A stretch of DNA of 64,000 nt from Candidatus Saccharimonadota bacterium (GTDB taxonomy: Bacteria; Patescibacteriota; Saccharimonadia; Saccharimonadales; Saccharimonadaceae), in NCBI GenBank assembly GCA_009781895.1, contig WQUV01000002.1:38293-102292 (forward strand), written 5' to 3'. The first letter of the stretch is position 1. Each line of letters starts with the position of its first letter. The notes beneath the pieces are model-generated. The model made no database searches. It worked only from the letters and a program-made list of their open reading frames with translations, and was not told the origin of the DNA. Positions 1 through 64,000 of the stretch are shown here, one piece after another. Position numbers and translations under genes: made by a program.

Positions 1-570
1 GAGATCCCGTATAGCTAGCGCCCTTTCAGAGCTAGGGGCAATCTTAACTACCCCTGAAGAGGCGATCATTTGCGCCAGGACATTCAGAACTTCTAGCGCT
101 AATTCGGGTTTTTTGTCGACAGCTGCGGCCATTTCGACGATGTTTAGCTTAGCGGTGTCGAGAGCTTTTTTTGAGGGACTCTTAGTAGCAGGGAGGTAAA
201 AAACAGCAGAACGAGAGAGAATGGTCGGGAGGATTTGGGCGCGCGGTGAGGCGAGTAGGACGAAGTGTTGGCGAGCTTCTTCGAGGGTCTTAAGTAGGGC
301 ATTAGAGGCATTAGCGTTAAGAAGCTCGGCGTTTTTGACTATGAGGAAGTTGGGGCTTTCGTCAGTAGAGGCGGCGAGGGCGATGTTTAGGCGTACGAGT
401 TCCTGCGAGACGTCGACGGTAATGCCAGATTTTTTGGCGTCTTTTTCGAAAATCATGGTGCGGGGTGAGGCAGGGAACTGCTTAGCCATCAACTCGGGAT
501 CGCCGAAGAAAATAGTACAGGAGAATCGCCCGGCGATATCTTTGAGGTTGGCATTGCTATCTAGAAACAT
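1..570 (-). CDS. holB: DNA polymerase III delta-prime-like clamp-loader subunit; C-terminus runs off the left edge
   Basis: Not in the ORF track because it is open at the window edge. My minus-strand translation from ATG 568-570 gives MFLDSNANLKD...NASNALLKTLEE...ILPTILSRS, the AAA+ clamp-loader box VII / sensor motifs. No recognisable P-loop. Overlaps the stop of the upstream gene by 14 nt. Confidence 0.55.
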   Translation of the reverse strand, partial: MFLDSNANLKDIAGRFSCTIFFGDPELMAKQFPASPRTMIFEKDAKKSGITVDVSQELVRLNIALAASTDESPNFLIVKNAELLNANASNALLKTLEEARQHFVLLASPRAQILPTILSRSAVFYLPATKSPSKKALDTAKLNIVEMAAAVDKKPELALEVLNVLAQMIASSGVVKIAPSSERALAIRDL

Positions 571-1738
571 ATTTCGCGAACTCCGCTGGGGCCTTGGACT
601 TAAATGTCTTGCGTTCGGAATTCGGCAGGGTTAGCTCAAGCTCGGAAGCGTGGAGCATGACGCGCTTGGCTTTCTTGCCGCCATAGACTTCGTCGCCAAC
701 GATCGGGTGGTTGAGGTAGGCGAGATGAACGCGAAGCTGGTGAGTGCGCCCCGTGGTGGGTTTAAGCTCAAGCAAAGAGTAGAGCTTCATCGGCGCGACT
801 TTGGTAGTTTTGACGTGGGTTTGGGCGGATTTACCGTTGGCGCTGACGAGAAAGGTGGTCGGCTTACGGAAATTACGGGCGATTGGTAGATCTAGTACGA
901 CCTCGGCTTGTTTTGGCTCGCCCTCGACGACCGCGAGGTAGGTTTTCTTGGCTTTGCGCTCGGCGAATTGTTTCTGGAGGAACTTTTCGGCGGTCGGATT
1001 CTTGGCGAGGATCATCACACCAGAGGTGCCGCGGTCGAGACGATGGACGATGCCGCGACGATTACTTGAACCAGCGCGAGGCCCTGCTATCACCTCAGAG
1101 TCAGGAGTAGCCTCGCGAGCCCAATCCATGCGGTCAATTAGCCATGAAGCAACAGTTTCTTCGTCGTTAGCCTCGCCTTTTGAGTGGGATAAGACCCCGG
1201 ATGGTTTGTCGATGACGATAACGTCGTCGTCTTCGTGAATGATGGTGAGATTAAGGGTAGATTCCTTCTCAGCGACTTTTGCGAGGTCGATTTTGATGTC
1301 GTCATCGTATTCGCGGCTAGGTTTTTCGGCTTTTTCGCCATCCACCTCAACTAGGCCGCTCTCGATCTTGAGTTTGGCGCTACCACGACTGATATTGAAA
1401 CGTTCAGCGACCAAGACGTCGAGGCGCTTACGAGGGAATGTGCGAACAAGAGCTACGTCTTTGCCGCGGTCTTCGTCGACCTTGACGAATTGGAGGCGGG
1501 CGTTTGGCGCGATCTTCTTGACTTGGTCTTTGGCGGATTTCTCGATGTCACTTGCTTGATCTTGCGAGACATCAACTGCCCAGTAAGTGACGGGAGCGCC
1601 CTTTTCGTGCTCAAACTTGAACTCGGTAATGTTGTCGACTTGGCGGAGAGCGGTAAGGTTGATGTCGTCAACGATTTGCTCAGCGAGCTCGTCAAATCGC
1701 CAGAGAAAATCAATCGCGTTCTTCTTCGTCCATTTCAT
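557..1738 (-). CDS. RluA/RluD-family pseudouridine synthase with an S4 domain and a ~100-aa N-terminal extension of unknown type
   Basis: S4-like RLDVLVAERFNISRGSAKLKIESGLVEVDG, catalytic HRLDRGTSGVMILAKN, and C-terminal THQLRVHLAYLNHPIVGD. ATGA overlap with the leuS stop. Confidence 0.8.
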   Translation of the reverse strand: MKWTKKNAIDFLWRFDELAEQIVDDINLTALRQVDNITEFKFEHEKGAPVTYWAVDVSQDQASDIEKSAKDQVKKIAPNARLQFVKVDEDRGKDVALVRTFPRKRLDVLVAERFNISRGSAKLKIESGLVEVDGEKAEKPSREYDDDIKIDLAKVAEKESTLNLTIIHEDDDVIVIDKPSGVLSHSKGEANDEETVASWLIDRMDWAREATPDSEVIAGPRAGSSNRRGIVHRLDRGTSGVMILAKNPTAEKFLQKQFAERKAKKTYLAVVEGEPKQAEVVLDLPIARNFRKPTTFLVSANGKSAQTHVKTTKVAPMKLYSLLELKPTTGRTHQLRVHLAYLNHPIVGDEVYGGKKAKRVMLHASELELTLPNSERKTFKSKAPAEFAKYVSR

Positions 1739-4641
1739 ATAACTATGTTTACCAATCTGTTTTTTGTAACCACAATCGTCTTCTTGATAGGGGTGGAGCC
1801 GATGAACTGCTTGACTCTTACATCGTTTTCTGCTATACTTTGGAGGGTTTCCTGCGTGACTTGGTCGGCAGGAACTTTTACTTTGCTCCTGACCTTGCCA
1901 TTAATCTGGATAACGACTTCGACTTCTGTGTCAACGAGGTCTTTTTCGTCGTAGGTCGGGAACTCGGCAGTGTCCAGCTGTTTACCTGTCAGCTGATGAT
2001 AGAGCTCGTGCGAGATGTGGGGCGCGAAAGAACTAAGGAGGAGACAGAAGTCGGCCATGGTTTCTTTGTCGGGGCCATGCTTCGAGAGGTCGTTAAGGCC
2101 GCCCATTAATGCGGCGACTGCGGTATTGAAGTGCATACCGTCGAGGTCGTCACGAACTTTCTTGACGGTCTTGGCGCGCACGCGCCTTAGCTCGGCAGCC
2201 CACCCTTCGGCAGGAATAGCCTTTACTGTCTCAGAATCAGACTTCTGGGCCTGCTGACATAAGTTCCAGACACGGACGAGGAAGCGGTAGGTGCCGGCGA
2301 CGCCTTCGGGGTTCCATGGGGTGGTTTGGTCGAACGGGGCGAGGAAGGCGATAGCGAGGCGAAGAGCGTCGGCGCCATAGCCGTCATTGATGACAGAAGT
2401 TGGGTTAATAACATTGCCGAGAGACTTCGACATTTTGCGGCCATCGGAGGCGAGAATGATGCCTTGACCGCGACGCGCGGCGTAGGGCTCGGGGGTCGGG
2501 ACAAGTTTGTGGTCATAGAAGAACTGATGCCAGAAGCGAGAGTAGAGCAAGTGGAGGGTGGTATGCTCCATGCCGCCGAGGTAGAGGTCGACTTCGCCCC
2601 AGTACTTGAGCTTTTTCGGATCGGCGAAGGCTTGGTCGTTATGGGCATCGAAATAGCGGAGCCAGTACCAACTAGAGCCAGCCCAGTTTGGCATGGTGTC
2701 GGTTTCGCGTTTGGCGGGCTTTTGGCATTTCGGGCATGGGACGTTTACCCAGTCAGGGACGCTCGCAAGGACACTTTCGCCAGTATCAGACGGTTCGTAG
2801 CTATCGACTTTTGGCAAGACGACAGGAAGGTCTTTGTCGGGGACTGGGACGGCACCACAATCAGCGCAATGAATGATCGGGATAGGTTCGCCCCAGTAGC
2901 GCTGACGGCTAAAGATCCAATCGCGAAGCTTGAAGCTAGTCTTACGCGAAGCTGCGCCCATAGACTCGAGCTTTGCGATGATTTTTTCGCTGGCGTCTGA
3001 TGACAGGAGGCCGTCAAATTCGCCAGAATTGATCATGGTACCACAATCGGTATGGCAAATCATCTTGCCGTCGAGCCAGTCAGTGATGATATCTAGAGGA
3101 TCATGAGGTGTGAGACTAGAGAGGTCAGAGCGAGGCGCCCAGACAGCCTCGATACCCTCGGCAGCCTCAATCTCGTCGAGTTCTGGCTGGTCGCGGTCGA
3201 GATCTTCGAGCTGGAAGTGGAGGTAGATGGTAGTGATGTCACGATTGATGTCTTTGTGTGCGGCATAGAAGCAAGAATGGCGACAGTAAGGCATTTCGCC
3301 CAAGTATTTGAGGTTTTTATAGCCAGTCTCCTCGGTGATTTCGCGGCGCGCGGCCTCCTCGGCGGTTTCGCCGTCTTCAATGCCGCCCTTTGGTAGTGTG
3401 CGCCAGCCGCGCTTGGTCCAGTTAATGGTTAGGTATTCGTCTTTCTCGGGGTGCTTGACTAGGCAGCTGACAGTCTGGCGCTTGGTGTTTTTCTTGCCAG
3501 CGCGGGGAGGGTCGACGGGATTCGCTTCTTCGGCGGCGACAACCTGGACGATAGGCAGAGAATACTTGCTGGCGAATTCGTGATCGCGCTCGTCGTGGGC
3601 GGGGACGGCCATAATCGCACCCTCGCCATAAGTCGCAAGGACGTAGTCGGCGATCCAGATTGGCATTTTATCGCCAGAAATGGGATTCGTTGCGTAAGCG
3701 CCAGTGAAGACGCCGGTTTTGTTTTTCTCTTCGGCACGGGCGATTTCGGATTTGGCGGCGACCATTTTCTTGTATGAATTGACTTCTGGCTTGGCGTCTT
3801 TGGTGGTGATCCGGTCTACAAGTGGGTGCTCTGGGGCCAAGACAAGGAACGAAGCGCCACAAATAGTGTCAGGGCGGGTGGTGAAGACTTTAATCTTATG
3901 TGTCGCCTCGCCAGATGTCTCAGATTCAGCTGGCGCGACTACAAACGAGATCTCAGCACCTTCACTTCGACCGATCCAATTTACCTGCTGGTCAGCGATG
4001 CGACTTGGGTAGTCGACATTTTCGAGACCTTCAATAAGGCGATCGGCATACTTTGTGATGCGGAGCATCCACTGCTTTAATTTCTTTTTCTCGACTAAAG
4101 TCTCGCAGCGTTCGTGGCGGCCACTAGAGAGGACTTCTTCGTTGGCGAGGCCGGTTTTGCAGCGCGGACACCAGTTGATAGAGGATTCTTCTTGATAGGC
4201 CATGTCATGCTTGTAGAATTGAAGGAAGAGCCACTGAGTCCACTTGTAATAGCCGGGGTCGGTAGTGTTGATGACGCGAGTCCAGTCGAAAGAGTAGCCA
4301 AGCGACTTGAACTGGTCGGTGAAAGTCGCTACATTGCGCTCGGTGGCCTCCTGTGGGGTGATATTGTTTTTGATGGCGTAGTTCTCGGTAGGTAGACCGA
4401 AGGCATCGAAGCCCATAGGGTACATGACGTTGTAGCCTTGAAGGCGCTTATAGCGCGCGATAATGTCGCCATAGGTGTATTCGCGGGTATGACCAAGGTG
4501 AAGACCATCGCCACTAGGATACGGGAACTCGGTGAGCATGACGAACTTCGGTTTCTTACCAAAATCGAGGGCGAGGTAGGGGTTCTTTGACCAATACTGT
4601 TGCCACTTCTGCTCTACCGCTCCCGGATCATATTTTTCCAT
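1735..4641 (-). CDS. leuS: Leucyl-tRNA synthetase (968 aa) carrying an internal Nudix-domain insertion
   Basis: Landmarks: MEKYDPGAVEQKWQQYW, HLGH, CP1 TRPDT, AVPAHDERDHEFA, NSGEFDG, KMSKS. The start is set at ATG 4641 (not 4755) because TATAGT lies 6 nt upstream and the LeuS N-terminus is canonical from there. Confidence 0.93.
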   Translation of the reverse strand: MEKYDPGAVEQKWQQYWSKNPYLALDFGKKPKFVMLTEFPYPSGDGLHLGHTREYTYGDIIARYKRLQGYNVMYPMGFDAFGLPTENYAIKNNITPQEATERNVATFTDQFKSLGYSFDWTRVINTTDPGYYKWTQWLFLQFYKHDMAYQEESSINWCPRCKTGLANEEVLSSGRHERCETLVEKKKLKQWMLRITKYADRLIEGLENVDYPSRIADQQVNWIGRSEGAEISFVVAPAESETSGEATHKIKVFTTRPDTICGASFLVLAPEHPLVDRITTKDAKPEVNSYKKMVAAKSEIARAEEKNKTGVFTGAYATNPISGDKMPIWIADYVLATYGEGAIMAVPAHDERDHEFASKYSLPIVQVVAAEEANPVDPPRAGKKNTKRQTVSCLVKHPEKDEYLTINWTKRGWRTLPKGGIEDGETAEEAARREITEETGYKNLKYLGEMPYCRHSCFYAAHKDINRDITTIYLHFQLEDLDRDQPELDEIEAAEGIEAVWAPRSDLSSLTPHDPLDIITDWLDGKMICHTDCGTMINSGEFDGLLSSDASEKIIAKLESMGAASRKTSFKLRDWIFSRQRYWGEPIPIIHCADCGAVPVPDKDLPVVLPKVDSYEPSDTGESVLASVPDWVNVPCPKCQKPAKRETDTMPNWAGSSWYWLRYFDAHNDQAFADPKKLKYWGEVDLYLGGMEHTTLHLLYSRFWHQFFYDHKLVPTPEPYAARRGQGIILASDGRKMSKSLGNVINPTSVINDGYGADALRLAIAFLAPFDQTTPWNPEGVAGTYRFLVRVWNLCQQAQKSDSETVKAIPAEGWAAELRRVRAKTVKKVRDDLDGMHFNTAVAALMGGLNDLSKHGPDKETMADFCLLLSSFAPHISHELYHQLTGKQLDTAEFPTYDEKDLVDTEVEVVIQINGKVRSKVKVPADQVTQETLQSIAENDVRVKQFIGSTPIKKTIVVTKNRLVNIVI

Positions 4642-4647
4642 GCTTAT

Positions 4648-4653
4648 ACTATA
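4648..4653 (-). promoter_or_regulatory. -10 element (TGGTATAGT) 6 nt upstream of the leuS ATG; leaderless architecture
   Basis: Minus strand reads tggTATAGTataagcATG. Confidence 0.55.
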
Positions 4654-4846
4654 CCATAAATAACGACTAAAATGAAAAGTCCCGCCAGGATAATTGATCT
4701 GGTGAGGTTTAAGAATTAATGGTTCACCTGCTTGTCGAACGCGGTGAGAACGCAATCGGCAGTTCGACGAAGTTCGTCAAGAGTATAGACAAGAGTATAG
4801 CAAATATGGTATAATAGCACTATAAACTAGCTTGATGGGAGAAATC

Positions 4847-5209
4847 ATGCGATTGAATATAGAAAAGATTATTTTTGCTCTAGGAGCTGCCTTAGTGTTG
4901 GCGCTTGTGCCAGTGACGGTAGCAGCAAATACGTTTGGTGATAGCAGTGATCTGCAAAATCCACCAGCCTACGAAGATATGATCGGTGTGGAGCAGGCAG
5001 ACGAAGAGACCGAAGAGGAAGAAGCTGAAGAAGACGAGAGCGGTGATTCACGCCTAATGCTAGTCGTTGGTGGTGTTGCGCTCGCGGTGGCAGTAATCGG
5101 CAGCGCGATCTATGCCTTTCGTAAGCCGAGAGGTATAGATGCTAATGCGGCGCGACCTAGTGTCGAGCTAAACACAGTAGAGACTGAAGAATCTGACGAC
5201 GAAGCCTAG
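4847..5209 (+). CDS. Small acidic membrane/secreted protein with an N-terminal signal/TM, a Glu-rich middle and a C-terminal TM; paralog of 5608-6015
   Basis: GGGAGAAATC SD before ATG 4847. MRLNIEKIIFALGAALVLALVPV, then EETEEEEAEEDE, then LMLVVGGVALAVAVIGSAIYAF. Confidence 0.6.
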   Translation: MRLNIEKIIFALGAALVLALVPVTVAANTFGDSSDLQNPPAYEDMIGVEQADEETEEEEAEEDESGDSRLMLVVGGVALAVAVIGSAIYAFRKPRGIDANAARPSVELNTVETEESDDEA

Positions 5210-5215
5210 AGCGAG

Positions 5216-5518
5216 CTATTTAACCTCGGTGTAGCGGATAGTCTTGCCGTCTTTTTGATACTTGCGGGATTCGTTTCGCGCGATTTTCTTCGCAATCTCG
5301 GCCTCGAGATCGACATCAAGCATCTGCGAAAGACCCATCAAGTAGATCGCTACATCGGCTAGCTCTTCGCCGACATTGCCTCTTTGTCTACTGAAAGACT
5401 CGTAAGCTTCGGCCAGCTCGCCATGAAGCAGGCAGAACTCCATGCTGACATCAGTGACATTAAATCCTTTGTCGAGTTTGTTCTGATAGGCTAGTTTTTG
5501 CATATCTGACAGGGTCAT
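5216..5518 (-). CDS. MazG-like nucleotide pyrophosphohydrolase (all-alpha NTP-PPase), 100 aa
   Basis: HGELAEAYE...EELADVAIYLMGL, the EExxE/D-type MazG motifs. Start taken at MTLSDMQ. Confidence 0.6.
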   Translation of the reverse strand: MTLSDMQKLAYQNKLDKGFNVTDVSMEFCLLHGELAEAYESFSRQRGNVGEELADVAIYLMGLSQMLDVDLEAEIAKKIARNESRKYQKDGKTIRYTEVK

Positions 5519-5607
5519 ATAACTAGAATTATAACATAATATGGGGTTGTATGGCGAGGAAAGCGTATGATATAATAACGTTAACACTATAAGGTAAGTG
5601 AGGTAGT

Positions 5608-6015
5608 ATGAAACTAAATATCAAAAAGACAGCTCTAGCGCTAGGTGCGGTTTTGACGTTGGCTCTTGTGCCGGTATCGACATCGGCAATATATAACGCT
5701 GGCATGGAAGAGGGCACTTACAACCCACTATCACGCATCGGCGGTGATGACGGATACGAGGCGGTGATGGCGACAAACGAAACGATAATACCAATCAGCG
5801 ATGAGGTTGATATGATCCCAATTAGCGGTGACTACCTCGACTTAGACGCTATCATGGACGAGCTAGCAAATATGGAGGCGATCAGCGGAGAGCTAGGTGC
5901 TACAGAGGAAGACAGCACGAACACAATTGCTATTCGGATTATGTTGGCGGGTGGTATAACAGCTATGGCGGTAGTGGTAGGTCTAGTGGTGATGGCACAT
6001 AAAAAGTCTGCCTAA
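5608..6015 (+). CDS. Small acidic membrane/secreted protein, paralog of 4847-5209
   Basis: MKLNIKKTALALGAVLTLALVPV is nearly identical to the N-terminus of the 4847 gene. Acidic middle, then C-terminal TM plus HKKSA tail. SD GTGAGG. Confidence 0.6.
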   Translation: MKLNIKKTALALGAVLTLALVPVSTSAIYNAGMEEGTYNPLSRIGGDDGYEAVMATNETIIPISDEVDMIPISGDYLDLDAIMDELANMEAISGELGATEEDSTNTIAIRIMLAGGITAMAVVVGLVVMAHKKSA

Positions 6016-6044
6016 TTGACTTGTAAGCATAAACGTGGTATAAT
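6016..6044 (+). promoter_or_regulatory. Promoter cassette copy a (TTGACT-17-TATAAT with a conserved spacer)
   Basis: TTGACTTGTAAGCATAAACGTGGTATAAT. One of five near-identical copies. Confidence 0.65.
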
Positions 6045-6118
6045 GATAGTGCAAGACCTAGGAGAGGGCGGTGATGCCCTCTCTGTAACTTAAAAAGATT
6101 CTGAGAGGATGATGTGAG

Positions 6119-6673
6119 ATGACAGGTACGATGGTACTCTTTACGCTGCAACAAAAACTGATGAAAGCCATACAAGACGAGGTGGCAACTGGTCCATTTA
6201 GTTCTAAGGGCGGCGCAATGTGCTTTCTTTTCTACCCCAAGAGAGGTGAAGCCTTAGAATACCTAACGGATGGCCATACGGAATTAGTGCGAACGTTAGG
6301 CGCGCAGGCAGCGATGATGCGCGATGAAGAAGGTGAATACCTGCTAATGACTGCGCCGATCGGCGCAGGCTGCAATCGACAAGGGCACCATATTAGACGC
6401 ATTACAGCACTGGCTAATGACCAGGCGCACCGCGACAGTATGGCAGCATTCGACATCAAGAATTCGCTTGGCACGCACGATGCAGTACAGAACTTTGACT
6501 GGATGCGGATCTACGTAGCAACCTGTTTTGATGAGGGCTTTGAGGGCGGGTCTGGTGTCTACGATTTCTGCACGCCAGCTGTACAGCCCGTGCTGCAAAA
6601 GTTTGCCAGGTCGCTATTTCGAGCAAAGGACGACCAATACTTACTGTCGATACCAGAGCTAGACGGGAAATAG
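6119..6673 (+). CDS. Hypothetical protein, 184 aa
   Basis: Long ORF with SD GAGAGGATGATGTGAG-ATG, downstream of cassette promoter a. No motif recognised. Confidence 0.55.
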   Translation: MTGTMVLFTLQQKLMKAIQDEVATGPFSSKGGAMCFLFYPKRGEALEYLTDGHTELVRTLGAQAAMMRDEEGEYLLMTAPIGAGCNRQGHHIRRITALANDQAHRDSMAAFDIKNSLGTHDAVQNFDWMRIYVATCFDEGFEGGSGVYDFCTPAVQPVLQKFARSLFRAKDDQYLLSIPELDGK

Positions 6674-6693
6674 CAATCACTACGATGAATCGT

Positions 6694-6731
6694 AAAACCG
6701 CACTGACGCATTTTGCGTTGGGGCGGTTTTT
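6694..6731 (+). terminator. Rho-independent terminator
   Basis: AAAACCGC...(inner ACGCA/TGCGT)...GCGGTTTTT, directly after the stop at 6673. Confidence 0.6.
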
Positions 6732-6769
6732 AATTGGTTTGCGCTTTTAGGCTTTCAGAGGTAGTAAGA

Positions 6770-6798
6770 TTGACTTTTTAGCATAACTGTGATATAAT
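6770..6798 (+). promoter_or_regulatory. Promoter cassette copy b
   Basis: TTGACTTTTTAGCATAACTGTGATATAAT. Confidence 0.65.
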
Positions 6799-6828
6799 GT
6801 GGGCATATGTTGGTGCGGGCAAAGAAAG

Positions 6829-6837
6829 CCCCCCCCC
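6829..6837 (+). repeat. C9 homopolymer in the 5' leader of the helicase remnant
   Basis: Counted directly: gcccccccccaac. Confidence 0.9.
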
Positions 6838-6935
6838 AACGCTGGGTAAAAGCCTGGGAATTCGTAAGAGGGTGTGAAAACTTTTATAATTTAGTTACTT
6901 ATAATCCTAAATATTCTAGAGAAGGAGTGGTATGA

Positions 6936-7607
6936 ATGCCATTTGTAAAACCGCGTACGATCGACATTAGTCGCAACCATCAAGTAATATGCTGGGCAAA
7001 CCTCAAAGAAGCCCGCGCTATGGGTGAAGACAGAGCTCTCGTCATTATGGCGAGTGGGCTCGGCAAAACTATCACCGCGATTGTGGACGCTAAAGAGTTC
7101 ATCGCAGAGCACGGAGGAAGAGTGTTAGTCCTGTGCCACCGTAACGACATTCTCGAGCAACTGAACGGAGAATTCCAAGCAATACTTGGTAATGAGTATA
7201 GCTACGGTCTCTACAACGGCAACGAGAAAAGAAACACAGTCTGCGGCAATGAGGATGGCGAAAAGGTAGACTTTCTGTTTGCCAGCTTCCAAACTATGGC
7301 CGACGATATGCGACGGAAAGAGTTTGCAAGAGATGAATTCACTTATATAATTGTGGATGAGGCTCATCATGCTCCCGCCCGCACATTCTACCAGACCTTA
7401 AAATACTTCACGCCCAAGTTCCTATTAGGGTTAACAGCTACACCTGACCGCAAGGACAAGGCGAATCTGAACGCTATTTTCGGCAGAACTGTTTATGAAA
7501 AACGGTTTGCTGAAGCAATAGCAGAGAGACTACTGGTACGCCCGATACATATATTAAATAACTATTTCCTAAATCAATTTTTTTGGCTGGCGAATATGAT
7601 CCTCTAG
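6936..7607 (+). pseudogene. SF2 (DEAD/DEAH, type III restriction Res-like) helicase, truncated after motif III
   Basis: Motif I ASGLGKT, motif II VDEAHH, motif III LTATPDRKD. The homologous sequence stops near 7541 and reads into low-GC DNA. The C-terminal RecA domain is absent. Confidence 0.7.
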
Positions 7608-7644
7608 TTTTATAATCGTCTAAAAATATATTTTCAATTTTCAT
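7474..7644 (-). pseudogene. N-terminal fragment of a RidA/YjgF-like gene, fused at about 7541 to antisense helicase sequence
   Basis: GGGAGG SD. MKIENIFLDDYKTRGSYSPAKKIDLGNSYLIYVSG resembles a RidA N-terminus, then runs into unrelated sequence. Below the track size cutoff. Confidence 0.35.
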
Positions 7645-7658
7645 TTAATTGCCTCCCA

Positions 7659-8027
7659 CTAAACATATTTTGTATCTTGGTTTCTATCAATAATATTATG
7701 AGCGTGTTTCATTTCATCGGGAGTATTAATATATATTATTTTATATTTGCCCGAGGTTAAACCATTAACGTAGTCGTGGCCTACCTCGAGAATATGCACT
7801 AACCCCCAATACAACCATTTTCCGTTTATATTTTCTACCAAAAAGTTTCTAACTGGCGGTCTATGATAGATCCTTATATTTGGCTTGTTTTTAAACTCGA
7901 AAATTATGTTTTCAAAATCTTTAGCCAAATATGGTTTTACAATATGATTTTCGTATTCCAATTCTTTTGGAAAACCTTGCTCTCTTGTTATTTGTAAAGT
8001 GTCGTTAGTTTCTATAAATGATCCCAT
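7659..8027 (-). CDS. Hypothetical protein, 122 aa, in the low-GC patch
   Basis: AAGGAGGATATAAAAAA-ATG. Intact ORF, family not recognised. Confidence 0.5.
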   Translation of the reverse strand: MGSFIETNDTLQITREQGFPKELEYENHIVKPYLAKDFENIIFEFKNKPNIRIYHRPPVRNFLVENINGKWLYWGLVHILEVGHDYVNGLTSGKYKIIYINTPDEMKHAHNIIDRNQDTKYV

Positions 8028-8046
8028 TTTTTTATATCCTCCTTTT

Positions 8047-8202
8047 TTATTCTATACCATAAGCCGTAGCGTCAAATATTTTTTTGACTAGCTCTTTTTG
8101 ATCCGCATTATATGGGTTAATTACTTTAAAACCAACGGGTAAATCAAGTGATTTATTCGATAACTTATTATTAAAACTTAATATTTTTTCCGCAAAAGTC
8201 AT
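8047..8202 (-). pseudogene. Short ORF (51 aa), possibly the N-terminal fragment of a UDG-superfamily (DUF4918-like) gene
   Basis: GAGGTGATTACAA-ATG. MTFAEKILSFNNKLS..LPVGFKVINPY recalls that family's N-terminus. Tentative. Confidence 0.25.
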
Positions 8203-8378
8203 TTGTAATCACCTCATAAAATGATTGTACTATATTTTAGCCTCTTTTTATAGCTTACTAGCAACAAAAAAGAGATTTAGCTTATGACTAATCTCTAGTG
8301 TTATAAGCCGAGTGCTTATAGCTTAAATTTAACAGCGAAACCTCCTACAAAGTAGTAAAAAGTTCGTGTAAGTACAAA

Positions 8379-8632
8379 ATGGCAGGGCTAGAATATGCCG
8401 AACTGGAACCAAACCCTCCTAACACAATAAGCGCTGGCAATGGCAAGCCGAGTCGTTACACTGATGCGCAACTTATTGAAATGCTACAGAAGAAAGCCCT
8501 GGAGCTAGGGAAACCCCAACCATGGCTGAAATTAATGCTGACTCATCACTCCCGAGCACCGAAGTCTGGATGAGGCGGTGGGGGTCTTGGTCTGCAGCAT
8601 GTAAGGCTGCTGGGCTGAAGCCTAACAAGTAA
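8379..8632 (+). pseudogene. Homing-endonuclease-associated-repeat (HEAR)-like module with a frameshift
   Basis: Frame 1: ..SRYTDAQLIEMLQKKALELGKP, stopping at 8573. The other frame continues TMAEINADSSLPSTEVWMRRWGSWSAACKAAGLKPNK*. The join needs one extra nt near the C4 run at 8514-8517. Confidence 0.5.
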
Positions 8633-8645
8633 CTAATCGAAGAAC

Positions 8646-8670
8646 GCCAGCGAGCAATCGCTGGCTTTTT
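8646..8670. terminator. Hairpin plus T-tract between convergent genes
   Basis: GCCAGCG-AGCAAT-CGCTGGC-TTTTT. Confidence 0.6.
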
Positions 8671-8686
8671 CATTGTCTGAAACTTG

Positions 8687-9358
8687 CTATTCGGGTTTGG
8701 TGGAGGAGTTTTGTTCACGCCATTTGGCGATTTCGGCGTGGTGTCCGGAGAGGAGGATTTCGGGGACGCGGAGCTCTTCGCCGCTTGGAGTGGTGAAGAC
8801 TTCGGGGCGGGTGTATTGGGGATATTCGAGGTTGTCGCCGTCGGAAAAGCTCTCGATTTCGGCAGACTGCTCACCGCCGAGAACGCCAGGAAGGAGGCGA
8901 ACAATTGAGTCGATGATGGTCATGGCTGGGAGTTCACCGCCAGTCAGGACGTAATCACCTACGGAGACCTGCTGGTCGACGACGCTCATAATGCGTTCGT
9001 CGAAGCCTTCGTAGTGGCCACAGATTAGAATATAATTATCGCTAGAATCGGCAGATGCGCGAACAAGTGGCTGCGACCAAGTGGTGCCGCGAGGAGACAT
9101 CAGTAAGACTTTAGCGTCGCCAATGAGAGATTTCGCGTGCTCGACTGCGGCATAAAGCGGCTCGATCTTCAGCAGCATACCATCGCCACCGCCGTACACG
9201 GTGTCGTCGACTTGCTTGCGGGGGCCGATGCCGAACTCGCGGAGATCAACGATATGAAACTCGGCGGCGCCGATCTCCGAAGCCTTCCACATCATACTCT
9301 GCCCGAGGACCTTGTCGAACATCTCGGGGAAGAGGGTGATGACGGCGAACTTTTTCAT
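8687..9358 (-). CDS. trmD: tRNA (guanine37-N1)-methyltransferase
   Basis: ITLFPEMF..., DDTVYGGGDGMLL, HYEGFDERI. Confidence 0.9.
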   Translation of the reverse strand: MKKFAVITLFPEMFDKVLGQSMMWKASEIGAAEFHIVDLREFGIGPRKQVDDTVYGGGDGMLLKIEPLYAAVEHAKSLIGDAKVLLMSPRGTTWSQPLVRASADSSDNYILICGHYEGFDERIMSVVDQQVSVGDYVLTGGELPAMTIIDSIVRLLPGVLGGEQSAEIESFSDGDNLEYPQYTRPEVFTTPSGEELRVPEILLSGHHAEIAKWREQNSSTKPE

Positions 9359-9361
9359 GAT

Positions 9362-10804
9362 TTAAGCTTTCGCGAGAGCGTCCATAGTGGCTTTGAGGCG
9401 CGCAATAGATTCGTCCTTGCCGAGAACGGCGAAGGTGCGTGGCAGTTCTGGTGAGAATGGCGCAAACGACACGGCGATACGGAGGAGAGAGAAGAGTTCA
9501 GCGGGCTTGCGGGCAGTCTCGGTTAGGAGCTCGTTTAGAGCCTCCTGCAAGGCATCGGTGTTCCAGTCGATGGCCTCGAGCTTTAGGATGGCGACTTCGA
9601 GCAGATTGACCTGCTCGTCGCGGGTGAGCTTTGAGATGAATTTGTTCTCAGTAATCATTGCGAGGTCGATCTCAGGACGAGCAAAGAAATATTCGGTTAG
9701 AGCAGGGATGTCGCCGAGGGTTTTGAGACGCTCCTGGACGGCCTCGAGGACCTCCATGCGGCGCTCGTCGGTGGATTTCTTGCCATTCTCACCCCAAAAG
9801 TCTTTCGCGTAATCGAATAGCTTAGCGATATCAAGGCGACGTATCCATTGGCCGTTAAGCCAAAGTAGGCGCTTTTCGTCAAAGCGGGCTCCAGCGCGCT
9901 GGACGCGAGAGAGCTCGAACTTATCGACCATGTCGTCTAGGCTAAAAATATCTGTTGTCGTGCCATCGTTCCAGCCTAGCATGACGAGGAAGTTCAGCAT
10001 CGCCTCTGGCAAGAAGCCTTCATTGCGGTATTCCTGGACGGACTTCGCTCCATCGCGCTTGCCGAGCTTTTTATTGCCAGCTGGCGCCATGACGTGTGGC
10101 ATATGAACAAAGATCGGAGGCTTTAAACCGAAGGCGTCATAAAGCGCCAGATAATTACCCATCGAGCTCAAGTATTCGACGCCACGTGTAACGTGAGTGC
10201 ACTCCATCTCGGAGTCGTCGACAATGTGGGCGAAATTGTAGGTTGGGAGACCGTCAGCCTTAATCAGCACAAAGTCGTCGAGAGTCTCTGCGCCAGCCTC
10301 GAGGTCACCCATGATCTTGTCGTGGTAGTACTTGCGTTCGATCTTGGTCTGCTTGAAGCGAAGCGGCTTACCGCAGCCTGGTGCCCATTTGGGTGGGTTC
10401 TCGGGGCGATAATTACGATAGAGGAAGGCCTGCTTTTTAGCCTGGGCGTCGGCGCGAAGTTGATCAACTTCGGCGGGCGTGTAGGGGTCGGCATAGGCCA
10501 TGCCTTTCTTAATGAGCTTTTCGGCCCATTTAATATAATGGTCGCGACGCTCGGTCTGACGATACGGAGCGAATGGACCGCCGATATCAACACCCTCGTC
10601 CCAGCTGAGTCCGAGCCACTTAAGTGTGTCGAGTAGGACTTCTTCGGCATCGGCGACGAAGCGATTTTGGTCGGTGTCCTCAATACGGAGAACAAAAGTT
10701 CCCTTGTTTTGCTTTGCTAGCAAATAAGGGAAAAGAGCAGAGCGGATATTGCCAATATGGACGTAGCCAGTAGGGCTGGGAGCGAAACGAGTGCGTACTT
10801 TCAT
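9362..10804 (-). CDS. gltX: Glutamyl-tRNA synthetase
   Basis: RTRFAPSPTGYVHIGNIRSAL (HIGH), LRIEDTDQNR. The start is set at ATG 10804 because TATAAT lies exactly 6 nt upstream (10811-10816). Confidence 0.9.
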   Translation of the reverse strand: MKVRTRFAPSPTGYVHIGNIRSALFPYLLAKQNKGTFVLRIEDTDQNRFVADAEEVLLDTLKWLGLSWDEGVDIGGPFAPYRQTERRDHYIKWAEKLIKKGMAYADPYTPAEVDQLRADAQAKKQAFLYRNYRPENPPKWAPGCGKPLRFKQTKIERKYYHDKIMGDLEAGAETLDDFVLIKADGLPTYNFAHIVDDSEMECTHVTRGVEYLSSMGNYLALYDAFGLKPPIFVHMPHVMAPAGNKKLGKRDGAKSVQEYRNEGFLPEAMLNFLVMLGWNDGTTTDIFSLDDMVDKFELSRVQRAGARFDEKRLLWLNGQWIRRLDIAKLFDYAKDFWGENGKKSTDERRMEVLEAVQERLKTLGDIPALTEYFFARPEIDLAMITENKFISKLTRDEQVNLLEVAILKLEAIDWNTDALQEALNELLTETARKPAELFSLLRIAVSFAPFSPELPRTFAVLGKDESIARLKATMDALAKA

Positions 10805-10810
10805 GGGGTG

Positions 10811-10816
10811 ATTATA
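10811..10816 (-). promoter_or_regulatory. -10 element 6 nt upstream of the gltX ATG (leaderless)
   Basis: Minus strand TATAATcaccccATG. Confidence 0.55.
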
Positions 10817-10869
10817 CATCATTTTGAGTTTTTTCGCAAACGACGTTGTGCTGTTGGTGATGTTTGAGC

Positions 10870-10875
10870 TACAAT
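10870..10875 (+). promoter_or_regulatory. -10 element 6 nt upstream of ATG 10882 (leaderless)
   Basis: TACAATaatattATG. Confidence 0.5.
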
Positions 10876-10881
10876 AATATT

Positions 10882-11208
10882 ATGCTCGCCCGAGCGACTC
10901 AAAGAAAGGTGGCTGTGGACAAAACAAAACGACTCAAGATAATAATAGGCGCACTGGTGGTTATGCAAGTGGTTATGTTGATGTGGGCAGCAGGTCTTAC
11001 GGCTTGGGTGCGTACTGGATACGAAAACGAGAGGACTTTGTCGTCAGACGCACATCGAATGCGTGTACACTTGATAGAAGCAGGGATTTTAGACGTTGAT
11101 GGGCAGACATTAGTGGCGCGTTGTCCGTGGGAGCGATCAGAGGAGAACCCGGAAGCTATCTGCTCGCAGGAGTGGCGTGCAGTAATAGACCCAGACTACG
11201 AGGACTAG
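10882..11208 (+). CDS. Hypothetical single-TM protein, 108 aa
   Basis: ORF with TM IIIGALVVMQVVMLMWAAGLTAW. Confidence 0.5.
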   Translation: MLARATQRKVAVDKTKRLKIIIGALVVMQVVMLMWAAGLTAWVRTGYENERTLSSDAHRMRVHLIEAGILDVDGQTLVARCPWERSEENPEAICSQEWRAVIDPDYED

Positions 11209-11250
11209 CTTGGGTTGCGGAAGCTGTGGATATAAGGTATAATGATATTA

Positions 11251-11997
11251 ATGGAAGTTTTACTTGGGCTGATTTTGCTGTGTTCGATTTTGATCTTAAT
11301 AAGAGTCTGTACGGTTTCCCCCCTTATAATCTTGCGTCGCAGAGTCTTGGTTGATACATCAATCTTAATGGATGGGCGAGTCTTGGGTGTGGCGCGGACA
11401 GGCTTAGTCGGTGATTATTTGCTAGTAATGGACAGTACGCTGAAAGAAATGCAGCTTTTGGCTGACGGCAGCGACAGCGAGAAGCGAACCAGGGCGCGAG
11501 CAGGAATGGCGACACTAGAAAAGCTAAAAGAGATTCCTGACCTCAAGCTTCGAATTATCTCAGCACCAGCAAATATAAAGAAAGTTGATGATGCGCTACT
11601 AGTAGTGGCAAAGAGGCGACGAGCGATGATTATGACCAACGATTTCAACCTCGGTCAGGTGGCGCATGCAGAAGGAATCAAGACAATCAATATGAATGAC
11701 TTAGGGCAGAACCTACGAGTCGAGCATCTACCAGGCGAGAAAGTGACCTTAAGTCTATCACAAAAAGGAAGCGGGGCGCGGCAGGCGGTCGGCTACCTGG
11801 ACGACGGGACAATGGTCGTGGTTGATGACGCCGAGGACTATGTCGGCGAACGAGTGGAGGTTGAAGTGACAAGATTCTTCCAAACGCAGGCGGGGCGAAT
11901 GATGTTTGCGAAACTGATCGGCAAGTCAAATGGCGCTACAAATGGCAATGGAGGAAAGAATGGCAACGGAAACGGGCGTAGCAAGCGAAGTTCATGA
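11251..11997 (+). CDS. PIN-TRAM (YacL-like) membrane-anchored protein
   Basis: N-terminal TM. PIN VLVDTSILMDGR...TNDFNL. TRAM GERVEVEVTRFFQTQAGRMMFAK. TATAAT 11238-11243 lies 7 nt before ATG 11251; ATG 11242 is also possible. Confidence 0.7.
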   Translation: MEVLLGLILLCSILILIRVCTVSPLIILRRRVLVDTSILMDGRVLGVARTGLVGDYLLVMDSTLKEMQLLADGSDSEKRTRARAGMATLEKLKEIPDLKLRIISAPANIKKVDDALLVVAKRRRAMIMTNDFNLGQVAHAEGIKTINMNDLGQNLRVEHLPGEKVTLSLSQKGSGARQAVGYLDDGTMVVVDDAEDYVGERVEVEVTRFFQTQAGRMMFAKLIGKSNGATNGNGGKNGNGNGRSKRSS

Positions 11998-12817
11998 TGT
12001 GATTATCATCGGTGCAGGGCCGGCGGGGCTGTCAGCAGCGCTATCGTTGGCGCGCGAACATTTCTCGGTGCTAGTATTAGAGAGGGAAGCGATCGGCGGA
12101 AACCTACTAAAGATTGCCGACCTTGAGAACTATGCAGGATTCAAAGGATCGGGAGCGGAGCTGTCGCGAACAATGAAGGAGCAGGCGCGGAAATCTGGTG
12201 CGGTGATTGACTATGGAGACGTCTTAGATGTGTCTCGGGCGACAAGTTCCGAGCCAGGAACAGCCCTGACTACCTCAGAAATTATCGTCCGAGACACCGA
12301 TAATACATACTGGGCTAAAGCAGCTATAATCGCGAACGGTATGAAAGCGAGAGATCTGGAGATTAAGGGGTTGAAGGCGCCTGTGTTTACTTGCGCAACT
12401 TGTGATGGGCCACTCTACAAGGACAAGAAACTAGCGGTAATTGGTGGTGGCGACAGCGCCTTTCAGACAGCGATATTTCTGGCGAGCTTCGCCGAACACG
12501 TATCTATCGTGTCGAGGTCGGCTCCGCGAGCTAGCGAAGTCTTACGGAAGCGCGTGTCGCAGAGCTCGAATGTCACCGTACTAGATGAGACAATGCCAAC
12601 AGCCGAACTGCTAGACAGAGAGCTAGGGGTAGTAGCAGTATTTGCAGAGATCGGTAGCGATCGAAATGAGCTACCCAAGATTGCGCCAGAGCTCATGGAA
12701 GCGCCGAATGTGCTGTTCGCTGGCGATTGCCGACCAGGAGCTAGGCGACAAGTAGTGTCGGCAGCAGCGGATGGAGCTGAAGTAGCAGAGAAGATCCGCG
12801 TTTTCTTGACCAGCTGA
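11960..12817 (+). CDS. trxB: Thioredoxin-disulfide reductase
   Basis: DVIIIGAGPAG, redox CATCDG, second GGGDSA dinucleotide motif. The start is ambiguous (11930-11999). Overlaps the preceding gene. Confidence 0.8.
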   Translation: MATETGVASEVHDVIIIGAGPAGLSAALSLAREHFSVLVLEREAIGGNLLKIADLENYAGFKGSGAELSRTMKEQARKSGAVIDYGDVLDVSRATSSEPGTALTTSEIIVRDTDNTYWAKAAIIANGMKARDLEIKGLKAPVFTCATCDGPLYKDKKLAVIGGGDSAFQTAIFLASFAEHVSIVSRSAPRASEVLRKRVSQSSNVTVLDETMPTAELLDRELGVVAVFAEIGSDRNELPKIAPELMEAPNVLFAGDCRPGARRQVVSAAADGAEVAEKIRVFLTS

Positions 12818-12856
12818 TAGCCTAGCTAAATCCTTGATAAACGTTATCGCCTTTGG

Positions 12857-12862
12857 TATGAT
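12857..12862 (+). promoter_or_regulatory. -10 element (TGGTATGAT) 6 nt upstream of ATG 12869, with TTGATA at the -35 position
   Basis: TTGATA-17-TATGATattagtATG. Confidence 0.55.
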
Positions 12863-12868
12863 ATTAGT

Positions 12869-13933
12869 ATGAAGAAGTTCTTACGGAGGTTGACACGTAA
12901 ACAAAAACAGATTCTGCTAGCGGTGGGTGCGGTTGTGTTAGTAGCAGGGTCTGTTGTCGGCGGCATGCTGGCAGCGCGACAAATTACGCATGATCCAGAG
13001 CCAGAGACCGAACAGCAAGAGGAAGAAGAAAAACCAGCCGAACACGGATACTTTGCGCCACTAACTGGCCTAGAGCTAGATGCGCCATTCCCCGCAGACT
13101 CGCCAGTAATGTCGGTAATTATCCCGAATAGCACAGTATTCCGCACCCAGTCGGGCTTAGTGCAGGCAGAGATCGTCTACGAAGCGATCGCTAACTCTGG
13201 GGTGCCACGGCTCTTGGCGCTATTTCAGGTGAATCAGCCTACGGTAATCGGTCCAGTGCGCAGCATGCGACCACACTACATCGACTGGGCAGCACCCTAT
13301 CAGGCAGCGCTCGGCAACTCGGGGGCAGCGGGCTATGTGCTGAACTTGATGGCAAGCCACCGCAACATTGGAGACGGAGTCGCGCAGAGCGGGACTTACT
13401 ACCGCGAAGACCGCCAAGGTCGCCCTGCTGAATACACCCTATATACGAGCTTCGCACGGCTGCTTGCCGCAAGTCAAGCGCGAGGCTGGACAACATCGAA
13501 CTTCACAGCGTGGTCGAGAAGTGACGAACCAACTCCTGGGCAGAACCTAAATGCGAATCGCATTGAGTTCTCGCTGGGAGCAGCAATCAATAACGTAGCC
13601 TATGAGTGGCACGCAGAGAGTGGCACTTGGCGACGACAGGTGGGTGGACGCCCGCATATGGACCGAGAGCATGGACAGATCGCGCCGAGCGTAGTGATAG
13701 CGATGAGAGTACAGTCGACGAGGGTTAGCGCAGACATAGAGGAGATCACGACAACTGGTTCAGGTGACGTATTCGTATTCCAGAACGGGCAGGTGGTACC
13801 AGGGAGATGGAGAAAAGACAGCCAAACGGCGCCGCTCCGCTTCTACGACATGAGAGGCGACGAAATAGTGCTGGCGCGCGGGCAAACATGGATTACTGCG
13901 GTGCCAAATAACAACCCAATAAACTTTAGGTAA
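12869..13933 (+). CDS. DUF3048 (YerB-like) secreted/membrane-anchored protein
   Basis: N-terminal TM. APLTGLELD..., VMSVIIPN, IGPVRSMRPHYIDWA match my memory of DUF3048. Confidence 0.55.
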   Translation: MKKFLRRLTRKQKQILLAVGAVVLVAGSVVGGMLAARQITHDPEPETEQQEEEEKPAEHGYFAPLTGLELDAPFPADSPVMSVIIPNSTVFRTQSGLVQAEIVYEAIANSGVPRLLALFQVNQPTVIGPVRSMRPHYIDWAAPYQAALGNSGAAGYVLNLMASHRNIGDGVAQSGTYYREDRQGRPAEYTLYTSFARLLAASQARGWTTSNFTAWSRSDEPTPGQNLNANRIEFSLGAAINNVAYEWHAESGTWRRQVGGRPHMDREHGQIAPSVVIAMRVQSTRVSADIEEITTTGSGDVFVFQNGQVVPGRWRKDSQTAPLRFYDMRGDEIVLARGQTWITAVPNNNPINFR

Positions 13934-13944
13934 AGGAGAGCTTA

Positions 13945-14634
13945 ATGAACCCAGATGACCCGAACAATACAGGAGAAAGCAGCTACTCACCCCTGGGCTC
14001 GACAGGTGATGCGGCGAGCGGCGGGTACGCATACGGGAGTGCGGACGTCGTAAATAACGCGGACTATCTGAGCGACATCTCGGTAGCAGCACCACCAAAG
14101 CAAAGTGTCTGGCCGAAACGGATTGCGATTGCGCTAGGAGCAGTAGCAGCCCTGGTAGCTGTGATATGGATAGTAATGAATGCCGCTAGCGACCCCAGGC
14201 CTGGGATCGCGACGGATGCACAACTGGCTTACGCGCGAGCCGAGACGCTGATGACCTTATCAGTGAACCACCGCAATGCCTTTAATAGCACAGAGCTCCG
14301 AGCAGTAGCAACCGAACTAGAGATGATCCTAGGCAGCTTCCGAAGTAACTTGACGGTGATCATGACAGCGAACGGTGTGAGTAGGCCGCGTGCACCAGCG
14401 GCCGAAGAAGCCTTTTTGGAGGAGTCTACTCAAACACTACAGGATGCGCGCATCCTAATGACACTAGAGCGCACATGGGTTACCATCATGACATACGAAC
14501 TAGAGATGCTACGAGCGCGCTTGATGCAAATAGAGGGTAGCCTAGTGATTATTGACCACCGACAGTTTATGGAGGGGGCGAACCATGAAATTGAAGGCGT
14601 ACGCACACGTATCGGCAATGTACCCATAAACTAG
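13945..14634 (+). CDS. Hypothetical single-TM protein, 229 aa
   Basis: SD AAAGGAGAG. TM IAIALGAVAALVAVIWIVM. Confidence 0.55.
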   Translation: MNPDDPNNTGESSYSPLGSTGDAASGGYAYGSADVVNNADYLSDISVAAPPKQSVWPKRIAIALGAVAALVAVIWIVMNAASDPRPGIATDAQLAYARAETLMTLSVNHRNAFNSTELRAVATELEMILGSFRSNLTVIMTANGVSRPRAPAAEEAFLEESTQTLQDARILMTLERTWVTIMTYELEMLRARLMQIEGSLVIIDHRQFMEGANHEIEGVRTRIGNVPIN

Positions 14635-14697
14635 CTGGTCCTAACTAGCTCTAGGCCCTAGGAGAGGGGGCTTGTATGTTTGTGCTATACTAGAGGT

Positions 14698-16476
14698 GTG
14701 AATAATGCGGTAAAAGAGGAGATAAAGGCGCGACTACCCGTTGAGGACGTGATTAGTCGATATCTTGAGCTAAAGCGAGCGGGTCGTAACCTTAAGGCGC
14801 TTTCACCTTTTACCAACGAACGAACACCGAGCTTTATGGTGAGCCCAGAGCGCAACGTATGGCATGACTACTCCAGCGGCAAAGGAGGTGATATCTTCTC
14901 TTTTGTGATGGAAGTCGAAGGCGTAGGATTCATTGACGCGATGAAGATGTGCGCTGGCTGGGCAGGAGTCAATCTTGATCTATATGAAAGCAAGAGCGAC
15001 CGAGAGCTAGCTGGCAAAACCAAGCGGCTAAAAGAAGTACTAGAACTTTCAGCGAAGTATTACCAGCATGCGCTAACACAGAACCCACCAGTAATTGACT
15101 ATGCATTCTACAAGCGCAATTTAAATAAAGATAGTGTGAAGAACTTTCGAATTGGCTATGCGCCAGCAACTGGTGACGCTCTGATTAAGTTTTTAGCGAG
15201 TCGCGGCGTGTCTGAGCAAGAGCTGAGCGACGCGGGGTTGCTGAACCGACGGCGGACAGATATCTTTCGTGAGCGGCTAGTGATTCCATTGTCGGACCAG
15301 AATGGCAACGTGATGGGGTTTGTCGGACGAATCATTGACGACAAGCTTAAAGACACGCCGAAATACCTGAACTCGCCCGAAACTTTACTGTACAACAAAA
15401 GCCGACATATATTTGGACTACATCAGGCGAAAAGAGCAATTATAGCTAGTGGTTACGCGATTTTGGTTGAGGGCAATATGGATGTAGTCTCGAGCCATCA
15501 GGCAGGCGTGCCAGAAGCAGTGGCAACAGCGGGGACAGCAATGACAGCAGAGCACCTAAAGGCGCTGGCACGATTTAGTAAGGATATCCGGATTGCTTAT
15601 GATGGTGATGCGGCAGGGCTAAAGGCGACGGAGCGGGCGATTATTTTAGCGAGCGGGATTGGCGTACACTTGCGCGTGATTGCTGATTACGGCGCCAAAG
15701 ACCCCGACGATTTAATCCAGCAAGACCCAAAGCTCTGGCAAGAAGCGGTACTAAAGCCGCAACCAGCAATGGAATGGCTGATGGGCGAGTATGCGAAACG
15801 CTTTGATGTCGAGAGTGGGGCGGGGAAGCGTGAGTATGCGGACGCAATGCTGCAGATTATCAACAGCGTGCCAGACGAAGTAGAGCGAGAAACTTATAGG
15901 CAGAGCCTAGCAGAGAGACTGAAAGTAGACGAAAAGATGCTAGCGAAGAAGGCGCAGGCGCTGATAAAGCCCGTGCGGCGCAAAATAATACAGGTGAAGA
16001 AAACACAAGTCAGCGCCCCGCAAGCTATTGAGGAGTTCTTGTCGCTGTACGCATGGATAGCCTCGGAGACTATAGATACCGACTCTAAGACTGGAGCGAC
16101 TTTGGTCGCCTCAGATCTTCCGTTGATGGCTCACGATATTGGCGACGCCCTAGCAAGCCACGACATAAAATTGGTGAATCACATAAAGTCTGGTAAAACG
16201 CTTGACGTTAAAGACGATGTGCTGTATACTAGGTTCAGCGAGCTGGTTCTGCGCGCAGAAAGTCGTTATGATGGCTGGAGCATAGATAGACTCCATCAAG
16301 AAATGCGGATGCTGACCAGTAAAGTACAAGTAGAAATGTTAAGCACTCGACGCGCCGAGATAATGGAAGCGATAGAGATAGCAGAAACAGAAGAGGACGA
16401 AGAGACGCTAGAGCTTCTGCTAGTAGAGCAGCTAGCAATAGACCGTCAAATCGTCGAAATAAAAGCAACGAAATAA
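14698..16476 (+). CDS. dnaG: DNA primase with a zinc-ligand-less N-terminal domain
   Basis: TPSFMVSPE, GGDIFSFVM, TOPRIM ILVEGNMDVVS...AYDGDAAG. GTG 14698 lies 6 nt after TGCTATACT; TTG 14680 is also possible. Confidence 0.85.
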   Translation: MNNAVKEEIKARLPVEDVISRYLELKRAGRNLKALSPFTNERTPSFMVSPERNVWHDYSSGKGGDIFSFVMEVEGVGFIDAMKMCAGWAGVNLDLYESKSDRELAGKTKRLKEVLELSAKYYQHALTQNPPVIDYAFYKRNLNKDSVKNFRIGYAPATGDALIKFLASRGVSEQELSDAGLLNRRRTDIFRERLVIPLSDQNGNVMGFVGRIIDDKLKDTPKYLNSPETLLYNKSRHIFGLHQAKRAIIASGYAILVEGNMDVVSSHQAGVPEAVATAGTAMTAEHLKALARFSKDIRIAYDGDAAGLKATERAIILASGIGVHLRVIADYGAKDPDDLIQQDPKLWQEAVLKPQPAMEWLMGEYAKRFDVESGAGKREYADAMLQIINSVPDEVERETYRQSLAERLKVDEKMLAKKAQALIKPVRRKIIQVKKTQVSAPQAIEEFLSLYAWIASETIDTDSKTGATLVASDLPLMAHDIGDALASHDIKLVNHIKSGKTLDVKDDVLYTRFSELVLRAESRYDGWSIDRLHQEMRMLTSKVQVEMLSTRRAEIMEAIEIAETEEDEETLELLLVEQLAIDRQIVEIKATK

Positions 16477-16488
16477 AGAAAAGGTGAA

Positions 16489-17664
16489 ATGGAAGAAGAG
16501 CAAAACCTGAACCTAAGCGACCTAGCTGATGTCGAAGAATTAGATCAGGCGGAAATCGAGGCAGACCTCGAGACTGTAGCAGAAGATGTCGAAGGCTTCG
16601 CTGATGATTCGATTAAGATTTATCTGAAAGAGATCGGCAGCACGCCACTCCTGTCACTGGACGAAGAAGAGAAGCTTTCAGCAAAGATCCTCGCAAACCG
16701 ACCGCGACTGATTGAACTAGAGAAAAAACGCTCAGAGTTTGAGTCGCTGCAGACGAAGATTTCTCGTTCGGAGATGGCGCTAGCCGAATGGAAGCGTCGC
16801 CCAGAGGGTTCGAAAGGGCGAGCGGAAGGCGTCTCGCGCAACACGAAGCGACTCGAAGAGCTAAAAGCAGACGTCAAACAGAAGAGACTAACTATCCGCG
16901 AGGAGAACGAAATTAAACGACTAGCCGCTCCGAGCGACCATATGGTGACGGCGAACATGCGACTAGTGGTATCGATAGCGAAACGATACCTGAATCGTGG
17001 CCTAGACTTCCAAGACCTGATTCAGGAGGGCGGAATCGGTTTGATGCGAGCGGTGAACAAGTTTGATCCGACAAGAGGCTTTCGCTTCTCGACGTATGCA
17101 ACATGGTGGGTGCGACAAAGCATCACTCGGGCGATTGCCGACCAGTCGCGAACAGTGCGCGTACCAGTGCATATGGTTGATACAATCAACCGCTTGGCAC
17201 GAGCAACCAAGAAACTCTCGGCAAAACTAAATCGCGAACCGACCCTAGAAGAACTGTCAGATGAGCTAGATATGGAAAAAGGAAAGATCGAGCAGATCCT
17301 AAAAATTCGTCAAGAATCGACCTCGCTTGACGCAACGATCTCGCGCGGATCAGGTAGTGGCGATGAGGACTCGGTACTAGCTGACTTCATCGAAGATACA
17401 ACCCAGCTAACACCCGAAGAGTCAACTGATAAAACCTTGATGCTACAACAGATCGCAAAGGCACTCGACGTATTGTCTGATCGTGAGCGTAAGATTATCC
17501 AGATGCGCTACGGTATCGGCGGCGAAAAGGTGCATACCCTAGAAGAGGTCGGTGCTGAGTTCTCGGTGACGCGTGAACGTATCCGCCAGATTGAGGCAAA
17601 AGCTTTGATTCGTCTTCGCAAACACAAAGACAGTGTGGGGCTGGCTAACTTCATCTCGAACTAA
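16489..17664 (+). CDS. rpoD: Primary RNA polymerase sigma factor
   Basis: Region 1.2 IKIYLKEIG, region 2 [13 protein letters not shown]...[18 protein letters not shown]...[10 protein letters not shown], region 4 [21 protein letters not shown]. Confidence 0.92.
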
Positions 17665-18698
17665 TTAGGGGTGACTCTTAGCTCTCGTGGGTCTGTCTTG
17701 GGCAGACCCATAGCTAGTGCGGCACGAGCGATCATGACGGCGTTGTCAGTGGAAAGGGAGAGGTCAGGAAGGAGAAGCTTGTCGCCAAAGAGTTCGCCTG
17801 CTCGTTCGCGGAGGCGCCCGTTCGCCGCAACCCCGCCAGAGATGATGATCTGTTGAGGCGAGAACTCTTGGTCAGCTTTCTCCAGGGCATTTAATAAAAT
17901 CTTGACCGCTGATTCCTGGAAGGTGTAGGCGAGTTGGTTCTTCTGGTCATCAGAGAGGAGGTCTGCGATCTCTTCGCTTGGCATGCGGAAATCGCCACCA
18001 GCAAGCTCTTGAGCGCGTCTCAAGAACGCCGTCTTGAGGCCAGAGAATGAGAACTCGTAAGGGTTGTCGAGTTTAGGGAAAGGCAGAAGCTGTACGTCAT
18101 GAGCTCCCAGCGCCGCAGCTGCTGCCTTGCTAATGCTTGGTCCACCTGGATAGGGTAATCCTAGGATCTTGGCGGCTTTATCAAAAGCTTCGCCAACCGC
18201 ATCGTCACGTGTTTCGCCAAGGATCTCATACTCGGTGTGTGACTTGAGGCTGTATATAGTGGTATGACCACCAGAAACGACGAGGGCGAGGAGCGGGAAG
18301 CGCATCGCGCTTGGCTCGACGCCGTAAATGTGAGCATAGACGTGATCAACGGCTACCAGGGGAATGCCGAGAGTCTCGGCAATAGTACGGGCAGTCATGG
18401 CGCCAATCATTAGACCGCCGATGAGGCCAGGACGATTAGCTATAGCAATAGCTTCTACCTGTCGAGCTAAGTCAGCGAATGTCTCCGACTCGCCCTCCAG
18501 CTTAGCTTGCACCAGCGCCAGCTTAATGGTGGGCAGAATTACTCGTAAATGCTCGCGCGCGGCGATTTCAGGAAAGACACCGCCGAACTCTTTATGGATG
18601 TCGATCTGAGAAGCAATCACATTTGACAAGATCTGCTCGCCGTCAATCACAGCGGCAGCAGTTTCGTCGCATGTACTCTCAATCCCCAGGACTTTCAT
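17661..18698 (-). CDS. tsaD: tRNA N6-adenosine threonylcarbamoyltransferase
   Basis: MKVLGIESTCDETAAAV. The start is at 18698, with TGGTATAAT 6 nt upstream. The longer track ORF runs through the tRNA genes. Confidence 0.88.
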   Translation of the reverse strand: MKVLGIESTCDETAAAVIDGEQILSNVIASQIDIHKEFGGVFPEIAAREHLRVILPTIKLALVQAKLEGESETFADLARQVEAIAIANRPGLIGGLMIGAMTARTIAETLGIPLVAVDHVYAHIYGVEPSAMRFPLLALVVSGGHTTIYSLKSHTEYEILGETRDDAVGEAFDKAAKILGLPYPGGPSISKAAAAALGAHDVQLLPFPKLDNPYEFSFSGLKTAFLRRAQELAGGDFRMPSEEIADLLSDDQKNQLAYTFQESAVKILLNALEKADQEFSPQQIIISGGVAANGRLRERAGELFGDKLLLPDLSLSTDNAVMIARAALAMGLPKTDPRELRVTPN

Positions 18699-18726
18699 AC
18701 ATTTATTATACCACATTTTGCATGAC

Positions 18727-18755
18727 TTGCTCTCAAGGTAAATATTTGATATAAT
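18727..18755 (+). promoter_or_regulatory. Promoter of the tRNA pair
   Basis: TTGCTC-17-(TGA)TATAAT, ending 8 nt before the tRNA-Thr 5' end. Confidence 0.6.
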
Positions 18756-18763
18756 GTATCTAC

Positions 18764-18839
18764 GCCGCCTTAGCTCAGCTGGTAGAGCAACGGTTTTGTA
18801 AACCGTAGGTCGTCGGTTCGAGCCCGACAGGCGGCTCCA
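18764..18839 (+). tRNA. tRNA-Thr (anticodon TGT), CCA encoded
   Basis: Hand-folded cloverleaf: GCCGCCT/AGGCGGC acceptor, GCTC/GAGC D stem, ACGGT-TTTGTAA-ACCGT, GTCGG-TTCGAGC-CCGAC. Confidence 0.9.
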
Positions 18840-18864
18840 TTTCGTACTTATCAAAAGTAGAGCT

Positions 18865-18941
18865 GGCGCCATAGCTCAGCTGGATAGAGCAGAGGACTTC
18901 TAAGCCTAAGGTCGCAGGTTCGAATCCTGCTGGCGCTGCCA
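18865..18941 (+). tRNA. tRNA-Arg (anticodon TCT), CCA encoded, weak anticodon stem
   Basis: Acceptor GGCGCCA/TGGCGCT (G1-U72). T arm GCAGG-TTCGAAT-CCTGC. Anticodon arm GAGGA-CTTCTAA-GCCTA has only 3 Watson-Crick pairs. Confidence 0.75.
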
Positions 18942-18979
18942 AGAATTAGATAGCAAGATATCGCCGAAAGGCGGGCTTT

Positions 18980-19537
18980 TCATTCAGCGTGATGGAAGCG
19001 AGTGGTGGATTCAGGAAGAAGGTGATTAGGGTGAGTAGGAGTTAGGGTTAGCGTCCCCATGCGGATAGCGGCGTCGAGATGGATGATCTCGGCGGGGTCC
19101 TGGTGGATGGTGATGCGGACCTGTCCATCTATAATCTCCCAGAGTCCGTAACGACCATAGCTTTCGCCGTCAGCTGAGGTGCGTCGCTCATAAAAGCGGT
19201 TACTGTCAGCGAATTCGATTTGCTGAAGAGAGCTGTCGAGATCCGCAGGTTTCCAGACACCGGATAGATTCTGATCTGAGAGTGTATTGCGATTTAGAAA
19301 GAGGACAACAGTAATCGCGACGAAGACGGTCGCGCCGATAACCTTAAGGAGGGCCTTATATCTTATGGCGGCATTCCGTAGGCGCTCAAGCATTCTCTTG
19401 CGAGCGTAATCCTCGTAAACTTGCTCGTCTAGCTCTCTATGGAGTAGAACACCAGTATTATCATCCATAGGCGCTGGAGTCGAACCTGACTCTGACGCAC
19501 TGTCTGAGCCTGGGGTTATAGTTGACTGTTCGTCCAT
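18980..19537 (-). CDS. Hypothetical single-TM protein, 185 aa
   Basis: ORF with TM VIGATVFVAITVVLFL. Confidence 0.5.
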   Translation of the reverse strand: MDEQSTITPGSDSASESGSTPAPMDDNTGVLLHRELDEQVYEDYARKRMLERLRNAAIRYKALLKVIGATVFVAITVVLFLNRNTLSDQNLSGVWKPADLDSSLQQIEFADSNRFYERRTSADGESYGRYGLWEIIDGQVRITIHQDPAEIIHLDAAIRMGTLTLTPTHPNHLLPESTTRFHHAE

Positions 19538-19558
19538 ATATCATATTATAGCATAGTG

Positions 19559-19586
19559 AAAAACGCGCCTGTATAGGCGCGTTTTT
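19559..19586. terminator. Bidirectional rho-independent terminator
   Basis: AAAAACGCGCCT-GTAT-AGGCGCGTTTTT. Confidence 0.75.
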
Positions 19587-19603
19587 CTTTAGAGTTACCG
19601 CTA

Positions 19604-20788
19604 TTACTTAACGATCTTTGTAACAACACCAGCACCGACTGTTCGGCCACCTTCGCGGATAGCGAAGTTGTCGTTGTTGTTCATCGCAATTGGGGCGAGC
19701 AACTTAACCTTGAAGGTTAGGGTGTCACCAGGCATAACGATTTCTTTGTCAGCTGGGAGCTCAACCTCACCAGTAACGTCAGTAGTTCGGAAGTAGAACT
19801 GTGGCTTGTAACCCTTTGAGAATGGAGTGTGGCGACCGCCTTCTTCCTTCTTGAGGATGTAAACCTCAGCCTCGAACTCTGTATGTGGAGCAACTGTACC
19901 AGGAGCAGCAAGCACCTGACCACGCTCGATGTCATCACGCTCAACGCCTCGGAGGAGGAGACCAGCGTTGTCGCCTGCGCGACCTTCGTCTAGAATCTTC
20001 TTGAAGGCTTCGATGCCTGTGACAACTGTTTTCTGGGTGTCGCGGATACCAACGATTTCAACTTCGTCGTTAATCTTGACGATACCCTGCTCGATACGAC
20101 CAGTAGCAACTGTACCACGACCCTTAATTGAGAACACGTCCTCAACTGGCATTAGGAATGGCTTGTCGATTTCTCGCTTTGGTTCCTCAACATAGCTGTC
20201 GAGAGCTGCAACGAGCTCCATGATAGCGTCTTCATAAGCTGCATCACCCTCTAGAGCCTTAGCAGCAGAACCCTTAATGATTGGCACGTTGTCGCCATCG
20301 TAACCATTCTTTGATAGAAGCTCGCGGATATCCATCTCGACTAGCTCTACTAGCTCTGGATCTGCGAGGTCCATTTTATTCATAAAGACAACGATCTTTG
20401 GAACGTTAACCTGGCGAGCCAAGAGAACGTGCTCTCGTGTCTGTGGTAGCGGACCATCGTTCGCCGCAACAACTAGAATCGCACCGTCAACCTGAGCAGC
20501 ACCAGTGATCATGTTCTTAACGTAGTCGGCGTGACCAGGCATGTCGACGTGCGCGTAGTGGCGGTTTTCGCTCTCGTACTCTTGGTGAGAGGTCGCAATA
20601 GTAATACCACGAGCCTTCTCCTCTGGTGCGTTATCGATCTGATTGTAGTCGATCGCTTTGTTAACTTCGCTAGGAAGCTTCTTTGCTAGGACGTGAGTTA
20701 GGGCCGCAGTTAGAGTGGTTTTACCGTGGTCAACGTGACCCATGGTACCGACGTTAACATGAGGCTTGCTCCTGTCAAAATTTGCCAT
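19604..20788 (-). CDS. tuf: Elongation factor Tu
   Basis: [30 protein letters not shown]. Confidence 0.97.
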
Positions 20789-20891
20789 TTATTTCTCCTT
20801 ACTTTTTCGGGCACTAATGAATACCAGCCCAATTTAATAATATAATATACGAATACGGGGTAAAAATCAAGGGGTTTTCGCTAAAAATCCG

Positions 20892-22337
20892 CTAGATTGT
20901 ACGGATCTGAATAGTGTCAGTGCCACCGACGACGTTCTGCTGACGGCCAGACAAGACAACAATGGTCATTTCTTCGCCATCGGTGCCAACCCTACCTTCT
21001 GAACGTAGACGCTCCATGTAATTTAGGCCGTAATCAAATTCGTAGTCTGCGACATAGCTTTCGACCGCATAGCACATCGAGAGCTGATTGGCGACCCTCG
21101 GGTCACTAGTGACGCTGATGATGCGACAGCTTGGGCGGTTAGCGCTAGCCAGCCAGGCGGTGAAGCCAGTCTTAGTCTCAGCGACAAGAGCATCAGCCTC
21201 GATACTCTCGGCAAGCTTAACGCCTTGACGACAAATTCGCTCAACTGGCAGCTCGGTCTCGGGCTTAAGCCATTCGACTGCGTTATACTCCTGAGTGTAT
21301 TCAATAATATCGCGGAGAGCGTTGATAGTTTCGAGGGGGTACTTGCCCGCGGCGGTTTCTTCAGAGAGCATAACAGCATCAGCGCCCATAATCACAGCCG
21401 AAGCAACGTTGTCGGCCTCAGCACGAGTCGGAATGGGGTTGTCAAACATAGTACCCATGGTCTGAGTTGCCACAATAACTTGAGTGCCGTACCTGCGGCA
21501 GAAGTGAACTAGCTTACGCTGAATAGTCGGGACGGCTGGCATACCAACCTCATACGCCATGTCACCTCGAGCAACCATGACAACATCGGCTTCGCGTGCG
21601 ATAGCGTCCATTGCAGAGTCGCTAATAACGGCCTGCTTGGTTTCGATCTTAGCGATAATCTTAATGGAGTCTGGGTAGCCAGCTTCTTTCAGGAGGCGAC
21701 GCGCCTCGACCAGATTGTCGGCGTTCTGGATGAAAGAGAAGGCAACAAAATCGAAGTCCTTGTCAGCGCCGTAACGCATGTCTTCGATGTCTTTCTCAGG
21801 GAAGACGTCGTCGCCGAAATCAGTGTCAGGGAGGTTGATGCCTTTTTTACGCTTGACCTCGCCATCATTCTCGACCTGAACCTTAATAGAAGTTGGGCTC
21901 GATACTTCGGTAACGATAGTCTTAACTTTGCCATCGTAGATCCAGGCAACTTCGCCGACTTTGACTTTTTCAGCCAGGTTATACTGGACAGGGAGAAGGA
22001 GAGAGCCGTCATGCTCGGCATCCTTAAGCGCGTAATCTAGCGTCAAGATGTCGCCAGTCTTAACAAAGAGACTGTCGTCCTTGATGTCGCCGAGGCGAAT
22101 CTTTGGTCCCTGGAGGTCCTGAACGATAGCGACACGACGACCTAAGCGCTCAGCGGCGGCGCGTATATCACGTATGGCAGCGGTTTTCTCTTCGTGATTA
22201 CCATGCGAGAAGTTGAGTCGACAGATGTCTGTGCCAGCCGCGATGACCTTTTCGAGCATAGCGACACCGTCTTCTTCGTTCCAGGTGGCTGGACCGATTG
22301 TTGACATGATTTTTGTTCTTCTGAAAGTTTTCTCCAT
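20892..22337 (-). CDS. pyk: Pyruvate kinase
   Basis: RRTKIMSTIGPA, CRLNFSHG, MVARGDMAYE. Confidence 0.9.
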   Translation of the reverse strand: MEKTFRRTKIMSTIGPATWNEEDGVAMLEKVIAAGTDICRLNFSHGNHEEKTAAIRDIRAAAERLGRRVAIVQDLQGPKIRLGDIKDDSLFVKTGDILTLDYALKDAEHDGSLLLPVQYNLAEKVKVGEVAWIYDGKVKTIVTEVSSPTSIKVQVENDGEVKRKKGINLPDTDFGDDVFPEKDIEDMRYGADKDFDFVAFSFIQNADNLVEARRLLKEAGYPDSIKIIAKIETKQAVISDSAMDAIAREADVVMVARGDMAYEVGMPAVPTIQRKLVHFCRRYGTQVIVATQTMGTMFDNPIPTRAEADNVASAVIMGADAVMLSEETAAGKYPLETINALRDIIEYTQEYNAVEWLKPETELPVERICRQGVKLAESIEADALVAETKTGFTAWLASANRPSCRIISVTSDPRVANQLSMCYAVESYVADYEFDYGLNYMERLRSEGRVGTDGEEMTIVVLSGRQQNVVGGTDTIQIRTI

Positions 22338-22434
22338 TTAGCCCCCTTGCTTGTTCCTTATATATATCATGAAAATACAAGATTGCCAAGAGGTGATATA
22401 TGCAGGCTTTCAGTTAGAATTCAGGCTGAGACGT

Positions 22435-22440
22435 TATAAT
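22435..22440 (+). promoter_or_regulatory. -10 element 6 nt upstream of the response-regulator ATG (leaderless)
   Basis: TATAATgtaaatATG. Confidence 0.55.
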
Positions 22441-22446
22441 GTAAAT

Positions 22447-23130
22447 ATGAAAATATTGCTAGTTGAAGATAAACAAAAGATTGCTGACGCGATCGCGCGC
22501 GGGTTAAGGCGTGAGACTTTTGCGGTAGACGTATGCTATGATGGTGCGGCCGGGCTGGCAGCAGCCTTGGGAGATGAGAGCTACGACCTAATCATTGTCG
22601 ACCGAATGCTTCCAGAAGTAGAGGGGCTAGAGATCGTTCGACAGGTGCGAGCAGCAAAAATCCAAGTTCCAATTCTTGTCTTGACTGCGAAGGGGCAGCC
22701 GCAAAACAGAGTTGATGGGCTGAATGCGGGGGCCGACGATTATCTAGTCAAGCCGTTCTCGTTCCAGGAGTTGGTGGCGCGTGTTAAAGCTTTGATGCGA
22801 CGACCAAACGAACTACATCAGACAGTAATCAAGTTTGGAGACCTAACCTTTAACAGTATCAGTTACGAAGTGCGACGAGGAAGGAAGAAAATAAAACTAA
22901 CCAGCACAGAATTGGCATTGCTGGAATGGCTAATGCGTAAACCCAAAGCGATCCACTCGAAAGACACCTTAGCAACACACGTCTGGGACTTTGAGTCGGA
23001 TATCCTGCCAAACACAGTTGAGGCTTATATCAGCTCATTGAGACGCAAAATTGATAAGCCATTCCCGTCCAAGAAGAAATTACTATTCACCTATCGCGGT
23101 CTTGGCTATTCACTGGGCGAAGACGCGTAA
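22447..23130 (+). CDS. OmpR-family response regulator
   Basis: MKILLVEDKQ..., DLIIVDRMLP, LTAKG, winged-helix LTSTELALLEWLM...YRGLGY. Confidence 0.9.
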   Translation: MKILLVEDKQKIADAIARGLRRETFAVDVCYDGAAGLAAALGDESYDLIIVDRMLPEVEGLEIVRQVRAAKIQVPILVLTAKGQPQNRVDGLNAGADDYLVKPFSFQELVARVKALMRRPNELHQTVIKFGDLTFNSISYEVRRGRKKIKLTSTELALLEWLMRKPKAIHSKDTLATHVWDFESDILPNTVEAYISSLRRKIDKPFPSKKKLLFTYRGLGYSLGEDA

Positions 23131-23132
23131 GC

Positions 23133-23987
23133 ATGAAAGGTCTAAAGCGTGCGATCATAAAGCTAACCCTACTTTATACGGTAATTCTACTAGCACTGTC
23201 GACGAGCTTTAGCACTGTAACCTACATAAATATGGCACAAGGGCTGGGGCGGAGAACGCAGGTTCCAACTGGCGTGGTCTACTGGGCAGACTACTCGACC
23301 CGGATCGAAGAGTTTATCCGTGACCGCGATGCGCTAGTGCGACGTGATGCGCTAGAGAGACTAGTGATACTTAACCTTGGTGTGGCAGCACTGGGGGCGG
23401 TGGCATGTTATTTTCTCGCCCTGTGGACACTGAAGCCAATTGAAGAGACATACAAGAAACAAAGGCGATTTATAGCAGGCGCAAGCCACGAGCTAAGAAC
23501 ACCACTTACGGCGATGCGAGTCGAGAATGAAGTAACGTTATCTGATCCGAAGGTGAGTAGAGAAGACTTAAGGCAGCAAGTTGAGAGTAATCTAGAGGAG
23601 ATCGAGAAGCTACAGAGACTAACAAACGCACTATTAGAGATGGATAGCAAGAAGACATTAGACCGCGATCAGGTTGTAGAGCAAATAACTAATATCTTTA
23701 TTGATAACGCGGTCAAGTACGACCCAGAACAACGCCAACCCAAGATCGTAAAGACTAAGAGCCGGATTGACGTGATTGATCGTGGCCCAGGGATAACAGA
23801 AGAGGAGATGCCTCTGATATTTGACCGCTTCTATCGAGGAAGAGGCGAGAGGTCTCGAGCTACCGAAGGCTATGGGCTGGGCTTAAGTATAGCGCGAGAG
23901 CTAGCAGAAGAGATTGATGCAAGCATCGTAGCTAAGAACAACCCAAAAGGAGAAGGCGGTTGCACCTTCTCCTTGGTCTTTAGCTAA
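23133..23987 (+). CDS. Sensor histidine kinase (short; compact junction between the DHp and CA domains)
   Basis: 2 TM segments, H-box SHELRTPLTAM, N-box IDNAVKY, G1 DRGPGI, G2 GYGLGLSI. Confidence 0.8.
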   Translation: MKGLKRAIIKLTLLYTVILLALSTSFSTVTYINMAQGLGRRTQVPTGVVYWADYSTRIEEFIRDRDALVRRDALERLVILNLGVAALGAVACYFLALWTLKPIEETYKKQRRFIAGASHELRTPLTAMRVENEVTLSDPKVSREDLRQQVESNLEEIEKLQRLTNALLEMDSKKTLDRDQVVEQITNIFIDNAVKYDPEQRQPKIVKTKSRIDVIDRGPGITEEEMPLIFDRFYRGRGERSRATEGYGLGLSIARELAEEIDASIVAKNNPKGEGGCTFSLVFS

Positions 23988-23993
23988 ACTAAA

Positions 23994-24611
23994 TTATTTA
24001 GCAGCTACTGCCTTGGCTTCTGGAGCCTTGGCACCCTTGCCCGCGATCTTATCGTGGAAAGCAGCGAGTGTTAGCTCCATGTATGGACCAACGTAAATGA
24101 TACCGAAACCGAAAGTAATCATTACGAATAGTAGCCACGGGATGAACGAGAGATAGAGGACGAAGAGGTCCATTTTGTGACCGTTCATCATTTCCATAGA
24201 CTTCTTCTGAGCTTCGCCAGCTGACATACCCTTGTTGTCGGCGAGGATGTAGAACATCTGTGAGTAGCTAAGCATCTTGATGAAACCTGGGACGATGAAG
24301 AGGAGAGTCCAGAGGAAGATGAAGACGATGTAACGAATGTAAGCTTCGAGCGTACGGCCGAAGTTGTTGTCTTTGAAGCCTAGGAGGAGGTCTTCGATCT
24401 TTGGCGCGCCGCCCTTGCGGATACCCTTTAAGAAGATAACGGCCATAGCATAGCTAACTGCACCACCAAGCACGACGGAGACGAGAGATCCCCAGCCGGT
24501 TGCGCCAGTAATGGCAAATACTAGCATTGGCAAAAAGATAATCAAGAAGAAAGAAAATACATTTCCCTTTATGACCTCTTTTGCGCGTGTTTTTAATTCG
24601 ACTCGATTCAT
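23994..24611 (-). CDS. DUF975-family integral membrane protein
   Basis: MNRVELKTRAKEVIKGN plus a multi-TM layout typical of DUF975. SD AAAGGGTG. Confidence 0.55.
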   Translation of the reverse strand: MNRVELKTRAKEVIKGNVFSFFLIIFLPMLVFAITGATGWGSLVSVVLGGAVSYAMAVIFLKGIRKGGAPKIEDLLLGFKDNNFGRTLEAYIRYIVFIFLWTLLFIVPGFIKMLSYSQMFYILADNKGMSAGEAQKKSMEMMNGHKMDLFVLYLSFIPWLLFVMITFGFGIIYVGPYMELTLAAFHDKIAGKGAKAPEAKAVAAK

Positions 24612-24717
24612 GAGCACCCTTTCGTTATTATTAATTATATTGTATACATATTTCTCAATAAATACAATAGGGGCTAATAAGGTAAGCATGGGCGCTTCTC
24701 GGCGGACCAGGGTGTGA

Positions 24718-24723
24718 TATACT
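24718..24723 (+). promoter_or_regulatory. -10 element (TGATATACT) 6 nt upstream of the dnaX ATG (leaderless)
   Basis: TATACTgggggcATG. Confidence 0.55.
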
Positions 24724-24729
24724 GGGGGC

Positions 24730-26181
24730 ATGCAAGGGGCGTTATACAGGAGGTATCGGAGCTTGAGCTTTGCCGACATAGTCGGACAGACGACAGTAGT
24801 GTCGGCGCTCGAGAAGTCACTGGCGACTGGCTCGCTGCACCATGCTTATCTTTTCTCTGGCGCGCGAGGTACGGGGAAGACTTCGGTGGCGCGAATATTA
24901 GCACATGCGGCAAACGACTTCAAATATGAACTAGAGACAATACACCCAGATATTATTGAGATTGATGCGGCGTCTAATACTGGCGTAGATAACATCCGAG
25001 AACTAATTGAGCGAGCGGCACTATCGCCGACAGCTGGACGCTATAAAGTTTACATTATTGATGAAGTGCACATGCTCTCGAAGTCGGCATTCAACGCGCT
25101 TTTAAAAACGCTGGAGGAGCCGCCAGCATCGGTGATCTTTATCTTAGCAACGACCGACCCAGAGAAGGTGCCGATGACGATCTTGTCACGAGTCCAGCAC
25201 CTAAAGTTTGGCCTAGCTTCTACAGAAGTGATCTCTCAGCATTTAAGAGGCGTAGCGGACAAGGAGAAAATAAAGATCGCCGACTCAGCGCTGGAGTTCT
25301 TGGCGGAAAGTAGCGGCGGGAGTTTTCGCGATGCGATGTCGCTATTAGAACAGGCGTATGTAGTATGCGGGGGGAAGACCGAGATCAAGCGTGAGGCGCT
25401 GGAGAAAGCTTTTGGCGCACCCAGCAACGAGATGCTTACAGAATTGTTGCGCAACTTCGTAACAGGGGGAAAAGAGCAAGTTGCGCAACTTCTAGAGCGC
25501 GGGATTGATAATAAAAAATCATTTATCGAAGGGTTGGCGCGGCAGATTTTGCGGGCACCAACGGTTGAGACACTAGCTCTGCTGGATGACCTAATTAACA
25601 CTCTGAAGAATCCAGCTATCGACCCAAATTTACAGATTAGATTGGTGTTCCTGAAACACCTTACTGCCTCACCTTTCGCAGCAACAACTATCGAGACAGG
25701 GGCAGCCTTAAAATCCGACATTGCCGCGTCGGCTCCGCTAGTCTATCCAGAACCAGGCCAGCAAGCAGAGATTTCGGTCCACGAACCTAAAATCGCCAAA
25801 TCAGCTCCAGCATCAGAACTAGAGCCAAAAGAGGTCACGCCAGAAGCTGAAGAGATTGAGATTATAGATGGGAAGGGACTGGGGTGGCCAGAAGCGCTAG
25901 AGGAAATCAAACGATCCGATATCGGACTATGGGCCGTGCTGGCAAAACGACAAGTAAAAGTGTCGAGTAAGGCAGTGTTAGTATATGCTGAAAAGCCATT
26001 ATGGGCGGATAAGCTGGAGAAGGCAGATAATTTTGCAAAGATTTCGCGCCTGATTGCGCCGAAAGCGCTACGAATCACATTAGATAAAGCCCCACCGAGC
26101 GAAGAGGCGAAGAAAGTCTCGGCAAAACTTGGAATGGACGCGAGCGAACTAAGAGAAGTGGAGGTGCCAGATGGAATCTGA
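24730..26181 (+). CDS. dnaX: DNA polymerase III gamma/tau subunit
   Basis: YRSLSFADIVGQ, GARGTGKTS, IIDEVHMLS, NALLKTLEEPP, ILSRVQ. Confidence 0.9.
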   Translation: MQGALYRRYRSLSFADIVGQTTVVSALEKSLATGSLHHAYLFSGARGTGKTSVARILAHAANDFKYELETIHPDIIEIDAASNTGVDNIRELIERAALSPTAGRYKVYIIDEVHMLSKSAFNALLKTLEEPPASVIFILATTDPEKVPMTILSRVQHLKFGLASTEVISQHLRGVADKEKIKIADSALEFLAESSGGSFRDAMSLLEQAYVVCGGKTEIKREALEKAFGAPSNEMLTELLRNFVTGGKEQVAQLLERGIDNKKSFIEGLARQILRAPTVETLALLDDLINTLKNPAIDPNLQIRLVFLKHLTASPFAATTIETGAALKSDIAASAPLVYPEPGQQAEISVHEPKIAKSAPASELEPKEVTPEAEEIEIIDGKGLGWPEALEEIKRSDIGLWAVLAKRQVKVSSKAVLVYAEKPLWADKLEKADNFAKISRLIAPKALRITLDKAPPSEEAKKVSAKLGMDASELREVEVPDGI

Positions 26182-27523
26182 TCGAAAAGAAGGTGGTCGC
26201 GTGCCCCCACAGAATATTGACGCTGAAAAAAGCTTGCTGGGCGCAACTCTACTACTAGAAGACAACATTGCATTAGCTCTAGAGGAAGTGACGGCGGAAG
26301 ATTTCTATGTGCCAGCGCACGGGATCATCTTTCAGGCTATGCATAATCTCTATAACACCCATCAGAAAATTGACTTACTGACACTAAAAAATGCCTTGAC
26401 ACGCAGCAAGCAACTGAAAGAAGTGGGCGGAGCGAGCTTCCTCGCGACCCTGACACAGCATGTGCCGACCGCAAGCCATGCTGACGCATACGCGAAGATT
26501 GTGGCAGATACGGCAGCGCGTCGACGAATGATTCAGTCGGCGACTGAGATCTTAAACATGGCGTTTGACGATGTCGATACAGTAGATAACTTGATCGATA
26601 AAGGTGGGCATTTATTGTATTCAGCGGCGGGCCGAACAAGTAAAGCAGATGACATTGCGTGGCTACCAGAGCTTTTGGACCAGTCATTTAACCAGATTGA
26701 AAGAATGTACAAGAATAAGGATTCTCTGACAGGGCTAAAGACAGGGTTTCGCGATCTTGACAATAAGACAGCAGGTCTACATGGGTCAGACCTAGTAATT
26801 TTGGCGGCACGCCCAGCGATGGGTAAGACGACTTTTGCGACAAACCTAGCCTATAATGTGAGCACGATAAATAAAAAGGGCGTCTTAATCTTCTCGCTTG
26901 AGATGGCGAAGGAACAGATTGTTCTACGTATGATTGCCGACGCGGCGGGCGTAGATGGATTCTCGTTGCGTACTGGGCGACTGAGCGAAGACGACTTCCT
27001 CCGAGTAAGCGAGGCGATGGGTGAGATGGCGGAGGCGAATATCGGCATCATCGACTCGACTGGGATGAATCCAACTCAGATGCGAACCAAGGCGCGAAAG
27101 GCTGTGCATGACAATAACGTCGGCATGGTAGTGATCGACTACTTGCAGCTAATGGAGGGCTCAGCAGTAGGCAAGATGAATGGGCGCGTACAAGAGGTTT
27201 CTGAGATCTCGCGAGAGCTAAAGAAAATGGCAAGAGAGCTAAATGTGCCAGTGATCGCACTGTCGCAGCTGAACCGCTCGGTGGAGACGCGTGACAGCAA
27301 GATCCCGATGTTAGCTGACCTCCGTGAATCAGGCTCGATTGAGCAAGATGCCGACATTGTGATGTTCTTGCACCGTGAATCTTACTACAACAAGGATACG
27401 GAGCGGCAGAATATCACCGATCTAGTGATCGCAAAACACCGTAATGGTCCAGTCGGCTCGATTGAGTTGTACTTTGACCCAGAGCATCTAAGATTTATGT
27501 CGCTCGACAAACAGCATGAATAG
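26171..27523 (+). CDS. dnaB: Replicative DNA helicase
   Basis: PPQNIDAEKSLLG, AARPAMGKTT, VVIDYLQLM, SQLNRSVE, ADLRESGSIEQDAD. Confidence 0.93.
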   Translation: MESDRKEGGRVPPQNIDAEKSLLGATLLLEDNIALALEEVTAEDFYVPAHGIIFQAMHNLYNTHQKIDLLTLKNALTRSKQLKEVGGASFLATLTQHVPTASHADAYAKIVADTAARRRMIQSATEILNMAFDDVDTVDNLIDKGGHLLYSAAGRTSKADDIAWLPELLDQSFNQIERMYKNKDSLTGLKTGFRDLDNKTAGLHGSDLVILAARPAMGKTTFATNLAYNVSTINKKGVLIFSLEMAKEQIVLRMIADAAGVDGFSLRTGRLSEDDFLRVSEAMGEMAEANIGIIDSTGMNPTQMRTKARKAVHDNNVGMVVIDYLQLMEGSAVGKMNGRVQEVSEISRELKKMARELNVPVIALSQLNRSVETRDSKIPMLADLRESGSIEQDADIVMFLHRESYYNKDTERQNITDLVIAKHRNGPVGSIELYFDPEHLRFMSLDKQHE

Positions 27524-27526
27524 GGC

Positions 27527-27532
27527 TATACT
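27527..27532 (+). promoter_or_regulatory. -10 element 6 nt upstream of ATG 27539 (leaderless); lies inside the dnaB 3' end
   Basis: TATACTgaagatATG. Confidence 0.45.
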
Positions 27533-27538
27533 GAAGAT

Positions 27539-28174
27539 ATGTGGATCATAAGAACTCTAGTTGGTAAGATAATTAGTGGCGTGGTGCTAGCGCTGTTGGT
27601 ATTTGGAGTGTTTATAGGCGTACTTGGGGGACATGACTCCGTAACCTACCGCGAAGATGTGGCGATTGTACTGGGGGCGGGGTTCGACTGTACCGGCAAC
27701 GCTAATAACTGGCCAGAGCCACGCGAAGCGCTGCAAGGGCGACTACATCAGGCGGCGTACTGGTGGCACAACCATGAAAACAACGATGTGGCGCGGATTA
27801 TTGTAACAGGCGGCAACCCACGCGATCGACGCTGCATGACAGAGGCCTACGCGATGCAGCACTACCTCAGTCGTCAAGGCGTACCAGGTCGAGCGATTAT
27901 TTTGGAGGAGAACGCGCTATCAACAGTGGAGAATATGGAGTTCTCACACCAACTTATGCAGCAGCACGGATTCCGTACAGCAGTGATTATCACAAGTCGG
28001 TCACATATGTTCCGAGCGCGACAGGCAGCGACGCGAGCAGGTATACTTAACGCGACCACGCTACACTCATCTGAGCGAATGAGTCAATGGCCGCTGATCT
28101 ATGCGAGAGAGATACCAGCACTTCTGTGGTTTTGGTTTACGCCATCACGAACGACAACGGAATCGATAGTATGA
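27539..28174 (+). CDS. DUF218 (YdcF/ElyC-like) protein
   Basis: IVLGAG...IIVTGGNP...TEAYAMQHYL...LEENALSTVEN...ITSRSHMFRA. Confidence 0.7.
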   Translation: MWIIRTLVGKIISGVVLALLVFGVFIGVLGGHDSVTYREDVAIVLGAGFDCTGNANNWPEPREALQGRLHQAAYWWHNHENNDVARIIVTGGNPRDRRCMTEAYAMQHYLSRQGVPGRAIILEENALSTVENMEFSHQLMQQHGFRTAVIITSRSHMFRARQAATRAGILNATTLHSSERMSQWPLIYAREIPALLWFWFTPSRTTTESIV

Positions 28175-28746
28175 TTGCACGATTGTCAGGCAGGATAGTC
28201 GAGAAAACCGACATATCGGCAATAATCGACGTCCAAGGTGTAGGCTATGAGGTGTTCGTAGCGATGGTTGACTATGAGGCGCTGATACTGAATGAATCTG
28301 TCACTCTATACACATACCATGCAACGAAGGAGACTAGCGAAGAATTATTTGGCTTTTCGTCGCTGGTTGGTAAACGATTGTTTGAGATGCTGCTGACCGT
28401 GCAAGGGGTCGGGCCAAAAGCGGCGATGGCAATACTTTCTATCGCAGACTTTGAGAGTGTCCGAAACGCGATTGCCCAGAATGACTCTGGATTCATCTCG
28501 CAGGCGAGTGGCGTTGGCAAGAAGACGGCGGAGCGCGTGGCGCTCGACTTGCATGACAAAGTGGGCGAGGCAACCGCGCCGTCAGGTGGCAAAGTCGGTG
28601 CGATGACGCACAAGATGGCGCGCGATGACGCGATGGAGGCTCTCATGGCGCTCGGCTATTCGTTGGCGGACGCTACAGAGCGACTAGCGGAAGTACCGAA
28701 CGACCTTTCGACCGAAGAGCGTATCAAGAAAGCTCTGGCGGGCTAA
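28171..28746 (+). CDS. ruvA: Holliday junction DNA helicase subunit RuvA
   Basis: MIARLSGRIV...VQGVGYEV, HhH LLTVQGVGPKAA and ASGVGKKTAERV. ATGA overlap with the upstream stop. Confidence 0.9.
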   Translation: MIARLSGRIVEKTDISAIIDVQGVGYEVFVAMVDYEALILNESVTLYTYHATKETSEELFGFSSLVGKRLFEMLLTVQGVGPKAAMAILSIADFESVRNAIAQNDSGFISQASGVGKKTAERVALDLHDKVGEATAPSGGKVGAMTHKMARDDAMEALMALGYSLADATERLAEVPNDLSTEERIKKALAG

Positions 28747-28801
28747 AGCAAGGACCCCCCCAACTGACTATTAAATAACTAGCTGGGGGAGCGTGAGCAG
28801 A

Positions 28802-30340
28802 TTAGATACCGACAGTTTTCTTGACGTCGGCGCCGAGGGCGTTGAGGCGGCGGACGATGTCTGCATAGCCACGATTAATCATGTAGACATTGCGGAGAAT
28901 CGAGCGGCCAGGGGCAGCGAGCATAGCTAGCAGGAGCACCATAGCAGGGCGAAGCGCTGGCGGGGTCATCATATTTGCAGGGCGGAAGTGGGTTGGACCA
29001 GTGATATAAACGCGGTGAGCATCAAGGAGCTCAACTTTAACGCCGACACGATCGAGTTCTGAGAGGTAGACAGCACGATTCTCGAAAACCCAGTCGTGGA
29101 TAAGGGTGCGGCCGTGAGCTTTCGCGGCGATGAGGGCGACGAAGGGGAGGTTGTCGATGTTTAGACCAGGGAAAGGCATAGGAGTGATCTTGTCGATAGG
29201 GGCCGCAAGCTGTGATTTCTTAAGGCGAAGATCGACTAGGCGAGAACGGCCGTTGGCACTTAGGTACTCAGGAGAAAGATCAAACTTAGCGCCCATAGTA
29301 CGGAGGATTTGAAGTTCAATCTCGACGAATTCGATGGGTACGCGCTTGACGGTGATAGATGAATCCGTGACGATACCAGCCGCGATGAAAGTCATGGCTT
29401 CGATCGGGTCCTCGGATGGGGCGTACTCGATGTCTTTCTTGAGGTTTTTCTTGCCATAAATAGTTAAAGTCGTAGTTCCGATACCCTCGAACTTAACGCC
29501 GAGCTTCTCGAAGAAGAAGCAGACATCCTGACACATGTAGTTGGGGCTGGCGTTCTTGATGACGGTCTTGGCTGGGGTTTGGGCAGCAGCAATGATGGCA
29601 TTCTCGGTGGTGGTGTCGCCACGCTCGGTTAGGACGATAATCTGGTCACGCGGGTTGTTATTAGCGATAGTAGCTGAATAGAATCCATTATCGCAGCGCG
29701 TGTCAACATCGAGGCCGAAATGAGATAGAGCCTGCAAGTGTGGCTCAACAGTGCGCTCGCCAAGAGTGCAGCCTCCAGCGAACGGGATACGGAACTCTTT
29801 GAAGCGATGAAGGAAAGTCGACATCATCATCAGAGCAGAACGAGTCCTTCGTGCGGTTTCGAGATCCATCTTGTCGAGGTTGAAAGTGCGAGGTGGGGTT
29901 AATTTGAGGTCTTTACGATGGTTCTTCCACTCAATATGGAAGCCAATGCTCTCCATAACCTCAATAATACGCATGCACTCCTCAACCCGACTGATGCCCT
30001 TGATAAGGGTAGTGCCGCGATTAGCGAGGCTGGCACAGAGGACACCAAGAGAGGCATTTTTGCTGGCAAGTACTGAAATACTGCCTTTAAGCTCATTGCC
30101 GCCATTGACGACAAAGCTCGCGATCTCACTGTCGTTAACGGTAAGAATCGGTTGGTGCAAGACCTGGCCGAGCTGATTGATGGTATCAAGCGTAATATTA
30201 CGTGCGCCATTCTCGATGCGTGCTACGGCAGACTGGGAAGTACCGAGCCTGCTCGCAAGCTCAGACTGAGTCCAGCCGTGTCGGATGCGCAGACTCTCTA
30301 CGAGCTTGCCCACCTGTTGCTTGTAATCGGATTTTGCCAT
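28802..30340 (-). CDS. murA: UDP-N-acetylglucosamine 1-carboxyvinyltransferase with an N-terminal XRE-type HTH domain
   Basis: Residues 1-65: GWTQSELASRLGTSQSAVARIENGARNITL. After that, MurA: LASKNASLGVL, catalytic-Cys loop FAGGCTLGERTVEPH, C-terminal INRGYADIVRRLNALGA. Confidence 0.85.
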   Translation of the reverse strand: MAKSDYKQQVGKLVESLRIRHGWTQSELASRLGTSQSAVARIENGARNITLDTINQLGQVLHQPILTVNDSEIASFVVNGGNELKGSISVLASKNASLGVLCASLANRGTTLIKGISRVEECMRIIEVMESIGFHIEWKNHRKDLKLTPPRTFNLDKMDLETARRTRSALMMMSTFLHRFKEFRIPFAGGCTLGERTVEPHLQALSHFGLDVDTRCDNGFYSATIANNNPRDQIIVLTERGDTTTENAIIAAAQTPAKTVIKNASPNYMCQDVCFFFEKLGVKFEGIGTTTLTIYGKKNLKKDIEYAPSEDPIEAMTFIAAGIVTDSSITVKRVPIEFVEIELQILRTMGAKFDLSPEYLSANGRSRLVDLRLKKSQLAAPIDKITPMPFPGLNIDNLPFVALIAAKAHGRTLIHDWVFENRAVYLSELDRVGVKVELLDAHRVYITGPTHFRPANMMTPPALRPAMVLLLAMLAAPGRSILRNVYMINRGYADIVRRLNALGADVKKTVGI

Positions 30341-30349
30341 AAAAGCCTT

Positions 30350-30377
30350 CAGAAAACCATGGTTTTCTGCCTTTCCT
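30350..30377 (-). promoter_or_regulatory. Leader module in front of murA: AGGAAAGG + 20-nt hairpin + 9 nt + AUG
   Basis: Sense strand AGGAAAGG-CAGAAAACCAUGGUUUUCUG-AAGGCUUUU-AUG. Confidence 0.6.
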
Positions 30378-30432
30378 TAATGATTAATGATTATTATTGT
30401 ATACACCATATTGTATCATATGGTATGTATAA

Positions 30433-30463
30433 AGGCAAGCTTTTGCGAAAACTTGCCTTTTTG
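30433..30463. terminator. Hairpin with T-tract downstream of efp
   Basis: AGGCAAG-12 nt-CTTGCCT-TTTTG. Confidence 0.5.
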
Positions 30464-30485
30464 TACGGATATTATGCAATAGATG

Positions 30486-31046
30486 CTATTTTTGTCTCTC
30501 TCGATAAGATAGACTCTCGGTATCAACAGAAACGACATCGCCCTCCTTGATGAATGCTGGCACCTTGATGACAAGGCCAGTCTCAAGCTCGGCGTCCTTC
30601 ATGACGGATGATGTAGTATCGCCCTTAACGACGTTCTCGGTGCGAACGACCTCAAGCCACATGTTCTTAGGTAGGACATTGCCGACGATAGCGCCGTTGA
30701 AGAACTGGAGGTCAAGCTCGGCACTTTCTTTCATGAAACCTTTGGCATCGCCTATGGTCTCTAGTGGGACCTGGTACTGCTCGTAAGTTTCTGGATCCAT
30801 GAAAAAGAAGTCGTCGCCATCAGCATAGAGGTACTGCACCTTACGGCTGAGTACTTCAGCTGGTTCGATCTTGTCCTGGCCCTTAAAAGTCTTTGGTATG
30901 ACGGCGCCTGTCAAGAGGTTCTTTAGCTTAACATTGACGATGGAGCCGCCACGACCGACGACTTTTTGTGAATATTCGATCACCTTGAATGGCGCGCCGT
31001 CTAACTGTATGACGGTGCCTTTTTTGAGTTCAGTTGGAGAGTACAT
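30486..31046 (-). CDS. efp: Elongation factor P
   Basis: ELKKGTVIQLDGAPFKVIEYSQKVVGRGGSIVNVKLKNLLTG. Confidence 0.92.
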   Translation of the reverse strand: MYSPTELKKGTVIQLDGAPFKVIEYSQKVVGRGGSIVNVKLKNLLTGAVIPKTFKGQDKIEPAEVLSRKVQYLYADGDDFFFMDPETYEQYQVPLETIGDAKGFMKESAELDLQFFNGAIVGNVLPKNMWLEVVRTENVVKGDTTSSVMKDAELETGLVIKVPAFIKEGDVVSVDTESLSYRERQK

Positions 31047-31047
31047 C

Positions 31048-31245
31048 TTAACCCTCCGCTACAAAAGCTAGAAGACCAAGGTGGCGCGCACGCTTGATGG
31101 CAACTGCTAGCTGTCGCTGCTGCTTCGCTGAAAGACCAGTCTTGCTGATCGCCTCAATACGACCGAAAGCATCGGTGTAGCGAGTTAGTTGCTTAGGATT
31201 TCGATAATCGAAATAAGTTTTCTTATCTGCCTTATATTTTCTCAT
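31048..31245 (-). CDS. rpsR: 30S ribosomal protein S18
   Basis: DYRNPKQLTRY...GLSAKQQRQLAVAIKRARHLGLL. Confidence 0.88.
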   Translation of the reverse strand: MRKYKADKKTYFDYRNPKQLTRYTDAFGRIEAISKTGLSAKQQRQLAVAIKRARHLGLLAFVAEG

Positions 31246-31266
31246 TTTATGCCTCTTTCTTATGAA

Positions 31267-31743
31267 TTAGAATGGAATGTCATCCAGGTTGATGGTGTTG
31301 TCGATGTCAGCTGGTGCTACATCACTGGTCTTCTTGCCTTTACCAGATGAAGCGCCACTTGAGAAGCCGCCTTCGTCTGATGGAGTAGAGAAGCTGCTGC
31401 TTTCGCCGCCCTCATTGCGACGGCCAGCGAAAGTCCAGTTGTCAGCAATAAACTCTGGAGACGCGCCAGTAGAGCCGTCCTGCTTGCTGTAGGTGTTAAT
31501 AACTAGGTTTTGGCCAGACACAATGACGCTTGAGCCCTTGTCGAGGAACTTAGCGGCATTGCCCGCGCGGACGCCAAAAATCGAAGCGCGGAAAAAGGTG
31601 GTCTGCTGGTTGTCTGGAGCGCCTTTTTTGTAGGTGGAAACTGCAACATTTAGCTCTGTAACATCTAGCCCACTCGGTGTTTTCTTGAGCTCAGGCTTAC
31701 GTGTGAGGTTACCTGAAATAACAATATTGCAAAATCCCGCCAT
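31267..31743 (-). CDS. ssb: Single-stranded DNA-binding protein
   Basis: OB fold NIVISGNLTRKPELK, Gly/Ser-rich linker, acidic tail DDIPF. Confidence 0.88.
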   Translation of the reverse strand: MAGFCNIVISGNLTRKPELKKTPSGLDVTELNVAVSTYKKGAPDNQQTTFFRASIFGVRAGNAAKFLDKGSSVIVSGQNLVINTYSKQDGSTGASPEFIADNWTFAGRRNEGGESSSFSTPSDEGGFSSGASSGKGKKTSDVAPADIDNTINLDDIPF

Positions 31744-32096
31744 TATGCTTCCTCCTTGGAGTCTTTAGCTTCTTTTTTCTCTGATTCGCGCGCCGCTCGG
31801 GCCTCGATGACCTTTGGGTCGCTCGCCACGACTAGGTGGCGGATAACCTCGCTCATCAGAACTAGAGCTCGGTCGAGCTTAGCTACAGATGACGGATCGA
31901 GCTGAACGTCGTAGTAATAAAAAATAGCGCTGTCGTTTTTGGCAATTTGGTATGCCAATTTCTTGCGCCCTTCTTCGGTTTTACTTGTAATAGCGCCACC
32001 GAGGTCGGCGATGGTCTTTTCGACTCGCTCGATTGCTGGTGACAGATTGAGTTCCAAATCTGGGTGGAACAGGATTGATAATTCGTATTCGCGCAT
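31743..32096 (-). CDS. rpsF: 30S ribosomal protein S6
   Basis: MREYELSILFHPDLE...GRKKLAYQI. Sits in the rpsF-ssb-rpsR order. Confidence 0.88.
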   Translation of the reverse strand: MREYELSILFHPDLELNLSPAIERVEKTIADLGGAITSKTEEGRKKLAYQIAKNDSAIFYYYDVQLDPSSVAKLDRALVLMSEVIRHLVVASDPKVIEARAARESEKKEAKDSKEEA

Positions 32097-32229
32097 TGCT
32101 TCCTTTCTATAAAGCTGGTTTATATCCGACGATCTCCGCCGGCTTGGCTAATAACCCCCTTATTCTATCATAAAAAGCTAAGCGATACAAGGGGTAGACT
32201 GAGCCTAAACTTGATCTTGGGCTTGCAAT

Positions 32230-32258
32230 TTGACCTTTTAACATAACTATGATATAAT
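32230..32258 (+). promoter_or_regulatory. Promoter cassette copy c
   Basis: TTGACCTTTTAACATAACTATGATATAAT. Confidence 0.65.
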
Positions 32259-32342
32259 CTATGATGGAGGAGAGTTTGAAGCTCCGCTCTCTTTTCTATA
32301 CTTAAGAGGAGTTAATTTGAATTTTAAAAAGGGGGAAGACAA

Positions 32343-33323
32343 ATGACAAAGAAGCAAAAAGGTTTCAGTTTTGTCGTTGCAGCATGCGCGGTGATAGCCA
32401 TACTGACACTCATCTTTATGGTCCAGCCGAATGCAGGCGACTGGCTGGCAGGGACAAACCCGAACTCTGCGACCGATTTTAGTCCAACAGTACCGCCAAG
32501 ACCACCAACACCCAGCAACTCTGGTATGGATCCAGACTTCGAACGGTTCCTTAGGAACGAACGGATCGAGTCTGCGGCCAACCTACTGGTAGGCAATGTG
32601 ATTCGCTTCGGTACACCGTTACCGACTGATCCGCCTCACCAAGGTGACTGTCGTTGCGAAGGGTGTGAAACCTTTCCAGAAATACTCGCGCTGGCGCAAG
32701 CCAGGGTCGACGTATTACCAGACCGCTGGGTATTGCCAGAAACTATCTACATTGAGCTGACAGGCGAGAATCGCGTCAGGCTTAATGACGAGCAAATGAG
32801 CAATCTGCGGGATGTATTCTGTAATCTGACTCATGGATCTGGGATACTGCCGAATTACCTGAGAGGATTGCCGCCACATATTATCGCGGCTACCATGGGT
32901 AATATTGGTGCTGCGAGTAGCTTTCAAAACCATACCGACAGAGAGAACGGCCATTTTGGCATCTTTCAGCTGGGCCCAGAGCTATTCGAGGCTTACGTGG
33001 TCTGGAGCAGCAAAGGTCGGATAGATGGTGTAGTGGAGGCATGGCCACAAGTCTGGAATCAGACGGCTTTCTTCTGGGACGTACTTAATGGCTGGGGTTA
33101 TGAGACCTATATTAGCCAGGATTATTCGCAGACGATAGCTGACCTGCTGGCGTCAGAAACGGTCAGAGAGGCAACTATAATCCTGAACTCAGGCCGAAGC
33201 GAAGATCCATTAGACAGGGAAGGCGGCTTCTTTCAGGGCTTTAACCTGGAGCGGCGGATAGAGTGGGCAGAGCAGATTTACGCTCAGATACTATTTGTCA
33301 GACCAGACAACCGACCAAACTGA
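32343..33323 (+). CDS. Membrane-anchored secreted protein; the C-terminal ~150 aa resemble a phage-tail-lysozyme-type (PF18013-like) muramidase domain with the candidate catalytic Glu replaced
   Basis: N-terminal TM, Pro-rich linker, AATMGNIGAASSFQ...GHFGIFQLG...ERRIEWAEQIY. Paralogous to the C-terminus of the next gene. The family call is from memory. Confidence 0.45.
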   Translation: MTKKQKGFSFVVAACAVIAILTLIFMVQPNAGDWLAGTNPNSATDFSPTVPPRPPTPSNSGMDPDFERFLRNERIESAANLLVGNVIRFGTPLPTDPPHQGDCRCEGCETFPEILALAQARVDVLPDRWVLPETIYIELTGENRVRLNDEQMSNLRDVFCNLTHGSGILPNYLRGLPPHIIAATMGNIGAASSFQNHTDRENGHFGIFQLGPELFEAYVVWSSKGRIDGVVEAWPQVWNQTAFFWDVLNGWGYETYISQDYSQTIADLLASETVREATIILNSGRSEDPLDREGGFFQGFNLERRIEWAEQIYAQILFVRPDNRPN

Positions 33324-33403
33324 CGCCGAAGTCGCACTTCCCCCAAAGTAGCTATAAGTCCCCCTATTTACAGGGGGACTTCGTCATGACTGTGGAAAAA
33401 CAC

Positions 33404-33432
33404 TTGACTTTTTAACGTAAGTATGATAAAAT
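33404..33432 (+). promoter_or_regulatory. Promoter cassette copy d
   Basis: TTGACTTTTTAACGTAAGTATGATAAAAT. Confidence 0.6.
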
Positions 33433-33544
33433 GTAGACAGATTGGGTAAGATTACGATAAATCGAACCCAAAGTATCATTAGTATGCGAAGATAACCCAC
33501 TAACGGCTTAAAGAGCCGCTATTCCACTCAGAGGAGGATGTTGC

Positions 33545-34897
33545 ATGAGGAAAGAAAATGACAGAAAGAGCCATGCACCAAAAGGTAGAAAGCCGCCCCT
33601 GCTGACACGGGCAAAGAAGACCATGCAAAGAACCCTGCGAGAGTGGGGGAGATGGCTAAGTCCACTCAGCACAGCTATCGTAAATATAGCCCGCTGGCTT
33701 ATCCAAAGACTATGGAGCGAGCTTCTGCAGCCAAAAACAAATGAATCTGCCAACAAGAAGATGCCAAGCGTCTCAATCATCGACATAAGTGAATATGAGA
33801 CAGTATACGATGAAGGGACTGGCGAGCGCAGAACTCAGAAGAAGCAACCGGCACCAGAGAAAGCCTGGCGAAAATGGGCAGCCTTTACGGCTAGCAGCCT
33901 GAGCAAGGTATTGCTGTTTGCGATACTATTTGTAGTCGGCATACCATTAAGCCTTGGGGCAGCAATGCTGATTACAGTAGCATTCGCGGCCTTCTCTTAC
34001 CTGCGCAGCCTACTATGGCGTAGAAGCTACAGTGCTGCCATGCTAACAGCGACGCTATTTGGCGTTGTGATAGTGCATGGCTGGTTCCTGTCGCCCACCT
34101 CAACACCGCCAAGCCTTGAGGCGCTAAACGAGAGCACATTCAGTGTTATGGCGGGAGAGCTACCTGGGCAAGCTGAAACACCTGAGCTACTGCCATACAG
34201 TGGCCATACAGTGGCGGCAAGACCTCAATTAGTGCTTGCGAACGACTACTCAACGGTAGAAGAGCCCACAGAAGAAGCCGTAGCAGCCGAACCTCGCCTG
34301 GTAGTGCCTGGTGATATAGTCATCAGAAGCGCCACGCTTAATGCAGCCCAACGCCACAACCTGGAGACAACCGTACAATGGTGGCTGGATGCAGGCTATG
34401 ACCTTGCATGGGCTGCGGCGATGGGGCAAACCAACTATGTTGAGGGGTCATTAAACCCGAATCCGACTGGCAACCCAGGTTTCTGGGGGTGGTTTCAAAT
34501 CAAGATGTTTGAAGCAGACGGCAGCGGCAACATGACCCAGATCTATCGCGCTTTCCACATGAATTACGTGGATCGAGCGACGATTAGGGTTCAAAACCAG
34601 TTTATCCGTGATATGTTGGAGGCGAATCCGACAAATGGAATAAACTGGGCGCGCGCTTTATCAGAAAGCTGGGGAGCAACTGACGCCAATGGGCGACAGC
34701 TTAGAAACCTCGGTGGTCTGCGGGCTGATATGTTAGCAGCTACAGCTGATAACGACCCGTTAGCAACCACCGACGCTGGAGCGATGGCTCGATTATTTAA
34801 CGAGCGATTCCTGGTAGGTGGATTCATGGAGCGCCGCATTGCGGTGGCTGACGAGATCTACACCCAGCTCCGTGCCGCTAACCCCGACATCAGGTAA
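33545..34897 (+). CDS. Multi-TM protein with a C-terminal phage-tail-lysozyme-like domain
   Basis: Basic N-terminus, 2-3 TM segments, AAAMGQTNYVEGSLNPNPTGNPGFWGWFQIK...ERRIAVADEIY. Confidence 0.45.
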   Translation: MRKENDRKSHAPKGRKPPLLTRAKKTMQRTLREWGRWLSPLSTAIVNIARWLIQRLWSELLQPKTNESANKKMPSVSIIDISEYETVYDEGTGERRTQKKQPAPEKAWRKWAAFTASSLSKVLLFAILFVVGIPLSLGAAMLITVAFAAFSYLRSLLWRRSYSAAMLTATLFGVVIVHGWFLSPTSTPPSLEALNESTFSVMAGELPGQAETPELLPYSGHTVAARPQLVLANDYSTVEEPTEEAVAAEPRLVVPGDIVIRSATLNAAQRHNLETTVQWWLDAGYDLAWAAAMGQTNYVEGSLNPNPTGNPGFWGWFQIKMFEADGSGNMTQIYRAFHMNYVDRATIRVQNQFIRDMLEANPTNGINWARALSESWGATDANGRQLRNLGGLRADMLAATADNDPLATTDAGAMARLFNERFLVGGFMERRIAVADEIYTQLRAANPDIR

Positions 34898-34928
34898 TTA
34901 GGTAATGTCTTTCGCAATACACAAGAAC

Positions 34929-34954
34929 CCCCACTCGTAATTATTCGAGTGGGG
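34929..34954. terminator. Bidirectional hairpin between convergent genes
   Basis: CCCCACTCG-8 nt-CGAGTGGGG. Confidence 0.6.
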
Positions 34955-34985
34955 ATTTCTGCTATCGCCTTTTTCTTTAAGACGC

Positions 34986-35411
34986 TTAGTCGATGACTTC
35001 GACGCCCATAGAACGGGCAGAGCCTGCGACAACCTTGATGGCTGCTTCGACGTCATTAGCGTTAAGCTGGGCCATTTTGGCTTCAGCGATCTCTTTGAGC
35101 TGGGCCTTGGTGATTTTGCCGACCTTCTCAAGGTTTGGCTTGCCTGAACCCTTCTGGATGTTGATCTTTTCACGGATCATGTCGTCGACTGGGCGACCGA
35201 GGCAGTTCCAGGTGAAAGTTCGGTCATCATAAACCTGAATATGGACGATGACGTCTTTGCCGTTGAACTCCTTAGTTGCATCATTAAATGGGTTGATGAA
35301 GTCCATCATATTTAGGCCCCACTGACCGAGAGTAGAGCCGACTGGAGGACCAGCTGTGGCGCGACCACCAGGGACGCGGAGCTTTAAGTTACCAATAATC
35401 TTTTTTGCCAT
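34986..35411 (-). CDS. rplK: 50S ribosomal protein L11
   Basis: MAKKIIGNLKLRVPGGRATAGPPVGSTLGQWGLN. Confidence 0.95.
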   Translation of the reverse strand: MAKKIIGNLKLRVPGGRATAGPPVGSTLGQWGLNMMDFINPFNDATKEFNGKDVIVHIQVYDDRTFTWNCLGRPVDDMIREKINIQKGSGKPNLEKVGKITKAQLKEIAEAKMAQLNANDVEAAIKVVAGSARSMGVEVID

Positions 35412-35420
35412 AAATACATT

Positions 35421-35448
35421 CAGAAAACCTAGGTTTTCTGCCTTTCCT
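35421..35448 (-). promoter_or_regulatory. Leader module in front of rplK: AGGAAAGG + 20-nt hairpin + 9 nt + AUG
   Basis: Sense strand AGGAAAGG-CAGAAAACCUAGGUUUUCUG-AAUGUAUUU-AUG. No other SD lies within 15 nt of the AUG. Confidence 0.65.
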
Positions 35449-35520
35449 TTAGTTGCATCCTGTAGTCCAGAGTGGATCTGGTTAGTCGGATGATGTTAAA
35501 TCTATGTGCGTAACCTGCAC

Positions 35521-35549
35521 ATTATAGCAGGAAGTAGCACCGAATACAA
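35521..35549 (-). promoter_or_regulatory. rplK promoter
   Basis: Minus strand TTGTAT-17-(TGC)TATAAT. Back-to-back with cassette e, 8 nt apart. Confidence 0.6.
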
Positions 35550-35557
35550 GAGGAGAC

Positions 35558-35586
35558 TTGATTTTTAAGCATAAATGTGGTATAAT
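35558..35586 (+). promoter_or_regulatory. Promoter cassette copy e
   Basis: TTGATTTTTAAGCATAAATGTGGTATAAT. Confidence 0.65.
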
Positions 35587-35697
35587 ACGGAGGGTATACA
35601 GGAGTATACCTCCCTACACAAAAGACGTAAAGAATAGCGTAGAACTTTTACAGCTTACTTAAACTGAAATTATATTTTCCGAAAGGGGCAGATCAAT

Positions 35698-36390
35698 ATG
35701 CCGAGTAAGGCTATACTAACACCAACGCAAGAGCTTTACCAGAAGATCTTTGGCGAGCTACCCAAGCGTGACATAATTGAGGCTGACATGCCTGCGCTCT
35801 ATGAAGTTCTTGACACGCTAACTGACCGAGACAAACGTGTTATTGAGATGTGTTTTGGCTTAGGCTAAGAAAAGATGGCGAGAGCAGCTATCGGCAAGGA
35901 GTTAAATGTAACTCCGGCTTGGGTAACACAACTCAAAGCAAAGGTAATAAAAAAGCTACAGAATGAAAATCGTGCTAAGAAGATCAAGCCTTTGTTCTAC
36001 TCATATGAAGAAATGAGAGCTGAAATCACAAGGCGCGACGAGCAGATTTACGAACTGACAAATACCTTGAGGTAAACTAAAGGTGAGAATACTGAGCTTC
36101 GCAAGAAAAATAGAGAGTTAGGAGAGGGACCAGTTGATGCGAAAATGTTCCCCGATCTAAAGCTGATAGAAGTCTTGGATTTGGATATCGAGGAGATGGA
36201 CTTGTCAGTTAGGTCATATAATTGCCTGAAAAGAGCCGGGCTCAATACTGTCAGAGATGTCGTCCTGCGACATAAGAAGGATGGACTCACAAAAATCCGA
36301 AGGATATGCAAACGCTCAATCGAAGAAGTTGTAGCCGAGCTCACAGAGTTGGGTATACTGCTAGACCGACCAGACGAATATTATTTATAA
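35698..36390 (+). pseudogene. Single reading frame encoding sigma-70 region-4 HTH + coiled coil + RNAP alpha-CTD-like HhH, interrupted by two in-frame TAA codons (35866-35868 and 36073-36075)
   Basis: Codon-by-codon reading gives ..LTDRDKRVIEMCFGLG*EKMARAAIGKELNVTPAWVTQLKAKVIKKLQ...IYELTNTLR*TKGENTELRKKNREL...MDLSVRSYNCLKRAGLNTVRDV...SIEEVVAELTELGI. The track shows only the 2nd and 3rd pieces. Confidence 0.6.
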
Positions 36391-36404
36391 GTAAGCATTA
36401 TTAA

Positions 36405-36437
36405 GCCGCCCTGGCACTATGCTTTGGGCGGTTTTTC
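36405..36437 (+). terminator. Rho-independent terminator of the cassette
   Basis: GCCGCCC-14 nt-GGGCGGTTTTT. Confidence 0.6.
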
Positions 36438-36776
36438 TCTTCGCATATGAGTAAGACTAAAGATTAGCAGGGCGAGACTGGTGACTAGCCAGATGGAGCC
36501 GAAAATAAGAAAGAACGGGAATAAGACACAACCCAAGCCAGCTCCATCGCTCGCCACACAGCTGATATCGATGAGCAACATAAAGAGTGAAGGCATTACG
36601 AAAAGAGCGAAAATGACGGCTCGGATTGCATGCTCGGTTTTACGTTTGATGGGTCTTCTTTTACGGATCAGCCAAAAGACGAAAGACAACAGCAGGTACA
36701 CCAAGACAGGCCCAAGAGCCCAAGCCAGTGCGGCGAGATATGAAAAGAGGTTCATCGTAAAAGGCATTATCTCCAT
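36417..36776 (-). CDS. Hypothetical 4-TM membrane protein, 119 aa, downstream of nusG
   Basis: ORF made almost entirely of hydrophobic helices. Confidence 0.5.
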   Translation of the reverse strand: MEIMPFTMNLFSYLAALAWALGPVLVYLLLSFVFWLIRKRRPIKRKTEHAIRAVIFALFVMPSLFMLLIDISCVASDGAGLGCVLFPFFLIFGSIWLVTSLALLIFSLTHMRREKPPKA

Positions 36777-36812
36777 AATAGCATAACCTAGACAGGAATA
36801 GAAGCTAGGGGA

Positions 36813-37364
36813 TTATGAGAGCTTCTCGACCTGGAGGGCGTCGAGCTCGGCTTGGGTTTCGCGGCCGAACATCGAGAGCATAACCTTGATTTTACCCTTA
36901 TCTTCGTCAATTTCGGAGACAGAGCCGTCGAAGCCGCGGAATGGACCGTCTTTGACGCGGACGATTTCGCCGATTTCGTATTTCACTGCAAACTTTGGAT
37001 CCTCGGCGCCAATGCGACGCTTGATGGCGTCAACTTCGCGCGGGCTGACAGGTGATGGATGGGTGCCAGTACCGATAAATCCAGTGGCACCTGGGACGTT
37101 TCGGACAGCGTACCAAGACTCGTCAGAGAGCTTCATTTCGACCAGGACGTATCCGTTGAAGATCTTGCGGTCAGCGACGCGGCGCTTGCCGTTTTTGATC
37201 TCGATTTGCTTTTCTTTCGGGACAATAGCGTCAAAAATTAGATCTTTGTACTGAGGGTTTTCGATGAGAACACGGATGCCGTCAGCAACCTTGTCCTCAT
37301 GGCCAGAATAGGTCGAGACTGCGTACCACGCTCGTGAGTCGTCATAATTAAATCTGTTTGCCAT
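36813..37364 (-). CDS. nusG: Transcription termination/antitermination factor NusG
   Basis: WYAVSTYSGHEDKV, KOW GEIVRVKDGPFRGFDGSV. Confidence 0.93.
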   Translation of the reverse strand: MANRFNYDDSRAWYAVSTYSGHEDKVADGIRVLIENPQYKDLIFDAIVPKEKQIEIKNGKRRVADRKIFNGYVLVEMKLSDESWYAVRNVPGATGFIGTGTHPSPVSPREVDAIKRRIGAEDPKFAVKYEIGEIVRVKDGPFRGFDGSVSEIDEDKGKIKVMLSMFGRETQAELDALQVEKLS

Positions 37365-37386
37365 ATATTTTATCTCTTAGCTCTCC

Positions 37387-37779
37387 TTAGCCTATTAACC
37401 TTTGAAATACCATACCCCAGAATGTATCTAGTAGCGCAATAAAGATGAAGAAAATCAACGCGTAGATGACGACCGCGAAGGTCATCTTCCAGGCCGCTTT
37501 GCGATTTGGGAACCGCATCAAGCGGAGCTCGCGGAAACTGGCCGCGACATAGCGCCCGAACCGAACGAACGGTGAGAGTAGTTTGCGGAATACCCCTCTT
37601 TTCTTGCTTTCGGTGACCTCGGTCTTGCTGGCCTTTTTGTCAACTTTGGCTGGCTTTTCGGCTTTTATGACTTTTGCGGCTGTGTTTGCCTTCGCCTTTG
37701 GTTTGTCGGCCGCGGGCTTGGGTTTAGGTTTAGTTTCTGCAACCTTCGCGCTCTTCTTGCGCTTTTCTTGCTTCTTCAT
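37387..37779 (-). CDS. secE: Preprotein translocase subunit SecE with a Lys-rich N-terminal extension
   Basis: FRELRLMRFPNRKAAWKMTFAVVIYALIFFIF. secE-nusG order. SD AGGAGCGAA. Confidence 0.8.
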   Translation of the reverse strand: MKKQEKRKKSAKVAETKPKPKPAADKPKAKANTAAKVIKAEKPAKVDKKASKTEVTESKKRGVFRKLLSPFVRFGRYVAASFRELRLMRFPNRKAAWKMTFAVVIYALIFFIFIALLDTFWGMVFQRLIG

Positions 37780-37819
37780 TTCGCTCCTATTAAAAAAGTC
37801 TGACGAGCAGACTGTCAAT

Positions 37820-37848
37820 AGTATATCAGCCCGACTTTAGCAAGTCAA
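37820..37848 (-). promoter_or_regulatory. secE-nusG promoter
   Basis: Minus strand TTGACT-17-TATACT. Confidence 0.55.
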
Positions 37849-37856
37849 CCCCTAGA

Positions 37857-37881
37857 GCAAAAAGCCCTCCAGGGGAGGGCT
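37857..37881 (-). terminator. Rho-independent terminator
   Basis: Minus strand AGCCCTCC-CCT-GGAGGGCT-TTTTG. Confidence 0.65.
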
Positions 37882-37901
37882 TAACTACTGATGTTTTACT
37901 T

Positions 37902-38780
37902 CTAATACGCTCTGATTCGCCTGACACTCCAATCTACAGCAAAGATGCCGTCTGGAGCCCAGCGATCGACAAACTGCAAGGCCTCCATGTCGGCGGTGTA
38001 TTCGCTGAGTCGATTGAAATGCTCGGACCTACTGGCCTCATTCAGGACGTGCGGGGTAGGGGTCGTGAGGTTACGACGAATCTCGGCGAGAGCCTCGGTG
38101 GGGTCTTCGCCATAGAGGTCGGTGTTGAATAAGAAGGCGCCGTTACCGCGCTGGTCGTCGTCGGCAAAGAGATACTCGAAGTGGACCATATGGATTGCTT
38201 CATGCATGATGATGAAGGTGAGAAACCAGCGATCAAAATCGCAACTTGCGGCAGAATCGAGGCTGGATTCGCGGATTACGATCTCGCGATTAGTGCGAGA
38301 AGCAAAGGCGGTCCATGATTGCGGCATGTCGCGATCTGGAATTGCGCGGACAGTGTAGGGGTCTTGGATGTCATTTTGATAGGCGAGCTCGTCAACTACA
38401 GCCTGCAAGACACCGACCTGCTCACTACGACTAAGGTCACCAAAGAGCGCGATGTCGAGAAGGTGACGCATAGCGTTCATGAACTCAGAAAGCTGGAAAG
38501 GGTTAGGAGCAGGGACGGGAGTCTCATCGAGCCTGATTGGTATCAGGACTGGCTCGCCCATAGGTTGGGGAGCGGGCAGGATGATGGGGTCCTCGGGAAC
38601 TATGATCAACACTGGCTCTGGCAAGGGGTCTTGGTCGACCCAGTTAGTTGTGGGCTGGGCGGTAGCCAGCGCCACTTGACTGGTCTGGATAGACGCAGGG
38701 AGCATCACGCTCGCGAACAGCAGAGTAATAATTGCAACAAGCAGCAGAACAGGTGGAATAAAAGGGGATAGTTTCTTCAT
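37902..38780 (-). CDS. Secreted/anchored putative zinc metallopeptidase (HExxH)
   Basis: SD GGAGGAG before ATG 38780. N-terminal TM, Pro-rich spacer, IIMHEAIHMVH. Confidence 0.5.
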   Translation of the reverse strand: MKKLSPFIPPVLLLVAIITLLFASVMLPASIQTSQVALATAQPTTNWVDQDPLPEPVLIIVPEDPIILPAPQPMGEPVLIPIRLDETPVPAPNPFQLSEFMNAMRHLLDIALFGDLSRSEQVGVLQAVVDELAYQNDIQDPYTVRAIPDRDMPQSWTAFASRTNREIVIRESSLDSAASCDFDRWFLTFIIMHEAIHMVHFEYLFADDDQRGNGAFLFNTDLYGEDPTEALAEIRRNLTTPTPHVLNEASRSEHFNRLSEYTADMEALQFVDRWAPDGIFAVDWSVRRIRAY

Positions 38781-38911
38781 AGGCTTCTCCTCCATATACG
38801 ATAGATTTAGGTTAAGCTGGAGCAATAGTAAGATATGAGAAATAAAACTTCAGATACTAATGTCCCAGCGCAAATGCGCTATAATTACCTGTTATTATAT
38901 CATAGTAATGC

Positions 38912-39457
38912 TTAAAAGTCAATAATATGAGCCCGGATTATGAGGCGGTGCGTATAAGTGTCGATTGCGTCAGAGAACTCGCCATAGCAGGTCATCAGAA
39001 CAAGCTCATGGTTATGGTCTTGAGCGGCAAGAACGTGACGCATGCTGATGTCGTCACGATGGAGAATCTCGATAGAGTGGACCTGATAGGTTACCCTCCC
39101 TATTATATCAGAAACTAGCGATGTTGTCAAGTGGTCGCCAATAGAAACACGATAAAGGTCAGAGAAAACACCGTCAGAATGACCGACCAAAAAGACGACG
39201 CCAGGCTGGTCAACGGCGGAGCTTTGAGTGAACCAGCCGACTTCTCGGTCGGGGACGGCGATGCGGCGGCTTTCTGGCTCGAAACCAACGGGTACGACAA
39301 GGGCGTCCAGGTCAATAGTGGTGATAACGAGGTTGGCGGGCTCGGTGCTGGCGCGGAAAATGGCGGCGGATGGGCGAAAATCGCGTACCAAGAAGAACGC
39401 AAAAGCGACAATAGTGGCGCCGAATGCGGCTGGGATCAAAAAACGCTGCGCTCGCAA
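38912..39457 (-). CDS. Sortase-family transpeptidase
   Basis: FLVGHS (His), LVLMTCYGEF (Cys), THRLIIRA (Arg). The likely start is TTG 39457, after AGAGGAGG; the track start is 39505. Confidence 0.75.
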   Translation of the reverse strand: MRAQRFLIPAAFGATIVAFAFFLVRDFRPSAAIFRASTEPANLVITTIDLDALVVPVGFEPESRRIAVPDREVGWFTQSSAVDQPGVVFLVGHSDGVFSDLYRVSIGDHLTTSLVSDIIGRVTYQVHSIEILHRDDISMRHVLAAQDHNHELVLMTCYGEFSDAIDTYTHRLIIRAHIIDF

Positions 39458-39539
39458 AATACCTCCTCTTATATAAAGGATACTATGAGGGGAAAGCATA
39501 AGCAAGACTTGAAAAATAAATTATTTTATAAAAAGACTC

Positions 39540-39568
39540 TTGACAATTTTGGGCGTGGTGTCTATACT
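39540..39568 (+). promoter_or_regulatory. Consensus-like promoter
   Basis: TTGACA-17-TATACT. Confidence 0.6.
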
Positions 39569-39597
39569 AGAATTAGTTTAAGTTGAAGGAGAGGCAG

Positions 39598-40668
39598 ATG
39601 CAACCAGAGGGCGAAAATCGTGAAATTGTAGCGCGCGCAGTTGACAGCGTCTTGAAGGGGACCGACCAACAGCGCGAACGTGATGTAGCAAGAAAGCGCG
39701 GTGGCCTAAAAGTTGATCGAGCGACTTTGGATGAAGTCGGACGAGAACTCGGCGTAACACGTGAACGTGTCCGACAGATAGAAAAATCGGTTTTTGTGCG
39801 GCTGAAGCTCTATGCGGAAAGCGGCAAATTGGAGGCTTTAGCAGCCGCAGAAAAAGTGATTTTACGAGAGCTAACTCAGACACGCATCATGCAGGTCGAG
39901 AAGCTAGCTACGAAGATGTTTGGGCAAAAATGCAGCCGAAAGGACGTCTCGGCGCTTGTGCTTTTGGCACGAGTTTCAGGCAAATTGACCCTAATTGACA
40001 ATAACGATAAGTACTTTGCAAGTATAGCGTTAGCAGAAAGCGGCACGAGTAGAGAATGGACTGCACACATCGACGCGGTGGCTACTGCCATTGCTAAATA
40101 TGGCAAACCATTGACATTGGCAGAGCTAGACAAGCAGCTGGATAAAGACAACTTGGGCTTTCAGCACCCTGACCATTTGGAGGCAGTGCTGGAAAGCTCG
40201 CGACTGGTCGCGGAGTTTAACGGTGTCTGGGGTTTAGCGAAATGGCCCGAAGTCAACCCGCGTAATATCCGAGATAAGATCTTTGCGGTGCTGTCAAAGC
40301 TGAATGAGCCGACCCATTTCAACACCATTGCTGAGCAGATCAACAGCGACAAATTCAACAAGAAGCCTGCGACACCGCAGGCGATTCATAACGAGCTAAT
40401 CCGCGATGACCGCTTTGTCTTGGTGGGGCGAGGGATTTATGCGCTGGCTGACTGGGGCTTCAAGAAAGGCACCGTGACCGATGTGATTAAGCAAGCGCTA
40501 AAAGAGAGTGGCGGCGAGATGCACCGTGATGACATTCTGGAGGCAGTCTTAAGGGTGCGACAAGTAAAGACCACCACTGTAACTCTGGCCCTACAGAATA
40601 GAAGCGACTTCGTGAAGCTCGGGAAGACCCTGTACGGTCTTGCAGAAGCAGGGTCAGCGAAAAAGTAA
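39598..40668 (+). CDS. Sigma-70 region-4 HTH followed by two HARE-HTH-like (RNAP delta-type) winged helices
   Basis: LDEVGRELGVTRERVRQIEKSVFVRLK. Then FNTIAEQI...LIRDDRFVLVGRGIYALADWGF and DDILEAVL...RSDFVKLGKTLYGL. Confidence 0.55.
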   Translation: MQPEGENREIVARAVDSVLKGTDQQRERDVARKRGGLKVDRATLDEVGRELGVTRERVRQIEKSVFVRLKLYAESGKLEALAAAEKVILRELTQTRIMQVEKLATKMFGQKCSRKDVSALVLLARVSGKLTLIDNNDKYFASIALAESGTSREWTAHIDAVATAIAKYGKPLTLAELDKQLDKDNLGFQHPDHLEAVLESSRLVAEFNGVWGLAKWPEVNPRNIRDKIFAVLSKLNEPTHFNTIAEQINSDKFNKKPATPQAIHNELIRDDRFVLVGRGIYALADWGFKKGTVTDVIKQALKESGGEMHRDDILEAVLRVRQVKTTTVTLALQNRSDFVKLGKTLYGLAEAGSAKK

Positions 40669-40717
40669 GGGTTTAGCCCTAGTTTTTACGTATTACATAT
40701 GATATAATGACAGGGAT

Positions 40718-43414
40718 ATGGGGGAGTTTTTCGGATGGATTAGCTGGCCATTGCTACTCGTTGCAGTAGCTGTGGTTTTTGTTGTGTTGGCGCAAAAGAA
40801 CTTCAAAAAAGCGACAGCGATTCAGCAGGGAAGTGTCGATAACGTACTACTTTTACTCGAGATACCTAAGGACAACGACAAAAAAGAACTAGCAGCAGAG
40901 CAGCTTTTTGCGGCGTTGCATGGTATTTTGCGCGACGAGAAAGAATTAGCGAGCAATGCGCAAGAGCATTTAAGCTTTGAGATTGTCAGCCATAACGGCA
41001 TGATCCAGTTCTTCGTATGGTGCCCGCGACCACTTCGAAGCTTTGTTGAGGGGCAGATTTATTCGCAGTATCCGACTGTCCAGATCAAGGCAGTGGATGA
41101 GGACTACCTGTCTCACCAGAGAGACCACTCTATCGTTGCGACTACCGACCTAGTGCTAACAGAGAACCAGGCTCTACCAATCAAGACTTTTGACACCTTT
41201 GATGTGGACCCGCTAGCAGGTATCACGGGTACGCTAGCGAAGCTAGAGAACACTGGTGAAGAGCTGTGGATCCAAATACTGGTGAGGCCAATCAATGACG
41301 ACTGGCATAAGAAGTCAAAAGAATGGATCGATAGCGTCAAGAATCCGCCAAAACTAGGGTTTTTCAATCTCCTACTAGACTTCAAGTGGATAGCGGGGGT
41401 GTTTTCGGCACTCTGGACACCGCCAGAGAGTGGGTCAATTACCGAGCCAGCGATAAAAGCAACTGAACTGTCAGATCGCGACAAGGCACGGATCTCGGCA
41501 GCAGAGGAGAAGATGGGGCGACTTGGCTACGCGCTAAAGATTCGTCTAGCTTACCTCGGAGAAGAGAAAGAAAATGCACGACTAAATCTACAGGCGCTAA
41601 CAGGTAGCTTCAAGCAGTTTAACACGCCGATCTTGAATGGCTTCAAGTCGACAGGAATTGATTTTAGCGGCAACCTAACTGGATACCGAATGCGAGCATT
41701 TGACGACGACGGCTTTGTCTTAAATATCAAGGAGCTGGCAAGCCTCTACCATCTACCAAATACCAGTGTTGAGACACCAAATATCGTCTGGGCAACGACA
41801 CGAGTGGCTGAACCGCCAGCGAAACTACCGCTAGTAACTGGCAACCCCGAGATTGACTGTGATATTTCAGCCTTTGGGCTTACTAACTTCCGTGGCGTAA
41901 ATCATCAGTTCGGGATGTGGCGTCGCGACCGTAATCGTCACATATACATAATCGGTCAGACAGGAGCGGGTAAGTCTGGTCTTCTCGAGCTATTTGCACT
42001 ATCAGATATTTTCTATGATCAAGGCTATGCGATCATTGATCCGCATGGTGACTTCGCGATTAATAACTTGAAGTTTATCCCAGAACATCGGATGAAAGAT
42101 GTGATCTACTTCAATCCAGCCGACAAAGACTTCCCGATCGCTTTCAACCCGCTTGAAGTAACAGACGAAGAGCGCAAGCCAAATATCTCGTCTGAGGTGA
42201 TTGGGGTACTTAAGCGTATGTTCGGCGAAAGCTGGGGGCCGCGACTCGAGCATATCTTGAGATATACGCTACTAGCGTTGCTTGATAGGCCAGAGACTAC
42301 GCTATTAGACGTTTCGAGAATGCTAACAAGTGCAAGTTTTCGCAAGGAAACCCTAGAATATTGTAAAGACGTGACCGTCTTGCAGTTCTGGAAGCAAGAG
42401 TTTGGCCAGTGGAGCGAAAAGCAGGTAAACGAAAGTGTGGCACCGATCCTAAACAAGGTGGGTGCATTCACAGCGAACCCGATTATACGTAATATTATTG
42501 GTCAGCCGAAAAGCAGCTTTGATATGCGAAAGATTATGGATGAGGGTAAGATTTTGGTTGTTAACCTATCTAAGGGTATGATTGGCGAAGACAACGCTGG
42601 TATCCTTGGCGCCTTTCTAGTGACAAAGGTGCAGCTTGCGGCGATGAGTCGAGCCGATATTGACCGAGTCGAGGATCGACGACCGTTCTTCCTCTATGTG
42701 GACGAATTCCAAAACTTTGCGACCGACAGCTTTGCTGTGATCCTATCAGAGGCGCGTAAATACGGCTTAAACCTGACTGTCGCGAACCAGTACATTGCCC
42801 AGATGAGCGACTCGGTGCGAGACGCGGTGTTTGGTAACGTCGGGTCTATGATCTCATTCCGTGTGTCTGCAGAAGATGCGGAGTTCCTAGCAAGGCAGTT
42901 TGAACCAGAATTTACCTCCTCTGACCTCTTGGCGATGAATAACCGCAACTTCGTTATCAATATGATCATCAAGGGAGAGAAGGCGAGGGCATTCAGCGCG
43001 ACAACACTAAATATCCCGCCAACACCAGAAAACGGAGTATTTGACAAGATCATAGATCACTCACGAGGGCAGTATGCTCGTACGCGTAAAGAGGTTGAGC
43101 AGGAGATTGCGGGCATCATGGGTGGGGCAGAGACCTATATGGAAGAATTACGAGAAGAGAACCGAACAAAAACCGAACGTGCTGAAGCCGAGCAGAAAAC
43201 CTGGATTAAAAGCACTAAGACTAAAATGGCTTTCAAGCCAGCTGATGTGTCAAAGCCCGAACGTGCTGACAAGCCCGAAAAGAAGCCATTTGTGCGAACA
43301 CCGGAATCAGAATTCCGTAAAATGAAATTGTCGCCAAATGCGGTTAAGGGTGAAAAAACTTCTGGCCTAAAAGATATTGGCGAGATGATAAAGATTGACC
43401 ATAAGAAAAAGTAG
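40718..43414 (+). CDS. FtsK/HerA-superfamily ATPase of the TraD/VirD4 coupling-protein type, with an N-terminal TM and a ~380-aa uncharacterised domain
   Basis: Walker A GQTGAGKSG, Walker B FFLYVDEFQNF, EARKYGLNLTVANQY. Confidence 0.6.
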   Translation: MGEFFGWISWPLLLVAVAVVFVVLAQKNFKKATAIQQGSVDNVLLLLEIPKDNDKKELAAEQLFAALHGILRDEKELASNAQEHLSFEIVSHNGMIQFFVWCPRPLRSFVEGQIYSQYPTVQIKAVDEDYLSHQRDHSIVATTDLVLTENQALPIKTFDTFDVDPLAGITGTLAKLENTGEELWIQILVRPINDDWHKKSKEWIDSVKNPPKLGFFNLLLDFKWIAGVFSALWTPPESGSITEPAIKATELSDRDKARISAAEEKMGRLGYALKIRLAYLGEEKENARLNLQALTGSFKQFNTPILNGFKSTGIDFSGNLTGYRMRAFDDDGFVLNIKELASLYHLPNTSVETPNIVWATTRVAEPPAKLPLVTGNPEIDCDISAFGLTNFRGVNHQFGMWRRDRNRHIYIIGQTGAGKSGLLELFALSDIFYDQGYAIIDPHGDFAINNLKFIPEHRMKDVIYFNPADKDFPIAFNPLEVTDEERKPNISSEVIGVLKRMFGESWGPRLEHILRYTLLALLDRPETTLLDVSRMLTSASFRKETLEYCKDVTVLQFWKQEFGQWSEKQVNESVAPILNKVGAFTANPIIRNIIGQPKSSFDMRKIMDEGKILVVNLSKGMIGEDNAGILGAFLVTKVQLAAMSRADIDRVEDRRPFFLYVDEFQNFATDSFAVILSEARKYGLNLTVANQYIAQMSDSVRDAVFGNVGSMISFRVSAEDAEFLARQFEPEFTSSDLLAMNNRNFVINMIIKGEKARAFSATTLNIPPTPENGVFDKIIDHSRGQYARTRKEVEQEIAGIMGGAETYMEELREENRTKTERAEAEQKTWIKSTKTKMAFKPADVSKPERADKPEKKPFVRTPESEFRKMKLSPNAVKGEKTSGLKDIGEMIKIDHKKK
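43160..43179 (+). repeat. 20-nt direct repeat, copy 1 (inside the ATPase 3' end)
   Basis: AACCGAACAAAAACCGAACG. Confidence 0.9.
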
Positions 43415-43611
43415 TAGCACCTACCTAGACGCGACATATAGGCATACCACTAAAACGGCTAAGAAGTCGCAGCTAAGCAGGTTAGCCAAGGTCTTTGGGG
43501 TGCAATTCTTAAATCCGCGAGCATGGGAAGTATGCGGAAGAAGGATACTTAGACTAAGACCTTAGTAAATCAAGTGGGGAGGACGAATGGGCACTCACAA
43601 TAGGGCGATAT

Positions 43612-43649
43612 GCGTAATGTCGCACAATATATCTTTTGCGACATTACGC
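43612..43649. repeat. Perfect 12-bp inverted repeat with a 14-nt AT-rich loop
   Basis: GCGTAATGTCGC-acaatatatctttt-GCGACATTACGC. Confidence 0.9.
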
Positions 43650-43811
43650 TAGTGGTTATGCTGTGAGGGTCAGCTTTTAGTGGTTTCGCTGGTTGTTTTT
43701 TGCCTAGCTTTGCTTTTGGATTTTTGTTCTACTCTACCCTACCTTTTATAGGCTTTGCTGCGAGTAGAGCACGCTGTCGTACTGAATGCTGGCTAAAATC
43801 GTCTCAAGATT

Positions 43812-43831
43812 AACCGAACAAAAACCGAACG
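43812..43831 (+). repeat. 20-nt direct repeat, copy 2
   Basis: Identical AACCGAACAAAAACCGAACG, 652 nt downstream of copy 1. Confidence 0.9.
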
Positions 43832-43871
43832 CTCTGGAGGGTAGTCACACCCGAACAGTGAGGGTAACAGA

Positions 43872-44432
43872 CTACTGGTAGAATGCCCTTCTTGAGATAC
43901 GGATATCGATATATATAGCAGCTTCGATCTCGCCATCGAGCCAGCGGTCAAAGACATAGATGGCATCGGCAGCAGTGGCAGTAGCAAGACGCTCAGTAGA
44001 ACAGCGTAGGCGAATGAACTGGGTGATAATCTCGCCTTCTCCGCCCTCTACCTGCCTACTCATGACGAGATTGAATTCGCGCAAGAAACCTCGGGGGACT
44101 ATCACCTCCTCTACCCGAAATCCCCTCTCCCCTACTAGCTGAACTACCTCAGCAGCAAGAGCGATGACTTCCCTGTTGTCCTCGGGTCCGAGATTGTTTT
44201 CATCATGAAAGTTGATGGCGATAGAAGTCTCCTCTGGTGGAGGTGCTACTTCTGCCACCTCCTCCCCTGCTCTGATAGCCTGCAATAACGCAAGCCCACC
44301 GACTACTACAACCCAAGAGGTAACAATAGCGACCATAGCATAGAGGGTGAGATTAGGGTGTTTAGCTCCCCTACTGGATCTAGGTGCTACCTCTGGCCTA
44401 GAGGTTGACTTATAGGTAGAATAATTCTTCAT
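43872..44432 (-). CDS. Single-TM protein in the ftsQ position of the dcw cluster
   Basis: Position after murG and a bitopic topology only. No motif recognised. Confidence 0.35.
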   Translation of the reverse strand: MKNYSTYKSTSRPEVAPRSSRGAKHPNLTLYAMVAIVTSWVVVVGGLALLQAIRAGEEVAEVAPPPEETSIAINFHDENNLGPEDNREVIALAAEVVQLVGERGFRVEEVIVPRGFLREFNLVMSRQVEGGEGEIITQFIRLRCSTERLATATAADAIYVFDRWLDGEIEAAIYIDIRISRRAFYQ

Positions 44433-45556
44433 TTACCACCTCTGCCCAGCAAGAGGTCAGCGAGCTGGTCGGCGGCATCATAGCGACCAAGCTTATGAAG
44501 ATTTGCGCCGAGAGTGCGACGGGTCTTAGGGTCATTTAAGAGAGCCTCGACCACAAGAGGTAGCTTATTCTCGTGGAGGAGGTCGCCGTCATGGCTGATG
44601 GCGGCCTTGTTCTTGACTAGAATATCGATGTTCTTCTGCTGGTGTCCGCCTGGCAAGGTGGACTTAGCGATAAAAATGACAGCGCGGGAAGCTGCGGCGA
44701 GCTCGGCAATGGCGGTGGCACCAGAGCGTGAGACGACGACGTCGGCAGATGAGACGATCTTAGAAAGGTCGTAAGCATCGGTCATAAAGCGATAAGTGGT
44801 GACACCTAGGTCGTTAAGCTCCTGCTCGGTCTCTCCGCTCTCAGACTGACCGATAAAGGCGGTAATGGCGACTTTTCGTCCGAAATGCTTAGCCAGCTTG
44901 ATAGCTTCGAGGTTGAGGCGATGAGCACCCAGACCACCCCCTAGGATGACGAGGCTAGGAACACCGGGTTTAGCGGGGCTGGGGGTGCCAGTCTTCTGAA
45001 TGCGGCGACTCTGGAGCCAGGCAGTATCGATGGGTACACCAGTGTAGATTACGTTCTTGGGTGGATTGTCGCTGGCTGGTGGTAGTCCAAGGGCTACAAA
45101 CTTGGCAGACTTGGCGAGCAGACGGTTAGCGAGACCGAGGTCAGCGTCAGATTCATGGATGATATATGGGATACGGAGAGCGCGCGCGGCAAGCCCAGCT
45201 GGGACGCTGACGAAGCCACCTTTAAGGAAGATGATATCAGGCTTACGAATGAGTAACCGGCAAAAGCTCTGGATAATGCCAAAAATGAAACGGAAGATAT
45301 CGAAGAAATTACGGATACGGTCGCGGAATGGAGTTTTGACTAGCACGTAGCGGCGATATTTGCCGCTAGTAGCCTTGCGAATACGCGTCTTATGATTACC
45401 AGAGGTCTGGATGCGAGCTTTGGCCGCGGGGAGCATTTTTTTGTCGGTCCAAATCTCGAGCTTGGCGTTCGGAGATTTCTTAAGAATGGCGTCACGTACA
45501 GCAAAGAGTGGAGTAAGATGTCCGCCAGAGCCACCACCAACAAGGAGGATTTTCAC
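44429..45556 (-). CDS. murG: UDP-GlcNAc:lipid I GlcNAc transferase
   Basis: MKILLVGGGSGGHLTPLFAV, GGGLGA, SRSGATAIAEL. Confidence 0.88.
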   Translation of the reverse strand: MKILLVGGGSGGHLTPLFAVRDAILKKSPNAKLEIWTDKKMLPAAKARIQTSGNHKTRIRKATSGKYRRYVLVKTPFRDRIRNFFDIFRFIFGIIQSFCRLLIRKPDIIFLKGGFVSVPAGLAARALRIPYIIHESDADLGLANRLLAKSAKFVALGLPPASDNPPKNVIYTGVPIDTAWLQSRRIQKTGTPSPAKPGVPSLVILGGGLGAHRLNLEAIKLAKHFGRKVAITAFIGQSESGETEQELNDLGVTTYRFMTDAYDLSKIVSSADVVVSRSGATAIAELAAASRAVIFIAKSTLPGGHQQKNIDILVKNKAAISHDGDLLHENKLPLVVEALLNDPKTRRTLGANLHKLGRYDAADQLADLLLGRGGK

Positions 45557-46794
45557 TCTTCCCTCCTGGTGTATTTCGACATCTGAAAGACTAACCCAAG
45601 CATAGCGGCCGAAGCGAGCATACTAGTGCCGCCAGAGCTGATAAATGGCAGATTGACACCAGTCAGCGGAATGAGGGCGGTGAGGGCCATGATGTTAATA
45701 AGGGCCTGTCCGACGATCCAAGCAAAGGCACCTATGACGACCAAACGATCAAAGTCACTGTCGAGGCGATTATGAATATAGAAGAACCGCCAGGCCAGTA
45801 GTCCATATAATATAAGTACGATGAGACTGCCGATCATGCCGAAGACCTCGCCGATGGCGGCAAAAACTGCGTCTGAGAGAGGCTCGGGCAGGTAGCTAGT
45901 GGCCTGGACGGCATTGCCTGCCCCGACACCAAGCACACCACCAGAGCCGATGGCGATCATAGCCTGGCGAAGCTGCCAGGCGTCGTCAGAGTGGTTCTCT
46001 AAAATGGCGACGGGGCTTCTGACGGTGTCGAGATAAGTATTAACGCGTCGCATGCGGAAAGGTGTGACGACCGACATAAAGACGACGAGAGCGACTCCAA
46101 GGGCAGCGAGAATGGCAACATAGCGAATCTTGAGGCCAGCAAGTAGCCACATGACGAGAGTGATACTGGCAATAGTAAGACCAGAGCCGAGGTCGTTCTG
46201 AGCAATGACGACGAGGATAAGCGAGAAGCCAGATATAGCAGAGACCCAAATGGCAGTCTTCAGATTATTGACGCCTTCGGTTTCGTTGCGCTTAGCGAAA
46301 AACATAGCGAGAAAGACCGTAAGGGCCAGCTTGAGGAGCTCGGCGGGCTGAATAGTCATACCACCGATTCGCATCCAACGACAGGCGCCACGGCTACAGT
46401 GAACGAGCGGGCCGCTGACACCGCCGCTACTGAGAGCAGCGATAGAAAGTACAACATTAAGGGCGAGGGCGCCGATCAAAAGGTAGAAAGCGAACTTGAG
46501 CCAGAAGCTTTTGACTGGTAGCTTGAGGGCGACAAAAAATCCAATAAGCCCCATGACAACAGCACGGATCTGATCCCAGAAGAAAAAGAAGCCATCGTCA
46601 AAGCCAGCCCAGCCAGCGTTATTGAGATAGGCAGCGCGGCGAACACCGACTGTAACGGACATGACGATTCCGAAAGTCATTAGCCCGAGCATGACAGCCA
46701 GCAACCAGTAGTCTGGGCGATGGGCGCGACGAACTGGTTCAGACCGCTTAGTCTTGGCTGGTGAGAGGTTGAGGAGTTTAGCGCCCCGCGACAT
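45553..46794 (-). CDS. ftsW: SEDS-family peptidoglycan polymerase FtsW/RodA
   Basis: 10-TM layout, IQPAELLKL, LPFISSGGTSM. Confidence 0.85.
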   Translation of the reverse strand: MSRGAKLLNLSPAKTKRSEPVRRAHRPDYWLLAVMLGLMTFGIVMSVTVGVRRAAYLNNAGWAGFDDGFFFFWDQIRAVVMGLIGFFVALKLPVKSFWLKFAFYLLIGALALNVVLSIAALSSGGVSGPLVHCSRGACRWMRIGGMTIQPAELLKLALTVFLAMFFAKRNETEGVNNLKTAIWVSAISGFSLILVVIAQNDLGSGLTIASITLVMWLLAGLKIRYVAILAALGVALVVFMSVVTPFRMRRVNTYLDTVRSPVAILENHSDDAWQLRQAMIAIGSGGVLGVGAGNAVQATSYLPEPLSDAVFAAIGEVFGMIGSLIVLILYGLLAWRFFYIHNRLDSDFDRLVVIGAFAWIVGQALINIMALTALIPLTGVNLPFISSGGTSMLASAAMLGLVFQMSKYTRREE

Positions 46795-47788
46795 AGAGTA
46801 AGATCCCGAATGTTGCCATAACCGCTGCTAGCACCCACATACGCATGACGATCTTGGCCTCGGGCCAACCAGAAGCTTCCAGGTGCCAGTGGAGGGGCGA
46901 AGCAAGGAAGAGTTTTTTCTTACGAATGAGCTTGCTGGCGTTCTGCAAGATGACTGAACCAGACTCAAGGACAAAAATGAAACCAACGAAGGGTACGAGC
47001 AAGAAGGCATCAGTCATCATGGCGACCACAGCAAGGGCCGTACCATAAGCGAAGCTGCCGACATCGCCCATCATGAAACGAGCAGGTGTGACATTAAACC
47101 AGAGATAAGAAAGCAAGACACCGACCATAGTGCCGCAGAAGACAGCTATACCAAAGCGACCGCCAATTAGAGCGATGATACCAAACGAAGCAAAGGCGAT
47201 GGCGAGAAGACCACCTGAGAGACCGTCACGGCCATCGGTAATGTTAACAGAATTAGCGATGGAGGTTACGGCAAAAGCGAAGAGCGGAATTATGAACAGA
47301 CCGATATTGAAGTCCCCAAGGAAAGGAACGAAGACTGAACTCCAACCCATACGGCTATAGAACCACCAGCCGAGGAATACGCCGATAGCTATAGTGAAAA
47401 AGAGCTTAGCGCGAGCGTCGAGGCCAGCAGTCCCCCGCCCTGCGCTCCAGATGTTAATGATGTCATCGAGCATGCCAAGCGTACCACCCATGAGAAGGCC
47501 GAGGGTGGCGAGATAGGTCTGGGAGCGCGTCCAGTTGAAGAGCAGAGTGAGAATGGCGACTGCGGCCACACCAATGACGCCAGCCATGGTTGGGAAGCGG
47601 CGCTCGATTTGTTTCTTGGCTTTAATCGAAGCAATGACGGGCATTTCGCGGCCCAAAAGGTCGACTTTGCGTTCGCGCTTCCACCACTTGTACTTATAGG
47701 CGAGAGTGGTATAGAAAGGAGTTAGGCAAGTAGCAAGCATCCAGCCACCGACAGTGAAAACCAGGACACGAATAATGGCATTTTCCAT
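46778..47788 (-). CDS. mraY: Phospho-N-acetylmuramoyl-pentapeptide transferase
   Basis: MLDDIIN, NITDGRDGL, MGDVGSFAYG. Start at MENAIIRV (47788). Confidence 0.88.
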   Translation of the reverse strand: MENAIIRVLVFTVGGWMLATCLTPFYTTLAYKYKWWKRERKVDLLGREMPVIASIKAKKQIERRFPTMAGVIGVAAVAILTLLFNWTRSQTYLATLGLLMGGTLGMLDDIINIWSAGRGTAGLDARAKLFFTIAIGVFLGWWFYSRMGWSSVFVPFLGDFNIGLFIIPLFAFAVTSIANSVNITDGRDGLSGGLLAIAFASFGIIALIGGRFGIAVFCGTMVGVLLSYLWFNVTPARFMMGDVGSFAYGTALAVVAMMTDAFLLVPFVGFIFVLESGSVILQNASKLIRKKKLFLASPLHWHLEASGWPEAKIVMRMWVLAAVMATFGILLYVAGR

Positions 47789-47792
47789 ACTA

Positions 47793-49523
47793 CTAATATA
47801 CCACACCTCTCCAGTAAGGCATAAGCTCAGCAAGGAGGTCGCGCCAGATCATCTTGGCGCCTGAACCAGAGCCAAGGAGGCCAGGGCCGCCATAGCGGAC
47901 TCCGACGATAAGGTCTGGCATCATCCCCTCCTCCTCTACGCAGAAGCCGAAGAACGACCCAGTGAGACGGTCGTCGAAATAGCCACCAGCAGGATTGACG
48001 ACTTGGGCAGTACCAGTCTTACCACCGCAATACATCTCGGTGAACGGTGGGCGGCGAGCGGCCTGGAAGAGATTGAATGAGGTGTGGAGGGACTCACGGA
48101 GCTCGCGACTGATTGTGTCGGTGACGATGTTCTGGTCAAGGACTTCTCCGCCTTGTCCCTGGATAATAGTTGGGCGGAAGAGCGTGCCGCCATTAACCAT
48201 GGCGGAATATGCGTTGGCAATCTGAAGCATCGACATTGAAGTGCACTGTCCAAAAGTCATATTGGCAAAGCAGTGATTGATGGCGAAGCGGGCGGCCGAC
48301 TCGGGGCGACTAACGAAACCAGCGGATTCTGGCAATTCGATACCCGTGCGGCGACCAAAGCCAAGACGGCTAAACATGTCATAGAGATGCTGACGTCCAG
48401 TTTGATTGAGTTCGCCGCCACCCATACGACGAAGCATTTCGACCGAGCCAGTGTTAAACGACCAATCCATGGCTTCCTGAAAGGTCTGAACGGCGCCAGA
48501 ATGGCGGTCGTCAGCATTACGGACCAGCATGCCATCGATGGTTTGCTGACGATGATTAATGAATGTATCAGTTGGGCGTAAGACACCAAGACTGAGAGCG
48601 GCAGCGAAAGTAGGAGTCTTCATGACACTAGCTGGCTCGTAAGCGTCAATGAGGACAGGGTTAGTGAAGCGGCTAGTATCGTAACGCTGAAAATTGGCAG
48701 GGTCGAAACCGTCGCGGCTAGCCATAGCCAGCACTTCGCCGTTTGAGGCGCGTTTAACAATGATGTCGACGAATTCGGCGCTATGGTAGGCTGCCCAGCG
48801 CCGAGCGGCGCCCTCAGCCATTACCTGAATGTTTCGGTCGATGGTGAGACGAACTGGCTGACCGTCTTCAGGAGGGATAAGGATCTGATCAGTAGCGACA
48901 GTAAGCGGAACGTTGCGAAGATCGGTGATAGCGCGGCGAGTGCCGTCGGTGCCGGTGAGCTGATTATTAAAGGCGCCCTCGACACCATAGAGTCCGACAC
49001 CCTCATGATTGACAAAGCCGAGAATGCGCGAACCGAGCGTGCCCTCAGGATAGACACGACGAGTGCCCTCCTCGAAGCCAATGCCTGTGACGCCACCAGA
49101 GCGGATCTCCTCTGCTATGGCGCGCGGGACATTGCGAGCCAGAATGACATAACGGCTGCGACGAGCGTCCATGGCTTCGTCAAAGCGGGCGCCAGCCTGA
49201 ATGGTACGCTCGATGACAGCTCGCGTCTCGGCGCGATTCTCGACCATGGCAAAGTCGACGAAGACGAGATAAACCTGCTCGTTAAGGACGGCCGGAACGT
49301 TAACGTTGCCATCGCGCCAATAGATAGTGCCGCGAGCGGCGTGCAAGGTCCATTGACGGGTCTGGTTTTGCTCGGCGGCGATCACGAACTGCTCGTGATT
49401 AATGACTTGCATACCGAAAAGCCGCCCAGCAATCGCGATGAGGGCGATACCAGTGGCGATGGCTAGAAATTTGACTCGTCGCTCAATGGACTTATCCATA
49501 AGTATAGTATAACATAAGCCCAT
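47793..49523 (-). CDS. ftsI: Class B penicillin-binding protein (FtsI/PBP2-type transpeptidase)
   Basis: SVMK, SFN, KTGT. The start is ambiguous (49523 or 49499). Confidence 0.85.
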   Translation of the reverse strand: MGLCYTILMDKSIERRVKFLAIATGIALIAIAGRLFGMQVINHEQFVIAAEQNQTRQWTLHAARGTIYWRDGNVNVPAVLNEQVYLVFVDFAMVENRAETRAVIERTIQAGARFDEAMDARRSRYVILARNVPRAIAEEIRSGGVTGIGFEEGTRRVYPEGTLGSRILGFVNHEGVGLYGVEGAFNNQLTGTDGTRRAITDLRNVPLTVATDQILIPPEDGQPVRLTIDRNIQVMAEGAARRWAAYHSAEFVDIIVKRASNGEVLAMASRDGFDPANFQRYDTSRFTNPVLIDAYEPASVMKTPTFAAALSLGVLRPTDTFINHRQQTIDGMLVRNADDRHSGAVQTFQEAMDWSFNTGSVEMLRRMGGGELNQTGRQHLYDMFSRLGFGRRTGIELPESAGFVSRPESAARFAINHCFANMTFGQCTSMSMLQIANAYSAMVNGGTLFRPTIIQGQGGEVLDQNIVTDTISRELRESLHTSFNLFQAARRPPFTEMYCGGKTGTAQVVNPAGGYFDDRLTGSFFGFCVEEEGMMPDLIVGVRYGGPGLLGSGSGAKMIWRDLLAELMPYWRGVVY

Positions 49524-49558
49524 CGGAGACACCTACGGTTTCTCCGCCTATTCCCCTT
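49524..49558 (-). promoter_or_regulatory. Divergent fourth copy of the purine-tract + hairpin leader module (ftsI)
   Basis: Sense strand AAGGGGAAUAGG-CGGAGAAACCGUAGGUGUCUCCG-AUG. Confidence 0.4.
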
Positions 49559-49595
49559 AGTTGTATCTGGCCTGCAAGGTGACTGCTCGATACAA

Positions 49596-49953
49596 CTAGG
49601 AGAGTTCTTCAGTGTGGTCGACAGCGATAACGATAGCACCTTTAGGGGTGCAAGTGTCGGTTCTATATAATTTGGTGACCATATCGAAATACTTACCGTC
49701 CGCGAAGTATTCAGCAGAACCTGATAATCTTAGCCCCCCCCCAATTCTTGTCGAAGGAGGTTAGTACGACTCGAGGGTTATGCTTGATGTTATTGACCGT
49801 ATTGGCCATTTCGTTGTGCGAGACTAGCAACCTGTCTTCACCTAAGACTTTGATGTCAGCTACGACAGCCAAGTTTGGTGAGCCGTCTGGACGGACGGTT
49901 GCGATATGAGTGCTGTTGCCATCGATTAGCGACTTCTTATCAAATAGATTCAT
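49596..49953 (-). pseudogene. Pyridoxamine-5'-phosphate-oxidase-family (FMN-binding split barrel) gene, frameshifted at a C9/G9 tract
   Basis: The 80-aa track ORF ends just after the tract. With one G fewer the frame continues LRLSGSAEYFADGKYFDMVTKLY...KGAIVIAVDHTEELS* to 49596. Confidence 0.6.
49734..49742. repeat. C9 (sense G9) homopolymer at the frameshift site
   Basis: Counted directly: tagcccccccccaatt. Confidence 0.9.
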
Positions 49954-49970
49954 GTCTATATGATATCATA

Positions 49971-49997
49971 AAACCAAAAGCCCCGCACCTAAGTGCG
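49971..49997 (-). terminator. Rho-independent terminator after the ftsL-like gene, inside the dcw cluster
   Basis: Minus strand CCCGCAC-TTAG-GTGCGGG-GCTTTTGGTTTT. Confidence 0.65.
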
Positions 49998-50026
49998 GGA
50001 AAGTGATCTGGTTCTAGATTTTGATT

Positions 50027-50479
50027 TTAGCGAGAGGACATATGATTGGCTAGGTCGGAAGAATTAATCGTACTGAGCGAAGTGCTGCGAGCATTTTCGA
50101 GGACGAGCTCGGCTCGTCGTTGCGTGAGTTCGTTGATGACCTGCTCTTGCTCGGAGATTTCGTAGTCGAACTTGGAAACCTGAGCGCCTAGAACGAGACT
50201 GAAGACACCCAGTATAAGGACAGCTCCAACCGCAATCACGGAGAGAAAGATCATGTTATTTTGTGGCTCTACTATAGCTGCTCCGCCGCCACGGACACCG
50301 TTTTTGCCGACGCCATAAGCACGTGAGAAGTTGGTGCGGGCAAAGTCCCTGCTGTCGCTTTCGCGATAAAAATTATTCTTAAACGTTCGCATTGATGTTG
50401 ACGCCTTTAGGCGACTTCCTATAATTTGTTTTGATGTTTGTTTGTGTTTTGTTGCTTGATGAAATTCCGCTTTGCTCAT
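50027..50479 (-). CDS. FtsL-like bitopic protein (TM + coiled coil)
   Basis: Position between rsmH and ftsI. TM IFLSVIAVGAVLILGVFSLVLG followed by a heptad-like region. Confidence 0.45.
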   Translation of the reverse strand: MSKAEFHQATKHKQTSKQIIGSRLKASTSMRTFKNNFYRESDSRDFARTNFSRAYGVGKNGVRGGGAAIVEPQNNMIFLSVIAVGAVLILGVFSLVLGAQVSKFDYEISEQEQVINELTQRRAELVLENARSTSLSTINSSDLANHMSSR

Positions 50480-50701
50480 GACCCGAGGTGTCCAAAGGAC
50501 CCCGGCGCGAAAGCAACACGCGCTGGTGTCCTATTGGACGTTGCCATTGCTGGCAGTCATAAACAAAAGTCGGCTAGCCTCGCTGTTCGCGGCGTACCGA
50601 AATTGTAGCGGTCTCTGATGCAAATTTGACAAAGATTTGTCGTGGCATAAGTGCCTCCTTTTATTTTTGTTGTTTGTTTTACGTGTGTAAATGCAGCTGC
50701 A

Positions 50702-51574
50702 CTACACTCGCGCGGCGAAGCGCATCTTTGCAGATCGCGCTCGCGGGTTATTCTCTAGTTCTTGAACACCACTCGTGTAGAGCTTTTTGCTGACGTTTAG
50801 GCGGCTCTCTAGACCCCTACCTGCTTCATCAGCGAGCCATTGCTTGACGATACGATCCTCAAGGCTATGGAAGGTAATGATGCTAAGACGCCCCCCGGGT
50901 TTTAGTAAATCCGGTAGCATCGGCAAAGTCCGCTCCAGCAGCCCTAGCTCATCGTTAACTTCAATGCGTATGGCCTGAAAATACTGTGTCGCAGGATGAT
51001 GACGCGAGTGTGGCGATTTCGCCTTGATCAAATCGGCAAGTTCTTTCGTGGTATTAAAAGGTCGGGCATGAGTAATCTCCCTCGCGATTTTTGCCGCAAG
51101 GCCATTCTTAACTTCACCGTATTTAACAAAGAGTTCAACTAGATTTCGTTCGCTGTATGTATTGACTACGTTTTTGGCAGTCAAATCCTGCGTTCTGTCC
51201 ATTCGCATGTCCAGCTCGCCTTCATACATAAACGAAAATCCGCGCTCACCCTCGTCTAACTGTGGTGATGAAACCCCAAGGTCCGCCAGAATCATATCAA
51301 ATCGTCTTTTCTCCACAAAAAGCGCTGACACGGCTGTCAAAAAATCCATGTGTAAAAGCGTAGCACCTTTGGCCTTTAAATCGCCTAATGTTGCGATGGC
51401 CATTTGGTCACGATCCACTAATACGGACTCCTTGAACATACCTGTCTGCTCCAAAATCTCTCTAGAGTGTCCGCCAAATCCAGCTGTCAAGTCTAGTAGG
51501 CTCTCGCCAGGCTTCGGCTGCAACACATCAAGTACTTCGCCCAGCATGACTGGTTTATGTCTTGGTTGTTCCAT
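50702..51574 (-). CDS. rsmH: 16S rRNA (cytosine1402-N4)-methyltransferase
   Basis: HKPVMLGEVL, DLTAGFGGHS, DLGVSSPQLD, SLEDRIVK. TGATACAAT lies 6 nt upstream of the ATG. Confidence 0.9.
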   Translation of the reverse strand: MEQPRHKPVMLGEVLDVLQPKPGESLLDLTAGFGGHSREILEQTGMFKESVLVDRDQMAIATLGDLKAKGATLLHMDFLTAVSALFVEKRRFDMILADLGVSSPQLDEGERGFSFMYEGELDMRMDRTQDLTAKNVVNTYSERNLVELFVKYGEVKNGLAAKIAREITHARPFNTTKELADLIKAKSPHSRHHPATQYFQAIRIEVNDELGLLERTLPMLPDLLKPGGRLSIITFHSLEDRIVKQWLADEAGRGLESRLNVSKKLYTSGVQELENNPRARSAKMRFAARV

Positions 51575-51906
51575 TTTTTTATTGTATCACATAGTCTAGG
51601 CATCTGATAACCAAGCGTTTTTGTTTTATTTTTGTTTTGATAGCGTCGTTTCGTTATGCTTGATCGACCTTGGTCAACCTTGCGTAAAGCTGAGAGACTT
51701 ATATAAACGACGTTAAAGGGTTTGGGAGGTTACAACTTGAAAAGTTGTAAGGTAAGGTGCTTACGCTAGAGTTTAATCGAGGTGCGTGGTCTTGTTTTTC
51801 TTTCCCTCGTCGCTTTTGCTACCAGATGTCTAGACTAAGTGTTCTGTTAATGTGCTTGTGTTTGTTTTGGTCTGTATGCTCTTAGTCTACAATGCTTACT
51901 TTAGGA

Positions 51907-51950
51907 ATGCAAGTACTTTTTAATACTTTTTAATTTATGCAAATACTTTT
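51907..51950. repeat. Helically phased AT-rich repeats
   Basis: ATGCAAGTACTTTT (51907-51920) and ATGCAAATACTTTT (51937-51950) are exactly 30 nt apart. RTACTTTT units start at 51913, 51923 and 51943. Confidence 0.85.
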
Positions 51951-51955
51951 CCACA
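51947..51955 (+). promoter_or_regulatory. DnaA-box-like 9-mer (1 mismatch)
   Basis: TTTTCCACA versus TTATCCACA. Confidence 0.4.
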
Positions 51956-51996
51956 AGTACCTCAAAATACAAGAGGTGTAAGTAGGTAGCCCAGGC

Positions 51997-52005
51997 TGTG
52001 GATAA
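51997..52005 (-). promoter_or_regulatory. Perfect DnaA box
   Basis: TGTGGATAA is the reverse complement of TTATCCACA. Confidence 0.5.
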
Positions 52006-52042
52006 GTCTATTCTCCCCTGTTAGTCTGGCTTCAGGTGCGAG

Positions 52043-52051
52043 TTTTCCACT
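52043..52051 (+). promoter_or_regulatory. DnaA-box-like 9-mer (2 mismatches)
   Basis: TTTTCCACT. Confidence 0.25.
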
Positions 52052-52173
52052 CTTGGTTTTTTGTATATATAATGCTGTAATATACGAACAAGAAACCGAA
52101 CGGAGTAGCGCTACTTGGGCTTGATAATACTGTGAAAATGTTTTATAAAAACCGAACGATAGAGGTAATGTGA

Positions 52174-52208
52174 GCAACCCCCTGCTCTATCGCAAGTCAG
52201 GGGATTGC
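52174..52208 (-). terminator. 11-bp stem hairpin directly 3' of the 52215 gene
   Basis: Sense strand GCAAUCCCCUG-13 nt-CAGGGGGUUGC. One pair is G-U only in the sense strand. No U-tract follows. Confidence 0.4.
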
Positions 52209-52214
52209 TGGGTC

Positions 52215-53198
52215 TTATTGCTCTACGGCGTCGTCGGCCCTGTCGTCAAGGAGCTTCTTACCTTTGACTTCATAGCGCTTGCCGGTAGTGGCGGAGATGT
52301 AGTAGTTCTCGTCTACGAGATTAACAAGCATCGAGAGGTCAGATTCGTCGGCAATAATGATCTTGCCGTCTTCGGAGAGCATGAGTGGAAGCTGCATCTC
52401 ATCAGCGAAGTCCATGATCTTCTCCTGAGAGACAGCGCCTGGCTCGGCGTTGTCGAGCTTCTTGACTAAGCCCTTCTTCTCTTTGAGCATTTCGGTGAGA
52501 TCGAGGCCTTCGGCAAGAGACAGATTATAGGCCGCTGCAAGCTCATCGGCCTTGACAGGTGCAAGAGCGTGGACACCGACATCAAACTGGAATAGTCGCT
52601 CAAACTTACTCCTATTGATGGCGACCAGCTGCCAGCCATTTTTGCCATCATCAACGACTAATACTTCATTGCCATCAGGGATGCGGATACCGACCGAGGC
52701 GGAAAATGGTTCAAGTTTCTCGCCGCGGAGCTCCCAGGAACCCTTCTCAGAGAGGGCCTGCGTGCCAGAGAGAGCCTTGATGACATAGCAGTTCTTATTG
52801 TGCCCACCGTCGCCATAGTTAAACTTAGCGACAATACCTTTGACACGACGAAAATCATGCTCTTCGCCAGAGAAGTAGATAATGTCGGAATATTCTTTCT
52901 CTAGGAGATTTAGGAGAGTTGCGGCACGGTCGACCTCATCAATATCCATGACGAGAACAGCCTTGTCGTTGGTGTTCTTGTCTAGGCGCTGTACAGAGAG
53001 ATTGTTATCGACACCCTTATTGACGAAAGCGACGAGATCCTCTAGGAAGAGTCGCTTGACGCCGACTTCGAGCTCGTTCGCCAGTCGTACCTTGTATGGT
53101 GTATAATTCTTGTTAAAAAAGAAAAGCTCGAGGGTGGCGCTCTTCATCCATTCCTCTGCCCTGTTTGCCCAGTTAAATAAATCAAATCCTCCGTCCAT
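52215..53198 (-). CDS. 327-aa protein; tentative DUF4868 / KwaB-like (Kiwa defence component B) with no KwaA partner
   Basis: Length and layout (LELFFFNKN..., VLVMDIDEV, IIYFSGEEHDFRRVKGIVAKF, WQLVAINRSKFERLFQF) fit my recollection of DUF4868. Not verified. No SD; an alternative start is at 53147. Confidence 0.35.
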   Translation of the reverse strand: MDGGFDLFNWANRAEEWMKSATLELFFFNKNYTPYKVRLANELEVGVKRLFLEDLVAFVNKGVDNNLSVQRLDKNTNDKAVLVMDIDEVDRAATLLNLLEKEYSDIIYFSGEEHDFRRVKGIVAKFNYGDGGHNKNCYVIKALSGTQALSEKGSWELRGEKLEPFSASVGIRIPDGNEVLVVDDGKNGWQLVAINRSKFERLFQFDVGVHALAPVKADELAAAYNLSLAEGLDLTEMLKEKKGLVKKLDNAEPGAVSQEKIMDFADEMQLPLMLSEDGKIIIADESDLSMLVNLVDENYYISATTGKRYEVKGKKLLDDRADDAVEQ

Positions 53199-53209
53199 AA
53201 CTATAGACT

Positions 53210-53239
53210 AGCAAAGTTCCCTTGAGATTTCAAGGGAAC
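53210..53239 (-). terminator. greA terminator
   Basis: Minus strand GTTCCCTTGA-AATC-TCAAGGGAAC-TTTGC. Confidence 0.65.
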
Positions 53240-53262
53240 TTCATAATTTATGTATACAGATC

Positions 53263-53715
53263 TTACGCGACTTCGGTGATAGAGTACTTAACCGTACCCT
53301 TTGGCGCGCTGAACTCGACCTCATCACCAACTTTACAACCCATAAGAACAACACCCAGCGGGCTCTCAGCGCTAAGCTTATTGTGTAGCGGATCAGCTTC
53401 AACTGGATTAACAATCATGTATTCAGTGACTTTCTTGCCAGTCTTAACGGTTACCTTGGAGCCGAGAGCGACTTTACCGCCCTTCTTGATCTTGATGATA
53501 GTAGCATGTTCGAGAATACCCTCAATCTCGAGAACGCGGCTCTCGAGGACTTTTTGTGCTTCACGGGCAGCGTCGTATTCGGCGTTCTCTGAGAGGTCGC
53601 CGAAGCTACGAGCATAGGCCAGGTCCTCAGCGATTTGCGGGCGCTTAGCGATGAGTTCTCCAAGCTCGACTTTTAGTTCGTCTCGTTTTTCAGCTGTGAT
53701 TTCTAGTTTCTTCAC
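53263..53715 (-). CDS. greA: Transcription elongation factor GreA
   Basis: FGDLSENAEYDAAREAQ, C-terminal FKBP-like SAESPLGVVLMGCKVGDEV. GTG start after AAGGGGG. Confidence 0.9.
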   Translation of the reverse strand: MKKLEITAEKRDELKVELGELIAKRPQIAEDLAYARSFGDLSENAEYDAAREAQKVLESRVLEIEGILEHATIIKIKKGGKVALGSKVTVKTGKKVTEYMIVNPVEADPLHNKLSAESPLGVVLMGCKVGDEVEFSAPKGTVKYSITEVA

Positions 53716-53862
53716 AATCCCCCTTATCTTATGTTAGCTAATAATGTAAGGCCGGCCTCGAAAAAGAGGTCTACTAAATTATACCAAGTGGAGAAATCAA
53801 GTCAAGTACTTAAGCTTATAGACACCCTAGCCTTACAGAGGTGAGGCTAAAAGTTCGCGAGA

Positions 53863-55113
53863 TCAGGAAAGTTCGGCGAGCGCCTCACTAGATGTAACCA
53901 GCTTCGGTTCGCCTAGTCTTGGCTTTAGCTCAACCTTGCCTTGCTCGAGGGTCTTGTCACTAACGACAATACGGTAAGTGATGCCGAGGAGATCAGCATC
54001 AGCTAGCTTCTCGCCCACTCGGGCGTGCTTGCCGTCGCGATCATCCCAGAGGACTTCGATGCTAGCTTGTATAAAATCTGTGTAGAGTTCGGCAGCGGCT
54101 TTCTCTCCCTGCTCTCCTATACCAACAAGATAGACCTGGAATGGGGCGACGGATTCTGGCCAGACAAGACCGTGATTATCACTAAGCTTCTCAGCGAGAA
54201 CACCCATGACACGAGTAATTCCGACGCCGTAAGAACCAAGGAAGATCGGCTGCTTTGTGCCGTCTTCTTTGGTAAATTCGACTTTCATCTCGTCGGCCTT
54301 GTCCGCGCCGAAATTAAAGATGTTGCCAACTTCGGCGCTTCTAACCTTTTCGAGCTTCGATTTGTCGAGGCCTAGTTCTTGAGCTGCTTCCTCGAGGACT
54401 TCTTCGTTTACGGCGATGCTCTTCTCGCGGTCGAGATAGAGCCAGTCCTCACCCGCATCACAAAGGGTCTGAAACTCGTGACTAAAGCGAGTAAAGGCGC
54501 CACCACTCGCGAAAGTGACAAAAGTATCATCACCCAGACCGAGGCGGTCGTAGATCTTAACATAGGCTTGCTTGACGCGTTCGTAATAGGCGTTTAGATC
54601 CTCGATGCTAGCATGCATTGAGTACATATCCTTCATGATGAATTCGCGGCCGCGCATGACGCCAGATTTGGCGCGGAGTTCGTTGCGAAGCTTGGTCTGA
54701 AACTGATAGACTGAGATCGGTAGGTCGCGATAGCTCGTCGCTTGACGGCCGATAGTCTCGAGGATTGGCTCCTCATGGCTCCAGGCGAGACCAACTTCAG
54801 TGTCGTCTTTGAGCTTTGACTTAAACCAGACATCGACAGCTTCGTTATCCCAGCGACCCGTCGACTCCCAGAGGTCGCGAGGCTGGAGACTAGACATCAC
54901 TAGCTCGCCACCGCCGACAGCATTCATCTCCTCGCGGACGACCTGCTTGATCTTCTCTAGGACACGGAAGCCAATTGGCAGATAAGCATAGACACCTGCC
55001 ATTTGACGGTCGACGTAGCCCGCCTTAGTTAATAGACGAGCGTTCTTACTTGGCTCCTCTGCTTCGCTTTGCTCGCTCTTACTGGTCTTAATCCAAAACT
55101 CTGATCGTTTCAT
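53863..55113 (-). CDS. proS: Prolyl-tRNA synthetase (short form without the INS editing domain)
   Basis: LLTKAGYVDRQMAGVYAYLPIG, class II motifs FRNELRAKSGVMRGREF and GSYGVGITR. Confidence 0.88.
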   Translation of the reverse strand: MKRSEFWIKTSKSEQSEAEEPSKNARLLTKAGYVDRQMAGVYAYLPIGFRVLEKIKQVVREEMNAVGGGELVMSSLQPRDLWESTGRWDNEAVDVWFKSKLKDDTEVGLAWSHEEPILETIGRQATSYRDLPISVYQFQTKLRNELRAKSGVMRGREFIMKDMYSMHASIEDLNAYYERVKQAYVKIYDRLGLGDDTFVTFASGGAFTRFSHEFQTLCDAGEDWLYLDREKSIAVNEEVLEEAAQELGLDKSKLEKVRSAEVGNIFNFGADKADEMKVEFTKEDGTKQPIFLGSYGVGITRVMGVLAEKLSDNHGLVWPESVAPFQVYLVGIGEQGEKAAAELYTDFIQASIEVLWDDRDGKHARVGEKLADADLLGITYRIVVSDKTLEQGKVELKPRLGEPKLVTSSEALAELS

Positions 55114-55120
55114 ATATATT

Positions 55121-55148
55121 CAGAAGACCTAAGTCTTCTACCTTTCCT
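55121..55148 (-). promoter_or_regulatory. Leader module in front of proS: AGGAAAGG + 20-nt hairpin + 7 nt + AUG
   Basis: Sense strand AGGAAAGG-UAGAAGACUUAGGUCUUCUG-AAUAUAU-AUG. There is an A-U to G-C compensatory change relative to the rplK/murA copies. Confidence 0.65.
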
Positions 55149-55299
55149 ATAGTTAATCTGCTCTACTGGAATGAACCTAGTCTCGCAGATAGTTGTTAAA
55201 TTTTTAATCAATATACTTAGCGCATCTTTTTAATGTGTAGAGAAAAACCGCCAAAGCGGAGTCTGGAGGAAGAAGCTTGCTTGGTATTTCATATAGTAT

Positions 55300-55305
55300 A
55301 TTATA
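55300..55305 (-). promoter_or_regulatory. proS promoter -10 (TGATATAAT), giving a ~185-nt leader
   Basis: Minus strand gtgTGATATAATatac. Confidence 0.45.
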
Positions 55306-55350
55306 TCACACACGTAAAATCATACTCACAAACTTCATTTCAATGAAGCT

Positions 55351-57132
55351 CTAGAAAGCTGGGATCTTGAAAGCGTTAGCTGGAGGTGGTGGAGCGACGG
55401 AAGGCGCGGTCACTGCACCGGAGGTTGAGACTGGTGGAGCAACCTTAGTGCCAGACTGCAACTGACCAGCTGACGCGGCACTGAGAGTTCCCGCAGGTGG
55501 GACGTGCATAATAGGCTTAATACCAGCGACTCCTGGCGGGACGATGGCATCGATCTCAGGCTTAATGGATTGAGCGGTTGGCTGACCGAAGCCAAGGATC
55601 GGACCAGACTGAGATGACGGTGAAGCCATTGGTGAGGCTGGGTCGAACTCTGGCGGGAGCGGGAGGCGGTTTTTGATCAAGCTCTGTAATTCAGCGACAG
55701 TTGGTACACCATTGATGGTTGAGGGTGGAGGTGGAGCGTCTGACGCGGCGGGTAGAACCGAGGTAGGTGCGGCAGCGACAGGTGCGGCGACTGGATTATT
55801 GGCGCCAGTGGCAAGTGGCTGAAGAGTTGGAGTGACTGGTACGGGCGGCGGGATAACAGTTGACTCGGTAGCGACGCCAGTAAGCTGGTCGACATAGCCG
55901 ACAGGATTGGTGTGTTCTTCGATGATGCTAGCATTCGGAACAAAGATGTCGTCCTTCGGTATAGCGAGCTCGCTAGGAGGTGGGAGGGTGTTCGGATCAC
56001 CATCTGGGGTGCCGCCAACAGCATCATAATGGGGGTCGCCCGAGACAGGAGGTAACTGTGCCCCAGCTAAAGCAGCGTTAAGAGCGTTCATATCGACAGT
56101 GGGGACGATATTGGCTGTCTCAGGAGCGATGACTGGGATCGCGGGTGGCGGTGGCAGTACAGGAGGCATAGGAGGCATTTGCGGGATAGGGATGGCGACA
56201 TCAAGCGCTTCTTTCGTTGCAGGATGGATTTGAGCCTGAGTGATAACTGGGGTAGTTGGGTCGTTATCGTCATCGCCAAGATTCTCCATGACAGCGCGCT
56301 GATCAGCGCCGACCGACATGAGACGAGCGGCGAGGCTCATCATCGCAGGTGAAGTTTTGTCGTTCATGAATCGATCAGAGACGGAGACAAGTCCGGCCAG
56401 CAAGGCAGTAGCGACATCCTGGCTGATTTCGCGTCGATCGTTGAGCTGTTCGGCGATTTCGGTAACAGCCTCAGTCAAGGTGCCAACTTCGGCCTGCCAG
56501 ATGATATCACCAAACTTCCTGGCCTGCTGAATGTCAGATTTCAAGACCACGCTTGCGACGCGTGCGCTATGCATGATCTTGGCGTGCTGAGTGAGGGCTT
56601 CGTCAAAATCGTCTGGGTTCTTGACGTCAAGGGCGATGACTAGGTCAACATTGAAGTCGCCACGGGTAAACTGCAGGTCTTGCTCGGTCAGCATGGTGCG
56701 ATAAGGAGTGATGTAGATCTTGACGAAGTCACCTTCTACTTTGTAGCGGAGATGGTCGGCCTTTTCTTTATTGAGGGAGATGATGAAGTCCTGGAGGCTG
56801 TTGGTGTCGGTCTCGAAGACCTTCTCTGGACTCAGAAACTCGATACTCTCTGGGAGGGTGCCGCTGAAGATTGCGGTGGCGTTCTTGCCTGCGGCATCAA
56901 GCGCCATAGTAAGTGCCATGACATCGGTCAATTCCTCGATGCTGGGGTTCTTAGAGAGGGCGACGAGGATGTTCTGAGAATTATTAACGGCTTCGATAAT
57001 CTCTTTGACGGTGACAGTGGTGCCAGCTTGATTGTTCTGAATTACGGGATTAACAGGTGCAGGTGGCTTGGGGGGGGCTTGTGGTCTTGCCGCTGGTGGC
57101 TTGGGTGGTTGGGGTGATTGTGTGTTTTGCAT
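55351..57132 (-). CDS. 593-aa protein with a Pro-rich N-terminus, a ~300-aa globular region (possibly a degenerate DHH/NrnA-like fold) and a long Pro/Ala-rich C-terminal half
   Basis: Low-complexity PPKPP and PPPP runs. ILVALSKNPS.../DLVIALDVKNPD occupy the positions of the DHH motifs but lack the His/Asp residues. Tentative. Confidence 0.4.
   Translation of the reverse strand: MQNTQSPQPPKPPAARPQAPPKPPAPVNPVIQNNQAGTTVTVKEIIEAVNNSQNILVALSKNPSIEELTDVMALTMALDAAGKNATAIFSGTLPESIEFLSPEKVFETDTNSLQDFIISLNKEKADHLRYKVEGDFVKIYITPYRTMLTEQDLQFTRGDFNVDLVIALDVKNPDDFDEALTQHAKIMHSARVASVVLKSDIQQARKFGDIIWQAEVGTLTEAVTEIAEQLNDRREISQDVATALLAGLVSVSDRFMNDKTSPAMMSLAARLMSVGADQRAVMENLGDDDNDPTTPVITQAQIHPATKEALDVAIPIPQMPPMPPVLPPPPAIPVIAPETANIVPTVDMNALNAALAGAQLPPVSGDPHYDAVGGTPDGDPNTLPPPSELAIPKDDIFVPNASIIEEHTNPVGYVDQLTGVATESTVIPPPVPVTPTLQPLATGANNPVAAPVAAAPTSVLPAASDAPPPPSTINGVPTVAELQSLIKNRLPLPPEFDPASPMASPSSQSGPILGFGQPTAQSIKPEIDAIVPPGVAGIKPIMHVPPAGTLSAASAGQLQSGTKVAPPVSTSGAVTAPSVAPPPPANAFKIPAF
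57070..57077. repeat. G8 (sense C8) homopolymer inside codons 19-21 of the Pro-rich gene
   Basis: Counted directly: cttgggggggggctt region; 8 G. Confidence 0.85.
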
Positions 57133-57227
57133 AGTAAGCTTATACCTATTGCTTGTATTGTATCACACTTATGCTAAGAAACAAACTTGGCAGAAAGTTT
57201 TTGCGCGCTATGCTATAATTAAAGAAT

Positions 57228-57584
57228 ATGGGTGTAAAAGAAGAAATTGATAAAGTGTGCGGCAAAGCTCGTCGGGCTGGTCTAGTTCAGTTCTTAAGCG
57301 AGCAAGGTGTGGTGGGTCTGGCGGTCGGTATCGTCCTTGGCACGGCGACAGCTGCGGTAGTGAATTCGTTTATCAATAACGTGATTATGCCGCCAGTTGG
57401 CCTGCTGCTCGGCTCGACTGATGGATTAAGAGGCCTAGCGATCGACATGACGGCGCGGTCAGGCGAGATTGTGCAATTACGCTATGGGGCGTTTTTGAAT
57501 GACTTTATAAACTTTGCGGTAATTGTGACGGTGCTCTACTTTGTGATTAAGTGGCTAAAGGTCGAACTAAAGAAGAAGAACTAA
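57228..57584 (+). CDS. mscL: Large-conductance mechanosensitive channel
   Basis: FLSEQGVVGLAVGIVLGTA...NNVIMPPVG...FLNDFINFAVI. Confidence 0.85.
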   Translation: MGVKEEIDKVCGKARRAGLVQFLSEQGVVGLAVGIVLGTATAAVVNSFINNVIMPPVGLLLGSTDGLRGLAIDMTARSGEIVQLRYGAFLNDFINFAVIVTVLYFVIKWLKVELKKKN

Positions 57585-57625
57585 CAGACTTCAGCAAGCT
57601 AATTGACCAATGAGAAGACTGACGA

Positions 57626-58648
57626 CTAAAGAAGTTGCTTGAGTTTCCAGGCGAAGAACTTGGGCTTATTGACTGGTAGTACCCAAACACCCATGCATTC
57701 TTCGACTTCCCCGCCCCACTTACGTTTGAAGGTGATCTTCGGATCGTCCTTGCCTGCCACGCCGAAGAAGTTAAAGCGTGGAATCTTCTGATGAATGGTG
57801 TCGCGGATCATAGCGTCAAGCAGGAAGTACATGCCGCCGAGTTCGAGAGAGCGCTCGGTATTACCGCCGAGGAAGTGGACGGTTTCGAGCTTCGAAAAAA
57901 CAAATATGCCGCCGGTGATGGCAGGCGAAGCTCCTACTGCCAGATCGTCAGTAGGGGCAGCCTTGACTGCTCCCGAACTGGCGACAGGAGCTTCTACAAC
58001 AACGAACCGGACGTTATAGCCTCTACTATGCTCGAAAGCACGATAGAAAGCTTGGAGATATTTGAGGTCGGCGGCGCTGAAGTGCTGACGGTCAGCAGAA
58101 GCCTGGAGGATTTCCTCTAGAATACTGAGCTCATCATAGGCGAGATCGCGGAGGACAAGACCATTTTTGGCTGAGCGACGAACCTCATAACGCATCTTGC
58201 GATCGAGGGAGCTTAAGAACTCATCGTAGCTTGCGGGGAGCGGGCGGGCGGCAATGGCGGCAATTCTGCCCTCTTTGCCGCGACGAAGTTTCTGCCAGCC
58301 AGCGGACTGCCAGTCTGAAGTAGCGCTACTTGGGAAGAAGGGGTCGAGGGAAATGAAGATTTTGTTTAGCCTGGTCGCTTCGGCGCGAAGCCCATCGGTC
58401 CAAGCTCTGATGACCTCTGGGGTTACCTCCCCCACTGGGCCGTAAAGGCAGTCGATACTGTTGCCATAAAGCCCGCAGAGACCAGCGAGAATGATCTTAT
58501 CGCCTTTTTTGACAGCGTAAAACTTGGGCGCGGCGCCACGCTCGGCGCGGACAGCGGCGAAGTCAGAGCTCTGAAGGAAATTGTGGCCGTGCGCTGAGTA
58601 GGCAAAGGCCTCGAACTCCTTAGGGTCGAGCTCTGCGAACTTCAGCAT
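57626..58648 (-). CDS. FemAB-family peptidyltransferase (peptidoglycan branch/bridge formation)
   Basis: HNFLQSSDFA, tandem GNAT-like halves, RFNFFGV...FKRKWGG. Confidence 0.7.
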   Translation of the reverse strand: MLKFAELDPKEFEAFAYSAHGHNFLQSSDFAAVRAERGAAPKFYAVKKGDKIILAGLCGLYGNSIDCLYGPVGEVTPEVIRAWTDGLRAEATRLNKIFISLDPFFPSSATSDWQSAGWQKLRRGKEGRIAAIAARPLPASYDEFLSSLDRKMRYEVRRSAKNGLVLRDLAYDELSILEEILQASADRQHFSAADLKYLQAFYRAFEHSRGYNVRFVVVEAPVASSGAVKAAPTDDLAVGASPAITGGIFVFSKLETVHFLGGNTERSLELGGMYFLLDAMIRDTIHQKIPRFNFFGVAGKDDPKITFKRKWGGEVEECMGVWVLPVNKPKFFAWKLKQLL

Positions 58649-58651
58649 AGG

Positions 58652-59869
58652 TTAATACCTGATAAGTGTTATGTGCTTAGTGAGGGTCTCGCTACCACGA
58701 CGGACGACGAGCTCGACACGGTCGCCGATAGTGTATTCACCGAGGAGAGTAGCGAGATTACCATGAACGCCGACTTCGAAGCCACCGACGTGAGTGATGA
58801 CGTCGCCTGGGCGGACACCAGCACGGTCAGCTGGACCACCTGGGACGACACTATTCTCACCATTAAGGAAAGCGCCACGACGGACTGGGAGGTCGTGTTC
58901 GGCAACGATACTTGCATCAACATCAGTGAAGCGAACACCGACAATGGCGCGCTCAACCCGACCTGTGGCGAGGAGGTTACGGAGCATGCCGCGAGTAGCA
59001 CCAATTGGGATAGCAAAACCGAGACCGTTAGCGCCAGTTGAGACGGCCGTATTAATACCAATAACCTGACCGCCAGCATTGGCGAGCGGACCACCAGAAT
59101 TACCAGAATTGATAGCGGCGTCAGTCTGGATCATGTCGGTAAGATTCTCGGCAGACATACCGTCGCTAGTAGTAGCTGAAACGCTACGCCCCACGCCAGA
59201 AACGATACCAGCAGTGACAGAGTTCTGGAAGCGACCGAGCGCGTAGCCGACCGCAATCACCGGCTGGCCAATACGAAGTTGACGGCTGTCGCCAAGAGTG
59301 GCAACTTCCCAGCCGCTGACGCCGTTGACCTTAAGAAAGGCGACATCATTGAGAGGGTCGACGCCGACGACTGTGACGTCTTGATGTAAAATGCCATCGT
59401 GGACGATAGCGACCGAACGAGCGTGTTCGACTACATGCTTATTGGTCAAGATATAGCCGTCGCTTGAGACGACAATGCCAGTACCAGCGCCTGAATAAGA
59501 ACTGCCAATGCCAGCCCGAACAAGGACAGAGACGGTGACTTGCATGACGCTGTCCGCGACGGTCTCGATTGATTCGTGGTTAAAAATAGAGGCGTTACCG
59601 TCACGAATACTATCGCGACGCTGGAAGCTGGTGGTAGTGCGAGCAAACCAATCACGGATTGGTGTGCCCGGCGTGAAGTACGAGACGATAGCAAAAGAAG
59701 CGACAGCAAAGATAGCTAGGCCGATAACGGCGCCTAGGATGATGCTCTTGTCTCTATGCTTTTTAGACTCGACACATCGTAACTTTGGCACTGGTGGCGG
59801 CGGAATGATAGTCGCCTCCTCTGCCGGCTTTACGCTTCTGATGATTGGTTTTTTATCGTTGTCTTCCAT
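58652..59869 (-). CDS. HtrA/DegP-family serine protease with a PDZ domain
   Basis: N-terminal TM, TNKHVV (His), DVAFLKV (Asp), GNSGGPL (Ser), C-terminal PDZ. Confidence 0.88.
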   Translation of the reverse strand: MEDNDKKPIIRSVKPAEEATIIPPPPVPKLRCVESKKHRDKSIILGAVIGLAIFAVASFAIVSYFTPGTPIRDWFARTTTSFQRRDSIRDGNASIFNHESIETVADSVMQVTVSVLVRAGIGSSYSGAGTGIVVSSDGYILTNKHVVEHARSVAIVHDGILHQDVTVVGVDPLNDVAFLKVNGVSGWEVATLGDSRQLRIGQPVIAVGYALGRFQNSVTAGIVSGVGRSVSATTSDGMSAENLTDMIQTDAAINSGNSGGPLANAGGQVIGINTAVSTGANGLGFAIPIGATRGMLRNLLATGRVERAIVGVRFTDVDASIVAEHDLPVRRGAFLNGENSVVPGGPADRAGVRPGDVITHVGGFEVGVHGNLATLLGEYTIGDRVELVVRRGSETLTKHITLIRY

Positions 59870-59878
59870 ATTCCCTCC

Positions 59879-60652
59879 TTAATGGGTAACTCCGCCCGAA
59901 AATGATACTAACATGACCACCTGAATTATAATTGCAGAAACGCCCGCCAAGACGACTTCGGCTCGTTCAATCTTACTGTCTTCCTGAAGGTGCTCGAGGT
60001 AAAGTGAGGTAAAGAGCGCAGCCAGCAGTGCGGTGATGGCGAACTGCGGCACTATGACGTCAGCGAAGAAGTATGCAACCTGCCAGAAATGAGAGATGTA
60101 GGCAAGAGTGGCGATGACAAAGGCGAAGCAAAGAGCTGGGAGCTCGATACTGCCGGCTTCGTTGTCTAGGGCGATCAGGAAGTGGCGAGCGGTGACATAG
60201 GCTATGATACTGGCGACCACAACCAGAACAATACTTGGAAGACTATAGAGGAGCTGGACGGCAACTACGAGACCCAAGAAAAGGGCGATGCCAGATTGTA
60301 TCTTAGCGAACAAGAGGTCGTTGCGGGGCTTTATGACGCCCATCCAGAGGACATAAATGGTGACGATGGCGATAAGGACGATATAATTGGTGATATTAAG
60401 ATAGGCCAGGAGGACGAAGGAGACATTAGCGATGATGTCGACGAGGTTGGCGCGGATGCTAAGCCAGAGGAAATAGGGACGGACGATGAAAGTGCGCCAC
60501 TTACTGGCAGCGACAAGGATAAGAGATGGCCAAGGGATGCCGCTCAAGACCACAAGGCCAATCGCCGCAATCGCGAAGCCGATATTTAGCACAAGATGCA
60601 GAATATCGCTAAAAGCCGAACCTGACCCCCTGCTCTCTAAGAATTTTGCCAT
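59879..60652 (-). CDS. Hypothetical polytopic membrane protein, 257 aa
   Basis: About 8 hydrophobic helices. TGATATAAT lies 7 nt upstream of the ATG. Confidence 0.55.
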   Translation of the reverse strand: MAKFLESRGSGSAFSDILHLVLNIGFAIAAIGLVVLSGIPWPSLILVAASKWRTFIVRPYFLWLSIRANLVDIIANVSFVLLAYLNITNYIVLIAIVTIYVLWMGVIKPRNDLLFAKIQSGIALFLGLVVAVQLLYSLPSIVLVVVASIIAYVTARHFLIALDNEAGSIELPALCFAFVIATLAYISHFWQVAYFFADVIVPQFAITALLAALFTSLYLEHLQEDSKIERAEVVLAGVSAIIIQVVMLVSFSGGVTH

Positions 60653-60715
60653 TACTGTTATTATATCATATGTTGCGGTAGCTAGACGAGCTCTTCGGCT
60701 TCGTCGACGGTTACG

Positions 60716-61087
60716 TCAATTCTGGGTGGAGGTGTCTTTCTTGGCCCAAGAGCGCTTGCAGTTTTTGGCTTGTTTTTGGAGGAAAGCCTGATTGATGTCG
60801 ATACCCATGACGTTGGCGTAGGCGCAGAGGGTGATGAAAACATCGGCGACTTCGTCCTCTACTGTGTCGCTACCCTCCTTAGATAAGTCAATACTGTGGC
60901 CCAAATGTTTACGGGTGGCGTGGGCGAGTTCACCGACCTCTTCAGCGAGATAGATGATGCGGTCGCGCGGATCGGTCGAAGTCCAGCCATTTGCTTTGTA
61001 CATTTCTTTGACGTATTCCTGAACGTCGGAGACACTGAAGTTGTCGCCGAGTTGCTGTAGATTCTTCTCCATATCAAATGCTGCCAT
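60716..61087 (-). CDS. MazG-like nucleotide pyrophosphohydrolase
   Basis: LAEEVGELAHA...EDEVADVFITLCAYANVMGID. TGATATAAT lies 6 nt upstream of the ATG. Confidence 0.6.
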   Translation of the reverse strand: MAAFDMEKNLQQLGDNFSVSDVQEYVKEMYKANGWTSTDPRDRIIYLAEEVGELAHATRKHLGHSIDLSKEGSDTVEDEVADVFITLCAYANVMGIDINQAFLQKQAKNCKRSWAKKDTSTQN

Positions 61088-61106
61088 GGCTTAATTATAT
61101 CACGCG

Positions 61107-62153
61107 TTACACTTTGCGACGCCAGCGACGGAGGGATTCGATCGGCTTGGTGAGTAGATAGTAGCGGAGCGGGTTGATGACGAGATCGTGGGCGGGGACG
61201 TATTTAAGTTCCTGGACGCCGAAGCCGCGCTTGAAGACGCTGACACCGTAGAAGCGGTGCTTTATGTCATCTTCGTCGACTATCCCCCAGAAATTATAGC
61301 GAGTGATACCTCGGAGCTTGGCTTCACGAATAGCAAGGAGGTGGAGAAGTGGGGCGGCGGAATACTCCATGCCTTTCTTGGTCGAGACGCCGTAGAGGTA
61401 GGAGGCTTCGTTGCCGTAGAAGACCATGAAGTTCTCGGCCAGAACTTCGCCGTCCTTCTTGGCTATGAAGAGTTCGGCTTCGTTGTTTTTGGCTAGGACT
61501 TCGAATTGGGTCTTTAGGAACTTCTTGGAGAACGGGATATAGCCTTGGCGCTTGGCATGGTCGAGTTCGATCTTATGGAACTGGTCAATCTCGTCTGGAT
61601 TCTTGCTGGCTATGAGTTCGAGGTCGGCTTTCTCGGCTTTACGGATAGCGCGGCGGGCTTTTTGGCGGAAGGTCGCCGTGATCTCCTCTTCGGTGCCAGA
61701 AATATCGAGAACACCAGCGTGCTCGACTGAGAGGTAGAATGGGGCTTTTTGAGCACCGAGCGAGGCCAATGCTTTACGAATTTCTGGGCTGTCTTCCCAT
61801 TGCGGGCGGAAGCGGACAAAGTCACAGCCGAGGCGTTTGGCTTCGTTTCTCATGTCTTGGAAGACGGCTTGAAGTTGATCAACTTGGTTCTTACCTCTGT
61901 TTTGAAGTTGCGCTACTTCAAAAAGTGGTCCGCCAGCGATCATCAGGCCAGTGCCTTTTTTGGCGCGCTCAACGAAGCCACTGTAGACGCCGATGATTTT
62001 GCTGTCCTTGTAAATGGCGCGTCGGACAGTCCCCCGCCCCATTTCCTGATGGGCGGTGATGATGTCCCAGCTCTGGAGGAAGTTGGCCTCAGGGCGGCTA
62101 GTGACGAAGTCGTCCCAGGTCTTTTTGTCTTCGATAGTCTTGATTTCTACCAT
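61107..62153 (-). CDS. FemAB-family peptidyltransferase
   Basis: ANFLQSWD, RYNFWGI...FKRGFG. Confidence 0.7.
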   Translation of the reverse strand: MVEIKTIEDKKTWDDFVTSRPEANFLQSWDIITAHQEMGRGTVRRAIYKDSKIIGVYSGFVERAKKGTGLMIAGGPLFEVAQLQNRGKNQVDQLQAVFQDMRNEAKRLGCDFVRFRPQWEDSPEIRKALASLGAQKAPFYLSVEHAGVLDISGTEEEITATFRQKARRAIRKAEKADLELIASKNPDEIDQFHKIELDHAKRQGYIPFSKKFLKTQFEVLAKNNEAELFIAKKDGEVLAENFMVFYGNEASYLYGVSTKKGMEYSAAPLLHLLAIREAKLRGITRYNFWGIVDEDDIKHRFYGVSVFKRGFGVQELKYVPAHDLVINPLRYYLLTKPIESLRRWRRKV

Positions 62154-63097
62154 CCGCGCTTCCTTTTCTCATAGAGTGAGTACCATTTCAGGAGCTGGTA
62201 TTTGAGGCCACGAATCGACAGATCTTGAGCTGGTACATAGTGGACGACTTCGCCGAAGCCGCGTTTGAAGGTAGTGAGCTTGGCGTAGCGGTGGTTGGGC
62301 TCACCCTCGGGTGCGATACCGAAGAGATTGTAGTATTTTAGCCCAAGGGCCTTGAGGTCGCGGATGATCTGCCACTGAATGGCGTAGGCGACTGGGATGT
62401 TGCGGGCTTGCTCTGCGCTCGCGGCTTCGAAGTAGTCGGCTTCGCCTAGCCCGAGTAAAATAATGGCGTAAGCGAGGACTTGATTGTCGACTTTGGCGCG
62501 GTAAAGGAGGGCCTGGTCGCCAAAAGCTTCGCGGAGATGAAGGAGTTCTTGGCGGCTAGGTGGGATGAAGCCCTGGCGCTCGGCAGTTTCGGCTTGCATC
62601 TTGGCGAAATCCTCCCAAGCTTGAGCCGAGGCGCTGTCACTAGACTTAATGCAGTCGACGATGAGATTTGGGTGGCGGTCGAGGTGGCGAATCTCATAGC
62701 GGGTTTGTTTACGCATGGCGGCGAGGAGCTCTTCTTCGCTATGACCAAGATCCATGATGACGGTATTCTCGGCATAGAGATGACGAGGTGAGGGCTTGAA
62801 GCCAGCTTCGCGCATTGTGGTGAGGTTCTCGTCGTTTGCGATAAGCTGAGGGCGGACGCGGACAAAGACGCAATTGGCGGATTTCGCGGCCTCATCAATA
62901 GCTTGAGCGAAAGACTTGACGTCTTTGATGACGGCACCGGCGATTTCAGCGTGACGGCCACGTTTGGCGTCCTTGATGACCATATGATTGCCTGCTACCT
63001 CAATCACTTCGTCACCACAGAGCCTGCGCCACTTGGCGAACTCTGCCCCCTGGAGGAAGTTACGATGCTCGAACTTATTTGCCATCACCTGCCCCAC
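62147..63097 (-). CDS. FemAB-family peptidyltransferase
   Basis: RNFLQGAEFA, YYNLFGI...FKRGFG. Confidence 0.7.
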   Translation of the reverse strand: MGQVMANKFEHRNFLQGAEFAKWRRLCGDEVIEVAGNHMVIKDAKRGRHAEIAGAVIKDVKSFAQAIDEAAKSANCVFVRVRPQLIANDENLTTMREAGFKPSPRHLYAENTVIMDLGHSEEELLAAMRKQTRYEIRHLDRHPNLIVDCIKSSDSASAQAWEDFAKMQAETAERQGFIPPSRQELLHLREAFGDQALLYRAKVDNQVLAYAIILLGLGEADYFEAASAEQARNIPVAYAIQWQIIRDLKALGLKYYNLFGIAPEGEPNHRYAKLTTFKRGFGEVVHYVPAQDLSIRGLKYQLLKWYSLYEKRKRGW

Positions 63098-64000
63098 CGG
63101 CTTCCTTGATAATCTTGATGATCTCTTTCTTCTCTTTAGCGGTAAGGTCGATCGGTAAGTTGATCATTTTTTCGCCGACCTCGTAGGCGATTGGGGTTTT
63201 GGTCGGATCGAAATTAGTGACTTTACTGAAGAGGCGGCGGGGGCCGATAGCGGCATCCCACCAGATGTCGCTAAAGAAGTAGCCATTATTAGTGAGGGCT
63301 TTTAGGACTTGGTTGCGGTTTTCGACTAAGAGTGGGGTGCGACTCATCTTAGGCCCCGCTTGCAGCTGTTCTAGGACGAGTCTTGCCTGCCAGTTGGTGA
63401 TAGTGACATGAGGCTGGACCTTACCCTCAGCGGATTTAGCGATAAGACCAGTATTTAGAGCAATCCAGGCGATAACTTTGCCACCAACTCGATAGAAAGT
63501 GCGGACTTTCCAGCCAACAACCGGATAAAGGCGGTCACTGCGACGGTAGCGGAGGCGCGGCATTTTAGTCGGGGTGTAGATTTTAGCATCGGTAAACTGG
63601 TTGCGAAGTACCAGCGCGGCGCCATGCTCCACGTCTACTGGCTTGCCGCGACCGAACGAGAAAAAGGTGGCGTCACCGACGGTGCCGACCTTGCGACCAT
63701 CACTATAGTCAAGCCCGACGGAGTGTGCGAGGTCCTCTATGATCTTGATCTTAGCGAGCTTGCAGACCTTGTCGATGGTTTTGATGTCGGCAGTAAAGCC
63801 TAGGGTATTCTGGATGATGACGGCTTGGAGGCGGTGCTTCTTGGCGGTTTCTGCTAGAGTTTTTGCCGAAAAGTTAAAGGTCTGCTTGTCGATGTCGAGA
63901 AAGACGACTTTAGCACCAGTATCTTCGACGGCTTGAATGACAGAGTAACAGGTATAGGCATTGACGCCGATCTTAGCGCCAACGACTTTAGCGCCTAGTA
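63075..64000 (-). CDS. DegT/DnrJ/EryC1-type PLP-dependent aminotransferase; N-terminus beyond the right edge
   Basis: The frame is open to the window edge. My translation gives ..VVFLDIDKQTFNF...IIEDLAHSVG...GDATFFSFGRGKPV (PLP Lys context)...INLPIDLTAKEKKEIIKII. The track shows only the last 185 aa. Confidence 0.6.
   Translation of the reverse strand, partial: LGAKVVGAKIGVNAYTCYSVIQAVEDTGAKVVFLDIDKQTFNFSAKTLAETAKKHRLQAVIIQNTLGFTADIKTIDKVCKLAKIKIIEDLAHSVGLDYSDGRKVGTVGDATFFSFGRGKPVDVEHGAALVLRNQFTDAKIYTPTKMPRLRYRRSDRLYPVVGWKVRTFYRVGGKVIAWIALNTGLIAKSAEGKVQPHVTITNWQARLVLEQLQAGPKMSRTPLLVENRNQVLKALTNNGYFFSDIWWDAAIGPRRLFSKVTNFDPTKTPIAYEVGEKMINLPIDLTAKEKKEIIKIIKEAGGAGDGK

Follow-up and report, generated by a model that had tools for sequence, protein, structure and literature searches.

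Why should a leucyl-tRNA synthetase (LeuRS) carry a second, apparently unrelated enzyme domain within its own chain, and what could this domain do there? The question is raised by the leuS gene of a Saccharibacteria-like bacterium, located in the window (the whole stretch of 64,000 nucleotides that was analysed). The gene lies on the minus strand and codes for a bacterial-type protein of 968 residues (nt 1738–4641) without any break; the open reading frame around it spans nt 1735–4755 with no interruption, and the retained start codon yields an N-terminus that matches the consensus of the aligned homologs. The NCBIfam model leuS_bact (TIGR00396) scores 947.7 bits on the whole protein against a cut-off of 548.4, the match being divided into two stretches with the insert between them. 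The AlphaFold model of the full-length protein (mean pLDDT 90.2) superposes on the LeuRS structures of Thermus and E. coli with TM-scores of 0.84–0.85. All the LeuRS landmarks named in the original prediction are present where expected, including AVPAHDERDHEFA (residues 345–357), SLPIVQVV (361–368) and NSGEFDG (538–544). The synthetic site, with its HIGH and KMSKS signatures, and the editing site, with the motifs TTRPDT and AHDERD, are intact (Table 1); the conserved aspartate of AHDERD (D345 in E. coli) is the anchor for the substrate amino group. The gene downstream codes for an RluD-type pseudouridine synthase, and the order leuS-PseudoU_synth_2 is seen both in relatives with the insert and in relatives without it; this synthase is an operon partner of leuS, outside the fusion.

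Table 1. Features of the leuS locus (positions are those of the window).
Feature	Position (nt)	Strand	Remarks
leuS CDS	1735..4641	-	968 codons and TGA stop (1735-1737); start ATG at 4641
HIGH signature HLGH, synthetic site	4489..4500	-	aa 48-51; H48, G50 and H51 invariant in 110 homologs
CP1 editing domain, including the insert	2932..3981	-	aa ~221-570; PF13603 and alignment to CP1 of solved LeuRS
Thr-rich editing motif TTRPDT	3865..3882	-	aa 254-259; T254, R256, D258 and T259 invariant in 110 homologs
Editing-site motif AHDERD	3583..3600	-	aa 348-353; D350, R352 and D353 invariant in homologs
Inserted segment, Nudix domain and short linkers	3058..3534	-	aa ~370-528; tip of a CP1 β-hairpin
Pfam NUDIX match	3103..3480	-	aa 388-513; PF00293, E=2.3e-15
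Nudix box GGIEDGETAEEAARREITEETGY	3319..3387	-	aa 419-441
Family-specific residues 3' of the box	3139..3270	-	F458/Y459 (3265-3270), K463 (3253-3255), N466/R467, W501 (3139-3141)
KMSKS signature	2422..2436	-	aa 736-740; invariant in 110 homologs
Downstream gene, RluD-type pseudouridine synthase	557..1738	-	393 aa; ATG overlaps the leuS stop (ATGA, 1735-1738)

The spacing between SLPIVQVV and NSGEFDG amounts to 184 residues, against 18–34 in the 11 relatives without the insert. The original prediction had counted about 150 extra residues in this place and had read them as a complete Nudix domain carried in frame, and both statements hold. Alignment to solved LeuRS structures gives an insert of about 155–160 residues between residues 368 and 378 of Thermus LeuRS, a position occupied by 9 residues in Thermus, 7 in S. 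pneumoniae and about 16 in Neisseria (7–17 overall in the solved structures). The Pfam NUDIX profile (gathering cut-off 21.1) scores 57.2 bits on the full-length protein and 61.7 bits (E=9e-17) on the insert alone. The location, on the other hand, has to be corrected: the insert had been assigned to a linker, but it occupies the tip of a β-hairpin inside CP1, where it splits the PF13603 match (E=1e-60) at profile position 147 of 185, residues 221–376 corresponding to profile positions 2–147 and the remainder lying past the insert. The Nudix box is found exactly at the predicted nucleotides and fits GX5EX7REUXEEXGU, save for a Tyr as its last U, the residue that the family consensus has there, too (84/109). 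In the structure prediction that had been suggested, the insert is modelled with high confidence as an independent Nudix lobe, with pLDDT values of 92–97 in the full-length as well as in the insert-only model; the predicted structure (pLDDT 91.6) displays the α/β/α Nudix fold, a helix at residues 427–439 covering REx2EE. The insert is a complete Nudix domain, in frame, within an otherwise intact LeuRS.

The sequence of the window is that of one assembly. The original prediction had reckoned with a possible chimera, and an assembly error or a frameshifted junction fusing a Nudix gene to leuS is refuted by the comparative data to the point of being practically inconceivable: the insert is no chimera, this architecture and its junctions being shared by hundreds of assemblies that were made independently in different projects. 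Moreover, the reading frame is unbroken, GC stays at 0.53–0.58 over both borders with no break in composition, and LeuRS continues on either side of the insert in a confident model. The survey of related LeuRS proteins that had been suggested finds the insert in 109 of the 120 closest clusters. Among GTDB species representatives there are at least 253 loci, and about 74 of the best 80 have LeuRS on both flanks, at the same site. The sources of the insert-bearing proteins are mostly Saccharibacteria and other Patescibacteria; the Nudix insert is a lineage-wide trait of Patescibacteria, which extends beyond the source genome. In the closest relatives (P0011, P0012, P0014 and P0015, 74–80% identity) the domain is cleanly deleted from a syntenic locus, and no Nudix gene was seen within 10 kb on either side of their insert-less leuS. 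Because these close relatives have deleted it, the domain is accessory and leucylation can do without it. LeuRS proteins of sister lineages carry unrelated domains, α/β-hydrolase and ASCH, inserted at another CP1 site; the CP1 of LeuRS is shown to be a hotspot for gaining extra hydrolase modules.

Sequence conservation within the insert bears on its activity. Among the 109 LeuRS inserts the Nudix box retains its first glycine in all, the second in 105, the arginine in 96, the three glutamates of REx2EE in 109, 109 and 108, and the last glycine in 99, whereas the first glutamate of the box is Glu in 90 and Gln in 13. Past the box, an aromatic residue (Y or F; F458 in the window) is found at +17 in 103/109, followed by a lysine (100/109), an asparagine (89/109) and a tryptophan present in every insert. 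Identity among homologs is about 25% for the insert against 57–70% for the LeuRS body, the residues of the insert other than the metal-binding and catalytic ones of the box evolving some 2–3 times faster than that body. That REx2EE and the box glycines are near-invariant despite such divergence is what one would expect if the enzyme is active, and we infer from these sequences that the insert is a working Mg2+-dependent pyrophosphohydrolase. A non-catalytic module, in which the Nudix fold would serve as nucleotide sensor, regulatory or purely structural domain, would agree with the rapid divergence and with the occasional Gln in place of the first box glutamate, but the invariance of the catalytic residues makes it very improbable. 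We thus consider it highly probable that the Nudix domain of LeuRS is real, folded and catalytically competent.

The same Nudix family has other homes. LeuRS proteins contain one to three copies, at three sites A, B and C (that of the window and two others); one LeuRS (P0219) has its Nudix domain at site A only, with an unbroken editing domain. Five independent clusters of ProRS, whose kin are the ProRS of Woese- and Nanoarchaeota (DPANN), carry the family as well, with scores of 130–174 bits on the LeuRS-insert profile compared with 175 for the window's own insert. Sites A and C in LeuRS and the site in ProRS all lie outside any editing domain. Furthermore, stand-alone proteins of about 280 residues consist of a CP1 remnant and a Nudix domain; the remnant is probably no deacylase, because neither the Thr-rich motif nor the Asp of the catalytic site is left in it, while the Nudix box was kept intact. 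Members of the family are also found as free proteins of about 160 residues, one of which (L059) overlaps the end of pth and adjoins hisS. Of the best 150 clusters for the family (50% identity), 111 are LeuRS. The LeuRS-insert Nudix is a distinct family, found mostly inside aminoacyl-tRNA synthetases, and its recurrence in LeuRS sites, in DPANN ProRS and in CP1-Nudix proteins indicates a real functional tie to synthetases.

Which substrate this tie could involve was approached by comparison with other Nudix enzymes. In a Foldseek search, over 500 Nudix chains are matched with a probability of 1.0. The best TM-score is obtained with the Aquifex Ap4A hydrolase aq_158 (3i7u, TMt 0.77–0.78, rmsd 2.6–2.9), and RppH, CT771 (Ap4A), Ndx1 (Ap6A) and human NUDT2 are other top matches, whereas by E-value the pyrimidine dNTPase NudI leads, together with a Nudix protein of Enterococcus that is uncharacterised; NUDT5/ADP-ribose pyrophosphatases are also well represented. 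The top phmmer match is NUDT18. In a profile search of PDB sequences, the lupin Ap4A hydrolase 1f3y comes second (3.5e-11) and AvrM14-A and AvrM14-B are matched over the full length (1.7e-10 and 6.7e-10); NUDT12 is a further match. AvrM14 is an mRNA-decapping Nudix effector and NUDT12 a NAD-cap remover. None of the curated Nudix subfamily models of NCBIfam reaches its cut-off, the best matches being RppH (NF001938, 34 bits vs. 116) and YtkD (33 bits vs. 154). The models of MutT 8-oxo-dGTPase (TIGR00586 and NF008044, 19.4 bits vs. 97.9 and 18.7 vs. 148) stay below their cut-offs as well, and so does that of NudI nucleoside triphosphatase (NF012016, 23.9 bits vs. 95), though NudI has the best Foldseek E-value. 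The substrate class is unreadable from homology, because the models stay below cut-off, the Foldseek E-values favour NudI and the TM-scores across matches are only 0.45–0.78, with no great difference of order between one match and another.

The RppH and YtkD scores, the prominence of RppH in the Foldseek results and the matches to AvrM14 and NUDT12 would agree with an RNA 5'-end enzyme of the RppH or decapping type, which would strip pyrophosphate or Np4/NAD caps, possibly from tRNA or from synthetase-capped transcripts, CP1 supplying the RNA binding. The free-standing member next to pth and hisS and the CP1 scaffold kept by the stand-alone proteins point the same way, as does the ability of LysRS to add Np4 caps in vitro (PMC10148737). 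However, all 109 inserts are acidic (net charge -2 to -17, median -10; pI 4.3–6.4, about 5), a poor fit to an RNA-binding surface, and the spread over three LeuRS sites and ProRS implies that there is no fixed geometry relative to a bound tRNA. It also counts against such an enzyme that tRNA 5' ends are monophosphates once RNase P has cut, and we judge it quite unlikely. Acidity and, should it be structurally equivalent to the Tyr of ApnA hydrolases, the aromatic residue at +17 would speak for a small molecule as substrate in preference to RNA; Dunn et al. (1999) reportedly placed this conserved, adenine-stacking Tyr some 17 positions past the box.

The location of the Nudix domain within the editing domain also suggests extra proofreading, by which misactivated aminoacyl-AMP (e.g. 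norvalyl-, isoleucyl- or methionyl-) leaving the synthetic site would be hydrolysed in an added pre-transfer editing route; LeuRS and ProRS, both of them fused to Nudix, both need editing. Hydrolysis of aminoacyl-adenylates, which had been part of the original prediction, is however chemically unlikely: in aminoacyl-AMP a nucleoside monophosphate takes part in a mixed acyl-phosphate anhydride, and the compound falls outside the nucleoside-diphosphate-X class that defines Nudix substrates. In addition, CP1 retains every one of its canonical editing residues across the homologs, and therefore no compensation is needed; the stand-alone form dropped these residues yet retained its Nudix domain, and three of the insertion sites (A, C and that of ProRS) lie outside editing domains. 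We give this proposal very little credence.

The reading that we favour, if only tentatively, is that the Nudix domain of LeuRS is a pyrophosphohydrolase whose substrates are Ap4A and Ap4N made by the synthetase. Synthetases form Ap4A and ApnN via the aminoacyl-adenylate, and the Nudix enzymes RppH/NudH and NUDT2 break them down (PMC7705103, PMC10148737). In the proposed mechanism, a complete Nudix domain of about 155 residues has been grafted onto the surface β-hairpin tip of CP1; ATP or another NTP would attack the enzyme-bound aminoacyl-adenylate to give Ap4A, Ap3A or Ap4N, and the Nudix domain would cleave these dinucleoside polyphosphates asymmetrically into ATP (or NTP) and AMP. Its physical tie to the synthetase may have been retained because the chemistry of the synthetase would supply the substrates of the domain. 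For ultra-small cells the gain would be the recycling of scarce nucleotides, and accumulation of alarmones or cap precursors would be prevented as well. The CPR and DPANN, with their tiny genomes, are generally thought to rely on scavenged nucleotides, and ultra-small Patescibacteria are generally thought incapable of de novo nucleotide synthesis. Several observations count against Ap4A as substrate, namely the subfamily scores below cut-off, the Foldseek E-values in favour of NudI, the clean loss of the domain in the nearest relatives and the α/β-hydrolase and ASCH inserts. Nor is LeuRS known to rank among the leading makers of Ap4A in E. coli. A broader claim, possible and yet doubtful, would be that the family is a dedicated synthetase partner which adds a third activity, the in-cis destruction of Ap4A/Ap4N (possibly of Np4 caps), and that this coupling was hard-wired several times independently in episymbiotic CPR and DPANN, the independence being suggested by the different places of insertion (three LeuRS sites, ProRS and the CP1-Nudix mini-protein).

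The NudI, NUDT5 and NUDT18 matches would instead be explained by a hitch-hiking housekeeping enzyme (a dNTP, 8-oxo-dGTP, ADP-ribose or NADH pyrophosphatase) unrelated to leucylation, for which LeuRS would be a tolerant, constitutively expressed carrier in fusion-prone genomes. The quick evolution of the insert and its loss from the nearest relatives would be in line with such a passenger, and the unrelated domains inserted in related LeuRS fit a permissive carrier. It is less easily seen why one narrow Nudix family should then occupy three LeuRS sites and the unrelated class II ProRS, with nearly three quarters of its best clusters inside LeuRS, and a stand-alone form that keeps a catalytically degenerate CP1 scaffold on its Nudix domain is unexpected for a pure passenger. 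We hold this explanation to be rather unlikely.

The synthesis of Ap4A by synthetases has been known since the 1960s, and the debate continues on whether it amounts to noise, to damage or to signalling (PMC7705103, PMC10148737). From the side of evolution, a natural synthetase-Nudix fusion as widespread as this one would point to a real relationship between producer and degrader, and the case gains strength from the recurrence of the fusion, which is seen at different sites and in two synthetases that are unrelated. If the family is indeed a dedicated partner, it would provide natural genetic evidence that dinucleoside polyphosphates made by synthetases are a liability or a signal worth policing at the source; the fusion also offers a simple experimental system, a single polypeptide in which point mutants can be made in either site. 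Were it only a passenger housekeeping enzyme, the finding would be of modest interest, though it would still document gene fusion of an uncommon kind that extends over a whole lineage.

Our literature search for a synthetase-Nudix fusion found no publication, and we know of no described case. With bacterial LeuRS (TIGR00396; Thermus thermophilus 1H3N/2BTE, E. coli 4AQ7/4ARC) the window protein shares the full domain order, HIGH, KMSKS, the Thr-rich motif and the Asp, as well as the anticodon-binding and C-terminal domains, and differs by about 155 residues of Nudix in place of the 7–17-residue hairpin turn. It is owing to this replacement that NCBI pipelines demote such LeuRS proteins, often giving them no name more precise than 'class I tRNA ligase family protein'. 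The insert resembles ApnA Nudix hydrolases and RppH (3I7U, 1F3Y, NUDT2, E. coli RppH/NudH, Chlamydia CT771) in being a single domain of about 130–160 residues with a canonical box and, at a position that may be equivalent, an aromatic residue at +17, but identity is only 15–27%, the RppH models score far under cut-off, and the insert, which is known from sequence and model, has its own motif F/Y-Y-x3-K-x2-N-R and an invariant Trp and is housed within a synthetase. In an IleRS that bears a GNAT N-acetyltransferase domain (NCBIfam NF040702), an unrelated enzyme domain has likewise been added to a class I synthetase, one from the Ile/Leu/Val group; the guest in the window LeuRS is a Nudix domain instead of a GNAT. 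It is internal to CP1. NF040702 appears among the NCBIfam model matches of the window LeuRS. The CP1-Nudix proteins of about 280 residues are, like the trans-editing domains AlaX and YbaK/ProX, editing-domain folds released as separate genes, with the difference that their CP1 remnant is devoid of the Thr-rich motif and the Asp, probably with no deacylase activity, and that their Nudix box is intact. Finally, the mammalian LysRS-Ap4A-NUDT2 axis and bacterial ApaH, YqeK and RppH follow the shared logic of a synthetase that makes Ap4A/Ap4N and a hydrolase (of the Nudix type for NUDT2 and RppH) that clears it (PMC7705103, PMC10148737); producer and degrader are separate in these systems and would be united in one polypeptide here.

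The leuS gene of the window lies in a reading frame without interruption and, read from the ATG at 4641, encodes a leucyl-tRNA synthetase (LeuRS) of 968 residues whose N-terminus, MEKYDPGAVEQKWQQYW, agrees with the consensus of its homologs. The protein scores 947.7 bits with the NCBIfam equivalog model of bacterial LeuRS (cut-off 548.4), and all the landmarks named in the original prediction are found in it where they had been placed. Analysis with Pfam reveals that the LeuRS editing domain PF13603 covers residues 221–376 with only the profile positions 2–147 of 185, and that NUDIX (PF00293) covers residues 388–513 with an E-value of 2.3e-15, far over threshold; the excised insert alone matches PF00293 with E=9e-17. 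Both the in-frame position and the Nudix nature of the insert, as proposed from the sequence, are thereby upheld. The GC content is even across the insert borders, no further Nudix box is present within the 64-kb window, and two ordinary tRNAs are all that scanning it for tRNAs and Rfam families yielded. The stop codon of leuS overlaps the start codon of the downstream gene, encoding a putative RluD-type pseudouridine synthase of 393 residues, which suggests that the two may be translationally coupled; in relatives, the genes found after leuS by synteny show the S4 and PseudoU_synth_2 domains of Pfam. Elsewhere in the window, a stretch with GC content down to 0.32–0.39 (about 0.50 around it) adjoins two ORFs, one of which looks like a DEAD/helicase-type N-terminal part with a DEAH motif and an abrupt end; this stretch may be foreign or decaying DNA.

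Positions of features in the window and of stand-alone CP1–Nudix genes in other assemblies (L, genome loci; P, homologous proteins or clusters)
Feature	Residues	Nucleotides	Strand	Remark
leuS reading frame		1735–4755	minus	
HLGH	48–51		minus	LeuRS landmark
AVPAHDERDHEFA	345–357		minus	LeuRS landmark
SLPIVQVV	361–368		minus	anchor before insert
Insert	~370–528	3058–3534	minus	Nudix domain and short linkers
Nudix box GGIEDGETAEEAARREITEETGY	419–441	3319–3387	minus	
NSGEFDG	538–544		minus	anchor after insert
KMSKS	736–740		minus	LeuRS landmark
RluD-type gene	393 in all	557–1738	minus	downstream of leuS
ATGA overlap		1735–1738	minus	leuS stop, RluD-type start
Low-GC stretch		~7350–7950		
ORF, DEAH motif	223 in all	6936–7607		beside low-GC stretch
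ORF	122 in all	7659–8027		beside low-GC stretch
CP1–Nudix gene		L066:2647–3510		
CP1–Nudix gene		L087:2384–3223		
CP1–Nudix gene		L088:44–970		
CP1–Nudix proteins				P0226, P0246, P0258, P0235

The place of the insert follows from an alignment with LeuRS of solved structure. The window sequence ...PIVQVVAAEEANP aligns to Thermus thermophilus LeuRS up to residue 368 and, after an extra segment of about 155 residues, ...TDCGTMINSGEFDG picks up at Thermus residue 378, the same gap being filled by 7 residues in the CP1 domain of S. pneumoniae and by about 16 in Neisseria. By this alignment, the insert stands in place of a β-hairpin turn inside the CP1 editing domain. The original prediction of some 150 extra residues thus holds as to length, whereas its linker is to be corrected to this turn within CP1, no linker between domains being involved. 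An AlphaFold2 model of the full protein, built with 110 homologs, has a mean pLDDT of 90.2, with values of 92–97 over the insert, and fits onto the LeuRS structures of Thermus and E. coli with TM-scores of 0.84–0.85 when normalised to the target and 0.76–0.77 when normalised to the query, a gap consistent with the presence of an extra lobe in the model. The insert modelled alone (pLDDT 91.6) displays the Nudix order of strands and helices, with a helix spanning REITEETG, and Foldseek relates it, at probability 1.0, to over 500 Nudix chains, so that the predicted structure agrees with an independently folding Nudix lobe. The host thus belongs with the bacterial-type LeuRS, and the guest with the Nudix proteins both by sequence and by predicted fold.

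The best 120 LeuRS clusters from a collection of 5.8 billion proteins were surveyed for the distance between the two anchors, SLPIVQVV and NSGEFDG: it amounts to 176–196 residues in 109 of them and to 18–34 residues in the other 11. Where names are given, the clusters are assigned to Candidatus Saccharibacteria, Saccharimonadales or Patescibacteria. When each GTDB species, represented by one genome, was scanned with a narrow alignment of the insert as query, at least 253 loci with the insert family came to light, whose record titles include Saccharibacteria, Paceibacteria/Parcubacteria, Berkel-, Magasanik-, Moran-, Taylor-, Nomura- and Gracilibacteria; a number of MAGs bear the labels Bacilli, Clostridia or Woesearchaeota, and MAG labels need caution. 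In about 74 of the best 80 loci the N-terminal part of LeuRS stops at window residue ~368, just upstream of the insert, and the C-terminal part starts just downstream, so that these loci and the window have the insertion site in common. Among 1.84 billion representatives, searching with a profile brought up 180 clusters at E<=1e-30, the best 150 of which comprise 111 LeuRS or LeuRS fragments, 30 free proteins of about 154–250 residues and 9 other architectures. Judged from these comparisons, the insert is to be regarded as a lineage-wide trait and not as an accident. An assembly chimera, the objection foreseen in the original prediction, or a frameshift is ruled out as its source by the clusters and the GTDB loci.

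The architecture is also visible in hundreds of public entries for which Pfam domains are already precomputed. Many Nudix-bearing LeuRS (P0013, P0017, P0037, P0090, P0097, P0121) are named 'class I tRNA ligase family protein' at NCBI, insert-less relatives being named 'leucine--tRNA ligase'; the insert may block assignment of the specific name. Four loci titled Woesearchaeota or Methanosarcinales (L031, L039, L070, L025) hold a bacterial-type leuS with the Nudix insert on contigs binned as archaeal, reflecting either lateral transfer of a CPR-type leuS into DPANN or mis-binning. In loci from other Patescibacteria (L021, L011, L013, L034, L050, L074) leuS has large gaps between the window-aligned blocks besides the Nudix domain, of about 2 kb upstream of Nudix in L021 and of 0.6–0.8 kb after window residue ~595 in several others.

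Within the insert, the residues of the Nudix box hardly vary. Over the 109 LeuRS inserts its positions hold, in order, G in 109, G in 105, E in 90 (and Q in another 13), R in 96, E in 109, 109 and 108, and G in 99. Outside the box, positions peculiar to the family are kept as well: the residue at +17 from the box is aromatic in 103 inserts, and K463, N466 and W501 are retained in 100, 89 and 109 of them, respectively. The identity between homologs is about 24–26% in the insert and 57–70% in the LeuRS body, that is, the protein outside the insert. Quick drift around frozen catalytic residues is the mark of an enzyme that has kept its catalytic function while constraints relaxed or shifted elsewhere. 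We consider it very probable that we are dealing with a real and folded domain, competent for catalysis; a non-catalytic role of the Nudix domain is very improbable. The TTRPDT and AHDERD editing residues and the signatures of the synthetic site are invariant in the homologs, and therefore the Nudix domain represents an addition and no replacement of a decayed editing site. With regard to one ancient insertion versus repeated replacement, identities of insert and body were compared over 97–109 homologs: the body tree is star-like, with about 70% identity everywhere, the correlation between insert and body is weak (Spearman 0.10), and the insert forms sub-clusters without counterpart in the body.

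The closest relatives of the window LeuRS (P0011, P0012, P0014 and P0015, 74–80% identity) show a clean in-frame deletion of the Nudix domain together with the adjoining NSGEF hairpin, the domain being present in the likewise close P0010 (74% identity). The gene neighbourhood is the same in L084, a locus with the insert, and in L083:10001–12532, a locus without it from a close relative: gltX-trmD stands upstream of leuS, and then comes the order leuS-rluD-holB-...-ruvB-recA. No free Nudix gene is found up to 10 kb to the left or right of leuS in L083. Such natural deletions indicate that the Nudix domain is dispensable for LeuRS.

The same Nudix family recurs elsewhere in synthetases. Some LeuRS hold two or three copies, distributed over three insertion positions: site A, where CP1 begins (window residues ~210–250; single or tandem copies in P0144–P0150, P0093, P0278), site B, that of the window, and site C (window residues ~634–644; P0153, P0160, P0241, P0283). 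In P0219 the Nudix domain occupies site A only and the editing domain is unbroken (PF13603 positions 1–185). Moreover, ProRS of archaeal type carries this family between the anticodon-binding and the C-terminal domains in five independent clusters (P0286, P0294–P0297; 641–674 residues, 61–74% mutual identity, from JGI, Logan and NCBI sources). On the profile of the LeuRS inserts these copies reach 130–174 bits, the window insert itself 175; the neighbours of these ProRS that have no insert bear the names Woese- or Nanoarchaeota. In Firmicutes-like surroundings, complete genes of some 280 residues code for a reduced CP1 with the Nudix domain at the same hairpin; they have an intact Nudix box but neither the Thr-rich motif nor the editing Asp any longer; the one in L066 comes after a CYTH-domain gene. 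The additional LeuRS copies, the ProRS inserts and these CP1–Nudix proteins argue for a functional tie of the family to synthetases. They speak against the reading that an unrelated housekeeping Nudix merely rides on LeuRS, a reading that we rank second, not far behind the one preferred below, and that draws on observations of its own. Indeed, site A of related LeuRS accommodates other guests, namely a serine α/β-hydrolase (PF00561/PF06821; P0045, P0050, P0096, P0105, P0118, P0126) or an ASCH domain (P0111), LeuRS with a second guest at this site reaching 1080–1183 residues. In CPR bacteria the CP1 domain of LeuRS appears to be a place where hydrolase modules are readily gained, and these guests, together with the easy loss of Nudix, argue that LeuRS is also simply a permissive carrier. 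The genomic context of the free-standing Nudix homologs is heterogeneous; in a single Saccharibacteria MAG (L059:2349–3432) one of them overlaps the 3' end of pth and adjoins hisS, a suggestive translation-related context and the sole free homolog with such a hint.

As to the substrate of the Nudix domain, the homology searches point to several subfamilies at once, none of them decisively. The curated NCBIfam subfamily models give only sub-threshold matches, mostly driven by the Nudix box, with 34 bits for RppH (cut-off 116), 33 for YtkD (154), 27.5 for NudE (169), 24 for NudI (95) and 19 for MutT (98). Phmmer and profile searches of PDB sequences return a mix of NUDT18, Ap4A hydrolases, NudI, AvrM14, NUDT12 and ADP-ribose pyrophosphatases, the best solved relatives by sequence being the uncharacterised Enterococcus Nudix 2AZW, the lupin Ap4A hydrolase 1F3Y, the AvrM14 proteins, which are decapping effectors, and NUDT12, which removes NAD caps. 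Foldseek gives its best E-values for NudI and 2AZW, with similar scores over many subfamilies, and its best TM-score (0.77–0.78, rmsd 2.6–2.9) for the Aquifex Ap4A hydrolase 3I7U, with RppH, CT771, Ndx1 and NUDT2 just behind. The 109 inserts are acidic without exception, at a net charge of −2 to −17 and a median pI of 5.0, which favours a small nucleotide over RNA as substrate and tells against an RNA 5'-end pyrophosphohydrolase or decapping enzyme, an improbable assignment. The ApnA-hydrolase signature, said to have been described by Dunn and colleagues in 1999, reportedly has an aromatic residue at the equivalent of +17, and the conserved aromatic of the inserts would fit it. The chemistry common to LeuRS and ProRS is that of the aminoacyl-adenylate, whose well-known side reaction with ATP or another NTP yields Ap4A/ApnN, broken down by Nudix enzymes such as RppH/NudH and NUDT2 (PMC7705103, PMC10148737). 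As the first-ranked of several readings, we tentatively propose on these grounds that the insert might hydrolyse synthetase-made dinucleoside polyphosphates, in cis or locally. Hydrolysis of the aminoacyl-adenylate itself, an idea of the original prediction, deserves very little credence, since aminoacyl-AMP is not a nucleoside-diphosphate-X compound and the reaction is chemically unlikely.

Full-text searches of the literature for Nudix in connection with LeuRS or any aminoacyl-tRNA synthetase, or with Saccharibacteria or Patescibacteria, gave nothing relevant and no synthetase–Nudix fusion, and to our knowledge none has been described. The presence of a Nudix domain in LeuRS is a solid and broad structural fact, and its function is readily testable and bears on the old question of the purpose served by the Ap4A that synthetases make. 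Taken singly, host and guest are unremarkable, the one a bacterial-type LeuRS of the ordinary kind, the other a single-domain Nudix that looks ordinary too; it is their combination and its recurrence that are unusual. IleRS with a GNAT domain, for which an NCBIfam model exists, is likewise a synthetase with an accreted enzyme domain; in the case of mammalian LysRS the Ap4A hydrolase acting downstream is a separate protein.

What the first reader, a model, noticed from the sequence alone, without database searches (positions are those of the whole stretch)
35421..35448. A conserved leader module, purine tract - 20-nt hairpin - 7-9 nt - AUG, precedes rplK, murA, proS and possibly ftsI
Sense-strand sequences are as follows. 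rplK (35421-35448): AGGAAAGG-CAGAAAACCUAGGUUUUCUG-AAUGUAUUU-AUG. murA (30350-30377): AGGAAAGG-CAGAAAACCAUGGUUUUCUG-AAGGCUUUU-AUG. proS (55121-55148): AGGAAAGG-UAGAAGACUUAGGUCUUCUG-AAUAUAU-AUG. A divergent copy precedes ftsI (49524-49558): AAGGGGAAUAGG-CGGAGAAACCGUAGGUGUCUCCG-AUG. All are also preceded by AACUAnAGG. The proS copy has an A-U to G-C double change that keeps the stem, and its closing pair is U-G. That pair forms only in the sense RNA (it would be C-A on the other strand), which argues for selection on RNA structure. rplK and proS have no SD within normal range of the AUG. The only SD-like element is held about 30 nt away and would be brought to about 8-10 nt if the hairpin forms, the split-SD principle known from phage T4 gene 38. 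This is a candidate structure-dependent translational control element or protein-binding site shared by translation and cell-wall genes.
Basis: partly seen in the sequence, partly recalled or inferred. Interest (0 to 1): 0.7.

Follow-up and report, generated by a model that had tools for sequence, protein, structure and literature searches.

The report
Repeated Shine-Dalgarno-plus-hairpin leader cassette
In one Saccharibacteria genome, three unrelated essential genes (rplK, an HTH-murA fusion, proS) carry almost the same short leader, in which a stable hairpin sits between the only ribosome-binding sequence and the start codon; sister species lack it, so it is a young, copied cassette that probably works like the phage T4 "split" ribosome-binding site, not a conserved regulatory RNA.

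Summary
The core observation holds. Three near-identical copies of AGGAAAGG + an 8-bp/4-nt-loop hairpin + 7-9 nt + ATG precede rplK, HTH-murA and proS. They are the only 3 of 60 window genes with a strong distal SD, no proximal SD and a stable hairpin in between.

Corrections:
- The ftsI copy is a weak, divergent relative. It lies at the -35 position of a leaderless ftsI promoter, not next to the real start codon.
- murA lacks AACUAnAGG.
- In rplK and proS the element is about 92 nt long: ATTTAACA, a variable hairpin HP1, AACTAxAGGAAAGG, then HP2.

The module is not conserved in relatives. About 2 Mb of related Saccharibacteria DNA has no copy. Orthologous murA, proS and ftsI are leaderless or have a plain SD, and the closest rplK leaders have no hairpin. 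The flanks (ATTTAA, TAAAGGAAA) are ancestral rplK-leader features, so the cassette probably arose at rplK and was copied.

Covariation is weak: one compensatory pair and one G-U. The best reading is a lineage-specific 5'-UTR cassette whose RNA hairpin brings the SD to 7-9 nt from the AUG, with a sequence-constrained stem that may bind a shared factor. Rivals are a DNA operator or a neutral repeat.

Rating: new variant of a known kind, moderate interest.

The parts
35441..35448 (-). rplK copy: purine tract AGGAAAGG, the only strong SD-like site upstream of rplK
   Evidence: duplex with assumed anti-SD -8.4 to -9.6 kcal/mol; P(unpaired) 0.89
35421..35440 (-). rplK copy: HP2 hairpin CAGAAAAC-CUAG-GUUUUCUG (8 bp, 4-nt loop)
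   Evidence: -9.1 kcal/mol, z -2.3; 5'-arm P(unpaired) 0.00 in the full leader
35409..35420 (-). rplK copy: 9-nt AU-rich spacer AAUGUAUUU plus ATG start codon of L11 (MAKKIIGNLK)
   Evidence: the N-terminus matches about 80 orthologs
35456..35492 (-). rplK copy: HP1, the upstream variable stem-loop (CAUCC...GGAUG with an inner CCAGA/UCUGG hairpin)
35494..35501 (-). rplK copy: 5' conserved flank ATTTAACA, exactly 61 nt from its first base to the end of AGGAAAGG, as in proS
35449..35455 (-). rplK copy: linker CAACUAA between HP1 and the SD
35514..35549 (-). rplK promoter TTGTAT-17-TGCTATAAT and predicted TSS at GTTACGCAC (35514), giving a 103-nt leader that contains the cassette
   Evidence: direct reading; TGCTATAAT-N6-GTTACGCAC is conserved in L002, L003, L105 and most rplK loci
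30370..30377 (-). murA copy: AGGAAAGG
30350..30369 (-). murA copy: HP2 CAGAAAAC-CAUG-GUUUUCUG. The loop ATG lies 9 nt after the SD and opens a 3-codon mini-ORF (MVF*)
30338..30349 (-). murA copy: spacer AAGGCUUUU (contains a weak AAGG) plus ATG of the HTH-MurA fusion
30410..30438 (-). murA promoter TTGCCT-17-TGATACAAT upstream of the cassette; leader of about 60 nt
55141..55148 (-). proS copy: AGGAAAGG
55121..55140 (-). proS copy: HP2 UAGAAGAC-UUAG-GUCUUCUG (U-G closing pair; A-U to G-C compensatory change)
   Evidence: (-9.9 kcal/mol, 0 of 200 shuffles as stable)
55111..55120 (-). proS copy: 7-nt spacer AAUAUAU plus ATG of ProRS
55156..55190 (-). proS copy: HP1 (AUCUGC...GCAGAU). Same length slot as the rplK HP1, but only 15% identical in the 39-nt middle
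55194..55201 (-). proS copy: 5' flank ATTTAACA
49524..49558 (-). ftsI-proximal divergent relative: AAGGGGAAUAGG + CGGAGAAACC-GUA-GGUGUCUCCG. It overlaps the -35 region of the leaderless ftsI promoter
49558..49598 (-). ftsI-proximal HP1-like hairpin UAGUUGUAUC...GAUACAACUA (10 bp)
49497..49514 (-). probable true ftsI start: extended -10 TGTTATACT, 6 nt, ATG (MDKSIERRVKF)
   Evidence: family D2; the L103 ortholog is leaderless, MNRRIKFVAI

Best explanation
This is a lineage-specific, copied 5'-UTR cassette.

Its core is a good Shine-Dalgarno sequence (AGGAAAGG), followed directly by a stable 8-bp RNA hairpin (HP2) and a 7-9 nt AU-rich spacer before the AUG. In rplK and proS the cassette also includes an upstream variable hairpin (HP1) between the conserved flanks ATTTAACA and AACUAxA.

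Proposed mechanism: in the mRNA, HP2 folds essentially always. This loops out 20 nt, so the SD sits 7-9 nt from the AUG instead of 27-29 nt, and the 30S subunit can use it. That is a 'split' ribosome-binding site.

HP2 and the SD are 87% identical between paralogous copies, while HP1 has diverged to random. This suggests that the HP2 sequence, not only its pairing, is constrained. The inference is that a common trans-acting factor, or a specific fold that includes a short closing helix reaching the AUG, recognises it. That would tie expression of L11, ProRS and HTH-MurA together.

Origin: the cassette most likely arose in the rplK leader and was then duplicated in front of genes that were ancestrally leaderless or had a plain SD.

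Shown: the repeat, its positions, its absence from relatives, the predicted folding and the SD energetics. Inferred: that the RNA forms in vivo, that it acts on translation, that a factor exists, and the direction of copying.
For: Repeat and anatomy.

RNA-level features:
- Same orientation and a fixed distance to the start codon (7-9 nt), but variable distance to the promoters (about +45 to +170). This fits a translational role better than a promoter-level one.
- The 5' arm of HP2 has P(unpaired) 0.00-0.02 and the SD has P(unpaired) 0.67-0.89 in the full leaders.
- AGGAAAGG binds an assumed anti-SD as well as the tuf and rpsF SDs do (-8.4 against -8.2 and -10.2). The last 18-20 nt before the AUG reach only -2 to -4 kcal/mol.
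- Of 60 window genes, only these three combine a strong distal SD, a weak proximal SD and an intervening hairpin.
- AGGAAAGG and AAAGGAAA act as normally spaced SDs elsewhere in the phylum.
- The deviations from a perfect palindrome in proS are U-G in the sense strand (C-A on the other strand), and one pair is compensated.

Precedent: T4 gene 38 (22 to 5 nt) and gene 25 (27 to 11 nt), where destabilising the hairpin lowers initiation (PMC3014915).

Recent insertion:
- 70 of 80 orthologous murA genes are leaderless, including the closest relative with a mapped start, L003.
- proS orthologs have a plain SD or are leaderless.
- The closest rplK leaders (L105, L002) read ATTTAA..(T)AAAGGAAA..ATG with no hairpin.

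Copying from rplK: both rplK-type flanks are present at proS.

Sequence constraint on HP2: 27 of 31 identical for SD+HP2+AAU against 6 of 39 in the HP1 middle.
Against: - There are only three good copies, all from one genome lineage. The independent assembly that could be aligned (Logan SRR10512955, proS leader) is 100% identical, so there is no population or orthologous variation to test.
- Covariation is statistically weak: 6 of 8 pairs are invariant and 167 of 500 shuffles do as well.
- rplK and murA are perfect DNA palindromes, so they carry no strand information.
- The ftsI relative is not next to a start codon.
- murA has a weak proximal AAGG and could initiate without the split arrangement.
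- rplK leaders in other Saccharibacteria tolerate 12-18 nt between AAGGAAA and the ATG without a hairpin, so the distal motif may not be the operative SD.
- The anti-SD sequence of this organism was assumed, not read; there is no 16S gene in the window.
- There is no TSS, Ribo-seq or probing data.
Confidence: 0.4

Rival explanations
1. DNA operator. The 20-bp palindrome (9-2-9: CAGAAAACC TA GGTTTTCTG) is the binding site of a dimeric DNA-binding protein, which acts as a roadblock just upstream of the start codons (and at -35 in ftsI). The RNA hairpin is a by-product.
For: Two copies are perfect 20-bp palindromes and the stem sequence is strongly conserved, more than a simple clamp needs. One target encodes an XRE-type HTH fused to MurA, which would suit autoregulation. 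The ftsI relative overlaps the -35 region of a promoter.
Against: - In three copies the site is 45-170 bp downstream of the predicted TSS but at a fixed 7-9 nt from the ATG.
- The asymmetric flanks (AGGAAAGG 5', AAU 3') are conserved together with it.
- The HTH-MurA fusion is present in all 80 Saccharibacteria loci, yet none has the palindrome, and their murA promoters show no similar site.
- Isolated half-sites are not enriched: 19 non-module hits against 14.5 +/- 3.6 expected.
- The deviations in proS are G-U-compatible only in the sense RNA.
Confidence: 0.15
2. Neutral or selfish repeat. This would be a small duplicated or mobile intergenic element (REP-, MITE- or Correia-like, or a product of illegitimate recombination). 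It spread into AT-rich promoter-proximal DNA. It survives only where it does no harm, because it carries its own SD and the hairpin folds out of the way. It has no regulatory role.
For: It is lineage-specific and multi-copy, and it is absent from the orthologous sites of sister species. One relative (ftsI) sits upstream of a promoter rather than in a UTR. The ends are conserved around a variable middle. The same genome shows other rearrangements next to rplK.
Against: - No target-site duplication, terminal inverted repeat or transposase could be identified (direct reading).
- All copies have the same orientation relative to the downstream gene, and three have an exact SD-hairpin-AUG register.
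- The cassette is the only SD these essential genes have, so at minimum it has been co-opted for translation.
- There are only 4 copies in 77 kb, and none in 3' UTRs or between convergent genes.
Confidence: 0.25
3. mRNA stabiliser or processing element. HP1, HP2 and the distal SD-like tract would protect the 5' region from 5'-exonuclease or endonuclease attack (STAB-SD or 5' stem-loop type) or define a processing site. Initiation at the AU-rich, SD-less start would occur by another route.
For: There are stable hairpins plus an SD-like tract far from the AUG. The genome translates many SD-less or leaderless mRNAs. rplK leaders elsewhere tolerate long SD-AUG distances.
Against: The elements are not at the extreme 5' end of the predicted transcripts: HP2 starts at +74 in rplK and +152 in proS. 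The constant 7-9 nt distance to the AUG has no explanation under this model. No data on the RNases of this organism were examined.
Confidence: 0.1
4. Terminator of antisense transcription. On the + strand the palindrome is followed by CCTTTCCTTT and could stop transcripts running antisense through the genes.
For: The consensus scan calls terminator-like sites on the + strand at the rplK and murA copies.
Against: The stem has only 3 G-C pairs, and the tail begins with CC and is interrupted. The proS copy is not called. A + strand transcript would first have to cross the whole antisense gene. This model does not explain the register to the ATG.
Confidence: 0.03

Closest known systems
Split ribosome-binding sites of phage T4 genes 38 and 25 (Nivinskas et al. 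1999; Malys & Nivinskas 2009; reviewed in PMC3014915)
   Same: A hairpin sits between the SD and the AUG. The linear spacing is too long (22 and 27 nt in T4; 27-29 nt here) and folding reduces it to a functional distance (5 and 11 nt in T4; 7-9 nt here). In both cases the arrangement arose late within a clade and is missing from more distant relatives.
   Different: The T4 cases are single-gene solutions at intercistronic junctions. Here the same sequence cassette is repeated before three unlinked cellular genes, with a conserved stem sequence and, in two copies, an extra upstream hairpin. There is no experimental support here.
E. coli thrS translational operator with a split ribosome-binding site (Sacerdot et al. 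1998, as discussed in PMC3936740)
   Same: The leader of an aminoacyl-tRNA synthetase gene has a hairpin that the ribosome accommodates without unfolding. The hairpin is also the binding site of a regulator.
   Different: In thrS the hairpin lies upstream of the SD and mimics the tRNA-Thr anticodon arm. HP2 has a 4-nt loop, lies between SD and AUG, and is shared with non-synthetase genes. No mimicry was detected.
Small repeated palindromic intergenic elements (REP/BIME, ERIC, Neisseria Correia elements, pneumococcal BOX/RUP); from general knowledge
   Same: These are short, hairpin-forming, multi-copy and lineage-specific, are co-transcribed with flanking genes, and can alter expression.
   Different: Those families are usually abundant, occur in both orientations and often in 3' UTRs, and have recognisable TIRs, target duplications or a cognate transposase. 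None of that was seen here. This element carries the gene's SD in a fixed register to the AUG.
PeSL mobile regulatory cassettes of T4-type phages (PMC2839356)
   Same: These are short repeated cassettes made of an expression signal plus a stem-loop, found upstream of many genes. They are thought to spread and to mediate recombination.
   Different: PeSLs are a promoter plus a terminator in phage hyperplastic regions. This cassette is an SD plus an internal hairpin in a cellular genome.
Ribosomal-protein leader of rplK in Saccharibacteria (GTTACGCAC-hairpin-TAAAGGAAA; seen here; not in Rfam)
   Same: The window's rplK keeps GTTACGCAC and TAAAGGAAA. HP1 occupies the slot of the ancestral leader hairpin. 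The cassette flanks look derived from this leader.
   Different: The ancestral hairpin (loop GCUUCA) is absent. HP2 has no counterpart in any of about 80 other rplK leaders, and the cassette also precedes non-ribosomal genes.

Membership tests
Split (hairpin-bridged) ribosome-binding site, T4 gene 38/25 type | SD-to-AUG linear distance too long for initiation (more than about 15 nt) | tested here: met
   29, 29 and 27 nt from the end of AGGAAAGG to the ATG
Split (hairpin-bridged) ribosome-binding site, T4 gene 38/25 type | A stable hairpin occupies the intervening sequence and leaves SD and AUG 5-11 nt apart | tested here: met
   8-bp hairpin (about -9 to -10 kcal/mol in rplK and proS; -8.5 for the 37-nt murA MFE); 5'-arm P(unpaired) 0.00-0.02; residual spacing 9, 9 and 7 nt
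Split (hairpin-bridged) ribosome-binding site, T4 gene 38/25 type | No alternative SD at normal distance | tested here: met
   -3.1 kcal/mol (rplK, proS) and -4.0 (murA, weak AAGG), against -8.9 to -15.5 for genes with a canonical SD. The anti-SD sequence was assumed.
Split (hairpin-bridged) ribosome-binding site, T4 gene 38/25 type | Destabilising the hairpin lowers initiation and compensatory changes restore it | not testable with these tools
   Needs reporter or toeprint assays
Conserved cis-regulatory RNA family (Rfam-type leader or riboswitch) | Match to a curated covariance model | tested here: not met
   No Rfam hit at gathering score in the window. Nothing relevant at E<=10 in the rplK, proS and ftsI leaders.
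Conserved cis-regulatory RNA family (Rfam-type leader or riboswitch) | Presence at orthologous positions in related species, with covariation | tested here: not met
   Absent from 80 murA, 82 rplK and 4 proS orthologous leaders and from about 2 Mb of relatives. Within-genome covariation is weak.
RNA thermometer (fourU/ROSE type) | SD and/or AUG sequestered in the temperature-labile hairpin | tested here: not met
   The SD lies outside HP2 and is mostly unpaired (0.67-0.89). The HP2 U-run pairs with AAAA, not with the SD. The AUG is predicted to be paired in rplK and murA, but by other, non-conserved partners.
Intrinsic terminator / attenuator | G+C-rich stem followed directly by a U-tract on the sense strand | tested here: not met
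   Only the rplK copy passes the lax scan on the sense strand. murA and proS do not, and the stem has 3 G-C pairs.
Palindromic operator of an HTH regulator | Inverted repeat positioned relative to promoter elements, and co-occurrence with its regulator across genomes | tested here: not met
   The position is fixed to the ATG, not to the promoter. HTH-MurA is ubiquitous, but the palindrome is unique to this lineage. Protein binding itself was not testable.
MITE / REP-like mobile repeat | Terminal inverted repeats and/or target-site duplication; many copies in both orientations; a cognate transposase | tested here: inconclusive
   No TIR or TSD is recognisable by eye. There are 4 copies in 77 kb, all in one orientation relative to the genes. 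No transposase Pfam domain appears among the pre-computed hits for the called genes around it. Only about 10% of the genome could be examined.

The most novel reading that the evidence does not exclude
A 'plug-in' translation-initiation cassette is born from the rplK leader. It has been copy-pasted in front of ancestrally leaderless or simple-SD essential genes (ProRS, HTH-MurA, possibly the dcw cluster) in one Saccharibacteria lineage. This creates a new post-transcriptional regulon whose shared, sequence-constrained hairpin between SD and AUG is read by one factor, for example a ribosomal protein that originally autoregulated rplK. That would be regulon evolution by duplication of a 5'-UTR operator, in an ultra-small episymbiont.
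Probability: 0.12. Interest if true: 0.75.

Novelty: new variant of a known kind. Interest (0 to 1): 0.42.

Why it matters
If the hairpin is needed for initiation, this would be the first multi-gene, cellular example of the split ribosome-binding-site design, which so far is known from single phage T4 genes. It would also show how a genome that relies heavily on leaderless mRNAs converts genes to SD-dependent, potentially co-regulated translation by copying a ready-made leader. It further gives a concrete case of very recent 5'-UTR turnover in Saccharibacteria. If the cassette is only a tolerated repeat, it still matters for annotation. Start-site predictors that expect an SD within 15 nt will mis-score these genes, and the ftsI start is probably mis-called.

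Tried and rejected
- Rfam at the gathering threshold on the window and at E<=10 on three leaders: nothing relevant.
- Exact-pattern scan of metagenome contigs for SD+hairpin: 0 hits. The collection does not even contain the window.
- Viral-contig scan: 10 hits, all chance matches with unrelated flanks.
- CM R1 and nhmmer on relatives: the only hits (L014, L017, L022, L024, L038, L044) lie inside a 550-aa membrane-protein ORF and are spurious.
- The idea that HTH-MurA binds the palindrome: rejected as the leading model, because the fusion is universal in the phylum while the palindrome is not.
- The idea that the small HTH-like ORFs inserted next to rplK encode the binder: they are a sigma-70 region-4 fragment with an in-frame stop and an alpha-CTD homolog, neither of which binds palindromes.
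- Search for isolated half-sites: no enrichment.
- Search for AAACC-N2-4-GGTTT hairpin cores across 2.1 Mb: only coding-region hits, plus an unrelated rplK leader in L147 and L169.
- Extending the genome beyond the window: +13 kb was obtained with no new copy.
- Paralog trick to reach other contigs: no suitable multi-copy family.
- The hairpin between SD and ATG in the L003 rplK leader (AGGAGA-UU-CGGC GUUA GCCG-9 nt-AUG) is too weak to count as independent support (z -1.4).

Full report
**What is there.** The window is part of a 125-kb contig of a Candidatus Saccharibacteria (TM7) genome, GC 50%. These are rplK (L11), a 512-aa fusion of an XRE-type HTH with MurA, and proS. The module is AGGAAAGG, then a 20-nt palindrome, then 9, 9 or 7 nt, then ATG. 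A 2-nt loop is not feasible, so the RNA hairpin (HP2) is 8 bp with a 4-nt loop. Its energy is about -9 to -10 kcal/mol in rplK and proS. In full-length predicted leaders its 5' arm has P(unpaired) 0.00-0.02, while the purine tract stays mostly single-stranded at P(unpaired) 0.67-0.89.

The copies are clearly homologous and not chance:
- The rplK and murA copies share a 47-nt repeat at 89% identity.
- The stem pattern occurs 6 times at up to 2 mismatches against 0.83 expected. The three modules are the only exact matches.

**Corrections to the observation.**
- murA is preceded by CAUUAAGG, not AACUAnAGG.
- The ftsI copy is not detected by a covariance model of the three copies, even at E<=10. 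Its similarity to the rplK module is only just above the window background: local score 31 against a best unrelated score of 27. It does share the two-hairpin architecture.
- The ATG that abuts the ftsI copy is probably not the ftsI start. The ortholog in the related genome L103 is leaderless and begins MNRRIKFVAI. That aligns with MDKSIERRVKF, which starts at ATG 49499-49497. That ATG lies 6 nt downstream of an extended -10 (TGTTATACT), the same arrangement as about ten other leaderless genes in this window. The ftsI relative therefore overlaps the -35 region of a promoter rather than lying between an SD and a start codon.
- In rplK and proS the repeated unit is larger than reported. ATTTAACA lies exactly 61 nt (first base to the last G of AGGAAAGG) upstream in both. 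Between it and AACUAxA lies a stem-loop (HP1) of the same slot length but with unrelated sequence, 6 of 39 identical. By contrast, SD+HP2+AAU is 27 of 31 identical.

**Is the distal purine tract the ribosome-binding site?** I assumed a generic bacterial 16S tail (ACCUCCUUUCU), because no 16S gene is in the window.
- AGGAAAGG pairs at -8.4 to -9.6 kcal/mol. This is like the SDs of tuf (-8.2) and rpsF (-10.2).
- The last 18-20 nt before the three start codons reach only -2.2 to -4.0 kcal/mol.
- Among 60 ORF starts in the window, these three are the only ones that combine a strong distal site, a weak proximal site and a stable intervening hairpin.
- The same motif is a normally spaced SD elsewhere in the phylum. 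Nanosynbacter murA has AGGAAAGG-5 nt-ATG, and most rplK genes have TAAAGGAAA-4 to 8 nt-ATG.
- Folding of HP2 would reduce the spacing from 27-29 nt to 7-9 nt. This is the arrangement shown experimentally for T4 gene 38 (22 to 5 nt) and gene 25 (27 to 11 nt) (PMC3014915).

**Is it conserved? No.**
- A protein-anchored scan gave murA loci from 80 Saccharibacteria species (1.4 Mb). None contains the stem pattern or a credible CM hit.
- 70 of these 80 murA genes are of the leaderless type (-10 box 5-9 nt before the start). This includes L003, the closest relative with a mapped start, at 86% identity. Six have a plain AGGAAAGG SD.
- The nearest proS orthologs (79-83% identity) have a plain SD or are leaderless.
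- About 80 further rplK leaders share a different, widely conserved design: TATAAT-N6-GTTACGCAC-hairpin-TAAAGGAAA-ATG. The two closest (L105 at 94% L11 identity, and L002) have no hairpin at all and read GTTACGCAC..ATTTAA..(T)AAAGGAAA..ATG.
- A metagenome pattern scan found nothing. nhmmer found only the four copies in the 77 kb of this genome that I could reach, and none in any other fetched locus.
- The independent assembly of the same strain that I could align (Logan SRR10512955, proS leader) is 100% identical. This rules out an assembly artefact but gives no variation to analyse.

So the module is a young, lineage-specific insertion placed in front of genes that previously were leaderless or had a simple SD. 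Both ATTTAA and TAAAGGAAA are ancestral features of the rplK leader, and both also flank HP1 at proS. The simplest history is therefore origin in the rplK leader followed by copying (inference).

**RNA or DNA?** Evidence for selection on RNA pairing is real but thin. Six of 8 pairs never vary, one pair is compensated (A-U to G-C) and one is C-G to U-G. 167 of 500 column shuffles do as well.

Arguments for an RNA/translation role:
- The fixed register to the start codon, against variable distance to the promoters.
- The constant orientation.
- The co-conserved asymmetric flanks.
- The deviations from perfect symmetry in proS are G-U only in the sense strand.

Arguments against the DNA-operator rival:
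- The HTH-MurA fusion is universal in the phylum while the palindrome is not.
- There are no isolated half-sites.
- The small ORFs inserted next to rplK are a sigma region-4 fragment and an alpha-CTD homolog, not palindrome binders.

The contrast between a randomised HP1 and a conserved HP2 suggests constraint on the HP2 sequence beyond simple clamping. This hints at a specific partner, or at a larger fold. A 4-bp closing helix is predicted in rplK (UAAA, just 5' of the SD, pairing with UUUA, which includes the A of AUG). murA has a longer closing helix, AAGG/CUUU plus CAU/AUG. By direct reading, proS can form UAUA/UAUA, one covarying pair relative to rplK, although its MFE does not show it. 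I regard this helix as unproven.

**Mechanism and rivals.**
- Best explanation (confidence about 0.4): a copied 5'-UTR cassette that acts as a split ribosome-binding site, possibly doubling as a shared translational operator.
- Neutral or selfish repeat that merely brings its own SD (0.25).
- DNA operator (0.15).
- mRNA stabiliser or processing element (0.1).
- Antisense terminator (0.03).

These concern function. The descriptive conclusion, a lineage-specific repeated leader cassette, is well supported whichever one holds.

**Novelty and score.** The principle (a hairpin-bridged SD) is known from phage T4, and short repeated palindromic elements are common. What is new is the combination: one sequence-conserved SD-hairpin cassette serving several unlinked essential cellular genes in a CPR bacterium that is otherwise rich in leaderless genes. 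With three copies, one lineage and no experimental or transcript data, I rate it a new variant of a known kind, with moderate interest (0.42).

Noticed in passing
window 55230-55305 (minus strand); L099 about 1920-1990; L100 about 190-260: A conserved leaderless upstream ORF precedes proS. The window has MKYQASFFLQTPLWRFFSTH*, L099 has MTSVFLTFPNFIPLWR* and L100/L101 have MRYGAGFFPLIPLWR*. The nucleotides TTCCGCTTTGGCGGT are identical in all three. They encode the conserved P-L-W-R and also form a CCGC/GCGG hairpin followed by a U-rich run. This is a candidate proline-codon-dependent leader-peptide attenuator of prolyl-tRNA synthetase. It is absent in L103, where proS itself is leaderless.
   Followed up: partly
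L105-L184 about 100 nt upstream of rplK; window 35506-35514 (minus strand): rplK leaders of about 80 Saccharibacteria and relatives share TATAAT-N6-GTTACGCAC-[6-9 bp hairpin, loop often GCUUC(A/U)A]-(G)UAAAGGAAA-ATG. There is no Rfam match. This is a likely uncatalogued ribosomal-protein leader. The window keeps only GTTACGCAC and the SD.
   Followed up: partly
window 28802-30340 (minus strand); L001-L080: MurA carries an N-terminal XRE-type helix-turn-helix domain (aa 10-62). The fusion is covered from residues 1-6 onward in all 80 Saccharibacteria loci retrieved, so it appears to be a phylum-wide feature.
   Followed up: partly
window 35558-36800: A lineage-specific insertion lies between nusG and rplK; these genes are adjacent in L002, L003 and L105. 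It has a strong + strand promoter. It also has a sigma-70 region-4-only ORF interrupted by an in-frame TAA at 35866-35868 (the domain is complete when read through), a stand-alone RNA polymerase alpha-CTD homolog (81 aa) and a 119-aa membrane ORF.
   Followed up: partly
window-wide, e.g. 59879-60652, 60716-61087, 50702-51574, 18980-19537, 12869-13933: Many genes are leaderless, with TGnTATAAT followed by 6-8 nt and then ATG. A family of near-consensus promoters (TTGACT-N17-TGnTATAAT) recurs at 6016, 6770, 32230, 33404 and 35558.
   Followed up: no
window 30354-30365 (minus strand): In the murA copy only, the HP2 loop contains an ATG 9 nt after AGGAAAGG. It opens a 3-codon mini-ORF (ATG GTT TTC TGA) inside the hairpin. 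Nanosynbacter murA leaders (L045, L067-L069, L072, L075) have a leaderless mini-ORF ATG GTT TAT TAG that overlaps their SD.
   Followed up: no
L147 560-640; L169 2940-3010: Two more distant rplK leaders lack GTTACGCAC and instead have a long hairpin with the apex AAACC-GUAG-GUUU, upstream of GAAGGGAAA-ATG. The apex resembles the ftsI-proximal hairpin of the window. This is probably coincidence.
   Followed up: no
window 34986-35411 and L105: In this subclade rplK is not followed by rplA. The next gene is on the opposite strand (lysozyme-like), so the usual rplKA operon is broken.
   Followed up: no
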